Shown: piece by piece, positions 1-64,000 of the stretch
Layout of the letters: each line of letters opens with the position of its first letter
Numbering within the stretch: the first letter of the stretch is position 1
NCBI GenBank assembly: GCA_965153285.1
Contig: OZ229115.1
Direction: 5' to 3' (one strand)
DNA length: 64,000 bases
DNA from: Podarcis tiliguerta
Taxonomy: Eukaryota
Program-made: the position numbers and the translations under genes
The notes under the pieces: model-generated
Seen by the model: the letters and a program-made list of their open reading frames with translations, nothing else
Databases searched by the model: none
What the model was told of the DNA's origin: nothing

Positions 1-359
1 CCCCATCACTGGTTTCCAGATGCAACTTGGTGAAGGGATGAGTTTTTCTCCCATTGCAAATACAAAGCTTGTTGTGCATGGGGAGCATGACCCTTCTGAT
101 CAGGATCATAGCCATCGCAAACCCTCTTCCCCCCGTGTCATAGGCATGCAGTAGGATGGGAAACAAAATTAAATAACTTTGGTTGTAGGCCCAGTGTCAT
201 AACAAAGGATTTGTCTCCTCTTTATTCCATTTCTGGAATGTGGAAAAAAGGTATCACCTCCATAACACTGGAAATAGCCTGGATATCCCAGGGTATAGTT
301 TTGGCAAGGGCATGGAGGCCAGCAGATCTTTGCTGTTTTGAAGTTTCTGGAATGAACCA

Positions 360-620
360 AGGTTCTTGTAAGAATATGCAAAGCCCTGGACAACTTCAGT
401 CCAGCATACCTTGAATAGCACCAGAGCCCTTATAGCTTGGTCACTGAGATAATCTGAGCATTGTTCATTGTTCCGTGTTCCTGACTGGCTTCAACTAGAT
501 GTTGGGCATTGAGTGTCACCAGTCCCGTCCTGTGGAATACCCTTCCAGCAGAGATTCGGAAGGCATCCTCCCCACTAATTTTCAGTTGTCTCTAGAAGAA
601 GCAGCCTGTGATAGACATTT
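360..620 (+). mobile_element. Degenerate L2 LINE 3' fragment
   Basis: aaagccctggacaac... and ctgtggaatacccttccagcagagattcgg resemble the L2 end at 32460-32700; boundaries approximate. Confidence 0.45.
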
Positions 621-1213
621 GACTCCCCTTGGTCAGTACAGCAGAACTTTGGATTCTTATTTAATTCTCAGAAGATTTCAATTATTTAGAAGCTAGCAGC
701 TTCCTTATGTGAACATTCTGTTTGTAGACATATTTTTTAAAGAATCACACTGATTTTCACGACGATGTACATTTTTATTACAGTACTTGCATTTAACTTT
801 AATTTTACATTTTTAAATGGGCAAAATAGGTATAGTAATATATCTGAAGGAAGATTTTGTGTAGTTTTATGCTGCAGTTCCAATTATTTTATGTCTGTAC
901 CATCTATGGATACACAATAAATTAAATTTATCTACTAATACTACATGAACTGAGACCTATTTCCTTATTTGGCTGTACGAGACATGGGCTTTGGTGAATG
1001 AGTTTTAGGGAAGGATTAATTCCCTTGTACAGATAATTTCCTTCACAATTGATGTTGTGCATTAATGTTTTATTAGGGGCTTCCTTTCTGAAGCCAATTT
1101 TATAAAACTGATTTATTGCCAGTTCCAGTGATATTCAAGTCAAGGCTTTATGGAGAGGTCAGCATTATCTGATTTAGTTTATGGAGGTTCATAAAAACAA
1201 TGAGAATTCTTAA

Positions 1214-1472
1214 TGTGGTCTGTGTTAAAACCAAGATGTACTTTATCAAGAGTACAATAATGCTGCGTGCTTATCCGGGGGGGGGGTCTGTGTTAGCCCC
1301 TAGCATCCTTGGGCAACTTCCAGGTCCTCATCATCTGGAATGGTTCGCTGCTAACACCTGGCCTGGACCCTTTTATTTTAAAAGATGAATATGCCCTGGT
1401 CCTATGAGACCACCTGGTGGCTGGGTCTCACTTCGTTCTAATTTCCCAATATGCATTCAATATAGTACCACA
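1214..1472. mobile_element. Possible short solo LTR
   Basis: TGTGGT...ACCACA inverted termini; no convincing TSD. Confidence 0.3.
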
Positions 1473-2685
1473 TATTAGGGCATTGTGGATTAAACAGTGG
1501 TACTCAACAATGCTTGGCGTTCTGCTGCCACCAGGGCCCATGAAATAGATGCGGAAGGTCACCATGTGGCACTTTGTCCTGGTCCAAGAGCAAGAGAAAT
1601 CTTAGTGGTCTAAGGAAACCATTCATGAATTTATTTAGAGTCTAGGTCCACCTCCTTAATTACTCTGTAATTACATTATACAAGGAGTGGCCCGTTTTCA
1701 TCAGCTGAAGTATTGTGGATAAGGCATTTACCTAAAAATGTGTAGTTAGAAACAAACACAGGATATCTGACTGTAGAGGACACCCAAAGGAGTGTTCTGA
1801 TCATAGATGATTGAGGGGGGTTGCTCTGTTCAGAATATAGAATTCGTCACCGGGAGCTAGTCATATTCTCTCCAACAAGGATAGTAACAGGAAACGCCTC
1901 ACTCCATCTAAATACAGCTAAGTCTGGTGCCACCTAATGTGTAGCCATGTAATGACACTATCCACAAATCACAGAAGGCACTGATAACCACACCACTACT
2001 TATCTGATTGCATAAAACCCTCCATAATAGCCCTTTAAGATTTTAGGCTATCCATTTATTTTTTTGTGCAGTTTTAAGGATTGGGGCTTTAGGAGATATC
2101 TCCAATCAGGCCCAGCTTCGACACTTGGCTAATGAACTCATCCAAGAGTATGGAGTCGGTTTGTTGTCCCATATCCCTGACTTCACTCCTACAGTCCATG
2201 TTCCAGTGGTGCTCTGCTTCCCTCTCCCCCTCCCTGTCTCACAGCACAGTGTGTCTTTACTTCTAATTTGCAAAGCAGGAATCATAGCCTAGATAATTAA
2301 ATCTGTCTTAATTAGTATGTGCTGCCACACGCCATTGTATTGCCAGAGACGGTTTTCTACGCTGCCACAGAATGCTTGCCACGTACCTAATGCCTCATTT
2401 CCATCACTGCAAGCACAATCTGTTGAAAGAAACATTGTAACCCATCTCAATCGGGCTCCTTTCAGTGAGCCGATTAAGTACAGGGGATTTTTATGCAAAC
2501 ATGCATCAATAAATTATCAAGGTAATGTAGCACAACGCATGGTGGAGCTGAGCATGAAATTAACTGTGGGATCGATTTACACTGTAGCCTTAGAGTTATT
2601 GGTGAGTCTGGGAGGTGGTGTGGAAAAGAAAGAGAAAGAGAGAGCAGGGGCCAGTGAAAAAAATAATCCAGAGGGTTAGGCACGA

Positions 2686-2707
2686 ATAAATAAATAAATA
2701 AATAAAT
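2686..2707. repeat. (AAAT)n microsatellite
   Basis: Direct read. Confidence 0.95.
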
Positions 2708-2867
2708 GCTTTTTTTAATTAAAAAAAACTAACATGCACATACTTTTGGCCACACTCTTCTTCAGCAATAGTTAGATCAACGAACCTCAAAGGAACGGAA
2801 TTATTTATATATTTCTTCATATGTAAGCAATATATATAATATTTGTCTCCTTCAGGCTGCAAAAACC

Positions 2868-3010
2868 ACACTTTATCAACCTTGGGTTCCCAAATGCTCT
2901 TGAACAACAGCTTCCATCATAACTGACCACTGTCCATGCCAGCTAGGAATGGTGGGATTTGGGAGCTGTGGTACAAGAACATCTGCGGACCCGAGGTTGA
3001 GAAAGACTGG
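2868..3010. mobile_element. URR1-like hAT MITE, degenerate
   Basis: Internal palindromic aacagcttccatcat...gggagctgtggt structure; gttgagaaagactg terminus. Confidence 0.5.
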
Positions 3011-3983
3011 GCTACACATTTACCTAGAAGGATGTCCTATTGTCAAGAGCTGCTGGTTCTGTATGCAGATTCCCCATGTGGTGAATCACAGAACTGCAGG
3101 TGGCATCTTTTCTGTGGATAAACTTCTGGACACGGCCTGCCCATCCAGACTGGGCATGGGACCTTTCTGGACAGGAAGGGCTACTGAGTTTTGCTTGGAC
3201 AATATAGTATTCCTGTGCTCTGATGTGTTCCTGGATTTTTGGATAATCTTTAGTCCTGACATGCTCTTCAGACCTGCCTCCTGATTTGACTGTTGGCTCC
3301 CAGGGCACTTGTCGCTCATTCCAAAGTCCACCACCAGGAACTTGGGGAGAAAAATATTTTTTTCAAAATTCAAATATCTATATGGTCCAAGCAAAATACA
3401 TCACATTAAAATCACGCACAAGGTTGCCCTTCTGAGTTGTGTATCAAATAACACAACCAACTGCTAGTTAGTATATCAAATACAATTTTTAAAGCAAAGT
3501 CCAATGCAAACACAGCTGGCTTAAGCTATTGTGATTTTTATTTTTATTTTTTGTTCTTTGTGTTTTGGATAATACTTTTAACAACTGAATGCTCCACTGC
3601 CTCTTTGGTCTCTTCTTTCAGAAAATTAGGGTGCTTCAGTAATCTGCAAAGAAAACCATGCCTTCTCTCATTACACCATTAAAAGGACTACTTAGAAAAT
3701 AATTTCTGTCATAGTTTTGGGTCAGGGGACACGATTCAACAACATTTTTGTATTTCTGGCAATGCATCAATATACTTTCTTGTCAGTTTTTCAGTAGCCT
3801 TATCAAATATACCCATGGTTGAAAATGGCAGCTCCTACTTCAACGATCATCTTCACCAAAACCCCAGATCGTCATGGAATAATGCAATGGTTGGAGCATT
3901 CTGTGACATAAAATGACGGCCTCCAGAAAAGGCCACAGAAGTTAGCTCTATTGATCAGTGCTTGAATAGACATGAATAGACAC

Positions 3984-4232
3984 GAAGAAGAAGAAGAGGA
4001 GTTTGGATTTGATATCCCACTTTATCACTACCCTTGGGAGTCTCAAAGTGGCTAACAATCTCCTTTCCTTTCCTCCCCCACAACAAACACTGTGAGGTGA
4101 GTGGGGCTGAGAGACTTCAAAGAAGTGTGACTAGCCCAAGGTCACCCAGCAGCTGCATGTGGAGGAGCGGGGAAGCGAACCCGGTTCACCAGATTACGAG
4201 TCCACCGCTCTTAACCACTGCACCACACTGGC
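3984..4232 (-). mobile_element. tRNA-derived SINE with L2-like tail (Squam2-like)
   Basis: Minus strand GCCAGTGTGGTGCAGTGGTTAAGAGC (A box), GGTTCG (B box), (TTC)n tail; near-identical to 8685-8937. Confidence 0.85.
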
Positions 4233-5189
4233 TCAGACCATTTGTTTCTCTGGATGTTAATTTTGGGCTACACGGCAATTAAGCTGAATGGGCTACATTC
4301 AATTTAGTGTTTTCATTCATTACAAAACAAATGAATACAAAACTAGGTATGACTACAACAGGGTAAGGAAATATTATTTCTTTTTCTTCTGCTCTCATTA
4401 TGAAGAGCTGTTGGCACATCCACATGTCTATTCCTTGTGGCATCTTGGAGATAGTTTATGTTTTAGAAAAGAAAATTTAACATTCAGACTCCAGGTCAGC
4501 AGCCAATCCCAAACTTAATATGCTGCTAAGAGGCAAAGAATGGATTTCAGCTGCTCTCTAAATATTTGAGACCTGACAGCCTGGAATCCTAATGACAGGA
4601 TAAGCCTTCTTGGAGGGAAATAATAATGAGATAAAATCTAAATGAAGCCCATAGTGTTTCATTACAGTAAAAAAAGCCTGCCTGCTTGAGCTATACACAG
4701 TGTTAATTCTACATCCATCCATTAGGACCAAAACACACCTGATGCAGAAGATCCATGATCAGATCTGACTTTTTTAAACCAAGGAGCCACAGACATCTCC
4801 AAATTTGATAGGAGCAGTAACATTGGTAGTTAGTGTTCAAACCTTTCATCCAAGGCTGTGTTCCTAATTATATCCCCGCTCTCTGAAGCTGCTCTTATTC
4901 ACAGAGGGTAAAAAATGCAAAGAAACAGTTTTGAGCCTGTATTTTACCTCCTGGTCACAGCTCCAATCATGCACTCTTGTAGCTATTTTAAAGGCTTATT
5001 GTTGTTGCTATGTGAGAGGGGGTCAATGGGCTGAGTCAAACATAACTCTAAACCATGGCTTAGTGTTATGTGAACAAGCCTCAGGCTTATGCAGCCACCC
5101 CGCCCCTGTCTCTCTGTCTCTCTCTCTCTCTCTGTCAAAAGGCCACATTCACCCTTGACCAGCCTTCAATAGGTTGCGCACCAGAGGTA

Positions 5190-5335
5190 GAAGCACGGGT
5201 GGCAGAGCATCTACTCTGCATACAGAAGGTCCCAGATCCAATCTCTATCATCTCCAGGTGGGCTAAGGAGAGACTCCTGTCTGAAACAATACTGAACTAG
5301 ATGGGACCAATGGTCTGACTTGGTAGAAGGAAGCA
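5190..5335 (+). mobile_element. tRNA-derived SINE (Squam3-like), degenerate
   Basis: agagcatctactctgcatacagaaggtcccag...actagatgggaccaatggtctgact; similar to 35688-35874. Confidence 0.65.
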
Positions 5336-6561
5336 TTGTTAGAATTCCTGATCTATGATTGCAGTCATAGGATTGTTGTCTTCTTTCACTCCACAGAGTG
5401 GGAAGTGATGGAAACAGGATGTTTGTGTTATGTGTTCCGTGAACTCCCATTGGGGCTAACTTCTAATTAGACAAGTTTAGGGTTGTACTGCTAGTTGGTT
5501 TCTGCATTTTTTATTTTGCAGCTGGAAGTTTGATATGATTGATGTGGTTTTGTCCTTGCCTTTGTTTTTCTTGTTTTGGTTTCGATACTGTTTTTAAACT
5601 GTACGCTCTGCTAGCTGCTTTGAGTTATTTTACAAAGAAAAGTGGGAAAGGATCTTGTCAAATATTTATTATTATAAGAATGTTCTGAGAGCCACTCATT
5701 ATTCTACCTTATGAACCAAAGTGGAGCCAACCTCAAATAAACAATTTGGTGTTAGGGAGCTCTAGGCTGTAAGGACCCGTCACACCTTTTTGTAGGACAA
5801 GTGTACACAGGAAGGCAATGCCAATTCAGCAGCCACTAAGGCTATTTTACCTGCTATTCACACCTCAGGCTCCCAAAGCCATTAACACATTACCCAGCAG
5901 ATGCCAGCTTCATTCTTAGTGCATTCAAGTTAATGGAACTGTGCACTGAAGTGCCATTGTGGTTATTTGTTTAACTGACAGGAGATGGGGATATTGCTTG
6001 AGACAACCGTATAAGAAGCACTCTAATTAAATTAGTGGCAAGGGAGCAGCAGCACAGGTAGAGAGTCCTCAAAGCAGAGTGGGAGAAGACTGTCCCCTTT
6101 CACAGGTTCACATGAAAATGTTGCATCACATGGTCCTTTGAGCTGATCCGGCGGGGCTACTTTCATATTCTTATCTTCCATTTATGTAAGAGCAGCATAT
6201 CCTAATTGTCCTTGCTTCCACCCAAGACTGAACCTCAAAGCAAAGAAGTAAACTCTAATGGTACAAACTCGGTGCCTAGGAAAGTGCAGAACGTAGTCCA
6301 GGTACTCTTACAAGGCAGCAATAAATCTGGTCTGAGAACAAGGCCAAGGTGCCTGAGTTCAATATTAGTAGCAAGAGTTCCAGGACTGTATGGGAGCTGC
6401 AAAGCTGTCCCAACAATTGCCCCACCTACCAGCCAAGCTTTTAAGCAGAGAGTCCCTTTCCCTGTGGGAATTCCTGCTCTGAAGATGGGTACTCTTCCTG
6501 ATGATGGGAGTCTCTTTGCTTGGCGACACCTTTTCCTGGGAGACACCAGCAGGAGTGCTTC

Positions 6562-7044
6562 TGTCAGGTGTACGTGCAGGAGCCAGTCCCTGTGACCAAT
6601 AGGACTTTGAAGAACTGGGGCCTTCCTAAGTTTGTTCTGAAGAGGCAAGGCGTGGCTTCACAGGTGAGGCTGATTGGTAACTCACAGCACCTGGTGGCAA
6701 GAGCTGGGAAGGGATATAAGGTCAGCATTTCCCGTCGGCTCTTTGCCACAGCAACACGTTCCCTGCCCTGCTTTATTTGGCTCCTTGACTCCTTGCTTCT
6801 TGATCCTCGCACCCCTGACGTCGTGACTCCTTGCTTCTTGATCCTCAGACCCCTGACATCATGACTCCTTGCTTCTTGATCCTCGGACCCCTGACTTCAT
6901 GACTCCTGGCTCTCTGACCCTCAGACTCTTGGCTTGCTGACTCCTGGCTTCTGGACTCCCGTTCCTGCTCCCACCCCGCCATCTTGCCCCCGGTCCCGAC
7001 GTCCCCAGCTGGGACTTCGATCACCCGTGAACCGGACCATGACA
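6562..7044 (+). mobile_element. Solo LTR, 483 bp (Gypsy/ERV-type)
   Basis: TGTCA...TGACA termini; perfect 5-bp TSD GCTTC (6557-6561, 7045-7049); CCAAT at 6596; TATA-like GATATAAG near 6713; internal 38-bp tandem repeat. Confidence 0.88.
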
Positions 7045-7489
7045 GCTTCCTCTTCTGAACTCTCCTACTCTTCCCCAGCTAGCTGGGCCCATGAGTGTCC
7101 CTCATCCTCCACAGGCTGGGAAGGGGCAGCCCCTGGGACTCCCATCTCATGTCTGGAGGCAGAAGGGGGCCTTAGCAAGAGGGCTCTGCAGCATAGTCTT
7201 CCCTCCCTTTCCTACTACTAATTGCCCTCATCCTTAGGTGCTTCCCACACCTAAGGGAGCCCAGGGGGAAAGGGAACCTTGGTGCTATTACAGGGTTACA
7301 GGGTTACAGGACTGGGGAGAAATCTCACCTGTGCAATGCTGCCCCTCTTCAGAGAAGAAGCCCTGTTGTAAAAGAAATGTGATGATCTTACTATCAACCA
7401 CAAAAATCTGCAAAATCTGTACTGTGCACAACTTCTTCCCCACTCTAAAAACATTTACGCACAGATCAGTGTATTCATAGTCCTCCCAT

Positions 7490-7515
7490 TTATATATATA
7501 TATATATATATATAT
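7490..7515. repeat. (TA)n microsatellite
   Basis: Direct read. Confidence 0.95.
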
Positions 7516-8684
7516 CCCTCTCATTTGTGCGAAATATTCTTAGTTGCTACCCATGTCAGAGCCTTGCAGGCTGTAAAATCCAATGAGGGTGCTTTTTAAA
7601 AAGAGTGTGAGAGACAATCATTGTTAATGTCTCAAGGAGCAGAATAAGGCACTGCCATTTTATTCACAAGCCAGTTAGAGGCAGAGGCAGTGAAACTGAT
7701 GGAGCTTGTTCAAGCTTTATGGGTTTGACAGGCACTGCAATCGTGGCTTTAGACTCAGCAGGAGTCCAGAGTGAGAATACCTGACAAAACAAACTTTTGT
7801 GGCTGTTTAAAGCCATTTCAAATAGCAGTACCAACCAGCCTATTAAACCTTCAACTTAAAGCAGACTGTTACTTTCATCTTCAAGGTTGTTTGTTACTCG
7901 AAGCAACCCAAAAATATGCTCTTCACTCAAGAAATCATTTTTCTCACAAGAGAACTCCACACAATCAAAAAAACCCAGATACTACTGTGATACATCTGAA
8001 ACTGCCACTAGACCTAGCTACAAGTTTCTTGTGTAGCAAAAATGTCTTCCATAACAGCCACTGATTGTTCACTTCGACCTGAAGGAGGATCTGAGCTTTA
8101 TCTGAACCAGCAACTTTCCACTTGATTCCTCTACTCTCTCACCTGACAAAGTGACCAAGTCAGTCATTCCCTGCTATGCTGTGCATGAGTGTGTGGTTGT
8201 GACTTCGTAATGACCTCTGGGAATGAACCTGACGGAGTGTCTGAAAAAGACTTGCCTCACCGACTCACATGTTGTTTCCACCGAAGGCAAAAGGATGAGC
8301 ACATGTTTTGAATAAAGAATGTTCCAGTTCAGTCCTTAGACTCTCCATGTAAAGGCTCTCGGGTAGCAAGGCCTTGGTGAGTCGTGTTCAAAGTCAAAGA
8401 TGGCTCAATCGTCTTATTCACTATAAATACAACTTTCCAGTTGCAGTTGCAATGTGTGTTAAGGAGAATATCCCTTCTGTGGAGCCTGTTTCAGACAGTT
8501 GAGCAGCCACACTTGAATTACTTCCACATCCATACTTCCCCAGAGCAAATCCAAAGATATACAGAGGATGTTAACACATGCCATTTTATTGCGCAGAATA
8601 TGATTTGATGTGTCACGCTTTTATAGAAGCTTTCCATACAGCATGGCCATCACTTTGAACTGCTTTGTATACCTCAAAACACAT

Positions 8685-8937
8685 GAAGAAGAAGAAGAAG
8701 AAGAGTTGGATTTGATATCCCGCCTTTCACTCCCTTTAAGGAGTCTCAAAGCGGCTAACATTCTCCTTTCCCTTCCTCCCCCACAACAAACACTCTGTGG
8801 GGTGAGTGGGGCTGAGAGACTTCAAAGAAGTGTGACTGGCCCAAGTTCACCCAGCAGCTGCATGTGGAGGAGCGGAGACACGAACCCGGTTCCCCAGATT
8901 ACGAGACTACCGCTCTGAACCACTACACCACACTGGC
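8685..8937 (-). mobile_element. tRNA-derived SINE with L2-like tail (Squam2-like)
   Basis: Second copy of 3984-4232; (GAA)n tail on the + strand. Confidence 0.85.
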
Positions 8938-10277
8938 GTGTGTTTTATTTTTCATATGAGGTTTACCTAAATAATCTAAAAATTGCAGAACTCTCCTGTT
9001 CCACAAAAAGATCTGTTTTTCAAACCAAGCTTCACATTTCAAGGCCCTTGAGAAATCATACAGTAATGGGCAAACATAAAAAAATACAGCCAGCTTATGA
9101 TCTTCTCTTTATAAAAAGAAGAACCTTCCAATACATTCTTCCCAGAGTTTTTTCCAGGATAGATAGGTAGCAAAAGTACCATACTGCCATTATAAGTAGA
9201 ATTGCCACACACAAAAAGATGGCATTACTGGAACGATTGTCCTATTTCCTTCCTTTTCCCATGTTTTCTTTCTTCTTGGTAAGTTGCCTGTGGGCTGGTG
9301 AGGTGAAAACAATCCGTAGAAATCTAATCAATCAAGGATTTTTTTTAAAAAAAAACCAACAACCACCTAGAGGTTTTTTAAAACTATCATACCCGGCAAG
9401 CACAATATTCAAAAACAGAGCTAGCAGAATGATACGCACATCTTCTGCTACCTAACATCTTGGAGTCCAGGTTTAACTGGCCATGTTTTCTTCACCCTTG
9501 TCCTTATTTCTGCAGAAAGCTTCACTTGCCTTGATCTTTCTGTTGCTCTGCAGGATCCACAGATAAAGAGGATGACATTCCAATAATCACTAAAAAGGTG
9601 CAGCCCATGGATGCACAACTCTCATTTTACCTTGAGTGGCAGCCCAGTCTTGAGTGAGGGTTCAGCCATCTACTGTTCCATCAGAAAGATGCATATAAGA
9701 TATACATACCAGATCTGACTTTTATGCTCTGAAAATACAGAACGGTCTCCACCACCACCACCCTCCAGAAAACCCTGCATAAGACACCCATCATTTGAGC
9801 CCCTTATCACTGGTCACTGTACAAAACCTTAGCCCCAGGATGTTTGGAGGTTCCTGTCATTATCTTTCTATTAAGCATCTTTTTTATAAAAAACAACACA
9901 CAAAACACTTTTGTTATTGCGTTTTACTCAAATGTCATTTCTTGGAAATGTCAGACATCTTGTTTATTGGTGACATTTCAGAGGTGTCTGTCACAGCTGC
10001 TTCAGTGGGTGTCCTGAGGCAATATTTATTACTCTCATATCTATGTAGTTAGGGAATTTCATCCGTAATGCCAGGATTCTCACACCTGCTGCTCCTTTTC
10101 ATAGTACATCCTTGCAAATGCTATGCATTCTCCTGGGCCTCAGCCTCTCTGTTCTGGGTGAAGGAGACATTTGCCCGTCAGATTATTGAAGGGGTTCTTC
10201 ATTCTGTTTTGCTTTGATGTGGCTGTTTCTACTCATAGTTCCTCTGGATTTCTCAGGCTGAATGAAGCTCCAGCTCT

Positions 10278-10983
10278 GGGCTCTGGGTGGCGCTGTGGTC
10301 AAAACCACTGAGCCTCTTGGACTTGCCAAACAGAAGCTCAGCAGTTCAAATCCTCACGACTGGGTGAGCTCCCGTTGCTCTGTCCCAGCTCCTGCCAACC
10401 TAGCAGTTCAAAAGCATGCCAGTGCAAGTAGATAAAGAGGTACTACTGCAGCAGGAACTTAAACGGCATTTCCGTGCACTCTGGTTTCTGTCATGATGTC
10501 CCATTGTGCCAAAAGCGGTTTAGTCATGTTGGCCACATGACCCGGAAAGCTGTCTGTGGACAAACGCCAGCTCCCTTAGCCTAAAAGCAAGATGAGTGCC
10601 ACACAGGGCCAGATTTAGGTTTGATGAGGCCATAAGCTACTGAAGGTAATGAGGCCCTTTATAGCTCCAGCTGTCCTTTGTCAACAACAAATTGTCACTG
10701 TTTTTTGTGTCGAATATATGCTATATGGTAATTTATGGACCTAATAGGTATCTATTACTTACATCATAGGAGCCTACACAACACAAAACACTGTTGCTGT
10801 ATGTAGGTTTTATTTTATTTGTTTTTTATCTTATATTTTAGAAATGTACATCCAGGGTTTTTTTCCTTTAATTTTTTTGGGCCCCACCAAGAGAGTGGGC
10901 CCCTAAACTATAGCTTGTTTAGCTTATACATAAATCTGGCACTGGTGCCACACCCCATAGTCGCCTTTGGCAGGACTTAACCC
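10278..10983 (+). mobile_element. Sauria SINE interrupted by a hAT MITE
   Basis: gggtggcgctgtgg...gccaacctagcagttc...gcaagtagataaa...ggccacatgacccgg; split at gtgccaca. Confidence 0.85.
10604..10944. mobile_element. Non-autonomous hAT element, 341 bp
   Basis: 14-bp TIR CAG(G/T)GCCAGATTTA; perfect 8-bp TSD GTGCCACA (10596-10603, 10945-10952). Confidence 0.9.
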
Positions 10984-13900
10984 ATATATATTGAGGAGGT
11001 GTTGATGTTGTGCAGGTCAGTCAAGTCCTTCAGAATAGTGCTTGATGGTGGCTCTTTGATATCATTTCTGGAATGACTTCATACCTCTTTTATAGTATTT
11101 TATCAATCCAAGTGCATTGCAAACCACCCAGGAGCCGCATGCCCAAAGTGGGTGGGACCCAAGTTAAAAGTGGGTGGAGTTATACACACAATATGTGCGT
11201 GCATGCATGCACACACACACACAAACTTATATAGACAAACCACGCATATTGCACAAATGCAGTTACCATAAATATGGTGTGTCCACACATCATAGTTCTC
11301 TTTAAAGAATGTGAAAGAAGAACTCATGAGAAATATCTCCTAATTATGAATTTTGTGTCAAATAGAACAAAATCACTCTTACTGAGATTTGAACAATTCC
11401 TGGTCAACAGTATCTGTTTGCATAAGAAGTGAAGTTTTCACAGTTAAGCACAGAGCAGTGGCTTCTCCGCTTTTATGGAACTGCCTCCCAATGAAGATTT
11501 ATCAGGCCTAAACTGTCATTTTTTAGGTGCTCAGTGAAAACACCAAGCCTTTTATGGTCCTTGAACTTGCCGTTTTATCTCTTTGTTGCTACTAGCAGCT
11601 TTAAACTTTGTAGCTTCCAATTGTGCTTGATTAATTGGCTTGTTTTATTTCTTTATATTTATTGATGCCCTGTTTCTCAAGGAAGGCAGCCTTCCCAAAG
11701 CAACTTGCAATATAACCTAATCTAGTATAAAAGCTAGTATAAATAAATTGTAAAGCAATTTTCAAATCATTTTAAAAACAATTCCTTGGTACTTCCAGAT
11801 TTCATGGCTGAGAGAGACTGGCCGTGGCAACCTTGAAATTAGTAAGTGTGCGGATATGTGATTGCTTTTGAACGTTTAAAATGTGTTTTGTTTTTATGTT
11901 AAACTAGCAGGGAGTGCCCAGTGCTTCCTGGTTATTTGTAGACATGCACAGTTTGCAAAGCTCCCAGAGCAGTCAGTGAGGATTTGTTAAGGAAGTGGGA
12001 TGAGCTGTCTAGCCTTGGGAAATACAGCCCTTTCCAATGATCTAGGACTTGGAAAATGTTAGCAGGAACCATGCACAGCCTAGTCCCCGACTGGTCTATG
12101 CACTAATCCCGGGTAGTTCAACATGCAGGACTTTTTGGTGGCCCTCTGCACCATTTGACATCACCCCCGCTTTCACACTGCCTTCCAAAGCTGCATAAGC
12201 AAAGCACTGGGCTTTGGGAAGGAGTAGTGAGGGCTCTGGTAGGGTCCTAGAGGCTTCCTCCCTCCTTCCCAAATTCTAGTTAGTGCTTTCCCAGCTTTCA
12301 GAAGGAGGTAGGAAGGCTCTAGGATCCTGCCAGAGCCTCACACCTACTTCCTAGCTTAGCTGGCTTTGGAAAGGCAGTATGAGGGCTGGTGTTTGGGTGG
12401 GTGGGTGTGGGTGTGGGTGTCAGATTTTGGCCTCACTCCCTGCTGCCCCTGTGCAGCCCCCCCCCCACACCACATGACATGACAATGTGTGGTCCACAGG
12501 TTCCATGTCAAAGTACTCTTGTGGCCCACTGCACTAATCCAAGCACTTTGGCAGGATGAGGTCCATGTACTGTTCCTCAGGGAAAGGTAGCCCCATGTTG
12601 AACACAATGCTCTTGAGTTTCCGCCTGATCATGGCCACCTATGAAATCTTAACTGTATTGGTGCTTTACGGCATTTGTTGTTGTTGTTGTAATCTGCTTT
12701 GAGGGCCATTTGAGGTGGAAAGACGGCGTATTGATCTATCTAGCATCACATTTGTGGCATTCCACAAGTTTGGTATGCTGATTTCAACACTGTGCTCAGT
12801 CCCTTCTTGCATAAATGGTAGCCAGCAAGCAAATCTAAGTAACAGAAATGGTAGACAAAAATCTTGGCTTTACACATTGACCGCATGCATAACTACACAC
12901 CGACTGCTTCTAACTCTGCAATTCTATGATTCTATGTACTTGAACAATGATGATTGCCCTCATGTGTAGTTTTCTCAGGTCCATGACCATTACTTGTGCA
13001 ACTGAGTACTGGGTACGTTTTGCTACAACCTTCCCCATAATCACTTGTCAAGATTAGACCAATGAAGAAACAGCTATACCATATGAAAAAGCAAATAAGT
13101 ATAGGACTAGCCTAACTGCTTGCCTTCAGACAGGTGCCTAAAGCTTCTCATAACAAGAGAGATAGCACAAAAAAACCAGGAAGTGACAGGAAGTGAAACA
13201 GGAAGTAGATACATTGGAAATCTTCTACTCAGTCCTACAGAGTTGTGGTGTGGAATAGGATGTCAAATTGTAATATGCAATCAACGTTCGTTATGAGCCA
13301 ACAAACCTCCTATGAGAATAATTAGCTGGTAGACAATTTACTCCCTGCCAAAGTCTTCCTGTGGGCTAACAGCTCTGATTAGCTCCTCATCACACGATGG
13401 ATTTGCACCTGGCAGATGGCTAATATCTCATTGGTGCAAGATTATGAAAATTATTGCAAACATTTTTTGTAAATAATTTGCAAATTTTAAATGAAAATCA
13501 CATCTAGTTAGCATATCAAAGTTCATTTTAATTAAGAAGATTTGAACGGCAGCTAAAACAAATAAGCAAATGAGCAAATCCTTTCTCCCCCTCCCCCGGC
13601 AAAGAAAATGGCACCAAGTTAAAATGCTCCTTGAGAAAAAGATGCCCCTATTTGAATTCTCTGTTTGTAAGCAAACACATTGATTAGACAAAATGAACAT
13701 TGTCCCTTAAGGCATTTTCCTCATGCATGTTAACAATGTAAAAGTTTAAAGGGCAGAAAACTTGGCAAATAGAGGAAGAGAAGGAGGAAAAGGAGAAAAA
13801 GAAACACTGATGTTAACTCTGCTGAGGTGTAAACCTATTAATGGATAAAAAAGCAAGTGTTCAGTCACCCTAAGGGCCATCCTTTCAGGTGCTCCCTGGG

Positions 13901-16900
13901 GCTTTCTTATTCTGACACTCTTGCTGTTCAACGTGTCTCTCCCCAGAGAGATAATGAAACACACCAGATTAACATATCATCAGTGTGGTTTCAGCAAGGT
14001 AAAGCTGTGCCACAGTCTCACACAGTTCATTTGGGGCAATGATGAACATGATGCATACCTGCTTGCACCATTGGCCTTTCTAGCCCCGAACTGAAAGTTA
14101 GGAGGGATCTCAAAGGTCTTTTAATCCAACCCCCTGACCCTGCCAGTGCAGGAAATCCATCACAGCATCTCTGAGCGGTGGCGACTCTGTTTCATCTCTC
14201 TCTCTCTCTGTACCTGCTCTGAAAGGTAGGTGGCTAATCTGTTGTCTACTCTTACTGGCAGCAATTGTCAGATTTTATAGCATTTGATGACTGGGAGTCA
14301 CTGTTCTTGGCAGCTCTTGAGATCTTGGTTGACACATCAGGTCACCCTGCCCTGAGTTGATCTGGGGACTACCACCCTGCCCTAGATCCAACCCCCTGAA
14401 TAAATTTGGGGGCAGCAATAATGTTTAATTGGGGTTTTAAAATGTTAATCAAACATATAGCTAGGAACTGAGACCAGAGGTCCATTCCCAATCCCAGCCA
14501 AGACCAAGGGTGCTGAGATGCCTCCTCCTTCTCCCTCATATCAATGCCGCTGTTCAGCAGAGGGGTCAGTCCTCTGGATGTGGTCACACATCCACAGGAT
14601 GTGGATGATGCTCCATGAGCAGAGGGATCTATCCTGTGTGGGTGATGGGGGTTAATCCTGAGTAGGTGATGCTCCTAAAGCAAAATCATCTGTGGACCAT
14701 CACCAGCATCCCTGTAGGATCAATTCCTCCAATGAACAGCTCTTGAGTGGAGAGGGTAAATGCTGGAGAAGGAGGCTTTAGGCAGGCTGGGAGTTGGCCC
14801 TTCCGCTTCCTAGAAGATGCATGAAACAATCAGAGATAGGTCTTGGGCTGTCTGAACCCATGGCTATCTGAACCCAACTCACTGAACACCCTAGTCACTC
14901 TGAATAGGCCTGATTTGGGTTGACACTCAGCCAAATCTGGTGCACAGCCGTAATAATGTGAGTTTGTTACCCTGGGCACCTTTGGAAGGAAGAGAGGAAT
15001 ATGAATTGAAAAAAAGAAACAAAACAGCTAATTCTCCTCTGCCAATACCCACCTTTCCTGTTTTCATCATTCTCCCAATTTGGGGGGGGGGGAAGAGCCT
15101 CAGATGCAACGGGGTACTTGGCAGGCACAGCAGGACCAAAGCATCCCTTCCTACTGCCAATTCTTTCTTTCCCACACATTTGGGTTGGTTTGTGACCAGG
15201 CATTTGCTGAATTAACGAGCAAAGGAAAAATACTACAAAGGAAAGCAGAGGATGCATTAACTTGACCTGCTGCATGGGATCCATGTTAGCTCTGAAACCT
15301 CAGGTGAGGGATGACATTGTCTTAGCTCAGATAATGAAAATGACAAATAGACTCAGTTCTCTTGACAGAGCTTCCCACTATTTATTTATGAAGCAGATTT
15401 TGGGCTTGCGAAGCAAGGCGACATTTTAAGCCTTTGAGCATACATTGCTTGTTCCAGTTCCTCTCTTAATAGCAGCAAGTCTTGGCGCTGAGTTTAAAAC
15501 TAAGTTACACTGTGGTGGGATGTTCTCCAGATCTAAATCAACATGCCAAGGAGATGTGTGTGAGCTTCTGCGTGTCTAGTTTGTTTAAACCAGTGCTATG
15601 CAAAAACAATGTACCCTGTGTTTTGTTTCATTTTTAACCATTCATCACCAACTAACAAGAAAAGAAATGACATTCAAAAATTATCAAGGAGGAGAGAAAA
15701 TTTCAGTGAAATATTCAGGAATGAGATCCAGGGGTTTTGTCATGCTTACTTTACTCTTGTGATGGCCAAGGGGTATTTCTGGGCGTCCTTGCTTTTATTC
15801 TAAAAGTATCTCTGCAGCCTTCCTGTCTTCCCACACTTCAATTAAATCCCATGGGAAGACATCATGAAGCCACTCTGCCCACGGCACTCTCCCCTGACAG
15901 AGGCCTTCCCAAGTTTCTCCCACCCTCTGGAGAAGCTGAGTTTCTTGTGTCCTCTCCTTGCTTCCTAGCCGGCCTGCTTCAGATTAGCCTGGTTCTTCTA
16001 AATGTGTCTGCTCTGCACAAATCCTAGGAGACCTTGCGTGGCCTTGCTTCCTATTTTCCAGGGAGTAATCCGGAGCCGCACTTTAATTGCAAATGTATAT
16101 CACCTCTTCCTAAGAGCAGCACTTTCTCAGCCCGCAGCAGATTTATTTGCGTTGTTCTTCTGTTTAATAGAGACAAAAGAGGGGTTGCAGTCTGCTTGTT
16201 AAAAGAAAGAACCGTACAAGGAAATACAAGGACACAGAGAGCAGCCAGTGTCAGTCCATCAGGAGGACTGTTCAGATTAAATAGCTGCATCTTCAAGTAC
16301 CAATGCTGACTCTGAGCCAAGTTTTTAGCTGAAAGAAAAGCAAATTGATGCCTGGCTTGCAGTGGCCTAAAAATAAAATACTTTTATACAGGTCTTCCTT
16401 CTTTCCTTTTCTTTGAAAGGGGGACACCGGTGCTCCTGTAACACTTTAGCTGTAATGGATGCAGACATCTTCCTTCCAGATCATGCCAACTTTGCTGTGC
16501 ACTCCGCCATGATTAAATGTTGGTCAGTAATGGCAGCAATCCATTCCCTCCACCCATCCAGCCCTACTTGCCATTAAGCTGTTCTATACACCATGCAGCC
16601 TGGCTGGCTCTGAGCTTCATGCAGGCTAGGAAGGTGACTTACATTAAGTCAAACTATTGGCCCATCTGGTTCGGGATGATCAACACCAGAAGTGCAGAGC
16701 CTTTTCCAGCCCACTTTCACATCTCCCAGTTTCTCATTTTTCCAATATGAAATCTAGTTCTTGTTACAGCAGTTTGCAATTATTATCATTTAATAAAAAT
16801 CCTCATGAAGCTTCTTCACCATTTTAGTGTGCATTTTTCCTAATAAATACCTTTTCTGTGTGTGCATATGTTTTTTTTTGCAAGCGATGCCTCCTAATAT

Positions 16901-18429
16901 AATACATGTTTGTATGTTGTTTTCACTCATGCGTTCATTTGTATACACTTTTTAAAAATTACCTAATATATGCATTTTTGTAAACACTGGAGAACCATCA
17001 CAAAATCCTGACAGCTCTGAATTTCAAAGGGCGGCTGCATATTTGTTCTCATATTGTTTCGGAAGGGACAAATGATTGATTCACCTTTAAACACCAACTG
17101 GTTTGAATTTCTCCCCCATCCCTGGTACAAGGCTGTGTTCTGTCCGGGGCGTTTTTCCAGGGCCTAAAAGCCAGAGATGGAGGGAAGAGGAAGATGTAAT
17201 AGCTGCTTTCTATACACACTCACAGATTCCTCTCTTTCCTCCAATGAAACAAGCAAGAGGCATCATGCGAGCTCAAGGTCATATCCCAACCAGGCAAAAA
17301 CCCTCAAGGAGGGTGAAGGGTGTGGCCTGGGAGTCCCACAAGGGCCAAATAAAGAGGTCTGGAGGGCTGCATTCAACTACCAGGCCTGGGGTGCCCCATC
17401 CCTATTCTACACTGACAGACAGCAGCTCTCCAAGGTATTAAGCAGCAGCCTTTCCCAGCCTTCCTTGGAGATGCCAAAAAATGATCCTGGGACCTTCTGC
17501 ATGTTCTGTGACCCAGAGCTATGGCCCTCAGGGATGTGACCAGCTGGTGCAACACTGCGGCTCCCACTGCAGTCAGTAAACAAATGGGGACTCCTGTAAA
17601 ATGGAGATGCGACTCTGTGCCATCTCTTACAGGGCTGTTGCGAGGTCTAATGAGATAACGCATTATGATATGGTGGCCTTGGGAAAAGAGCAGTAGAAAT
17701 CCTAAGTAATAATATAAGTGGAGGCAGGATTAGCATTAGTCAGGAAAAAGCCAAAGGGAAAGTATCAGGGTTGCTCTTTAGAGCTGAATAGACCAGGAGG
17801 CACACAATGCGTTTGCATTTGCGAGTCTATGAGCTTCCTAATTGGGTTTGTGCCCCTGTATTGTCGCCAGAGACAACAGCATCATCTTAGCAGGCAGTGA
17901 TGAATGGGAATGATCTGTGCTGCCAGCCAGCGCTTTCATTTGCTTCAGCAAAGTGCCGAATGGAAGATGGCAAAGAAGTTAATGCTGATGGAGAGGCAGG
18001 GTGTGGGAACAAACATATTGTTTGCTGGCGCCATGGGAGGGGAGGCGGTCTCTCCCCTGCTTGCTTATTAAGTAAAAGCTTCACCTCCAATTTGAATAGC
18101 ATTAAATTCTGAGCCACATAAAGGGGCAATCTGTACATTTGAATCAAGAGGACCCCAGTCCACGCTCTAATCAAATGCATTTTTCTTTCTTTTGCAAGCA
18201 GGTGTAGAAATCAAGTTATGGCAAGTGGTAAAGAACAATCAGGTTAACACAAGTAATAAACTTGATACCAAGATGAAGGGCAAAATTAAAGCCCATTAAA
18301 TGTGACATAGAATATAGAGGTATATTATATATAAAACCAAAGGGAGCATAGATTTATAGGCTGCCTAACACAAGGGCGCACAGTGAGTTACATATACATT
18401 CATATATTAAATGCTATGCTTTAAGTATA

Positions 18430-18602
18430 CCCAGAAGGAAAACCAGTATTGGTTCATCTAGTTCAGTATTGTCTGCTCTACAGGCAGTGACACTCCAGGG
18501 TTTGGGGCAAGTGACATTCGCAGCCCTACACGGAGACACCAAGAACTGAACCTGGGACCTTCTGAGTGGAAGACAGATGCTCTACCACTGCACTACGGGT
18601 CC
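18430..18602 (-). mobile_element. Squam3-like tRNA SINE, degenerate
   Basis: Reverse-strand similarity to 35688-35874 (catctagttcagtattgtct...gaacctgggaccttctg...gatgctctaccactg). Confidence 0.6.
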
Positions 18603-19505
18603 TTCACATACCACAATATCTCCGCCACTTACTTCCATTCTGCTTTCCTTTATGCTCAGTCCACTCCATCTCCAGTGACAAGCAGAGCCAATTAATTTTA
18701 CCATTGTCCCCATGCTCCTCTCTGTGGTGTTCAACAATGGCAGTGCTGAGACTGAGGAGGAGGAAGCAGATGGGTGATGCTGCCATCTGGGCTGTGTGTG
18801 AGAATGAAGGCTGGTGGGAGGCTGGCTAAAGGCAAAACTGTGGTTGGTGGGGCAATGCCCTATGATCCCTAATGGATCAGCCTGTGTGATTTGTTTTGGA
18901 GTTGGAAAGCTTTTTGTATGAAACAGCACTACTCTCTCATTAGGTATGAAGGACAAGCCTGTTCATCACCACCCCTGCCATCCCACCATGCATTCATATA
19001 ACATATGAAAAGGGCTTTTTAAAGAACTGTTCCTGGGGCCCCATGTCCAAGTGAAACTATATTCTCAGCTTCTGTAGCAGCTGTGATTAGTTTCCAGAAA
19101 GAGGTTTAATCTGGCAGTTCTCTGGTTTGGTGTCCCATGCAAACTGCTGCTATCTCATTATTGCAATATAATGAGATGGTTCTGGGCTGCTTTCCCCAAT
19201 ATGGTCATCCCTCTACTGGACTGATTTCCACAGCCTTGGCTGACCTGGCTCAGCTCTTGCTGCCTTTTGATCATCTCACATGGGTAACTTGCATGCTGCA
19301 TTTCCACAGCTTCAGGTTTATCAGTGTTGTGGGGAAGGAGGGAATGGGAAAAGAAAATCCAGCCATCTTCTTCAACTCCAGGCCATACCTGATATCATTG
19401 TTCTGCTCAGCCAAAAGGATGAAGCAGCTTCTGGAATGTGTTACAGGGACAGAGGGCTGGTAGCCGAGGCATCTTCTGCCTCTGGGTTAATGTCAAAAGT
19501 CACTA

Positions 19506-19812
19506 TTTAAAAAAAAAAAATTAATCAATTTTTCGATACAAACATCAACCGCAACAAAAACCATAATAACAGTAATAACACAATTTGACAATTCAGATTT
19601 GGATACACTGATATACCTATGGCTACACCTTTTTTAACAATATTTTCCCATCTCGCTCTCCTCCTTCTACTTCCCACCACTATCCACCTTATAACTTAAA
19701 TGTTTATTCCAGATTTCTTCATATTTATCCATTCATATTTTGCATCGACATGCAATGTGCTCTTATGTAGCTAATCTGTCTGTATTATCAATCCATGTGC
19801 TCAATGGAATCT
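19506..19812 (-). mobile_element. Retroposed 307-bp insertion (probably a 5'-truncated L1/Tx1-type 3' end)
   Basis: Perfect 16-bp TSD ATGTCAAAAGTCACTA (19490-19505, 19813-19828); homopolymer run at the left junction. Confidence 0.7.
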
Positions 19813-20789
19813 ATGTCAAAAGTCACTAGTGTCTGTTCACCAGTCTGGTGCCCTCCGACAATTGGGGAGGGGGGCTGGTGAGAGCTGTGGTTCAAAAGAG
19901 CAGGGTAGCAACAGGTTGGGGAAGCTGCTCAGCTGTGAAGTCAACCCACCAAGGTCTAAAACAGAGATCACCTTCTGCAGCTCTGCTACGTAAGATCATT
20001 TAACTAAATAGAGCTCCTTCTTCAAATGAACCTGGAACCTCCTGCCTACAGAGCATGTTTTCTACCACGGAGCTAAGTTCTCTCCCCTGTGTATGTGTAC
20101 AAAGCTGAGGAAAGAAGATGCATTTCAATTTTCTTACAGTGATCTTACTAATTAGCCCCATGCAATTTAGCACAGGCTTGCTTTTATCTTTTGCAGGCTT
20201 TCTGAAGTGAGAGTTTGATCCAACACCCGTTTCTTCCGTGGCACAGAATTTTACTGCCCAAAAAACTGACGAAAAACAAAACAAAACCTCCAACCCAACA
20301 CTAGCAGCAAGGGAAGTTGCATTTTTCATCACATCAATTCCATTTCAAAGCATTTTCCAGTACCAGCTAATCCCCATAGTGATGCCTTGGTTGTCAATAA
20401 CTTCTCAGCAGGAACCTGGCTGTGTAATTCAGGAACAAATTCCTTGGGCTATCTATCTTCCAGGGGCATAAGAGAAGCAGTGTGAGCTTGAATTACAGAA
20501 TCCCTGGTTCTCCCCTTCACAGAACAGGAGGGGGGAAACTTCTTGTGCTCCAGGAGGAAGCAAATGGCACAGCTGTAAAGTGGGCATAACATACAGGTTC
20601 TGGCAATGGTTCCAGGTCAGGACTGTTAAGCACAATCAGAAGGGCAGAGAGTTTCCTTTTCCCTCAGGGATGGGGTGGTAAACACATGGTTGTCCAGTCT
20701 CAGTCAGTATGGCCAGTGGTGAGGGATGATGGGAGTTGTAGTCTTACAACATCAACAGACCTACAGGTTAAGTCACACTTGCGCTAGGG

Positions 20790-20893
20790 CAGGGATGAGG
20801 AACCTCTGCTTCTCCAACCAGTAGATAAATGACAAGGAATTATGGGAGTTGTAGGCCAACAACATCCAGAAGGCCAGAGGTTCCCCATTCCTG
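20790..20893. mobile_element. URR1-like hAT MITE
   Basis: CAGGGATGAGGAACCT...AGGTTCCCCATTCCTG imperfect TIRs; gggagttgtag core; a similar copy at about 20665-20780. Confidence 0.55.
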
Positions 20894-21204
20894 CTCTAAG
20901 ACATCTCTACCCTGAAATTCAGAAGCTCCAGTTCATTACGGCACAATAATTAACAGCCTATAGACATTAAGTCCTGGACTGCTAATAACTGATGCCTTGA
21001 TTTGGTACAAATGAGAAATACAGAAGCAGCTGTATTTCAACGGAACTCTACAAAAACTCAGCGGAGAACTTTAAATCTGGGTGATGACAGATTTAAGATT
21101 TTAAATGAGGAGGTAGTTTGAAAGCACCATTCCTGCTCTGAAAACATGTATACATTTTTCTGTCTGGGGGAAAAAGTGGTTCTGCAAGTTCCCAGTATGC
21201 TGGG

Positions 21205-21345
21205 GGAAGTGTTGGGAAGCTTATGAAAGGTCCCAGGTTCAAATGGCAGCATCTCTGGGTAGCACCTGTCTGAAACACTTCAGAGTCTCTGTCAGTCAAT
21301 GTAAACAATACTGAAAGAGATGGACATAAGGCAGCTTCCTATGTG
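21205..21345 (+). mobile_element. Squam3-like SINE, degenerate
   Basis: aaggtcccaggttcaaa...cagtcaatgtaaacaatactga...taaggcagcttcctatgt. Confidence 0.6.
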
Positions 21346-21537
21346 GAAAATCTTTTTCCTTGAATGTGTAGGGGAGTGCATTTTGAACTCTGTCCCTTGG
21401 TTTCCTAAGGGCAGAGACTGCTTTAAAAAAGAGGGGGGAGGGAGTATTCAAACACACAACACATATCAATTGGGGTCAGGTATTTGGAACACATAATAGC
21501 TATTCTGTACCACGAGAAGAGATGTAGCTCAATGGTA

Positions 21538-22133
21538 GGTAAAGGTAAAGGACTCCTGGACGGTAAAGTCCAGTCAAAGGTGACTATGGGGTTGCGGAGC
21601 TCATCTTGCTTTCAGGCCAAGGGAGTCGGCGTTTCTTCACAGACAGCTTTCCATGTCATGTGGCCAACATACTAAACCACTTCTGGCACAATAGAACACC
21701 GTGATGGAAACCAGAGCACACGGAAATGTCGTTTACCTTCCCAACACAGCAGTACCTACAGTGGTACCTCAGGTTAAGTACTTAATTCGTTCCGGAGGTC
21801 TGTACTTAACCTGAAACTGTTCTTAACCTGAAGCACCACTTTAGCTAGTGGGGCCTCCTGCTGCCGCCACGCGATTTCTGTTCTCATCCTGAAGCAAAGT
21901 TCTTAACCTGAAGCACTATTTCTGGGTTAGCGGAGTCTGTAACCTGAAGCATATGTAACCTGAGGTACCACTGTATTTATCTATTGCATTGGTGTGCTTT
22001 CGAACTGCTAGGTTGGCAGGAGCTGGGACAGAGCAACGGGAGCTCACCCCATCACAGGGATTCAAATCACCAACCTTCTGTTTGGCAAGCCCAAGAGGCT
22101 CAGTGGTTTAGACCTCAGTGCCACCAGCGTCTT
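21538..22133 (-). mobile_element. Sauria SINE interrupted by a mariner/pogo-type MITE
   Basis: (GGTAAA)n tail at left; 13-bp TSD TAGCTCA(A/G)TGGTA (21525-21537, 22134-22146). Confidence 0.9.
21759..21973. mobile_element. Tc1/mariner (Tigger/pogo-like) MITE, 215 bp
   Basis: 18-bp TIR CAGTGGTACCTCAGGTTA; TA TSD; removal restores the SINE sequence gtaccTAtttatct. Confidence 0.92.
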
Positions 22134-23129
22134 TAGCTCAGTGGTAGAACAGTTTCATTGCACACAGAAAGTCCCAGATTCTGTCCCTGGAATCTCCAGG
22201 TAGAGATGGGAGGGGTTCCCTGCCTGAAACCCTATGGAGCCACTGCCAGTCAGTGTAGACAAAACTGAACTAGATGGACCGATATTTTGCCTGACTTTTC
22301 CTTTGTTTTGCCTGACCAAAGGTGGCAACACTATGTTTTGGTTTTATTTTTAACTGCTATTATCTCATTCGCCCTTTTTGTTCCACTGCTTGCTCTCTTT
22401 CATGTACTTCTACAGCAGCTCCAATGAGATGCAGCAGACACAAAACTAACTCTTCATCAGTGCCTGAATTAAATCTGCTGCAGTGTTCTTGTTTGCTTTC
22501 ATTTATTAAATGTTTTTATATCCTGCCCTTCCTCCATTCTGAAGCACAGGGTAATTTCAGATAACTAATCATTTAAACACCTGTTTATAACGAGGCAGGC
22601 AGTTGACAACTTTTCCTCTTATCTTCTGGAGCAGTTCTCCAGCCCTCTCCCTCCATGGTGTTCTTCCTCCAGCAGACTTTATAATAATTTAGGAAGCTGA
22701 CACACAATCCAAACTTTTCTTCTGGATAATTAGCGAATCAAATGGCCGAAAGACGAAGGTAATTTTCATCCTCCTTGGAGACTTCTTTGCAACAGACATT
22801 TTATTGCATGCACAGCTCCAGTCATTACCCAGATGAGCTCTAAAATACCTGAGACAATAACAGACTCGTTGACTTGTAACAGTCTGTCAGTTACCTATAA
22901 TAAGCCCCTCTGAAGTCGAGTTAAATCCCTGTGCATGAAAATGTTTGCTGATTGTGTTTGTGAATTACAGACTTCTTCCCTGAGTCTGGTCACATGTTCT
23001 ACAAAGCTAGGCAGATAAGAAGAGCTTGGCTGGATGAGGCCAATGGCCCATCTAGTCCAGCATCCTGTTATCACACTGGCCAAGCAGATGCCATCATCAT
23101 CATCATCATCATTATTATTATTATTATTA

Positions 23130-23820
23130 TTATTCCCATTTATATACTGCCCTTTATCAAAAGATCCCAGGTAATAAAAAAGCATCATAATAGACAGTAT
23201 CATAATAAAATAATCATAACAACAGTCTCCCCACCCACAGCATTAACAGGCCATAGTTTATTTCATGGCCAAAGGTCTGAGTAAAGAGGAATGTTTTTGC
23301 CTGTTGCTTATCCTCTAATGGGACGCGGGTGGCGCTGTGGGTTAAAGCCTCAGTGCCTAGGGCTTGCTGATCGAAAGGTCGGCGGTTCGAATCCCCGCGG
23401 CGGGGTGCGCTCCCGTTGTTCGGTCCCAGCGCCTGCCAACCTAGCAGTTCGAAAGCACCCCCGGGTGCAAGTAGATAAATAGGGACCGCTTACTAGCGGG
23501 AAGGTAAACGGCGTTTCCGTGTGCGGCTCTGGCTCGCCAGAGCAGCGATGTCACGGTGGCCACGTGACCTGGAAGTGTCTTCGGACAGCGCTGGCCCTTG
23601 GCCTCTTTGAGTGAGATGGGCGCACAACCCTAGAGTCTGTCAAGACTGGCCCGTACGGGCAGGGGTACCTTTACCTTTACCTATCCCCTAATGATGATGC
23701 CGGCAAGCCACTCTGGGGAGAGCGTTCCACAGATAGGGAGCCATCACAGAAAAGGTTTGTTCTCATCTTGTCACCCTCTGAACCTCTCAGGGATGGGGAA
23801 CATAGAGAAGGGCCTCAGAG
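23130..23820 (-). mobile_element. L2 LINE 3' fragment interrupted by a Sauria SINE
   Basis: Collinear with 36945-37320; (ATT)n/(ATC)n tail at 23092-23133. Confidence 0.65.
23320..23681 (+). mobile_element. Full-length, young Sauria SINE
   Basis: GGGACGCGGGTGGCGCTGTGG head, GGTTCGAATCC B box, (ACCTTT)n tail; 11-bp TSD TATCC(T/C)CTAAT; CpGs retained. Confidence 0.93.
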
Positions 23821-23821
23821 T

Positions 23822-24004
23822 ACGTGCGCTCTGGCTTCCATCACGGTATCCTGTTGCACCAGAAGCAGTTTAGTCATGCTGGCCACATGATCCAGAAAGC
23901 TGTCTGTGGACAAACACCAGCTCCCTCGGCCTGAAGTGAGATGAGCGCTGCAACCCCATAGTCACCTTTAACTGTCCAGGGGTCCTTTACCTTTTTTTTT
24001 ACCT
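23822..24004 (+). mobile_element. Sauria SINE 3' fragment
   Basis: ttagtcatgctggccacatga...caggggtcctttacct. Confidence 0.75.
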
Positions 24005-25037
24005 AAGGTATTGAGGAAAACCAAAAGCAGATGCACCATGGCATTTCTTCATTCCGCTTTATGGATACACAACCCGTCTGTCTATCTGTCTGCAGGCACT
24101 GCAGTCATCTGCAAGGGATTCCACAATGAGGGCAATTAAATTTATCTCATTGCCCTCAGGGGGCAGGCAAAATTTAAACACACCCCTGTCCTTGTGTGAC
24201 TGCAAACACCTTTCAGTTCAGCAGGTTTATGGGCAGGGAAAAGGATTACCAGGGTGAAGAAGGAGGAGCCAGAAAGTAAAACTGAGCCTGTTCATTTCTG
24301 CCCAGGCTGCCCAAAGCATCCCAGTCTGAGATCCCTCTGGAAATGACAACCATCCTTCCATCTTCCCAGCCAATGTAGCAGCTTACAGAGAATAACAAAA
24401 ATGCTAGCAGTCTTGCCACAGCCGAGAAAGGAGGAAAGCAGAAGCCTGCATACAGAAGCAAGTGCTTGAAAGGAGGGTTGCTTCTTCCCATCATTCGCTT
24501 GCTGCTTCCCTATTCCACATCCAACATTCTATTGGCAACACTATGCTGTTTCTTCTTATTGATTGACAGGGTTTCTCTGCTGCCTTATGATACAATTGAG
24601 CTCAAGGTAATTGAGCTCAATGGCTTGTTTGGGGTTTTTTTGTTTTTTTTGTTTAGAAAATCAAAGCAACCAATATAATATAGCATGGAGAAGAACATGA
24701 CAATTACAAAGGTTATATTGGGGAGGGGGGATTTAAAATCTAGATAAGAAGCACTAAAAACAGCAGCAGCAAGACTCCAGCCATCAAAGAGGTGACCAAT
24801 CATGTTTTATAACTATGGCACCACTGGGGGGGGGATATATCCTGAACGGAGCATCATTTAAATCAATGAAAAGATGACACATGGAGCAGGACCTCTAAGG
24901 ATGCTCTTATAGCATAGGAAATCTAATGGGAAAGTAAACAAACACCTGGTGTATGGATGAATCTCCAACTAGACTTGACAGGCTCATAGGAGCCACAACA
25001 ATTTTCATCTAAAAATGTCACTTGGCCTTTTAGAAAA

Positions 25038-25121
25038 TGTGTGATCTCATGGTCCCTGGGAGGACATCCCAGGGGCCATAGGATATAAAGGAGCAAGCGC
25101 TCGCTTTTGCTTTCGCTTTCG

Positions 25122-25155
<34 letters not shown>

Positions 25156-25516
25156 AAAGGGGAGATCTGCTCCTGGATGCCTGCCCAGAGCAATGGGGAA
25201 AACGTCTCCTTTGCCATCAGTGATCCAGCACAGAGAGGGGAAAGGGGGTCATTCCACAGGCAGGTTGGGGCAGATCAGGTGAGGCTCTGGATCCACTAGA
25301 TCCAAACCCCTTCCTTTGCCAGAACCCCAACCACCCACCACCACTCACACACAAAAGAAAGGGGGAGGAAATATGCCAGGTCTGAGACTGGCATATGTTA
25401 CCAATAGGAGGGGAAATACGCCCCCCCCCCAAAAAAAAACACACACCCCCACCTAAAGATAAGAATGGGCAGATCAGTAATAAACGGTGGTAGAAAAGTT
25501 ACAAAGTATTCGCACA
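25038..25516 (+). mobile_element. Possible solo LTR
   Basis: TGTGTGA...TCGCACA near-inverted termini; TATAAAG at 25084; AATAAA at 25479; (TC)n; TSD not convincing. Confidence 0.4.
25125..25152. repeat. (TC)n microsatellite
   Basis: Direct read. Confidence 0.95.
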
Positions 25517-26905
25517 TAATATTTCTGCCTTGCTAATGGGAGCCCAGAGACACTTTGCATTTAGCAGTTCTTCTGCTATGGATTTCCCCTCCCCATAGGA
25601 TTGCTCTGTAAATATGAAGAACTTCCAGAACACCTGGTAGACTCTAATCTGCTCCTTGTACTTGCTAGCAATTCCATGTAAAGGAACTTCAGTATCAGTA
25701 GGAACAATTAGAGTGACCACTCAGGTTTAAGATTCTCTTACCAGTATCTCCATAGGCAGACATTTCTTAAAATAGTGAAAACTTAGCTTACAGCTAAACA
25801 GGGGGGAAATGCCCAGTGAAATTAACACTGGAGCTGTCCCAGCTCTGACTTACTCAATGGGTATAATTAAGCGGTCTGATGAAGACTTGAATTAGCTCGT
25901 TAGCCTGCACATCCGTGATGAAGTTCAGAAAGCATCAGGAAAATCTCTCAGTGGAAAGTCTGTCTGTCCTGAGATTTGAAAAAGGTAGAGTGTACTCTTC
26001 TCAATCAGGCACCTGATCACCCAGTTTTCCAGGCGGTGGCCTAGGCTGATTAAACTTTCGCCTCTCTAAAACTCAGTGATGAATTATTCCATCCACTCTC
26101 AGTATCAACAAAAGAAAGGACCGAGACAGGGAATTCCAAAACCCTGCAATGGGAATAGTTGTGTAGTGGCAAATCCAGAACTGCAGGGTCCCTTTATGAC
26201 AGTCACAGCCACACACCCTCATAGCCATGCCCCCTTCTAAGATTACCCAACAACTGGATAATCATACAATGATAATAATTAGGGATGCCCTGCAGCCATC
26301 ACTGCATATCGACTCTTTAGAGCTACACCAATGACTGGCAATACCCAGACAGCTTTAGCAATGGAGATGTGGGCATACCCTCATCAGTGAAAAGTCTAAA
26401 GGCAGGTCAATTTAAAGCAGAAACTAAAGGGTTTGTCTTTGCTATCCAAAGCTCTGTACTTGCTGCCAGTGAACAATGACAATGGATACAGATACCTGCA
26501 GAAAATGCAAATATAAATCAAGAACAATAGAACATGGAGGTGTCTTATCCTGTACATTATATCTTATCAGATATACTGAGGTTGCAAAGCTCATTCCCGA
26601 TCAACTGGATAGGAAGTACCAATGAATCAGTTCCTTACTATAAATAAACTCTTCAGCCTGTTCTTGAGGAAAATGGTTTCATTGTGTATTTGTATAAACC
26701 TAGCATAACAGATGAAACTATATATTACAATGGACTAGGCATAATTCTAGTGCACACCCTACCCCCAAATACCCTACCATAATAGATATTGCAATATTTG
26801 TCATACATAACATGTGGAGCCAGGAGAACATAGAGATTTTTTTAAAAAAATGAAAATATAACACTAAAGATAAAGCACACAGAGAAACTCAAGGTAATTC
26901 ATATA

Positions 26906-27420
26906 CACCTGGAATATTCTATCCTGTTCTGGGTGCCACAACTTAATACCTGTGGGTAAAGGGTGGTATACAAATTTAAGAAGGATAGTGACATGCAGAG
27001 GAGGGCAACCAAGATGATCACGGATCTAGAAACCAAGCTTTATGAGGAACCATTGAGTGAGATGGAATAGAGGTGGCTGAGAGGAGATATGATAGCCATT
27101 TTCAAATATCTAAAGGGCTGTCACATGGAGACGGGATCAAGTGTGTTTCCTTCTGCTCTGGAGGGCAGGACTTGAACCAATGGACTCAAGATACAAGAAA
27201 GGAAATTCTGACTAAACATCAGGAAGAACTTTCTGATCATAAGAGCTGTTTGACAGTGGAATTGAATCCCGTGGGACGTTGTGGGTTCTCCTTCCTTGGA
27301 GGTTTTTAAGCAGAGGTTGGATGGTCATCTGTCATGGATGCTTTAGTTGAGATTCCTGCATTGCAGGGGGTTGGGCTAAAAGACCCTCGGGGTCCCTTCC
27401 AACCCTACAATTCTATGATT
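26906..27420 (+). mobile_element. CR1 LINE 3' fragment
   Basis: agagg agggcaaccaagatgatc (QRRATKMI-like) and LRGDMIAIFKYLKG-like remnants; CR1 terminus cccttccaac...ATTCTATGATT. Confidence 0.85.
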
Positions 27421-28305
27421 ATTAGGGTCCACTCTTGTCACGATGTCCTAAACTGCCACCAGGAGTTAGGCACAGAAGGAAAGGATCCAGCTGAGTTCTT
27501 CTCTTCCACATTCCCAGCAGAGAAGCAGCATCTCTAGAACGCAGAACTCTTGAACAAGGACAACCAAAGAGAGTTCCTCCCAAGCCAGACTCCCCTCCAA
27601 GGAACCATGTCTCAGTATCCAAGAAGTGCCTTCAAGGCTCCAGACCAAGGATCACAACTCTTGAGCCATTGGGGTGGGAGGGGGATGTCTTGGAAGAATA
27701 CAAGGTGCCCTTTGAAGCTTGGATTTCATTTCCATGCATTCCTTGCCCTCAGTGACCTGTCCATGGTCCTGCAAGCTTGATGACTGATCCACCACTTTAA
27801 GCTCTCTTCCCTTTCCTCCTCCCAATCTACAGGGCAGATTCCCCTGCCTGCCAGGCTATCTGTTGGCCTCACCAACTCAATGCAAATCAATTATACAGCA
27901 GTCATGGAAGCAGAGAATAAATACTTTCCCCTCCAACATTGCAGTGCCTTCCTGTGAAGCTATTCTGAGTGCTCCAGGCCTTTTTCCAAGGGGGCATGCA
28001 GCTGATCTTAAGGAAACTTCAGTGAACCCATTGTGAATTGTTTGCTAAGCACTGTGACAACACAGTTGCTTGAATCTGTCTTGACTTGCATGCCATCCTG
28101 TGGGCAGAACAGTCACAGCTAAGTCATATTTCTTTGGATGAATTTTGGTTATTGCAGCCTGAGGATGCAGAAAAGGTGCTTGGAAAGGAATGGCTTATTA
28201 TTTGGCTGCTTGCCTACCTGACTGATAATATTGAGCATGAAATGAATGACTAGATGGATCCAGGAAGAGATTAATACTGCATTATGAAACTAAGTAGTCC
28301 CAACT

Positions 28306-29024
28306 TGTGATGGCCTGGGATTCGGATCCGGATGCTGAACCTGAGGAATCCCAGCCTGCACAGGATTCCCCGCCTCCAGAACCAGCTGAGCCAGGGCTGG
28401 GGCATGAGCATGAAGGGTCCTCACCTGCAGTGGCGTAGCGTGGGTTGTCAGCACCCGGGGCAAGGCAAGTAATTTGCGCCCCCTAACCCGTGGATTTGCG
28501 CCCCCTAACCCTAACCCCCAGATGTTGTGCCCGGTGCGGCCGGCCCCCCTGCACCCCCCACGCTACGCCACTGCTCACCTGTGCTGGATCCTCCGGTGCA
28601 GGCACCAGCTGAGTCTGCTCTGGCTCCTGAGGGGGTGGAGGACCCATTGCCTGCAGGTGCTCCACTCTCAGCCCCGGAAGCTGGGGTTGTCTCTGGGTCC
28701 AGGAACCCTGCAAAGGCTCAGGGCAAAGAGGTGGGGGGAACTAAGTTCCCACAGGAGGAGTGCTCGCCTCCAGGCCAGGAGAGGAGAGTCACCTGAGGAT
28801 CGGGCTGTCCTGTGCCTCGGGGCAGATAAAAGCCAGCCAGCCTCAGTCCCAAGTTATGGGAGCAACTTCGTTGGTTGTCAGTTCCTGCCTGAACCCTGTC
28901 CTGCTATCCTGCCGGCACTCCTGACCTCACCCGACTACCTGCCCTACATCCAGCTTCAACTTTTATGGACTGCCTCCATACCGCACCTTTGACCTTGGAC
29001 TGGTTAGCCCACGGGACCAGCACA
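28306..29024 (+). mobile_element. Solo LTR containing a hAT MITE
   Basis: TGTGATGG...CCAGCACA termini; 5-bp TSD CA(A/G)CT (28301-28305, 29025-29029); GATAAAAG TATA-like box near 28825. Confidence 0.8.
28428..28573. mobile_element. Young hAT MITE, 146 bp, carrying CCCTAA hexamers
   Basis: Perfect 17-bp TIR CAGTGGCGTAGCGTGGG; perfect 8-bp TSD CTCACCTG. Confidence 0.93.
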
Positions 29025-29414
29025 CAGCTATCTAGAAGGAGGTGATAATGATATTACTTCTGAAGAAACTCTTCTGGGACCCTAAAGATTTTTCTACTCG
29101 CTTATATCCTGTACAAGGTGTTCTAAAACTCTAGGCAATCTTGGGTGACCCTGATTATGTACATCCATTTCTGCCTTTCTTCTATTCTGGGTTTGGCAAT
29201 GAACCTATCCTGGTTGCCAGTGTTGGATCACTTATATGGGGAGAGTATAATCCTATTTGCTCATCCTCAACCTCTCAGGAGCTTTCAGTACCATTGACAA
29301 AGTTATTGTTCTGGACCATCTGTCTCAGCTGGGAATTGGGAGGCGTTCAAGTAAGCTTTTCTCAGAGCTGACCCACTGAAATGAATGAACCTACATTAAA
29401 CAACCTAAATCAAC

Positions 29415-29583
29415 AACTGTCTGACTTTTGGAAGACATCTGAAGGCAGCCCTGTATTGGGAAATTTTCAATGTCTGATCTTTTACAATTTTTTATATATA
29501 CTGTAAGCCGCCTCAAGTGTCTGGGGAAACCCAGCCAGATGGGCAGGGTATAAATATCATCATCATCATCATCATCATCATCA
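29415..29583 (+). mobile_element. Short L2 3' terminal fragment
   Basis: Matches the end of 32093-32835 (aagacatctgaaggcagccctg...gatgggcagggtataaat) plus (ATC)n tail. Confidence 0.8.
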
Positions 29584-32092
29584 ATAGGTTTGCTTTCAGT
29601 AAAAATTGGCTGAATAGCACCCACTGTGTTCCATGTGAGTTTGGGTATACTGTGCAATGTGTAACAACCAACCATCTTACTATCCTTCTTTGTTGGTGCT
29701 TCAAGCCGCAAGGCCATTTACTCCCCATTCGCCATTTTGTGTAAATAAACATTGTAGATTTGTTAAGATTGGTATTTGTTGGTTCTTGCCAATTTCCCCC
29801 AAATAAGCAAGGCAATGCTGGTGTTTCTAAACTAGTGATCATATCCATTGCAATATCACCTGAGGAACACAATCACTTCCAGCAGTTTCCCCAAATTAGT
29901 TCCATGAGCATGCAGGCAAAACACAAGCTCATTTGTTTATAGACACACATGCAGATCGGAATACAGCTTTGCTTTATAGCATTGTTTTTGCTGCGGTTTC
30001 ACTCAGTTTTGTTTTGTATCTTGAAAGCTTTTTTAAAAATAATAATAATAATTGTAAGCCACCTAGGAAGGGGAAAGGAGATAGTGTGGAGCCTATGTTT
30101 GTAAAATACATATAATTATAAGGGGTTCTGACTCTTGTGAAACAAAATGGCTGTGTTCAATCCTTTGCATTTGTTAATTCAGCTTAATTCATATGCAGAT
30201 CTGAAAGAAGTCCCATTGAAGTTAAGTGGGAGGTCAAACAAAACAAATCCCAACTTCACCCAATGCAGCAAGATTCTCTCTGCTGCCCTGGTGATTAGTC
30301 AAAAGGCAAGATGGATAAACTGGATGAACAAGCTTTGCAAAACCTTGGTCCCAGAAACTGGAAATAATTGCTGCTGGCTGAAAATGTTTCCTAGTGGGGC
30401 AGGCTAGCACCCCTCTTTGCCTTTCCCATCATTGCTTTAAGCTTTTCTCTCTTTTCTGAATTTGAGAGAAGGGGAAAAATGGTTTTAATTAACAGAGATG
30501 ACTGGCGAATTTCTCTCCTGTAATGAGACATGTTTAAAACATTAGCCTCCAATTTATGAAAATTTAATGTGCTTTAGAAGAGACATTGAAAATATTTTAC
30601 AGTTGCAAACATTGCCAGGAGCTCTCCTCAGTGAGTGGGCTCTTGCCAAAAAAGATGCTGCAACGTTCCAAGTCGGTACCACTAATAGGATTCCACCCAG
30701 ATGAAAGTGTAAGGGTGGCTGAGCTCACACACTGGGTATTGAAGTGAAGGCCCAAGACAGGTGTTGATCATGATGTGAGCTGCACACAGGTGGTCTGAAG
30801 CGAGCGAGCGAGCTACCACCATTCCTGTGGAGCCTCCTTTTATTGAGACAAACATGCAAGCTAGGCAAATACATTTTTGGGCTGTGACCTTTACACATCT
30901 TCCGTCCCGAAATCGTGGGGTGGTGCAAAGTTATTTTGGCACCTGTTCCACAGTGTCATTTTCCCCTTGCACAGTGTATGACGTAGGAGACAAAAGGTCT
31001 CATGGAAAAGGGTTACAGACAGGACACCGCAAACTGCTGAGATTGCGAAAGGTCAGGCAGAGGTGGAATGATGTACAGACAGCTGTGGCTTGTCTTGGGG
31101 GCGGGTTGCCCCTGCACCCCAAGGTCACGCGTGCAGGCAGACTGTGGCTGCCTGCTGGTGGGGAAGTGTGCTCCCTCCGGACCCCACTTCCCCACTCTGC
31201 GATATCCCTACAGGTATTTACTCTGGGATTATCACTCTTTGTTTACTCCCTTTCTGAGGGCATCTGTATAACATCATCCTCAAATTATTGCTGGCCTGTG
31301 TTTCCCCTGTGGTTCTTCCATATCCTTGAGACTTCTGAATGGCTTTGGGGTACAGAAAGGATTCTCCACAGGCAAAGATCGCCTGAGCACTACTGCCTTC
31401 TTGAAGAGGCAAGGTTTCAACATGCACAGTGATGTTTCAGGCAGTTCAGCCTAATGCCTCTTCATTTCAGCACAATTTTAGAGGTGCGGGGTTCTGGAAA
31501 CAATTTTTAAATTTGTGCTAAAATGTTTTTCCACCTTTTTTTTAAAGTGCCCTACACACTTAAAAGAAGTATTTTAAATGCAAAATTTAAAATGGCTATG
31601 CTGCTAAAATGACATACTTAGGTGCAGTGACACATGTAGAAATGTGCAAAGAAAATAGCAGGGTGGATGCTCACAATTGTACCTGGAGTCACCGGGAATT
31701 GAACCTGTGGCCTTTTGCATGCAAAGGATATGTCTTACCACTAAGCTACAGCCCTTCTCTGCCTTAATGTGAGGTGTACCAGCAGAAATGCCCTCTTCTG
31801 CGTAACTCCAAAAGGTGCAGCAGCCATGCTCTCTTTTGCTTCTGCACTGCCACCACCCCAGCTGAGCCGTAATGTGCTATGGGTGGCATAAATAGTGGCT
31901 TCTGTATGGATATTATAGAGCAAAATGGGATTTAAGATGCTGCAGTCACTCGTACTTATAGAATCATAGAAATGAACAGTTGAGAGGGACCCCAACGGTC
32001 AGCTAGTCCACAGCTTCTGAATCCCTGCTTGATTGTGATCTAACATCTTACTGAACCCTTCCAAAAAAGTGCTCTCTCTTTCCTCCCACAGA

Positions 32093-32835
32093 CTGTGGAA
32101 AGTCAGGTGCGCAGCCTGGGAGTCATTTTGGACTCACAGCTGTCCATGGAGGTGCAGGTCAATTCTGTGTCTAGGGCAGCTCTTTACCAGCTCTATCTGG
32201 TAGGCAGGCTGAGACCCTACTTGCCTGCGGACTGTCCCGCCAGAGTGGTGCATGCTCTAGTTATCTCTCACTTGGATTACTACAATGCACTCTATGTGGG
32301 GCTACCTTTGAAGAAGACCCGGAAACTACAACTAATCCAGAACGCGGCAGCTAGACTGGTGACTGGGGGCGGCTGCCAAGACCACATAACACCGGTCTTG
32401 AAAGACCTACATTGGCTCCCAGTATGTTTCTGAGCACAATTCAAAGTGTTGGTGCTGACCTTTCAAGCTCTAAACGACCTCAGCTAAGTATACCTGAAGG
32501 AGCGTCTCCACCCCCCCTTCTACCCGGACACTGAGGTCCAGCACCAAGGGTCTTCTGGCGGTTCCCTCACTGTGAGAAGCCAAGTTACAGGGAACCAGGC
32601 AGAGGGCCTTCTTGGTAGTGGCACCCGCCCTGTGGAACACCCTCCCACCAGATGTCAAAGAGAACAACAACTACCAGACTTTTAGAAGACATCTAAAGGC
32701 AGCCCTGTTTAGGGAAGCTTTTAATGTTTGATGCATTACTGCATTTTAATATTTGAAAGCCGCCCAAAGTGGCTGGGGAAGCCCATCCAGATGGGCAGGG
32801 TATAAATAATAAGTTATTATCATTATCATTATTAT
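32093..32835 (+). mobile_element. 5'-truncated L2 LINE (ORF2 C-terminus plus 3'UTR)
   Basis: VRSLGVILDSQLS...VHALVISHLDYYNALYVGLP...KLQLIQNAAARLV...HITPVLKDLHWLP is the classic L2 ORF2 end; in-frame stop; (ATT)n tail. Confidence 0.92.
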
Positions 32836-35007
32836 TCAGCATGCAGCTTACAGCACAAAAGCAAGGACAGGTTAGCACCAAAGGTTGGCCACCGGAAAGC
32901 AGCCTGCAAAAGGAGGTGCTATTCAGCATCTCGAGGCATTGCCTGCAAAGTAAGCGACACAACCCCATGTCCAGGACTTATCATCTATAAATTACCATTG
33001 GGCAAAAACAAGTTCAACGAGGGGAGGGAATGCTAATCGCCAAATCTGAAATGAGCCAAAGGGAAATGGGAATTACTGTTGGAGCTGACATTCATTTGTC
33101 TTTATCTGCTTCACTCATGGCTCTCCCTTCTCCATTTCCACTCATTGCCAGATATGGACATTGATTATGTCCTCCTTTTGTCCTCCTTTAATCACCCTGT
33201 TGTCCAAGAGAGATTGTTCTGAATTGTTCACTGTGAGCACATTAATTCAGCCTAACAGACCACTACAACTCTTCCTCATGTAACTTGCACAGCTGCATGA
33301 GAAATCCTTATTTGTGCATGCAGTTCATTTAACAAGTGTACGATCTGTGCACACAGATAGTTGAGCTGTACAGTCCTACATTTATTCACATGTAAATTCA
33401 ACAAGTGCATAGTCGGTGTACACAGTGATTGAGTTGTACAAATCAACAAGTCTACATTCTTTCCCACAGACACTTGCACATGCAAGGTTGTCCGTGTGTT
33501 CAGCGTAATGTGTGAGCAAGCCTCCTGCTTGCTGCCATGTGCTATGCACAATCCAGGCTGGTGGTTTTTTATTTTTTATTTTATTTATTTAAGATTTCAC
33601 ATGGAGAGGTTGCTTAAATGAACCTGAAACCCCTTCTGCACCTGTCTCGTCTGTCAAAATGCTTATGGGGACCAAATTCCACTGCAGTCAATGAGAATTT
33701 TATGCCATTAAAGTCTAAGTTAATTGCTTTTCAACAGCGCTCTACTTATTGTTAAAAGAGGAAACATACCCCCCAAAGGCTACAATATTGTAGGGATGAA
33801 CTTTCTGCTGACAGAAGCCTTGCTTTCACATCACTGTTCCTATAATTACCTGACTCTTGCAATAACACAACGCTACCCTGTACTGCTGGGAATGTACAGC
33901 AGTGTACACAAGACAGAATCCCACTGCTAAAGTGAAGGATGCTGATATACAGCCAGGACACGAGTGGCATCTACAGGTGGTTTATCAATACTGCACATGT
34001 GCTTGTCATTACAGTAAGCCCACAACCTACACACATTTAACTTGTGCACATTCTGCTTCACGCACCAGGCAACAAAAATTAAAGAGGGGGGCAGAAAGGG
34101 GAAAAAGACCTGCCCAACATTGCACCCAATGTGTTTTGACTATACACAATTTTGGCTTTAGGCGTGGGCTTACCGTATTCTCATTTTGGTACTGCAGCAA
34201 GGATGTGAGTTACTACATGGCATGCACATTCAGATTCCATCTGTATCATGCCAACCTCTGAAACCTCCCAACAGGGACCAGACCCTATTTTAGTAGGCCA
34301 TACCAAAATCCATTAAATAAACCAGCTTCAGTGGGAGTTGATGAGCAAGAAATCTAACATGGAGGAGGATAACAGTCTGTTGGATACAGGTGTCTGGACC
34401 AAAAATGGAGGGGTGGCTCACCCATGCATGTTTATGATTTCAGGAGCAGAGCACCAACTTGCATGTGTGAATGATGAAGGTCACACTTTTAACACTAACG
34501 TAGTAGTTTGAAAATATTTCACTATTAAGCCAGATCTCAGATCCTTCTAAACATAATGCTTTTCATCGGAGTTGGTTCACACAAACAGCTTCAAGTAATC
34601 AAGCAAGGTGTATGACTTTGAGGAGTAGCCTCAGTGCTCATTGATAGACCAAATGTTTTGCTATCAGACAGTCCTGGGTTCAATCCTCAGCATATACAGG
34701 TATGGCTGAACCAACTGAAACTCTGGAAAGCCATCACCAGGGACAATAGTAAGCTAGATGGACCTGTAGTCTAACTCAGTAAAGGGCAGATTTTGTGAAG
34801 CTGCTATTTGCAGAGGAAAGCAAGGAGTTTCACAGCCTAAACATGACAGTACATAGTACCATAGCTAAGCTATCCCAGTCATAGAAGGAGAATAGCTTAT
34901 GAATCAGCTGTAGCTGGGCACAGACAAGGAGTGTCACTAAAGCTTCAAGAGCATTCCCAAGCTATGACCTTCAAGAGAAGGGTAACACCATCCAGAACAG
35001 ACCAGTA

Positions 35008-35248
35008 TGGTCAAACCTTGGTTGTCAAATGTAATCTGTTAAGGAAGACCGTTTGACTTCCAAAACGTTCGACAACCAAAAACTGAAAGCGGAAGCCTCA
35101 ATACAATAGGGAAACTCAAAATGGAAGCCATGTAGCATGTTCCACTTCTGAAAATTGTTCAAAAACCGGAGCAGTTACTTCCAGGTTTTTGGCATTCAGG
35201 AGCCAAAATGTTTCAAAACGGAGGCATTCAGGAACCGATGTTTGACTG
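35008..35248. mobile_element. Tc1/mariner MITE, degenerate relative of 38686-38924
   Basis: TA-flanked; gtcaaacc...tttgactg termini; shared internal sequence. Confidence 0.7.
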
Positions 35249-35259
35249 TAACTCAACCC

Positions 35260-35610
35260 CATGGACCCAGGAAATGCTCCCCAAGAGTACCTTCGTCTTA
35301 TCAGGTACTGTCTTTCATCTGGCCCATTATTGCCTCTAGACACTGGTTGAGCTCCTAAACAGCCTCTCCTGATTCAGATGGAAGAGAGAAGTTTGGTGTC
35401 ATGCTGACGACACTGCATTCCAAAACCCCAATTACTCTCAGTGGCTTCATATAGATATCAAACAGCATTGACAGCAATATGGTATCCTGCAGGACAAGGG
35501 GCAGGGGACTGAGGAGCTTCCCAATTCTCTCTGGTATTGATGTTGTAAATAAGAGCAGAACCACCATATTACAGTGCCTCCAACACCCGGTCCACAGAGC
35601 CTACTGGTAC
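35260..35610 (-). mobile_element. L2 reverse-transcriptase fragment, degenerate
   Basis: VLQDTILLSMLFDIYMKPL corresponds to the non-LTR RT motif GVPQGSILSPxLFNIYMxPL. Confidence 0.7.
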
Positions 35611-35687
35611 AGAAAGATCAAGAACCAGCAAGGTTGCACTCCAGCCCACCTTCCAGTAAAGGTCATTTGATCAGGGCAACAAAGGGA

Positions 35688-35874
35688 AGGGATGCAGCTC
35701 AGTGGTAGATGCAACCACTTTGCATGCAGAAGGTCTGAGGTTTGACCCCTGGCATCTCTATATAAAGCTGGGAGAGACTCCCTGTCAAACCATGGAGAGC
35801 CATTGTCAGTCACTGTAAGACTATACTGCGCCAGATGAACTAACGGTCTGACCTGGCAATAAGGCAGCTTCCTA
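35688..35874 (+). mobile_element. Squam3-like tRNA SINE
   Basis: gggatgcagctcagtggtag A box; tRNA-like head; ...aaggcagcttccta tail. Confidence 0.75.
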
Positions 35875-36118
35875 CACACCTAACTATTGCAGAACAGATT
35901 GAAAATGTGCAGTCGGGAGAATTTAAGACTCCACTGTCAACACTATTTCTTGCATAGGACATAAGCATATATCAATAGCACAGATCATGTGAGTTGGTTG
36001 CCCATTGGTACTAGCCACAGTGCAGTGCAGATCATGGCAGGTAGTTGTACAAGTGCGGCAGAGGATTCAACAGATCTCTAAATTACACATGCCACTAGTC
36101 ACACGTTATATTCCAGAG

Positions 36119-36311
36119 AGTTTCCGTGTGCTCTGGTTTCCTTCATGGTTTTTCGTTGCCCCAGAAGTGGTTTAGTCATGCTGGCCACATGACCCGGAAA
36201 GCTGTCTGTGGACAAACGCCGGCTCCCTCGGCCTGAAAGCAAGATGAGCATCGAAATCCCATAGCTGCCTTTGACTGGACTTAACTGTCCAGGGGTCCTT
36301 TTCCTTTACCT
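36119..36311 (+). mobile_element. Sauria SINE 3' fragment
   Basis: tttccgtgtgctctgg...gctggccacatgacccgg...caggggtccttttcctttacc. Confidence 0.8.
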
Positions 36312-36944
36312 ATATTCCTTGATAAAAAAATACTCCACTTGAGCTAGATTAATATACAACAGCTAATAACCTGACTCCCCTAAACTACCTATATTGAGGA
36401 ACTACAGGAACATAAAAAGAAAATAATAATATATGAGCTTTCAAAATTCATCTGATTTCCTAAGGAAGTACAGATTTTACATGGAATGGTGTAAGGTTGC
36501 CACCCAGTGTTCAAATACAGGAATTTCATTTCTGTGGCTCAGTTAAGCATTCCATTGATTTGTGAATGGCCAAGGCTGAAATGCAGATGCGTACATGGAC
36601 CATCCCACTGCATATCTCATGTGAAATCTTAAAGCTTAAGCATTACACAAACCATCAACAAATAAGCATCAGTGATTACTCTGAAGGCTAAAATTCCCCA
36701 TTACCAACCAGCTCTGGTAAGTAAGATAAATCAAACTCTGAAAAGTGGAGAGGCAGAGAAATAAAATGCTTGGAAGAGCATACAGTGCCACAACTATATG
36801 ATCTATTCTGAACAGCCATCAAATTTCATAGTAAGGAAGGAGACTCTCATATATGAGCATCAAACCAAGAATACTACTTTCCTGACAAAGGCATTGTAAA
36901 CAGAGATCATGTTTGGGAGAATGATTTTCTGAGTATCTCATTAT

Positions 36945-37320
36945 TAATTAAATTTCTATACTGCCTTCATTCAAGGATCACAGGGTGGTTTACAATATAA
37001 AACACAAAAATACATAACAAAGTAACAAACAAAAACAGTGACCACCCCACACATTTTAAAAGGCCATAGATTGTTTAAATAGCCAAAGGCCTGGGAGAAG
37101 AGGAATGTTTTTAACTGGCGCCTAAAGATATGTAACAAAGGCACCAGGCAAGCTTTCTTGGGGAGAGCACCGCAGGGAGCCAGGGAGCCACCGCAGAAAA
37201 GGCCCCTTCTCGTGTTGTCATCCTCTGGACCTCTCATGGAGGAGACATGTGAAGAAGGGCTTCAGATGATGGTCAGATGGTCCACATCAGTTCATATGCA
37301 GAGAGGCAGTCCTTGAGTTA
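36945..37320 (-). mobile_element. L2 LINE 3' fragment
   Basis: FRRQLKTFLFSQAF, the typical L2 ORF2 terminal motif, followed by 3'UTR. Confidence 0.8.
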
Positions 37321-37591
37321 TTATAAAATATTGCGGGAAGTATTAAGAATCAGCATGTTCTTCTCTCTCTCTCTCTCTGTGCGAATCAGCTTCTATACCC
37401 TTCTGTGTGAGACTCACATCTAAATATACACTGGTAGGTTGTGGTAGTCTTCCATTTTTAGTTTACTTTTTTAAGCATTGTATTGTATTAATATTTCGGC
37501 CCTGTATACCATATGATTCATCTGTTGCTTTGCTGAGGATGTAAGAGACCGGGGGCGGGGAGAGACTACAAATGCAAGTAACTGAGCAATA

Positions 37592-37933
37592 GGTAAAGGT
37601 AAAGGGACCCCTGACCATTAGGTCCAGTCGTGACCAACTCTGAGGTTGCAGCGCTCATCTCGCTTTATTGGCCGAGGGAGCCAACGTACATGTGGCCAGC
37701 ATGACAAAGCTGCTTCTGCCGAACCAGAGCAGCGCATGGAAACGCCGTTTACCTTCCCACTGGAGCGGTACCTATTTATCTACTTGCACTTTGACGTGCT
37801 TTTGAACTGCTAGGTTGGCAGGAGCAGGGCCTGAGCAATGGGAGCTCACCCCGTCGCGGGGATTCGAACCGCGGACCTTGTGATCGGCAAGTCCTAGGCT
37901 CTGTGGTTTAACCCACAGCGCCACCCGCGTCCC
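37592..37933 (-). mobile_element. Near full-length Sauria SINE
   Basis: GGGACGCGGGTGGCGC head on the minus strand; GGTAAA tail; TSD TGAGCAATA (37583-37591, 37934-37942). Confidence 0.92.
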
Positions 37934-38685
37934 TGAGCAATACTAACCCCCAATAGGACCAGCAGATTGATCACCACACCCAAAGGCCTGCTAGGGCATA
38001 GCACATGTATTGCCGGTGTGTGTGCTCTCTATATTTTGCTGTGCCAATTCCATGCTGGCAGAGCTGAGGCACCCAAATTAGACCCATCTCAGGGGAATGG
38101 AGTAGCTTAGGATACAGAATATTCCTTGTCAGCTGTAATTTGCCCTTGCCCCATAAAGCCTTGCTATGGAGTTGTAGGTTGGCTAACACGGGTGAAAACT
38201 CTGCAGCAGAAGTGCTCCATATGCTTTCCATAGCTGCAAGAACAGAGCCTCTCTAACAGCAGGCAAGTATGCCTGCCACAGCCTTCCAGCAACAAAGATC
38301 AAAGGGTTGGAATTGCATTTGGATAGTCTATGTTCACAGTAGCTAAAGATATATAGCACATCCCTTAAGACTAGACTACATGCACCTAAACTGTATGATT
38401 TGTTTCATACAGCTCTTGATGAAGCTGTTAACAGGATGGATCTATATTTGAGAAGTACAAAGTCACTGATGTTATAGAGATGTACATTCTAGAAATGCGA
38501 AGTTGATTTTATTAAACTGTCTTACATTTGTAATCCAGAGGGAGGAGGACATGGGATAATTTAATACATTGTGCCATTTCTGTTTTTACTGATGTTTCTC
38601 AGGAAAATCAATAAAGTTATAAATTCTTTAAAAATTGCTCATATCATGTACTAGGATGAAGAATATAATCATCTATAATCTTCTA

Positions 38686-38924
38686 CAGTCAAACCTCAGT
38701 TGAACATAATGTGTTCCAGAAGCCCGTTCGGCTTCCAAAACAGTTGACAACCAGGGCACAGCTTCCAATTGGCTGCAAGAGCTTCCTGCACTCAAGCGGA
38801 AGCTGTGTTGGACATTCAGCTTCCAAAAAAATGTTTGAAAACCGGAACATTTACTTCTGGGTTTTTGGCATTCAGGAGCCAATACGTTCTAAAACGGAGC
38901 TGTTCGGGAACTGAGGTTTGACTG
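38686..38924. mobile_element. Tc1/mariner MITE, 239 bp
   Basis: Perfect 16-bp TIR CAGTCAAACCTCAGTT; TA TSD. Confidence 0.88.
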
Positions 38925-40499
38925 TAGTAAGTTGTCTGCAAGATAACATATGAAGGGAGCTTGTAAACAAGACTTAATTTGAGAAGCCCTCCCAGCCTTT
39001 GATTGTACTTTTCCTCATAATTTTTATAATGAATTTTGTATTATTTCTATTTAAAGAGAGAATTCCAGGTGAATACAATAGTTTAGGCAAGAAAAAGGAG
39101 AAAGGAAAAGGTAGAAGAACTGTGAAAGCCATATACAGATGTGACTCTGGGACTTAGTCCACGGAAGCAGAAATAAGGGGTTTAACATATTCATTATATT
39201 GATTAGACTTATTACAGCTCTCTGGTTCAGAAGAATCTCATTTAGGCACTCTGGCTAATTTTCTAAACCCTTGCAATCACAGTCCTCAATAGGATGATCA
39301 GCTTTAATAACAGAGTGGGGATTACTGCAAGTACAAATCTACAAAAGGGACCGGCAATGTAGCGTATCGCTGTATTCCAGCCATCTTTGAAAGAGACAAA
39401 ATTAGGCAATTTCCACAGGAAGCCACGTGACAGGGGTTCAAGATGACCAGACAAAATTGTAGCTACTTCAGAACTACATGGAAGGAATATATTTCACATT
39501 AAATCATACTGAGATAGACTAATTAGAATCAATGGACTTTAAAGTCCATTCATTTTAATGGGGCTACTCTGATCATAACTAGCATTGGAGTTCAGCCCTT
39601 GACTTTTGGGGGGCGGGGGTTCGCACATCCCCTATGGTGCATGGCGGCAGGGGAATGCATGAGAACATTAATTACAATTGCATAATTTACCATTCTTGAG
39701 AAAATGGGCACACAATCCTGAGGAGCGGAACATCCACAGATATAGGAAGCACAAGGACACCATTAATAGGAAACAAGGGTATGCTGAAAACAGCAGCAAC
39801 CATAATGCATATCAGACTATAATCTTCAGCTATACCCCAGGGAAATTTTCAAATGAGATTTCTACCATATTATGGAGCAGAGAAACTGCCAAGACAGCTG
39901 CCTCAGCCAGCATTTGGACTAAGCCTTTCCAAAACCAATACTAAGATAGTTACTGTGGGATGTTGTGTATTTTCAGTAGCGGTTGTCTGTTTTCTTCCTT
40001 TTATACAAATACTTGGCAGCAGAGTTCCATATAGAATGCTGAAAGGTTGAATGCTGAAAAACGTATGATGTACTTATGCAGAATGAAGAGCAAAGGCCCT
40101 TCTATTATTAACCAAGGCAATGCTTCTGGCTCTGGCACAGAGTTGTTGTTTGTAGCAAATTAATGAACACCATGTGGCAAATGGATTCAACATCAGATGG
40201 GCTGACACAGCAGTAAGCTTTCAAAAACAGGCACTGCTTAGCACTATTCAAATTCTGTTCATTTGGGGGGAGGGGAGAATGTATTAGTATTTCTAGCATA
40301 TACTATTCTGAATATTCAACTTAAGAACCAAAGTGGCACATACTTGGATATCTACACTTCTGCCTCGAAGGAAGACCAAAGTACCAGAGAATACCGATGT
40401 ACAAATTGGGGTGGGGGAAATCCCAACAAGGTTCTCCAAGTTTCTGTTACATACATGCATAGTGAAGACATCAGACAGGTACGAAAATCAATCAAGGTA

Positions 40500-40505
40500 T
40501 TTAAT
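40500..40505 (-). terminator. CHMP4B: Candidate distal polyadenylation signal ATTAAA of CHMP4B
   Basis: Minus strand CACTGTATTAAA (TGTA adjacent) followed by U/GU-rich sequence; would give a 3'UTR of about 0.74 kb. Confidence 0.45.
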
Positions 40506-41000
40506 ACAGTGCAAACCATAGATCCTTATTTAAAATAAACGTATGTTTGTGTCTGAATGGGAATTGGATATCACAGATAGCAATCAACATTCCAGGTGCT
40601 ATGTAGAAAAATGTACAGCTAGTGTCAATTTCACCTACTTCCATCATAGAATTACTTCAACATTCCAAATCCACCTCACCAAATCCAACTGGGAACAGCG
40701 ACCAAGTGAGTGTAATGCGGAGAGAGGAGTGTCAATGCCACCAATGGATATAAATAGAGACTTTAAAGAACTAAAAGCCTAAGTGATGCATTTGTACATC
40801 TAAGCATAATAAGCCAATAACGGCTTAGGACTTTTCCTTTTGAAATACTTTACAAGACTTCTAAAAGCGTTTCCATCAAATTAAGTTACAGGCTTCGTAT
40901 CCCGAGTCAGATTCAGCATGGTCAGAACTCTGAAAGATGGTGATCCAGCAGTGGCATTAGCATAGTCCAGAAGCTGAATGTTGGAATTTTGCCAATAAGG

Positions 41001-41006
41001 TTTATT
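41001..41006 (-). terminator. CHMP4B: Candidate proximal polyadenylation signal AATAAA of CHMP4B
   Basis: tttatt on the + strand about 215 nt after the stop codon. Confidence 0.35.
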
Positions 41007-41220
41007 ATTGAAAGTAAGTCAACACCCTAAACTGCAGGCAACTTTCTTTGGAAACTTTGTTTCCCTTGCTCAGACCATGCTATGCAGAATGCAATTCCCA
41101 CAACTATGGGATTAACGAAATAAAGGCGTTGCGCTTAATGATGTCTCCCACCCATACATGCACCTGTAGCAACAGGTGAGCAGAGTCTCAATTGTTTCTC
41201 CAGCTGGGCAGCTGGTGTAG

Positions 41221-41288
41221 TTATATGTTTTCAGCCCAGGCTTCTAGCTCTTTCATGTCATCATCCTCTTCTTCTTCTTTCTTCTTAG
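41221..41288 (-). CDS. CHMP4B: CHMP4B exon 5 (coding part), 68 bp including TAA
   Basis: AKKKEEEEDDDMKELEAWAENI*; ALIX-binding M/L/IxxLxxW helix; spliced CDS 678 nt = 225 aa. Confidence 0.96.
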
Positions 41289-42441
41289 CTAGAAAAAGAC
41301 ACAACACCACAAGATTAAGCACTGCGTTGTGATTGTATGCAGTTGCTCAATGTATTTATTTTATTTTAGGTATCTATACACCCACTCTTCATCTGGCCAA
41401 TACAAGAACAGTTCCTGGCATGTAAACATAATACAAAAAATAAAATAAAATAAAAACTAACATCATCAAATATTTAAAATCACAACAAAATTATGTCACG
41501 CAAATACACACCCCATCCCAAGTAATTATTTTAGCAACCAACAAATACCTGAGTGAACAAGTACTAAGCATGTTCTGAAAATTCAAGAGTTGCTTGCCTT
41601 ATTTCAGAAAAGAGGAAGCTCTACAAGGCAGTTGCCACTAAAGACCCTCTCCCAGATTGCTGCATAATGTACATCTGTGACAGTGGCACAACCAGTACAA
41701 GGATCTCAAGAAATGGAGAGGCCTAGTTGGGAGCCTAAAAGGGATGCTTTCAGGTATCCAAGCCCGAGTTCTCTAAGGATTATGTCAATAGAATCTCCTT
41801 AAATATGGCTTAGTAGCCAAATGGCAGACAGTGTTTTGAAGTGGTGCTTGCTTCCCTGGGGTGGTACGCCAGGTTATATGGAAAAATGGAGGGCATGTTT
41901 AAAAAGCTCCTTGCTGTGTTGTCCACACATGGGCAACATCTGCATGCTGCCATCAGAACAGTGCAATACTACAACACTATGGGCAAGGGAATGTAACCAG
42001 AACCACATCCATTTGTTCTCATACCCAAGACAGTGATTCTCAAACTAAAGGTATGGGGGAAGAATTTTGTCACCCAAGTTCCTTTTCTTCGAGAGAGAAT
42101 TGTTCTCATCCCTGGGGGAATAAAAGCAAATGAAATATTCCAACCTGGAAACCATTGATTAGTTGGAATAGACGATCAGAGAACTGCTTATGGGGTCTAA
42201 GGTGTCAGAGATAGATCCTGAGGAAGCCCTCCCCCCCAGCTTTGAGAACCATGACTTTAGATCTGTAGATAAAGACAACTAGGGAACTTAACTGGCTTTC
42301 CTTTTGTGAAACAGATTAGTGTGTGTAAATTTTGCACAGTAGTTGAGAAATAAAATCACAAGAATGGCATATTACAATGCTTTTTTGACAAATGCACTTG
42401 TTATAAGATGCTCCTGTCTTTAGCATTTGCAAGGCACTCAC

Positions 42442-42568
42442 CTGGTTTTGAAGGTATAGATATTGAGGGCACATTGGGAAGTGGAACTGTTTCAGGACCA
42501 CTGATCTCCAGCAAGTTTTTATCCAATTCTTCCTGTTCAAGTTCCTCTAGTTCAGCCATCAGTTCATC
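42442..42568 (-). CDS. CHMP4B: CHMP4B exon 4, 127 bp
   Basis: DELMAELEELEQEELDKNLLEISGPETVPLPNVPSISIPSKP; AG/GTGAG. Confidence 0.97.
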
Positions 42569-42910
42569 CTATTATTGAAGGAGAGAGACAAACTGCGGTT
42601 ACAGGTGCTAGCACCAGAAATCACTGTTGCCAATTTTGTAACATCATATAATTGTAAGAAACCTTCATGTCCAACTCAACACAACTGGGCATTCTAGGTG
42701 TCTCAAAACGTTTACATATCCAAATTATTCTGTTGTTCCTAAGAGCAAGCCAGAGTACTAAACTCACATTTCTGTTGTTATTTAAGATGGAAAATCCATG
42801 AGTTTGTTCTCATTACATAATATTTTGAGTCACAAGTAGTAAGTGTGTTTTGAAATCCTTAAGTTTGTACGTGTACAAACATCACTTGTCTTCAACTGTT
42901 TGGTTCTTAC

Positions 42911-43025
42911 CTCATCAAATTCTTCACCGATTCCCACAGGCTTGGAGATAGCTGTTGAAATTTCTTCTGCTAACTCCTGCTGTTCTGCAATGTCTTGCAT
43001 TAGTTCATCTACTTTGTCAATATCC
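42911..43025 (-). CDS. CHMP4B: CHMP4B exon 3, 115 bp
   Basis: DIDKVDELMQDIAEQQELAEEISTAISKPVGIGEEFDE; AG/GTAAG. Confidence 0.97.
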
Positions 43026-43411
43026 CTGTAGGAAAAGGATTTAAGTTATTTGAACCATACACCTGTTTAGTCTTGGAGATCATTACAAGTCTCAATAGCT
43101 TTAAGGAAATATTCAGCTAACCACCAGGGCAAACTGATTCAAATCATCAAGAAAACAAAAATGCTGATTTAAAACAACTTCTTCCTTTGAAATCATTATT
43201 TCTTGAGCAAGAATTCAGACTAATTTAAATAAAAATTGTAACAGTAATAACTGGTTGCTCTAATAATTATAACTTGTTTGCATCTATTCAGTTGCATAAT
43301 CTGGAGGTAAAATCCAAAGACTTTGACCATGAAAGCCACATGCTTTTCAAACTATATGCTGCTTACAGATAAAGCATGTCTACATGTAAAGATCCTTAGC
43401 ATGATCAGTTA

Positions 43412-43601
43412 CAGTGGTACCTCGGGTAAAGCACTTAATTCATTCCGGAGGTCCGTACTTAATCTGAAACTGTTCTTAACCTGAAGCACCACTTTAGCTA
43501 ATGGGGCCTCCTGCTGCTGCTGCGCCACCGGAGCACGATTTCTGTTCTCATCCTGAAGCAAAGTTCTTAGCCTGAAGCGTATGTAACCCAAGGTACCACT
43601 G
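43412..43601. mobile_element. Tigger/pogo-like MITE, same family as 21759-21973, in CHMP4B intron 2
   Basis: CAGTGGTACCT TIRs; TA TSD; internal deletion between cctgaagc repeats. Confidence 0.9.
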
Positions 43602-43818
43602 TACTTGAAAGCTTATACCACGTCTGTGCATACTTTTACAGAAACAAGTCCCACTGCACAATGTAGAATTTGAGTTACTGTGTGCAGACTGGTTTATAAT
43701 AACTGTCCAGAACTATCCCAAAAAGAGGGACTATGGGCAAAGAATGAATTTGTCCCTTTGTACTGCACTCAATGAAAAGCTGGACCATTCAATGAAGCAA
43801 TGATGAAGAGCATCTTAC

Positions 43819-43996
43819 ATGTTGTCGTGAGCAGCTTTCATTGCTTTGGCAGCAAATCCCATATTCTTGAGCACTTCTGTGTTGGTGTTGGCATTTTCCA
43901 GGGCTTCCCTCTGGAATTCGATTGTTGATAATGTGCCATCGATTTGTGCAAGCTGCTTCTCATACCTCTTCTTTCGTTTTAGGGCTTGAAGTGCAG
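43819..43996 (-). CDS. CHMP4B: CHMP4B exon 2, 178 bp
   Basis: AALQALKRKKRYEKQLAQIDGTLSTIEFQREALENANTNTEVLKNMGFAAKAMKAAHDN(M); AG/GTAAG. Confidence 0.97.
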
Positions 43997-44734
43997 CTGG
44001 ACAAAAACAAGACAAATGATGATTGATATACAATGTGCATCTAAAACTGTTTCTACAAGCATGATGTTCAGAACATAAAACCACTTAAAATTTATGCTAC
44101 CAATTATGCCTCTCGCATCTTTGTTACCAATAGGTGTCTTTCTCTAAGCAAATCAATTTTGTTGCTGAGTTGTTTGTCTACTCAGTATCAAACTGCAGGA
44201 TCTACGGCCAACAGCCAAGTACTAGAAGCTTAGATGCTCAGCACACAAGGCATGACAGGCTTGTTGACAAATAAACCTTCATTCAATCTTTCTAATATGG
44301 TAGACTAGCAGGTAATGAGAGAGAAGGCTCAAAGAATTATTCAAACTACACAAGAACGTCAAGTAAAATGAGCACAGGAAATGCATAAAATCTGGATGTT
44401 TTGTCTTAGTCACTATGTAAGAAATGGAAGCACTTTATATGACCACCATCTAAGATACTTTGGGGGCAGGAAAGAGAAGAGAACACTCTGAGTAAGCAAG
44501 GACATATGGTACAGGGCAGGCATAAGTAGCTGCAGGAGAACCACCCCTAGGGCACCTTCTCCTCAGGGAAAAAGTGAGGCAATGAGGATCTCCCATTTCT
44601 TGGTGTCAATTAAAACTCAGCTTGGCGGGGGCACTTCAATTTTTTTTCTCAGCATTGGAAATTTCACACACACCCCCCTACAATCCTGCACTTCTTCAGA
44701 GGATGCTATGAAAGGAGATAAGCATGTTCAAGTA

Positions 44735-45058
44735 CAGTGGTGCCTCGCAAGACGAAAAGAATCCGTTCCGTGAGTCTCTTCGTCTAGCGGTTTTTTCGTC
44801 TTGCGAAGCAACCCTATTAGCGGATTAGCGGCTATTAAAGGCTTAAGGGATTAGCGGATTAGCTGCTAAAAGGCTATTAGCAGCTTAGTGCCTTAGAAAA
44901 AGGGGGAGGGGAGCAAAAAAAAATCGCAAGAATCGCAAGACATTTTCGTCTTGCGAAGCAAGCCCATAGAGAAATTCGTCCTGCGAAGCGCATTGGAAAA
45001 CCCTTTCGTCTAGCGGGTTTTCCGTCTTGCAAGGCATTCGTCTTGCGGGGCACTACTG
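44735..45058. mobile_element. Tigger/pogo-like MITE, 324 bp
   Basis: TIR CAGT(G/A)GTGCC(T/C)CGCAAGACGAA; TA on both sides; repeated ttcgtcttgcg subterminal motifs. Confidence 0.9.
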
Positions 45059-45060
45059 TA

Positions 45061-46165
45061 CTGTATTTTCTGGCGTATAAGACTACTTTTAAACCCAGGA
45101 AAATCTTCTCAAAAGTCGGGGCTCGTCTTCTACGCCAGCTACAGCAGCAGCTCCTGCAGCAACTCCCCACCAAAGAACAAAACGACAGCAAATTAAATCG
45201 GAGGACACCAAGCTCTCTAGATGAAGCAGAAATACACTTGGAAATTGGCCCCAGAAGCCTCCCCAATCACCAACAATAGAATGACCCTAACCATTCCCGG
45301 TAGTAGACCATGTGGTCCAAAATGGCGGCCTCGCATTGCCCCAGCAACTAGACACATGGCCGCTGCCTCAGCCCAAGCAGCCTCCGCAGTAAAAGAAAAG
45401 GAAAGGCTCACCACAAAGGCAGGGAATCAACAACAGCATTAAGCACAGCAGAGCGTGGCACAGCCGAAGGGGCAAGCAAAGGTAGAAAATGGCTGGGAGA
45501 GGGGAAGGAAGCCGATTATCAAGCCACGAGGGCAACGACGAAGGGAGCAGTTCGGGCAGGGGAAGCTGAGAGGGGGAGGTGGCCGGGAACAGAGAAACCT
45601 AGAAGCTTTCTCGCCACAAGGGCGGCAAAGTTGCAAAGCGAGAGCGGCAATTGAGGCAGCATTCCCCTCAAATGCCCTGCTCCCCACGCACAGTGATGGA
45701 CTCACCCACTGCCAATTGATCGGGGCGTCCGATAAAGGCTTTTTTCCAGCCACCCTGGGTTGCAATGGCACCTGTCAGCTGTTCCACGTCCCAAGCAAAT
45801 TCCACGAGAGCGGCTCAACGAAAGCAGTAAAAAATCCCCCCAAAATGCTTCAGCAGGTCCGACAAAAGGAATAACTGAGCGAAGTTCAGCGACGTCCTAG
45901 CGATTGAGGAAGTGAGCCAAAGAGGAAGCCCTCCAGCTCGCTCCTCTGTTTAAACGGACCCGGCCATGCCCCCCCCTCCCCGGGCCACTGGGAAGTGGAG
46001 CGGATTTCCGAGCCGGACTGAAGACTGGTTTTTCTAATTTTTATTTGGTGTGCGTTAAAAGAGGGGTAGTCTTAAACGGTGAGTATATCCCAAACTCTAA
46101 ATTTTAACTGGAAAAGTCGGGGGTCGTCTTATACGCCCAGTCGTCTTATACGCCAGAAAATATAG
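45061..46165. mobile_element. Non-autonomous mariner/pogo-type element, 1105 bp, with GC-rich interior
   Basis: 23-bp TIR CT(G/A)TATTTTCTGGCGTATAAGAC; TA at 45059-60 and 46166-67; aaaagtcgggg..cgtctt.tacgcc repeats near both ends. Confidence 0.88.
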
Positions 46166-47923
46166 TACTCAAGCAAGGCGTATGACTGTTTTGTCTTTCT
46201 TTCTCTGTTTTTGTTTTTATTTAGATTAGTTTCTTTTATTGTATTGTATTATGAAAAACCTTTAATAAAATCTTATATATATATAAAGGAGGCAATCTTC
46301 TGCATAGGTGTAGATTTTCTAGTTCACTCTAGCATGTTATCATAGCGGAGAACTGGAAAATGCAAGCAGGAATACTGAACAAGATACAAGAAACTAGGCT
46401 GCCTGGTACACATGGAAGCGGATCAGTTTGGGTCAGTTAGAACTGATGTAGTAATTGGTACTCAAGCAGAATTATAGCCAGTTGCAAAACTGAAATGGCT
46501 ATACCAGGCTATTCACATTAAATAGTATGCAATCAGGTGTCCGTTTTTAATTTTGAGAGCTAAACATCTATAGCAAAGGAAATTTCATTATACCATTAAA
46601 ATTAAGATGCAACAGTTACCATTGTCCACTGCCCACTGAAAGTTCCTAATTAAATGAATTTATCGTTTAAAACCTTAAACAGGAATTATACTGAGCAGGA
46701 ATACAGCTCCGGCCATCTGCAGTTTGTGAAACCTTTTCAAGAAGTAAACAAAACCTACATTTAGAAGTTTCCCTCATCTGGCTGCCCTCTATGAATGCTG
46801 GAATTTGAGCTGCTTTCCACTGTAAAACATTCAAACTGTAGGTCAAGTGTTATGGTAGAGCCACTGCACTGTTTCTGCCAGGATGAGTTCCATTATCTTC
46901 TAAAAGCCATCTTTTCAAAGAATCATATGATGCTATTCTACAAATAGCAGCCCAGTTTGTTGCCTAACCCTATGCAACTTTACCTATTTTCAGCAACAAC
47001 ACAAGTTAAATTAACATATGACGCAGGCCAACACTGAAATAGATCTGTTCATATACCACCTGGGCAGAGTGTTGTTTCTGGGCATTTAAGTGTCAGGTGG
47101 CAGTAAGTCATTTTGACCATCTGAATCAGGTAATTGTGAGAATATAGTGTTCTGTTACAATGAAGTTTTCAGGCACTGAATTTTTTTACAAGTCATTTCC
47201 AGCAAAATTGTTCTTGTTATAAATTCCCACTGAGCTAAAAATTAATTGTATTTATTACCAGAGCATTATCTATCCAGAGGTAAAAAGATAACTTCTTAAG
47301 AGATGATAATAAAATTTAGCATCTTCTTTACAATATTATGAATCTGAACATTTCACTAAGCAGGGAAAACAGAAGCCTCAACATCCCAGTCATATGAAGT
47401 TATGCTCCATTATTTACACTGTATGTTTCACCAGAGATGACCCTAATCTATTATGCCTCTTAAAAGAGACTTGCAAATTAAGGAATAGCAATTCTCCTTT
47501 ATAGCAAAAAATTCCTTTTAGCACTCAATAAACTTGAATCACTAACTCGCATCATCAGAAGCACTAAACTTCACTCATTAAGAACTGCATGCAGATTCTT
47601 GTGGAACTCTTAAGATTAAACTCAACGTAAACAGCAATCTGCAGTGGAAATTGGGATATTGACAACTTTAGTGCAATTCCATTCATTTTGATGGGACGTA
47701 GACAGGTTTCAAATGTGCTACGTTGCTGCTCAACAGATTCTTTCTTGCAATTGTCATTTCTGTGCAAAGGACTGAAATGCAGTTTTAAATGCACTTGTAC
47801 CAAGATTTATAATCAACTGGTACCATAAAGGAAGATCAGCTTACAGTCACATTTCAGCCTATGTTTTTTGTATCATCCTCTCTAAAAATGCATCTTTATA
47901 GTATTTGAAGAATCTTCGGTATA

Positions 47924-48440
47924 GAGTTGTTGCTGACATCCATCCGTCTCAAGAAACAATGGACTGCACCTCTGGGGTGAAGTCAAACCGAGCACCAAAG
48001 TAACCTCCCCAGGGAACAAGCCTGGGCCGTATGTATGGAGGTCCTGGGCTGCCCAGATGACAAGATCCTCCTCTCTGCCTTGCTGATGTGGTCCAAAGAA
48101 AAGCAGAGCAATACATTTGGCATCAGCTTGGCTGTAGTTGACCAGAAGAAGGCGTACAAGGTGCCATCCCACCACCTTAGGGACTCCACTCTGGATTTGT
48201 GTAGGGTTTGCTCCTTAGCCTTTTCTTCTCCGAAGTTGTCCCACAAGGCAGTGGAGATTTAGGACCAGAGTTTTCCTTCTCTTAGATGGACTACCTTCCC
48301 AGGTTGATGAGCCCCATCTGCCCCTCACTTTCCTCTACAGCACGTGCAGTAACTGCCATCTTGACTGTGGGACACACTATTAGCTCAATCTGCTGCAGCT
48401 TTCTTCACATGAAGGGAAAGTCCTTACTCATCGAGAGTCT
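47924..48440 (-). mobile_element. RTE-type retroposon derivative, degenerate
   Basis: Recognised by general resemblance only (ggggtgaagtcaaaccg; agagttttccttctcttagatgg); boundaries approximate. Confidence 0.4.
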
Positions 48441-49033
48441 GAGAGTTGTATACATCAGGGAATAGGTTTTTCAAATTTTAACCTCCTTGACCTCACTGCA
48501 AATGTATTTTTTACTATTAGCAGATACAGTATAGTGGAGCTCTATTGCTCAACTTTCATAATGGTAGGCACTTGCAACACGCAATGTAGCATTGTACATA
48601 CACACACCATGATTTCTGCTGAAACTGGCAAGTTTGGGGGGACAACCATAGCAATTTTTCTCTAATTCTATGCACGCTAATCAGCATGAAGGGATGCAGT
48701 AACACTTTAATTTTAAGAAGAATGACAAGATATTGCTGAAATGTACATCTGTACCTGACATTTTCCTCCTGGAGCTTAGGGAATGATTTAGATCAGGGAA
48801 ATAGCATTAGATTTTTGTTTGTTTGTTTGCTTGCTTGCTTGCTTGCTCATTTTAAACACCTTTCCTAGTGTTCCTTCCCCATAGATGTTTTGAGGTTTAC
48901 AAGCATACAGGAGATTCTGATCTCAGACCTTCAACATGCCCAAGCTGGCCCTCAGTCTAGTCTCAAGGTAGTATGAACTACTGTCACAGGCAAGCAAGAA
49001 GCAAGTATCTTCTCCCACACTGACTAGTGTGGT

Positions 49034-49299
49034 TGTTGTTGTTTAGTCGTTCAGTCGTGTCCGACTCTTCGTGACCCCATGGACCAGAGCACGCCAGGCA
49101 CTTCTGTCTTCCACTGCCACCCGCAGTTTGGTCAGATTCATGTCTGTAGCTTCGAGAACACTGTCTAACCATCTCGTCCTCTGTCGTCCTCTTCTCCTTG
49201 TGCCCTCCATCTTTCCCAACATCAGGGTCTTTTCCAGTGAGTCTTCTCTTCTCATGAGGTGGCCAAAGTATTGGAGCCTCAGCTTCACGATCTGTCCTT
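49034..49299 (-). mobile_element. BovB (RTE clade) LINE 3' fragment
   Basis: KLRLQYFGHLMRREDSLEKTLMLGKMEGTRRRGRQRTRWLDSV...WRALVHGVTKSRTRL; (CAA)n tail; 10-bp TSD CTAGTGTGGT. Confidence 0.93.
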
Positions 49300-50554
49300 C
49301 TAGTGTGGTACTTTAATGAAATATTCCTATTCAGAAATTATTTTGTTGTGATCTTTACAACCATCCTGCAAAGCAGACCAGCATTATTCTACGGCTACCT
49401 AATGAACAGTAAGAGTCAAACAGGGGACATCTTGATTTGTAACTCAATCTCTTTACCACAACACCACATCAGCTGTCAATAAATTGCATTACAGCATAAA
49501 GTGCAGCATTCTTTTGTAACTATACAACCAATCTAATTTCCCATTGATAGAATGAAGCATTTGCCAAATCAGCAAACTAAGCTTTTCCAACTAGCCAGAT
49601 GATGAATTTAAGAAACCTATAGCGTTCTCCCTTTATTTTGGCATTTTTTACAAGTCATGATTATAAAAGCTGACAACAGAAATAAATGGTAAAGAATGTA
49701 CATAAATTGTATACACAGAAACATATTCTGCTGTGGAGATAAAAAGTTCCAGTATTACTGTAAGGAGACCCTGTTGCTTCTAAATACCACAAGCATGCAC
49801 AGCACACTAAATAGCAAAACCATGATAAGAATGAGACAGTGTCAATTAAAGGAAAATAGTCCTGAGCAACATAACATGAAACATATACTGCAGCTTCATA
49901 AATGAGATAAGATAAACAGCCTCTTGTTTAATATCTTTTCAATGTGCCTCAGGTTCAACTAATAAATAAGGAATACTGACCCTGACAAGAGATTAGTTTA
50001 GAACTTAGCCTCAGCAAGGAAGCCTCAATGAGGAAATACAATGTCAGTGCTAGTTTAAAGATTACAAATCACTCTGCACAAAGTGCAGGTTCCTACTTAG
50101 GTCTAGGCTTCAAATGGATGCAGCCAGGCCCATGCAGAGCTTGTCTGAGGCCTGCGGGAGAAGTCCTGTTCTTGACATGACAGCATAAGTCTGGCAGGCC
50201 CCAAGTACCCCTCTCCCCCAGCCAGCTTAGTCCTCTGAGGCCTGGGGCAAGTGTACCCAGCTGCCTCCCTGCCCTGCACAGGTCTGGATGCAGCCCCAAG
50301 GAAGCAACCCTAAACTGAGCAGCCTGCTGTATCTAGAGGCTAACCCTAAGGTACTCCCTCGCAGAATCCCACTCAAAATAACCCCAAATCTGAGTGCTAC
50401 AGCAGAATTTGAAGAGCAAAACTCAAAGAGGGATGGGAAAAGAGTAAGTCCAGGATAGATGTACAGCAAATTGCTGGCGTCAAGAATTAAGTCCAAACTA
50501 TAGAAACACGGCATCTGCTACCTTACACTTTTATGTGTATATAGGCCCCAAACC

Positions 50555-50923
50555 CCTTAGGACACGGGTGGCGCTGTGGGTAAAAGCCTCAGCGCCTAGG
50601 GCTTGCCGATCAAAAGGTCGGCGGTTCGAATCCCCGCGGCGGGGTGCGCTCCCGTTGTTCGGTCCCAGCGCCTGCCAACCTATCAGTTCAAAAGCACTCC
50701 CAGGTGCAAGTAGATAAATAGAGACCGCTTACTAGCGGGAAGGTAAATGACGTTTCCGTGTGCGGCTCTGGCTCGCCAGAGCAGCGATGTCACGCTGGCC
50801 ACGTGACCCGGAAGTGTCTCCGGACAGAGCTGGCCCCCGGCCTCTTGAGTGAGATGGGCGCACAACCCTAGAGTCTGTCAAAACTGGCCCATATGGGCAG
50901 GGGTACCTTTACCTTTACCTTTT
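50555..50923 (+). mobile_element. Full-length, young Sauria SINE (same subfamily as 23320-23681)
   Basis: Near-identical to the 23320 copy; perfect 13-bp TSD TAGGCCCCAAACC (50542-50554, 50924-50936). Confidence 0.93.
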
Positions 50924-51002
50924 TAGGCCCCAAACCAAGAGAGTTCAAGATGCAAATGCTACTAATGGCCTGAGAAAAATGCAAGAGACTTTAACTGTAG
51001 GA

Positions 51003-51171
51003 CAGGCACGCTGAACTCCCAAGATACTGATCTACTCACAGTATAAAAAACTGGCAGTGATCTACATTGCCATTCGAGGGTGAACCAAAGTTGTCCCAAG
51101 ATTGACCAGGATCAACCAGGGCCACCCCCCAATTGACCAGTAGATCACGATCAACCTGTTGGACATGCCTG
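51003..51171. mobile_element. hAT MITE, 169 bp
   Basis: CAGGCA...TGCCTG termini; 8-bp TSD CT(G/A)TAGGA. Confidence 0.7.
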
Positions 51172-52099
51172 CTATAGGAGATGGGCACATGAAAACAAAG
51201 CACACCATATTTTTCAGATATACTACAATAATGTTCCCATTCTGAAAACCAGCTGCCATTTATTTCACTATATTGAATAAACTTGTACACCTCCAGTGTA
51301 GTTCACACAACAGCCCCCTTTACCTCCCCCCTCAACATCTGAAGTCTCTTTTGTGCTGAAAGCAGTGTAGAGAAAAGCCTGCAAAACTTATCTGCATGCC
51401 AAACTCACAAGAGGCCCACAAAAACAGGAATGGAGGAAGAGCTCTGGGCTGGGTACTTTTAATTACGGAACTGTAGCCTTATAACAATGATCTGGTGAGA
51501 CCAGGCAGGCCACCCCAATAATGGAAATGTGTTTTGCTCCTGTCTTGTGTGTCATTTCATTGATAGTTGCTGCACGTTTAGTTTATCTATTTTGCGTTCT
51601 TAGTAGGCTGAACATTACCCTGGAGGCTTTTAAGGCAAAAATGCCACTAATTCCGCAATCTTAGGCACATTTAAATGAAAGTAAAAATCTACAGATTGCA
51701 AGGTGTCTTATCTCTGAGTAAACATACACAACATTGTGAAGCAAGCTCTTTTCCTACCTATTAGGCTGTGTTTTTACTTTGCTCTAACTGACCCCAGCAC
51801 CATCCTTTCCTTTAGAAAGGTCCAAGCACCTTTCTGTCTCTACACCCCTCTTGCCACAGGTAGATTTTAGGCTGCTGTGGCCCCTTGGAGTATGTCCATC
51901 ACTGGTCACGTTGGTCTGCTTTATTTATTTAGGTCTGCAAGCTTTTATTTTGTGCTCTGCTTGTTAAGTATCAAACGGAGTAACTATAATACTGAAAGTC
52001 TTTATTTACGGATTTACATCTACCTATCTCATTTTGCCTTACTTGAATGCAATTGATGTGTTCCGTAAAGTTGCTTCCCCTTCCCCGAAGATGTTACGT

Positions 52100-52990
52100 A
52101 TTTTGACAGCGACTCCGCTATTGGTTATTACGAGGCGCTTTGGGCGCAGTTCACTGTGTGGGTGGGAAACCAGCATATAAATAAAGGGAACTTTGAAAAG
52201 AAGTCCCACCCGAGGAAAGAAGCCACCTCTTCCTCCCCCGCCCCCGCTCACCGCGCTTGTTCTTGGTGCCGTGTTTGCGGGCCGCCCCCAGCTCCTGCTC
52301 GATCTTCTTCTCCAGGAACTCCTGCTTCTTGCTCAGCATCTCCTCCGTGTCGCGAAGCCGCTGGATGGCCTCCTGGGGGGAAGGCCCCTTGCCGCCGCCC
52401 TTCCCCCCCGTCCCGAACAGCTTGCCCAGCAGCCCCGACATGGCTGGGCCGCAGGCGGAGAAAGCGGCAGCGGAGAAACGGCGGCACCCCGCGACCTCCC
52501 GGTTACGATAGGATCAACCGTGAGGGAGTGAAGCGGGGCCGGCCGAAGACCGCCGGTGCTGAGGTGCTGAGGCAAAACGCCAGGAAAGTGACACCACCTC
52601 CGCCTTCCTCCCGACCGGAGAGGCCCCTCCACCAGCAGCGGCGGCGGCGGCTGTACGGCCTCTCACAGGCCCGAGCCCTCACGGTGACCACTCCCTGACT
52701 GACACACAGATGCCACACACGCAAAGCCCCCGGCACGTCAGCCTCGGCTGCCCCTTGACTGACTCACGGCCTCCCGGTAGGACCGCCCGAGATCTCTCTC
52801 ACGTCACTCCGGGCACCACGGCAACGGCGGCTCCGCCCACAGCCTTCTTCCCCATCCCTCGCTACTCAAGAGGCCGCGAGTATGTAAATAACACGCAAGG
52901 GCTGCCGGTTGCCGTAGTTTTTTCACTCAGAGGATTTCCTCTCGTTCTCTGAGGGTGACGTCACTTGGCGACGCGCGCTCGCACGAGCCT
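52100..52990 (-). promoter_or_regulatory. CHMP4B: CpG-island promoter of CHMP4B
   Basis: Sharp GC/CpG enrichment over exon 1 and upstream; perfect palindromic CRE GTGACGTCAC at 52955-52964; further CACGTCA half-sites near 52734 and 52800. Confidence 0.85.
52252..52441 (-). CDS. CHMP4B: Charged multivesicular body protein 4b (ESCRT-III, Snf7 family), exon 1, 190 bp
   Basis: gccATG Kozak context; MSGLLGKLFGTGGKGGGKGPSPQEAIQRLRDTEEMLSKKQEFLEKKIEQELGAARKHGTKNKR; GTGAG donor; adjacent to ZNF341 as in mammals. Confidence 0.97.
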
Positions 52991-54514
52991 GGGTGTTTTT
53001 TTGTTTTTGTTTTTAACTCTCTCTCTGTGCTCAGTTGAACGCTGGGAGATGTAGTCCTGCCCTCCGCCAAAGCATTAGGAGATGCCCCATACTGGGCCGG
53101 CCCTACCATGAGGGAGAGAGGGGCAGGTGCAGGGAGGGGAGAGCCATAGTTATGAGAGCCATGTGCTGGGGAAGACACTGTCCAGTTCACCAGTATTGTA
53201 GTAAGATTCAACCACCAGTTTGTGGCCTTGGGGAAAGGTGCCACCTCGTCCTTCGCCTCAGGTAGCTGATATCTTGAGCCACCCCTGAGCCCACATGTTG
53301 AACCTTTCGGAGCCTCTAATAGTGACTTGCTTGAATGGTGGGTTTGGATGTGGGCCGATATTAAGTGACCTTGAGCAAGTCAGTTTCTCTTACCTAACCT
53401 ACTTCATGGGGTTGTTGTGGGACTAAAATGCAACTCTCAGCACTTTGGAGGATACACTGTAATAAATGATACAAAGTAATAAATGATAACAGCAGCAGAA
53501 ATAAAACATCATTGTTAAAGATTGTACTTGAAATGCCAGGTGACTCGGGCTCAGGCATGAAGCTTTTCCAAATACAGTACATTTGTTTTTCTGAGGTTCG
53601 TGGTCTGAATTTAGGTAGCCTGGCTATGGCAAAACTTGAAAAATGTAACATCAGTTCTATGGGTGGGTGAGGATGTTGTTTTAGTGAGGATGTTGTTAAT
53701 TGATAAAACTGTTTAGTTAAACTTTCCCTGCTCTCGCCTCTGTCTCTCGCGTTCCTTCTCCAATTCTTCATTAGGCATTGTTGATTACACAGAATTGAGC
53801 AAGAATTGCTCATTATTTTTCTCTGCCCTTCTTCACAATGCAGTCACTAGCTGCCTATACACTTGCATTTCGGTATGTATCCTTTTATATGAGGTTGCTG
53901 CTCATCATATGCTAATTCTAGTAAGTGTATGAGGGAAAGCTCAAATTTTAACTGGACCATGATATTTGTGCAGAACTGCGTCCCTTTTCTAAATACATCA
54001 GAGTCATAGGATGTTTCCGTTAGGAGCATTTATGAATGACATTTCCAAATGGAGAACATAATGGACTTACTCCCAGTACGAAGGATTGTTTGCTTACAGC
54101 TGGAAAGACAAATTGTCCAGATACAGGGTATTGCAAATTTCAGAAAATAATTACAAATGGGGTGCACTACAATTAAAAATAAATAATCAGGTCTTGTATG
54201 TTATTTCAATGTTCTGTATTGTGTTTCTCACTGGATTCAGGAATCATCATAAATTAGGTTAACCAATAAGCATCTTTCAAAGAAAAGCATGCAACCATAC
54301 CTTTCAGTGCTCCGCATGATTAATTCATCTGGATAAGGGAAGGTACTCTCAGTTTTATCAACAAAATTCTTTATGAATGCTGATCACTGCATCATGGCAG
54401 CTGAAACATACACGCACACATACACATTCCATTCATTTCCAATCTTCTGCAGCAGCATATCTCCATCAAACAGCAGAGGAATTATTTCCCCCATTAAGTC
54501 ACAGTACTACTTAG

Positions 54515-55038
54515 TTATTCAGTAGCCTGAATGTAAACAGGGACTGCTAGCATGGCGCATGGGCTCTCCGATCCAGGCTGCAACTCGGCCAGAGCAAGGT
54601 TGGATGGAATGCCACTGCATTGGGTAGGGTTGCCAAGATCAGAGTCTGTTGCTGACACGGCCGTTGATCTGCCAACCACAATGGACAGGACTGTGTCAGA
54701 CACAGGAAACTGTTCTTTATTGGGACCACCTTTCTGAGGGTTTCCTCCATCTGTGCTGTCTTTCAGTTCTGTCAAGGTCAACTGAGCTGAAACAGGAAGC
54801 CCCACTTTCCGCCCACGAGTCCCCCACTTCTTCTGGGATTTTCTGACTGGCAGCTCTTTGTCCTTGGCTGAACTCAGTCTACACTTGTGGTCCTTCATGT
54901 ACTTTTGGCGTGTAAAGCCTTTGCTACATGTAGGGCAGCGGTATTTATAGTTTCCAGTGTGAGAGCGCTGGTGTTCCACCATGTGAGCTCGCCGGCTGAA
55001 GGCCTTGCTGCAGTATTGGCACTTGTGGATCTTCATCC
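54515..55038 (-). CDS. ZNF341: ZNF341 terminal coding exon, 524 bp including TAA
   Basis: GMKIHKCQYCSKAFSRRAHMVEHQRSHTGNYKYRCPTCSKGF...CAMLAVPVYIQATE*; C-terminus characteristic of ZNF341. Confidence 0.95.
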
Positions 55039-55110
55039 CTAAATCAAGAAGAACACAACAGTTGCAAAAGGGCTCATGGACTAGGAACGTAAAGAGAGCC
55101 CTGCCAGGTC

Positions 55111-55264
55111 AGAACAAAGGCCTAGCTAGTCCAGGATCCTGTTTCCCATAAAGAGCCTCAGACATATTCTTGAGCTACACTGTCCCCGCCCTTACCTGCA
55201 GCTGAGAAACAAAAAAACAAAAAAGAACAAAGGCCTAGCTAGTCCAGGATCCTGTTTCCCATAA
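55111..55264. repeat. A-B-A structure: 73-bp copy of 55624-55696 flanked by a 41-bp direct duplication
   Basis: 55111-55151 = 55224-55264; 55151-55223 = 55624-55696 with one mismatch. Confidence 0.95.
55196..55201 (-). CDS. ZNF341: Duplicated copy of the candidate 6-nt microexon
   Basis: Same acceptor-CTGCAG-GTAAG unit inside the 73-bp duplication 55151-55223. Confidence 0.3.
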
Positions 55265-55668
55265 TGGCTAATCAGATTCCAATAACCAGGACAAGAGGAT
55301 GATGGCACCCTTCCACTGTAGATTCCTAGTAACTGCTATATGGCAGAATGGTACCTCTTATCTTGAAAGTTGTACATAGCCATCATGATTGGTAGGCATT
55401 GATAGCCTTATCCTCCATGAAGTTAGCTAATCCCTTTCTAAAGCTATACAAGTTAGTGGCTATCACCAAATTCTGTGGAAGCCACTATGCGTTCTGTGAA
55501 GTAGTTCTTTATGTCTGTCCTGAATATCCCACCATTCAACTTTATCTATCTACTCTTTATACATCAAGCATAATTTTATACACCCTTTATTTCCGCTGCC
55601 TTATTCACCTCTTTTCTAAACTGAAGAGCCTCAGACATATTCTTGAGCTACACTGTTCCCGCCCTTAC

Positions 55669-55674
55669 CTGCAG
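55669..55674 (-). CDS. ZNF341: Candidate 6-nt alternative microexon (CTGCAG; adds Ala-Ala), original copy
   Basis: Minus strand tttttgtttttttgtttctcAG|CTGCAG|GTAAGG, with branch-like CCTAAT upstream; preserves frame in a phase-1 intron; no transcript evidence. Confidence 0.5.
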
Positions 55675-55750
55675 CTGAGAAACAAAAAAACAAAAATATC
55701 ACTGTGGTTCAATAATTAGGTGAGTGAAGAAAATTAAATGAACCTGTTTA

Positions 55751-55885
<135 letters not shown>

Positions 55886-56807
55886 TTATTTAATCAGATG
55901 TTGAATGATACAGATAGGAGTCTCAGATGTAGTTCTGTTTCAGCAGTGTGCAAGTAATGCTGGGTGTTTCTTATGATTTAAAATAGCAGAACAATCACCA
56001 GAGCTTTCTGATCTCCTTGTCATGGTACCAAAAGAAGAAGAAGAAAGCCTGCATAACATTGCAGATCAAATTGACCCGACAACTGAAAAATGCTTTTTGC
56101 TGTTTTTGCCTTTTGCATAGCTTTTGGAAAACTGGACTACTGAAAAAGAAATGCAAGTATTGTGCCAATAAAGAGCTGCAAGTTTATCCTTAATTGAAGA
56201 GTTGGAAGGAACCAAAATGACCCATCAGATCTAACCCTCCATCATCCTGCCAATTCATACCAAATATAAAGCAAATACATTAAAGCTGCATTCTGTTAAG
56301 ATGCCTGTGCAGCCAATGACTCAAGCAAATAAGCCAAACGAGCCACAAAAGGGAGAGGCAAAACCAAGTAAACCCCTTTTTGCTCTAAGCAGAAGTATGG
56401 CTTGCATGATAACAAAGTTCATTGAATTGAGTATGGGCCGGGGGGAGGTTTAACCAGAAGTCTGTGTCTAAGCACCCTATGCAATGTGTGATGATGCCAT
56501 CTAGAAGTGCCTTTAGAATTGCAAGGCACCACAATTGTCTGCCTAGCTCTTTCATTTCTAAACTGCCTTCCAATGAACAATGAAAAGAGAGAATGTGGTT
56601 AATCAGAAGAGGTAACAACTGCACAGAGACAAGATCCCAGAGCCAGTAAAATCAGAAGGCTTTTTCCCCTCCAAAAAGGCTATTCCCTATTCAAAAGGCC
56701 CTATGTTAGCCTATAAACAGAAACTAATCAAAGATGAATTACACTTTACATCTAATGGCTGCAAAGCCAGTGCCATTACTGGCTGCTGTTGAAAACATGA
56801 TACTTAC

Positions 56808-56919
56808 GAGAAGGGGCATTTATATTTCTTGAAAGGCTCATGGATCAGCATATGCCGTTTGAGTTTATCTTTCCTGTTGAAGGCTGAGTCACACACAGAG
56901 CATTTAAAAGGCTTTTCAC
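56808..56919 (-). CDS. ZNF341: ZNF341 exon, 112 bp
   Basis: [37 protein letters not shown](S); phase 1 to 2; GTAAG donor. Confidence 0.94.
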
Positions 56920-57259
56920 CTGTGTAGTACAGAGACATAAACTCAGCAAGGGAGTTGCAGGCTAAGCTTGGCTTACAGATATTCTAATATCCCTTGCTTT
57001 GGCTGAGCTACAGAAAACAGATGCAGCAGAACCAGGCTCTTAAGTTCCCAAAGATCTCTCATCTATTTCTCCCTGTTGGCCACAATCCTTGAGAGTCATA
57101 TGCCTGGATGTTAACTACTGAGAACTGTGTAGGCAGTTGGATGCATTTTAAACAGTTTCAATACTACATCTGGTGTTAACAGAGAAGTCACATTTCTGCA
57201 TAAAACTTGCCTGTTTGTTCATCCAGGTGATCAGTTGCATATACAGTGACCTCCTAACC

Positions 57260-57506
57260 CATGGGTAGGCAAACTAAGGCCCAAGATCCGGATCCAGCCC
57301 AACTGCCTCCTAAATCCGGCCCATGGACAGTCTAGGAATCAGTGTGTTTTTACATAAGTAGAATGTGTGCTTTTATTTAAAATGCATCTCTGGGTTATTT
57401 GTGGGACATAGGAATTCGTTCTTCTTTTTCAAAATATAGTCCAGCCCCCCATAAGGTCTGAGAGACAGTGGACTGGTCCCCTGCTGAAAAAGTTTGCTGA
57501 CCCCAG
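57260..57506. mobile_element. hAT (Charlie-like) MITE, 247 bp
   Basis: CATGGGTAGGCAAACT...AGTTTGCTGACCCCAG imperfect TIRs; perfect 8-bp TSD TCCTAACC. Confidence 0.88.
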
Positions 57507-57712
57507 TCCTAACCAATAGTTGCTGGCTGCAGCTATTCAAACAGCTAAGTGAAATGCAAACAATAAAATAATGACTATAAGGGGAGGGGTCTGAATGACT
57601 TTAAAATAATGGGCTTACATTACGAAGCAGGTTGCTGATCATCACTAGAAATGGTAGCAGCACACCCCAAAGAATGAATGGGTTCAACATGCAGGAAAGC
57701 AGTACTGTGCTA

Positions 57713-57877
<165 letters not shown>

Positions 57878-58360
57878 CTAAGAGCACAGCCATCTGGAAG
57901 GGCAGCAGCCCTTACTCCTGGGCTAAGGGCACACGTTTTTCTAAATGACGCTCACCATAAAAGCGTGCAGTGCAACTCTCATCCGGAGAGAACGATGACT
58001 TAACAGATCTCGGAGATGCTCTTTTACTTATAATTGCATGGTCAATTCCTGCAGGTCCAAATATGGGAGGAAGAGTCATAGGACAGAACACACCTTGTTA
58101 ACCAGGGGCAATGTGGCCCATGCTTAGCTCCTGTGACAGTGCAAATATTGCACAGGTCAACTGGACATTAGCATGCATCCAATATGCAACCTCAACCTTT
58201 CAGTAGGCAGTCTTGGATAAATCTATTTTCTCAGCCTAGCAGATCTCACAAAGATAGGGTAGAAAAGAAGTCTGCACAAATAAATAAGAGGTCATAGGGA
58301 AAATAGCTAATAAAACCACCAATGGCCCAAAAGAGTAAATTGACTTCGTCAAGGCCATCA

Positions 58361-58498
<138 letters not shown>

Positions 58499-58587
58499 TT
58501 AGAGGACTAGGGTCCAATTTTAGTATGCATTGATATTTATTACGAATATTATTAAAGAAGAAAATGAGACAATTTATAACCTTGAGT

Positions 58588-58800
58588 CCCCAGTGTGGTG
58601 TAGTGACTAAGAGTGCTTGACTTAGGCACAGGAGATCTGGGTTAAAATCTCTGCTCAGCCAGACACCAGTCAGTAACTAACTCCCTGCCTAACCTACTTT
58701 ACAGAACTGGGAGGTTGATTGCAAGGCTAAAGGAATGGGGAAGGACCAGGTGCTTTGCTTTGAAAAGTGCTGGGATTAAAACTGTAATAAACAGATAAAT
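58588..58800 (+). mobile_element. Old tRNA/CORE-type SINE
   Basis: ccagtgtggtgtagtgactaagagt A-box head; cctaacctac CORE-like segment. Confidence 0.55.
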
Positions 58801-59613
58801 CACTTCCTCCTAATTTTCAGTTCAAAGCTGTCCCCCGCTCCCGCATTGCTTAACTGAGGTAATTTAATCTTTAAAACAATGGAGGCAGGTGGAGTGGATT
58901 GGGGGATGGAGAGCTTAAAGAAAACTTGTTCTTGTACCCCCAAGTTGACCATTGACACCAGAGCTCCCAAAAATATCTGAGTAAAGCCTAGTCACCTTTT
59001 ATAATTATCTGAGAACTTTCAAGACCTGAGGGCCATATTTTATTCTCAAAATGTTCTCTAATCTGTGACTAGTGACAATGACTTAATTCAATGGCCTAAA
59101 AATCCTTTATTTCATATGGACAGTGTGCAATTTCTGTTTCTGTAAGTGGTTTTGCTTTGAGAATCTTTTCTAAATCACTTTGAGAGCCTCTTGGGGCAAC
59201 AAAGTGAGGTGTAAGAATTTTAAATAAATAAACAAAGATGCAACAGTTTGTCAGTACAGAATTAGTACAAGCTTCAAACAACAGAGATTAATAGCTTCTG
59301 CTTCTAGTTTTTAGAAAACCAGAGTTTTGCTATTCCATCAGAATTGCAACAAACTATAGTTTACTTACTCTCAAACCAAAATCCCAAACCACAGTTTCAT
59401 CTGATATGTTTCATCTACCTACCTAAACATTGCACCAGTGAGATCTACCTACTTAAACTATTCAATCAAAAATAGTCTCTAAGTCATCACTTGACTGCTA
59501 CAAACATGTTAACTGTTTGCCCTGACAATAACAAAATTAAGCTTAAAGTCAAAAGGTATAATTGCTCCCTCCAAACATAGACAGAAAAAGCACTTTCCCA
59601 ACAACTACTGTAC

Positions 59614-59822
59614 TTGTAAATGGCAATGTCCTTCTTGGGACTGTGTTGAGGGAGCAAGCTGTGGGAATACTGATGGACACCCAGTTCATAAAGGGAGGGG
59701 AAGTCCTTGCTGCAAAGGTGACAACGGTAGCTCAGCTCCTCCTGATGGTTCTTGATGTGCTCCAAGAAGGAATCCAGCTTCTGGAATGTTTGAGCACAAC
59801 TTTTCACAACACACTTGTAAAC
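59614..59822 (-). CDS. ZNF341: ZNF341 exon, 209 bp
   Basis: [54 protein letters not shown]...AIY(K); phase 0 to 2. Confidence 0.94.
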
Positions 59823-60139
59823 CTGCACATTAATGGTGATAGGAGAATGATTAGACCGGTAACCCTTATCATCATGAAAACAAGCAAACCCTAGTGTACT
59901 GCGAGAAATAAAATAATAAATGTAATTAAAGATTCTTGTATACTCCTATAAAGGAGGTTGCCTCCTCAATCTCTGAATGATTTATTATTCTAAACTCTCT
60001 TTCCAAGCATGCTATACTGATGGTGGGCAGAGGCTCGTTCAGTTAGAGAGAGCACAGAATGACCTACCCTTAGAGGGAGGCTACAGGTTGTATCTCTGTA
60101 TGAGTTACTAGTCTCGATTTGCCTCCTTCAAGTCAGGGG

Positions 60140-60295
60140 ACATAGAAAGATGCCTTCTTCCAAGTCAAACCAGACTGATCTAGATTAGCACTGTCTATAC
60201 TGACTGAGAGTAGTTCTTTGGGGGTTCAGACTTTCCCAGCAATACCTAGAGATGCCAGGGATTGAACCTGAGATCATCTGCATGCAAAGTATGCA
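60140..60295 (-). mobile_element. Squam3-like SINE, degenerate
   Basis: gagatgccagggattgaacctgag...ctgcatgcaaag, the reverse of the tRNA head. Confidence 0.6.
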
Positions 60296-60827
60296 TGAGG
60301 ACACATCCAAGACAGTGGCTCAGGCAGACATAAATGAGATGGACTTTTTTGCAGGCAGGTAATTCTTACACTAAAACAAACCTTTTGGGGGAGGGGTATC
60401 AAAAGGTACCTAAGCTATAAGAAATTTAGTGAGCAATCGTTTAGCTTTGCTGTGCTTTTCCTACCCAGAAGCTTGGATAGGAATAGAGTGTATTGTCTGC
60501 AGGAGGGCTGCAGATCAGTTGTACAAAAAAACATTTCTGTGTGCATAGTGTCTCAGGTTCCATCTCTAGCATCTTTGGCTGAAGCATTTCTGAGCCTTTG
60601 CCAGCCAGGCAAGATTTTACTAGACTAGACTGATCATTGGTCTGACTCAATAAAGAAATCAACATTCTGTGCCAAATTAGCCTGCATTTTGCACAAAGAA
60701 AAACTGGGTCCTATCACCTTTGTCCTTTATGCAAATTTTGTGCATCCATTTCTTACTTCTGTAAGTCAGAGATCGGTAAAGAGTTTAGCAGTGCGGGGGG
60801 AAGTCATCCTTTGACTTTGGCACCCAC

Positions 60828-61021
60828 CTGTTCATGTTTGTGTTGGGTCATGTGGGATTTCAACTGGAAATATGTGCAGAATTTGTTGGGGCAGAACTGG
60901 CACTGGTAAGAACTGTCTATCAAGACCACTTGCTTAGCTTCCAGTTTGCAAGCCTCATGCTCTTCTGCAGGAGGCATGACCTGTGGCTGTGGGGGGCTGC
61001 TTCTGGGAACCGCGTTCAAAC
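60828..61021 (-). CDS. ZNF341: ZNF341 exon, 194 bp
   Basis: [14 protein letters not shown]...[32 protein letters not shown]; AG/GT; phase 1 to 0. Confidence 0.92.
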
Positions 61022-62446
61022 CTGGAGGAAATAGCCAAGACAAATATATATTAGAGGTTCAGCTTAGGGAGTTACTAGAGTTGTTGTTGCTGTTGTTATT
61101 CTAATTATAAGAACATACAACCAAGGTCAGCCGTGCATTTTCGTACAATACCCTATCACTCATCTCAAATCACAGCCAGCCAGCTCTCCCTTCCAAAATG
61201 CAAAGCCGGGGGCAGGGGAGGTCAGCTTCTCTTCGTCTTCCCTTCCCTGTGCTTTTCACTTAATATGCATTATCATTAAGGAGTGAGATCTCCGCTCTGG
61301 GTATTTTAGAGTTTAAATGACAGAGGAACTTGCTGATCAAAGCTCTAGTTCTTGGCAAGGTTAATGTGGGCCTGGACTGTACCGCTTCAAACTGCAGGTG
61401 AGAGCTCACATGATTGAATGACCCTCAATACAACAAACCTGATGCCAGGAAGGATTATTAGCTCTGAAATACCTGTTTTCTATGTGACATATAGAAACTG
61501 TAGTTTGAAGTGGGCATAACCTAGATACACATTTATTGCATCTGTGATAACTAGGTCAAGATCTACCCTTGGTTGGCGAGAGGAGATAGTACAGTGGGAA
61601 GACCAAATGTCATTCTCTGCCAGCTAGTCCAATTAGGTTCACTGTAATTTGCAGCCAGTATTCACCGAGTTCATTTTGCACTTTCAGACTTGTTACACAT
61701 GTAGCTGATCCCTTCTGTTTTGGTAAACCCATCTATAGCTGGGATGGGAATGCCCTTCCCACCCAACTAAATAGCTGACAAGGTGGGAAAGAGATTGGCT
61801 AGACAGGATGGCAAATTGCCATCTGAAGTCTGGCTCAGGGCAAAGTAACTGGACCATCATGTACAAATGATTTGGAGTGCAAGGCTCAACTAATTCCTTA
61901 AGATCAACCATGGCTAGTACCAGGGATATTTAGGATGTCAGCTTGCAATACATGAAGTCACTGGCTAAACAGGCTCTGTTCCATGGATAGTTCTCACATG
62001 AAGCAACTAAATCTTAGGAATAAACCATGTGCTTCGCAAGTACAATATACTGACTAGCATCCCTTCACCTGCCCCATGTCTGGGGATTCATGATCCCTAT
62101 CTAAACACATCCAAACAAGGTCAGAGACAAAGAATTATGGATTTGTCTCCTACTGCCAGATCCCACTACTGTGCAAAGCTTTCAAATTAGGAGGGCTGGG
62201 GCAGGGGAGAGATAACATGGATGGAGAACACAAAATAATGGATTGTGACCCAGTTATAGCTTGAAAACCTGGTCCCTACATTCATGATCCAATAAATTTT
62301 GAAGTCGGTAGTACACATAAATCTACTCTCCAATCCTTCCTAGTCCCAGGGACCAAGACAGGTAGAAGCAAGTAGAAGCACAATTATTCAGAGGTTTGGG
62401 GAGCAGGTCACCAGTCAACTGGCCATCCCACCAGTAAGTAATGCAC

Positions 62447-62637
62447 CTGCATTCTCCTCATCCTCCTGCTGGTTGGGGTTGAGTGCCATGACTTGCACAG
62501 TGACAGAGCTCCGAGAGATGGTACACCCAATTCCTGGTGGCCACACCTTATGCGTCTGCATATGCTTTTTCACGTTGGACTTTTGGGCGAAGGCACGACC
62601 ACATACGATGCACTGGAATGGCTTCTCCCCTGTGTGA
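62447..62637 (-). CDS. ZNF341: ZNF341 exon, 191 bp
   Basis: ttttccttcAG acceptor; [35 protein letters not shown]...EEDEENA; GT donor; phase 2 to 1. Confidence 0.93.
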
Positions 62638-63559
62638 CTGAAGGAAAAGAGGAGATTGCATAAGGGAGGGTAAGGCGGAATCTCTCCACAGGGGAATAGC
62701 CACACTGCTCCAGCTCCTTTTCGGCAAAGGTAACAGGTTTGATTTCCAAAATACAGTAAAGAGCTTTTTAAAAACAGTGTCAAAATGAAGTGGAATTCCT
62801 GCCACTAAGAAGTCTATCCAGGGAAGCAAGAAGTGGTACTGGGACGCAGGAACTAATAAATGGCTACTGGCAAGAGGAGCAGAAACTTTGGCTTGGAAGC
62901 ACAAAGCAAAAACTGGAAAACAATAATGTTTAGTCGCTTTGTTCATAAAAATGACTCAACGCACTTACAGACGCAATAAAAAATACTAAAATGAATTACA
63001 ATAAACATAATAAAAACCTAACAAAGAAGCAAATTGATACAAATAAAAAGGACAGTCCAGCAGATCCTGCTCTGCCAAATATGTAAAAACCCTTCAAACC
63101 AAGGATGAAAAGCCCAAGTAAAATGGAGCAGGTGGACAGACTGTTTCTAAATGTTGGGATGCAAAACGGGAGGTGAATGTGGCAGCCTAGAAGCTATTGT
63201 TCCCAGCAGGATCACTTACGACCAGTCAGGAGAGTGACTGGCAGGCCCAATTTGGCAGGATGGCAACAGGCTGTGGTATAGCCCTGCAAGACCTGGTGGC
63301 TTTATCAGCTGAGAGCTGTGGCTGAATTTAGGTTTCACAAACTACACACATTTACCCACTCAGGCCATTCTGAGGCCAATGTTGAACTTTTTGGAGACCA
63401 CACTGACCTAGCAGCAAGATAGTATTGATTTTCAAAGTCTTATCCAGCATGGAAGAATGGCTCAAAGGGAAGTGACCTGTTGCTCAGAGTGTCCAGCCAA
63501 TCCCTCATCCTATCCAATTAGCCATAATCTGTATGCCTCATTTGGAATGCCAACGTTAC

Positions 63560-63644
63560 CTTCTGATATGCTGCTGCAGGTCGAAGTTCTTAGTGAACGC
63601 CTTATCGCAGTATGTGCATTTCAGTTTTGGTGACTTGGGTTTTC
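63560..63644 (-). CDS. ZNF341: Zinc finger protein 341, internal exon (first in window; approx. human exon 7), 85 bp
   Basis: AG/GT-bounded; reads (G)[27 protein letters not shown](S); phase 1 in, phase 2 out, matching the next exon. Confidence 0.93.
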
Positions 63645-64000
63645 CTGAAATAAAGCAGTAGGAAATAATCATGAGCTCAAATTGGGGAGGCCGCTGTCAT
63701 GGATTCTTACTCCCTCGCTCTCCATTGTGCTAGAACTGTATTTGGGGGCAATGTCTAACGTTGGGATGAAAGTGAAGCATGGAAACAGTTATGGTGGCCA
63801 ATAATCTCAGCTAAGAAGTAGGATCCTTAGTGGGCAAAATAAGCTACTTACACCCAGTAATCACGTTGCCCCTTGTGCTTATGGAGCTGCTTCAACACTT
63901 CAAACTCTGCATTACTAGGGTGAGAAACCTCAAACCAGGAATTCCTACTTTGGATTTTCCCCATATCAGTGTTAATAATCTGGAAGCTGGGATAACACTG

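What the first reader, a model, noticed from the sequence alone, without database searches (positions are those of the whole stretch)
55660..55740. Hidden 6-nt microexon that would lengthen a ZNF341 zinc-finger linker (WT1 +KTS-like switch)
Seen: 117 nt into the last intron, the sense strand reads ...ctcaCCTAAT...tttttgtttttttgtttctcAG|CTGCAG|GTAAGG. That is a branch-like motif, a long U-rich tract, an acceptor, 6 nt and a near-consensus donor. The intron is phase 1, so inclusion gives TCA G|CT GCA G|GG, changing ...HILSH-SG-MKIHKC to ...HILSH-SAAG-MKIHKC in the linker between the 10th and 11th fingers visible here. Established: short linker insertions (WT1 +KTS) alter C2H2 DNA binding, and ZNF341 controls STAT3 transcription in humans. 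Inference: a regulated microexon may tune ZNF341 binding. Alternatively, the CAG|GTAAG junction could act as a zero-length recursive splice site.
Basis: partly seen in the sequence, partly recalled or inferred. Interest (0 to 1): 0.8.

Follow-up and report, generated by a model that had tools for sequence, protein, structure and literature searches.

The report
Cryptic ZNF341 splice acceptor, not microexon
The six-base "hidden exon" in the last intron of this wall-lizard ZNF341 gene is really in the sequence, but no transcript or protein shows it spliced in; database gene models for Podarcis raffonei use its acceptor only to make a shortened protein.

Summary
Motif counts show that such units occur at the chance rate. 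A 98.6% identical copy lies 473 nt downstream in the same intron.

RNA-like contigs from three runs (two related organisms, three studies) join exon 55792 directly to 55038, with no room for 6 extra bases. All 194 ZNF341 sequences that span this junction, from sharks to mammals and including 70 squamate isoforms, have a 7-residue linker. None has SAAGMK.

The window's exons are 100% identical in protein to Podarcis raffonei ZNF341. RefSeq isoforms X2 and X3 of that species end ...SHSAAAKGGNSVAQEYV and ...SHSAAGKGGDSVAQEYV. These models splice into the acceptor of each copy and then read through GTAAGG to a stop, which removes fingers 11-12.

My reading is a lineage-specific cryptic or alternative 3' splice site that is already annotated, not a conserved linker microexon. 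A rare 6-nt form is not excluded: there were no raw reads and no RNA from this species.

The parts
55792..55862 (-). Penultimate coding exon of ZNF341 (71 nt; ...[22 protein letters not shown] + G of a split Gly codon; second half of finger 10)
   Evidence: RNA-like contigs place joints at 55862/56808 and at 55792/55038. The exon is 100% identical to P. raffonei X1 residues 645-668.
55039..55791 (-). Last intron, 753 nt, phase 1, GT..AG
   Evidence: Joint 'skips 753, CT..AC (cut +1)' in X1, X5 and X8. Sequence.
55675..55698 (-). T-rich pyrimidine tract plus AG: the candidate acceptor (copy B1)
   Evidence: The tail of RefSeq P. raffonei isoform X2 begins right after this AG.
55669..55674 (-). 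CTGCAG: the proposed 6-nt microexon (copy B1). The evidence shows it only as the first 6 nt of a longer read-through exon.
   Evidence: No contig with 6 extra bases. No SAAGMK protein.
55663..55668 (-). GTAAGG donor-like hexamer. The RefSeq models read through it (GGT AAG = Gly-Lys). The G at 55668 is inferred to be C in the RefSeq P. raffonei genome (X2 has Ala, GCT).
55631..55674 (-). Read-through coding stretch of copy B1: (G)CT GCA GGT AAG ... GTC TGA = AAGKGGNSVAQEYV*; stop at 55633-55631
   Evidence: Translate. One residue differs from the X2 tail SAAAKGGNSVAQEYV.
55624..55696 (-). B1: the 73-nt segment that was copied (source copy, in single-copy intron sequence)
   Evidence: Self-BLAST. 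Depth of about 18 in DNA run X22, against 17.7 baseline.
55151..55223 (-). B2: the 73-nt copy (72/73 identical) carrying a second AG|CTGCAG|GTAAGG (CTGCAG = 55201..55196). It sits in the tail of a high-copy repeat.
   Evidence: Contigs of DNA run X22 break at the edges of B1 and B2, as expected for a 2-copy repeat at k=31, so the duplication is not an artefact of this assembly.
55158..55201 (-). Read-through coding stretch of copy B2: AAGKGGDSVAQEYV*; stop at 55160-55158. It matches the tail of RefSeq isoform X3 exactly.
   Evidence: tblastn gives 15/15 identity at 55205-55161.
55224..55264 (-). 41-nt direct repeat flanking B2; the other copy is at 55111-55151
   Evidence: 100% identity over 41 nt.
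55586..55591 (-). The only AATAAA in the intron, 40 nt after the B1 stop. It is a possible poly(A) signal for an alternative last exon. AG|GTGAAT at 55610-55603 could instead close a 66-nt stop-containing cassette.
   Evidence: Function is inferred, not shown.
55702..55703 (-). AG lying between all branch-consensus matches and the candidate acceptor
54515..55038 (-). Last coding exon (GG + MKIHKC...VYIQATE + TAA): fingers 11-12 and the conserved C-terminal tail
   Evidence: Pfam zf-C2H2. 100% identical to P. raffonei X1/X4.

Best explanation
The unit is a lineage-specific cryptic or alternative 3' splice site, not a conserved linker microexon.

A long T-rich tract followed by AG, 117 nt after the exon-14-equivalent donor, can be paired with that donor. 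Transcripts that use it are modelled as carrying on through CTGCAG-GTAAGG for 13 more codons to TGA. The resulting ZNF341 ends after finger 10 with the tail SAAGKGG(N/D)SVAQEYV and lacks fingers 11-12 and the conserved C-terminus. This is what RefSeq annotates as isoforms X2 and X3 in Podarcis raffonei.

The unit was copied, as a 73-nt piece with a 41-nt flanking duplication, into a repeat 473 nt further down the intron. That gives a second such acceptor.

The main mRNA skips both copies and keeps the invariant 7-residue linker SGMKIHK.

Shown here:
- the sequence, phase and duplication;
- the canonical junction in RNA-like contigs;
- the invariant linker in 194 orthologue sequences;
- the exact match of the X3 tail, and the one-residue-off match of the X2 tail, to the two copies.

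Inferred:
- that real reads underlie X2 and X3;
- that these isoforms are minor;
- that they end at the intronic AATAAA or run on into the last exon.
For:: contigs of X1 and X5 (organism A, two studies) and X8 (organism B) each join 55037/38 to 55791/92. Record arithmetic leaves no spare bases: record positions 114-185, 248-319 and 650-720 equal the 71-72 nt of the exon. Depth is 0 over 55604-55770 in all three runs.

all 194 sequences that span the junction have a 7-residue linker, including 70 of 73 squamate isoforms from about 30 species. The only squamate deviants are P. raffonei X2 and X3 and a Rhineura isoform ending SHSGR.

the window's exons are 100% identical to P. raffonei ZNF341.

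the X3 tail is an exact translation of B2. The X2 tail is the translation of B1 with Gly changed to Ala. No other place in the window encodes these tails.

the motif frequency equals chance, so no selection needs to be invoked.

no UGC in the branch-to-acceptor region and no GCAUG in the intron.

the review describes two functional human ZNF341 isoforms, which differ by 7 aa at the end of exon 6, not at this junction.
Against: X2 and X3 are computed (XP_) models, and I could not see the reads behind them.

Short reads from a true 6-nt inclusion could map with a 6-7 nt overhang to both copies and be modelled as read-through. Standard aligners are known to miss microexons (PMC7821500).

The RNA-like runs are contigs, which drop rare variants. 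They come from relatives about 2% diverged from the window, and I did not show that those relatives carry the unit. Their RNA nature is itself a guess of the tool.

CAG|GTAAGG is a near-consensus donor. Once the 117-nt piece is removed, that donor could be used in a second step.
Confidence: 0.55

Rival explanations
1. Pure chance pseudo-exon. Neither acceptor is used in vivo beyond splicing noise, and RefSeq X2 and X3 are annotation artefacts built from pre-mRNA coverage and a few spurious or multi-mapped junction reads.
For: The motif count equals the chance expectation. An AG interrupts the branch-to-acceptor region. There is zero contig depth over B1 in three RNA-like runs. Two near-identical models at two near-identical copies is the pattern that multi-mapping gives.
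Against: An independent pipeline placed exon starts exactly at this AG in both copies. The tract is strong and is transcribed before the canonical acceptor.
Confidence: 0.22
2. A real but young, Podarcis-specific 6-nt microexon. The 117-nt piece is removed first by intron definition. The regenerated CAG|GTAAGG donor is then spliced to the last exon, adding Ala-Ala to the finger 10-11 linker. X2 and X3 would be mis-modelled footprints of these reads.
For: The acceptor and donor are strong and the unit is in frame with no stop. The acceptor is annotated as used. Aligners overlook microexons. Six-nt microexons do exist, for example TAF1 34'.
Against: No contig and no protein shows the insertion. 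There is no UGC or RBFOX enhancer. The linker length is invariant across jawed vertebrates. The RefSeq genome apparently lacks the B1 donor G. A duplicate copy would add a second insertion.
Confidence: 0.15
3. Zero-length recursive splice site. CAG|GTAAGG is used as a ratchet point, so the intron is removed in two steps and leaves no trace in the mRNA.
For: A juxtaposed pyrimidine tract, AG and GTAAG are present. [quoted passage not shown]
Against: The intron is 753 nt. The classical sites lie in introns of hundreds of kb, and in introns under 1 kb conventional lariats predominate, with recursion appearing stochastic. The first AG, 6 nt upstream, is the one the gene models use.
Confidence: 0.05

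Closest known systems
RefSeq Podarcis raffonei ZNF341 isoforms X2 (XP_053249910.1) and X3 (XP_053249912.1)
   Same: Same gene, with exons 100% identical in protein. Their C-terminal tails are the translations of the two copies starting at CTGCAG, so they use the same acceptors.
   Different: They do not use GTAAGG as a donor and are truncations, not linker insertions. X2 has Ala where the window's B1 encodes Gly, which implies a one-base difference at the donor G (55668).
WT1 +/-KTS
   Same: The hypothetical product would insert residues into the linker between two C2H2 fingers, as KTS does between fingers 3 and 4 (PMC11807054; PMC5934627).
   Different: [quoted passage not shown] It is found in all vertebrates, and both forms occur at about 1:1. 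Here no insertion form is seen in 194 sequences or in RNA contigs.
SRRM4-dependent neural microexons, e.g. the 6-nt TAF1 microexon 34'
   Same: Six nt, in frame, adds two residues, preceded by a long pyrimidine tract.
   Different: TAF1 34' depends on two UGC motifs at -18 and -29 from the 3' splice site (PMC6948980). Neural microexons are highly conserved across vertebrates (PMC12871342). Here the nearest upstream UGC is 80 nt away, and there is no sign of conservation at the protein level.
Recursive splice sites / ratchet points
   Same: Pyrimidine tract plus AG abutting GTAAG.
   Different: The classical sites lie in introns of hundreds of kb (Table 1 of PMC10156609). This intron is 753 nt.
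Human ZNF341 isoforms 1 and 2
   Same: Same gene family: a 12-finger transcription factor controlling STAT3 (PMC10620851).
   Different: The two functional human isoforms that this review describes differ by 7 aa at the end of exon 6, not at the last intron.

Membership tests
Conserved (neural-type) microexon | Length 3-27 nt, in frame, no stop | tested here: met
   CTGCAG is 6 nt. A phase-1 intron gives S-A-A-G.
Conserved (neural-type) microexon | Inclusion form present in transcripts | tested here: not met
   Three RNA-like contig sets show only the direct join, with no spare bases. Caveat: these are contigs from related organisms, with no raw reads.
Conserved (neural-type) microexon | The same insertion optionally present in orthologues | tested here: not met
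   0 of 194 junction-spanning ZNF341 sequences have it, including 70 squamate isoforms. The linker is always 7 residues.
Conserved (neural-type) microexon | UGC (SRRM4) motifs between branch point and 3' splice site, or other known enhancers | tested here: not met
   The nearest upstream TGC is at 55756, about 80 nt away. No GCATG occurs in the intron. A sizeable minority of neural microexons (51 of 231 human, 39 of 156 chicken) lack UGC, so this is not decisive.
Conserved (neural-type) microexon | Conservation of the exon and flanking intron DNA across species | not testable with these tools
DNA run X22 is about 98-99% identical overall, too close to inform.
WT1-KTS-like linker switch | Two isoforms differing by a short insertion in a C2H2 linker, both expressed and conserved in vertebrates | tested here: not met
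   Only the 7-residue linker is seen. KTS is in all vertebrates at about 1:1.
WT1-KTS-like linker switch | Made by alternative donor sites of one exon | tested here: not met
   The proposal is a separate cassette 117 nt inside the intron.
Recursive splice site | Pyrimidine tract + AG|GTAAG | tested here: met
   ...tttctcagctgcag|gtaagg.
Recursive splice site | Located in a long intron | tested here: not met
   The intron is 753 nt. Introns with the classical sites run to hundreds of kb.
Recursive splice site | Lariat or saw-tooth evidence of stepwise removal | not testable with these tools
   Only contigs were available.
Alternative 3' splice site / alternative last exon giving a truncated isoform | An annotated product whose sequence equals the translation from the alternative acceptor | tested here: met
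   The X3 tail equals B2 exactly. The X2 tail equals B1 apart from one residue.
Alternative 3' splice site / alternative last exon giving a truncated isoform | Junction reads and a 3' end in RNA | tested here: inconclusive
   No contig lies on B1 in X1, X5 or X8. A depth of 0.85 in the B2 bin of X1 is uninterpretable. AATAAA is present at 55591.

The most novel reading that the evidence does not exclude
This would be a newborn, Podarcis-specific 6-nt microexon made by two-step splicing: the 117-nt piece is removed first, then the regenerated CAG|GTAAGG donor is used. It would add Ala-Ala to an otherwise invariant zinc-finger linker. The unit is already duplicated within the intron and differs at its donor G between this genome and the RefSeq one. 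RefSeq X2 and X3 would then be the mis-modelled footprints of the inclusion reads.
Probability: 0.12. Interest if true: 0.55.

Novelty: already known. Interest (0 to 1): 0.2.

Why it matters
As proposed, the finding would have been a striking way to tune the DNA binding of the STAT3 regulator ZNF341: a conserved WT1-KTS-like switch. The evidence does not bear that out.

What remains is a lineage-specific cryptic acceptor that public gene models already capture as truncated isoforms. This matters mainly as a caution:
- strong-looking AG-N6-GT units arise at the chance rate;
- gene models that end a few codons after a splice junction next to a consensus donor may hide either splicing noise or a mis-aligned microexon.

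If the truncated isoforms are real and abundant, they would yield a ZNF341 without its last two fingers and conserved tail. That could be tested for dominant-negative or loss-of-binding effects.

Tried and rejected
1. Orthologous introns. I tried look-up of encoding contigs on the skink (P0004) and bird (P0009) proteins.

2. Rfam scan of 54900-55950 at E<=1: no hits. The intron holds no known structured RNA.

3. Transposable-element origin of the unit (an antisense A-rich tail giving the T tract): rejected. Self-BLAST finds only the one local copy, and the DNA-run depth over B1 is single-copy. The neighbouring 55262-55542 is high-copy.

4. Literature. No paper links ZNF341 to a microexon in any meaningful way.

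5. Spliced models were to be searched exon by exon by reference, and the junction strings have no reference. I searched the last exon by reference and then used database proteins as queries.

6. The big representative search, structure prediction and the atlas were not used. The protein's identity was not in doubt.

Runs of the window's own organism, and joints into 55674 or 55201, could therefore not be looked at again.

Mammalian ZNF341 proteins returned were only counted in the linker census.

Full report
**The observation**

The gene lies on the minus strand. Six-frame translation shows a chain of C2H2 fingers from about 63.6 kb down to 54.5 kb. A Snf7/CHMP4-like first exon follows at 52.4 kb.

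- The penultimate coding exon is 55862..55792 and ends ...CAT TCA G.
- The last intron is 55791..55039 (753 nt, phase 1).
- The last exon begins GG ATG AAG ATC CAC AAG TGC.
- 117 nt into the intron lies atatttttgtttttttgtttctcAG|CTGCAG|GTAAGGgc. CTGCAG is 55674..55669.
- Inclusion would read TCA GCT GCA GGG = S-A-A-G.

**Is it more than chance?**

It is not, by motif statistics. A stringent scan asked for at least 80% pyrimidines in 19 nt, then AG, 3-27 nt and GTRAG. It finds three units on the two strands of the window, two of which are this unit and its copy. From the window's own counts (90 such acceptors, 205 GTRAG) 3.6 are expected, or 0.02 for this one intron.

The branch-like CCTAAT is followed by an AG at 55703/2 before the tract, and all YTNAY matches lie upstream of that AG. 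The scan's index lists 67 microexon notes for this genome, so look-elsewhere effects are large.

**The duplicate**

A 73-nt piece (B1, 55624-55696) that contains the whole unit recurs at 55151-55223 (B2, 72/73 identical). B2 is flanked by a 41-nt direct repeat at 55111-55151 and 55224-55264.

B2 sits in the tail of a repeat that is high-copy in a DNA run: depth about 1600 over 55270-55436, against 17.7 baseline. B1 is single-copy.

Contigs of that DNA run (X22, another organism) break at 55653/55667 and at 55157/55235. That is where a two-copy repeat breaks a k=31 graph. One contig also crosses the A2|B2 junction. The duplication is therefore real and shared, not an artefact of this assembly.

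**Transcripts**

No listed run is on record as RNA. Eighteen runs are guessed to be RNA and hold 16-25% of the words, which is about the exonic share. I laid X1 and X5 (organism A, two studies), X8 (organism B) and X22 (DNA).

Each of the three RNA-like runs has one contig that joins 55037/38 to 55791/92 ('skips 753'). The record positions between the neighbouring pieces are 114-185, 248-319 and 650-720. Each span equals the 71-72 nt of the exon, so 6 extra bases cannot be present. Depth over 55604-55770 is zero in all three.

There are limits to this evidence:
- these are contigs, which drop rare variants;
- they differ from the window by about 2%, so they come from relatives that I did not show to carry the unit;

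**Orthologues**

I searched the last exon by reference, then a bird fragment. I then searched the C-terminal part of a full-length penguin ZNF341 recovered from a cluster. Finally I listed the members of ten squamate clusters.

Of 260 proteins held, 194 span the finger 10-11 junction up to the next Cys pair, and every one has a 7-residue linker (SGMKIHK, SGMKLHK, SGIKPYK and so on). They range from sharks to mammals. Among 73 squamate sequences from about 30 species, 70 read SGMKIHK. None reads SAAGMK.

The review of human ZNF341 describes two functional isoforms, which differ by 7 residues at the end of exon 6 (PMC10620851).

**The RefSeq isoforms**

The window's exons are 100% identical in protein to Podarcis raffonei ZNF341 X1 and X4. 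Two further RefSeq isoforms of that species share residues 1-666 with X1:
- X2 (XP_053249910.1) ends ...AHILSHSAAAKGGNSVAQEYV.
- X3 (XP_053249912.1) ends ...AHILSHSAAGKGGDSVAQEYV.

Translating the window from just inside CTGCAG gives AGKGGNSVAQEYV* for B1 and AGKGGDSVAQEYV* for B2. No other place in the window encodes these peptides.

So X3 is exon 55792 spliced to the B2 acceptor, and X2 is exon 55792 spliced to the B1 acceptor. Both then run straight through GTAAGG to a TGA. In those models the 'donor' is coding sequence, and the product is a truncation lacking fingers 11-12 and the conserved tail.

X2 has Ala (GCT) where the window's B1 has Gly (GGT). By inference, the RefSeq genome carries C at the very G (55668) that would be the donor's first base. 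The window is therefore another individual, haplotype or sister taxon.

Downstream of the B1 stop lie the only AATAAA of the intron (55591) and an AG|GTGAAT (55610). Either could close the alternative exon. Downstream of B2 there is neither, so an X3-type RNA would simply run on into the last exon.

**Mechanistic reading**

Best-supported reading (0.55): a young, lineage-specific cryptic or alternative 3' splice site. The T tract and AG lie only 117 nt from the upstream donor and are transcribed before the canonical acceptor, so they are sometimes paired with that donor. The modelled outcome is read-through and truncation. The bulk of the mRNA uses the canonical acceptor.

Rivals:
- Nothing is used, and X2 and X3 are artefacts of multi-mapped or spurious junction reads (0.22).
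- The 6-nt form does exist, made in two steps, and X2 and X3 are its mis-modelled footprints (0.15). Standard aligners overlook microexons (PMC7821500).
- Recursive splicing (0.05). In introns under 1 kb conventional lariats predominate, and recursion looks stochastic (PMC10156609).

Several points argue against a regulated neural-type microexon:
- No UGC lies between the branch region and the acceptor. TAF1's 6-nt microexon needs two, at -18 and -29 (PMC6948980).
- No GCAUG occurs in the intron.
- There is no trace of the vertebrate-wide conservation typical of such exons (PMC12871342).

**Comparison with WT1**

KTS is made by alternative donors at the end of exon 9. It is present in all vertebrates, and both forms occur at about 1:1 (PMC11807054). 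None of these three features holds here.

**What could not be done**

- Raw reads of this species were not available.
- An Rfam scan of the intron was blank.

**Verdict**

The sequence observation is confirmed. The microexon and linker-switch interpretation is not supported. The underlying acceptor is real enough to be annotated already, as truncated isoforms. The finding is of low interest unless raw reads reveal the 6-nt form.

Noticed in passing
window 57260-57510 (intron between the exons at 57.7 kb and 56.9 kb): An extremely high-copy repeat. Summed contig depth is about 1,000,000 in DNA run X22 and 40,000-165,000 in the RNA-like runs. There are many internal joints, and loose ends read ATTCCCCCCCCAAAAAAAA. 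It is probably a very abundant, transcribed SINE-like element.
   Followed up: no
window 55262-55542: A high-copy repeat: depth about 1600 against 17.7 baseline in X22, with joints linking 55262 and 55542 to 57260. Its tail (...ggatcctggactagctaggcctttgttctgacctggcagggctctc...) is the target into which the 73-nt copy B2 was inserted.
   Followed up: partly
window 55111-55264: A templated local insertion: 73 nt copied from 473 nt upstream, flanked by a 41-nt direct duplication. On the plus strand the insert ends in an A-rich run.
   Followed up: partly
window 55668: The RefSeq P. raffonei X2 tail has Ala (GCT) where the window encodes Gly (GGT). This is an inferred G/C difference at the first base of the would-be donor, so the window is not base-identical to the RefSeq assembly here.
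   Followed up: partly
window 55751-55790 (first 40 nt of the last intron): Read-through ORFs from bird contigs (P0060, P0062: ...SHSGK..GGWDSLCCCR) resemble the window's read-through ([17 protein letters not shown]). This hints at a conserved intronic element just after the donor, and it contains another CTGCAG.
   Followed up: no
protein P0202 (Rhineura floridana ZNF341 isoform X4, XP_061487634.1): Another squamate isoform truncated at the same junction (...AHILSHSGR, end). Truncation after finger 10 may recur in annotation or in biology.
   Followed up: no
window 52253-52441 (-): First coding exon of a Snf7/CHMP4-type gene (MSGLLGKLFG...; Pfam Snf7 E=1e-5) about 2 kb downstream of the ZNF341 stop, on the same strand. 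It sits in a GC-rich promoter-like stretch.
   Followed up: partly
window 53300-54517 (-): No AATAAA or ATTAAA occurs in the 1.2 kb after the ZNF341 stop codon, although the RNA-like contigs end near 54005-54066. The poly(A) signal must be a variant hexamer.
   Followed up: no
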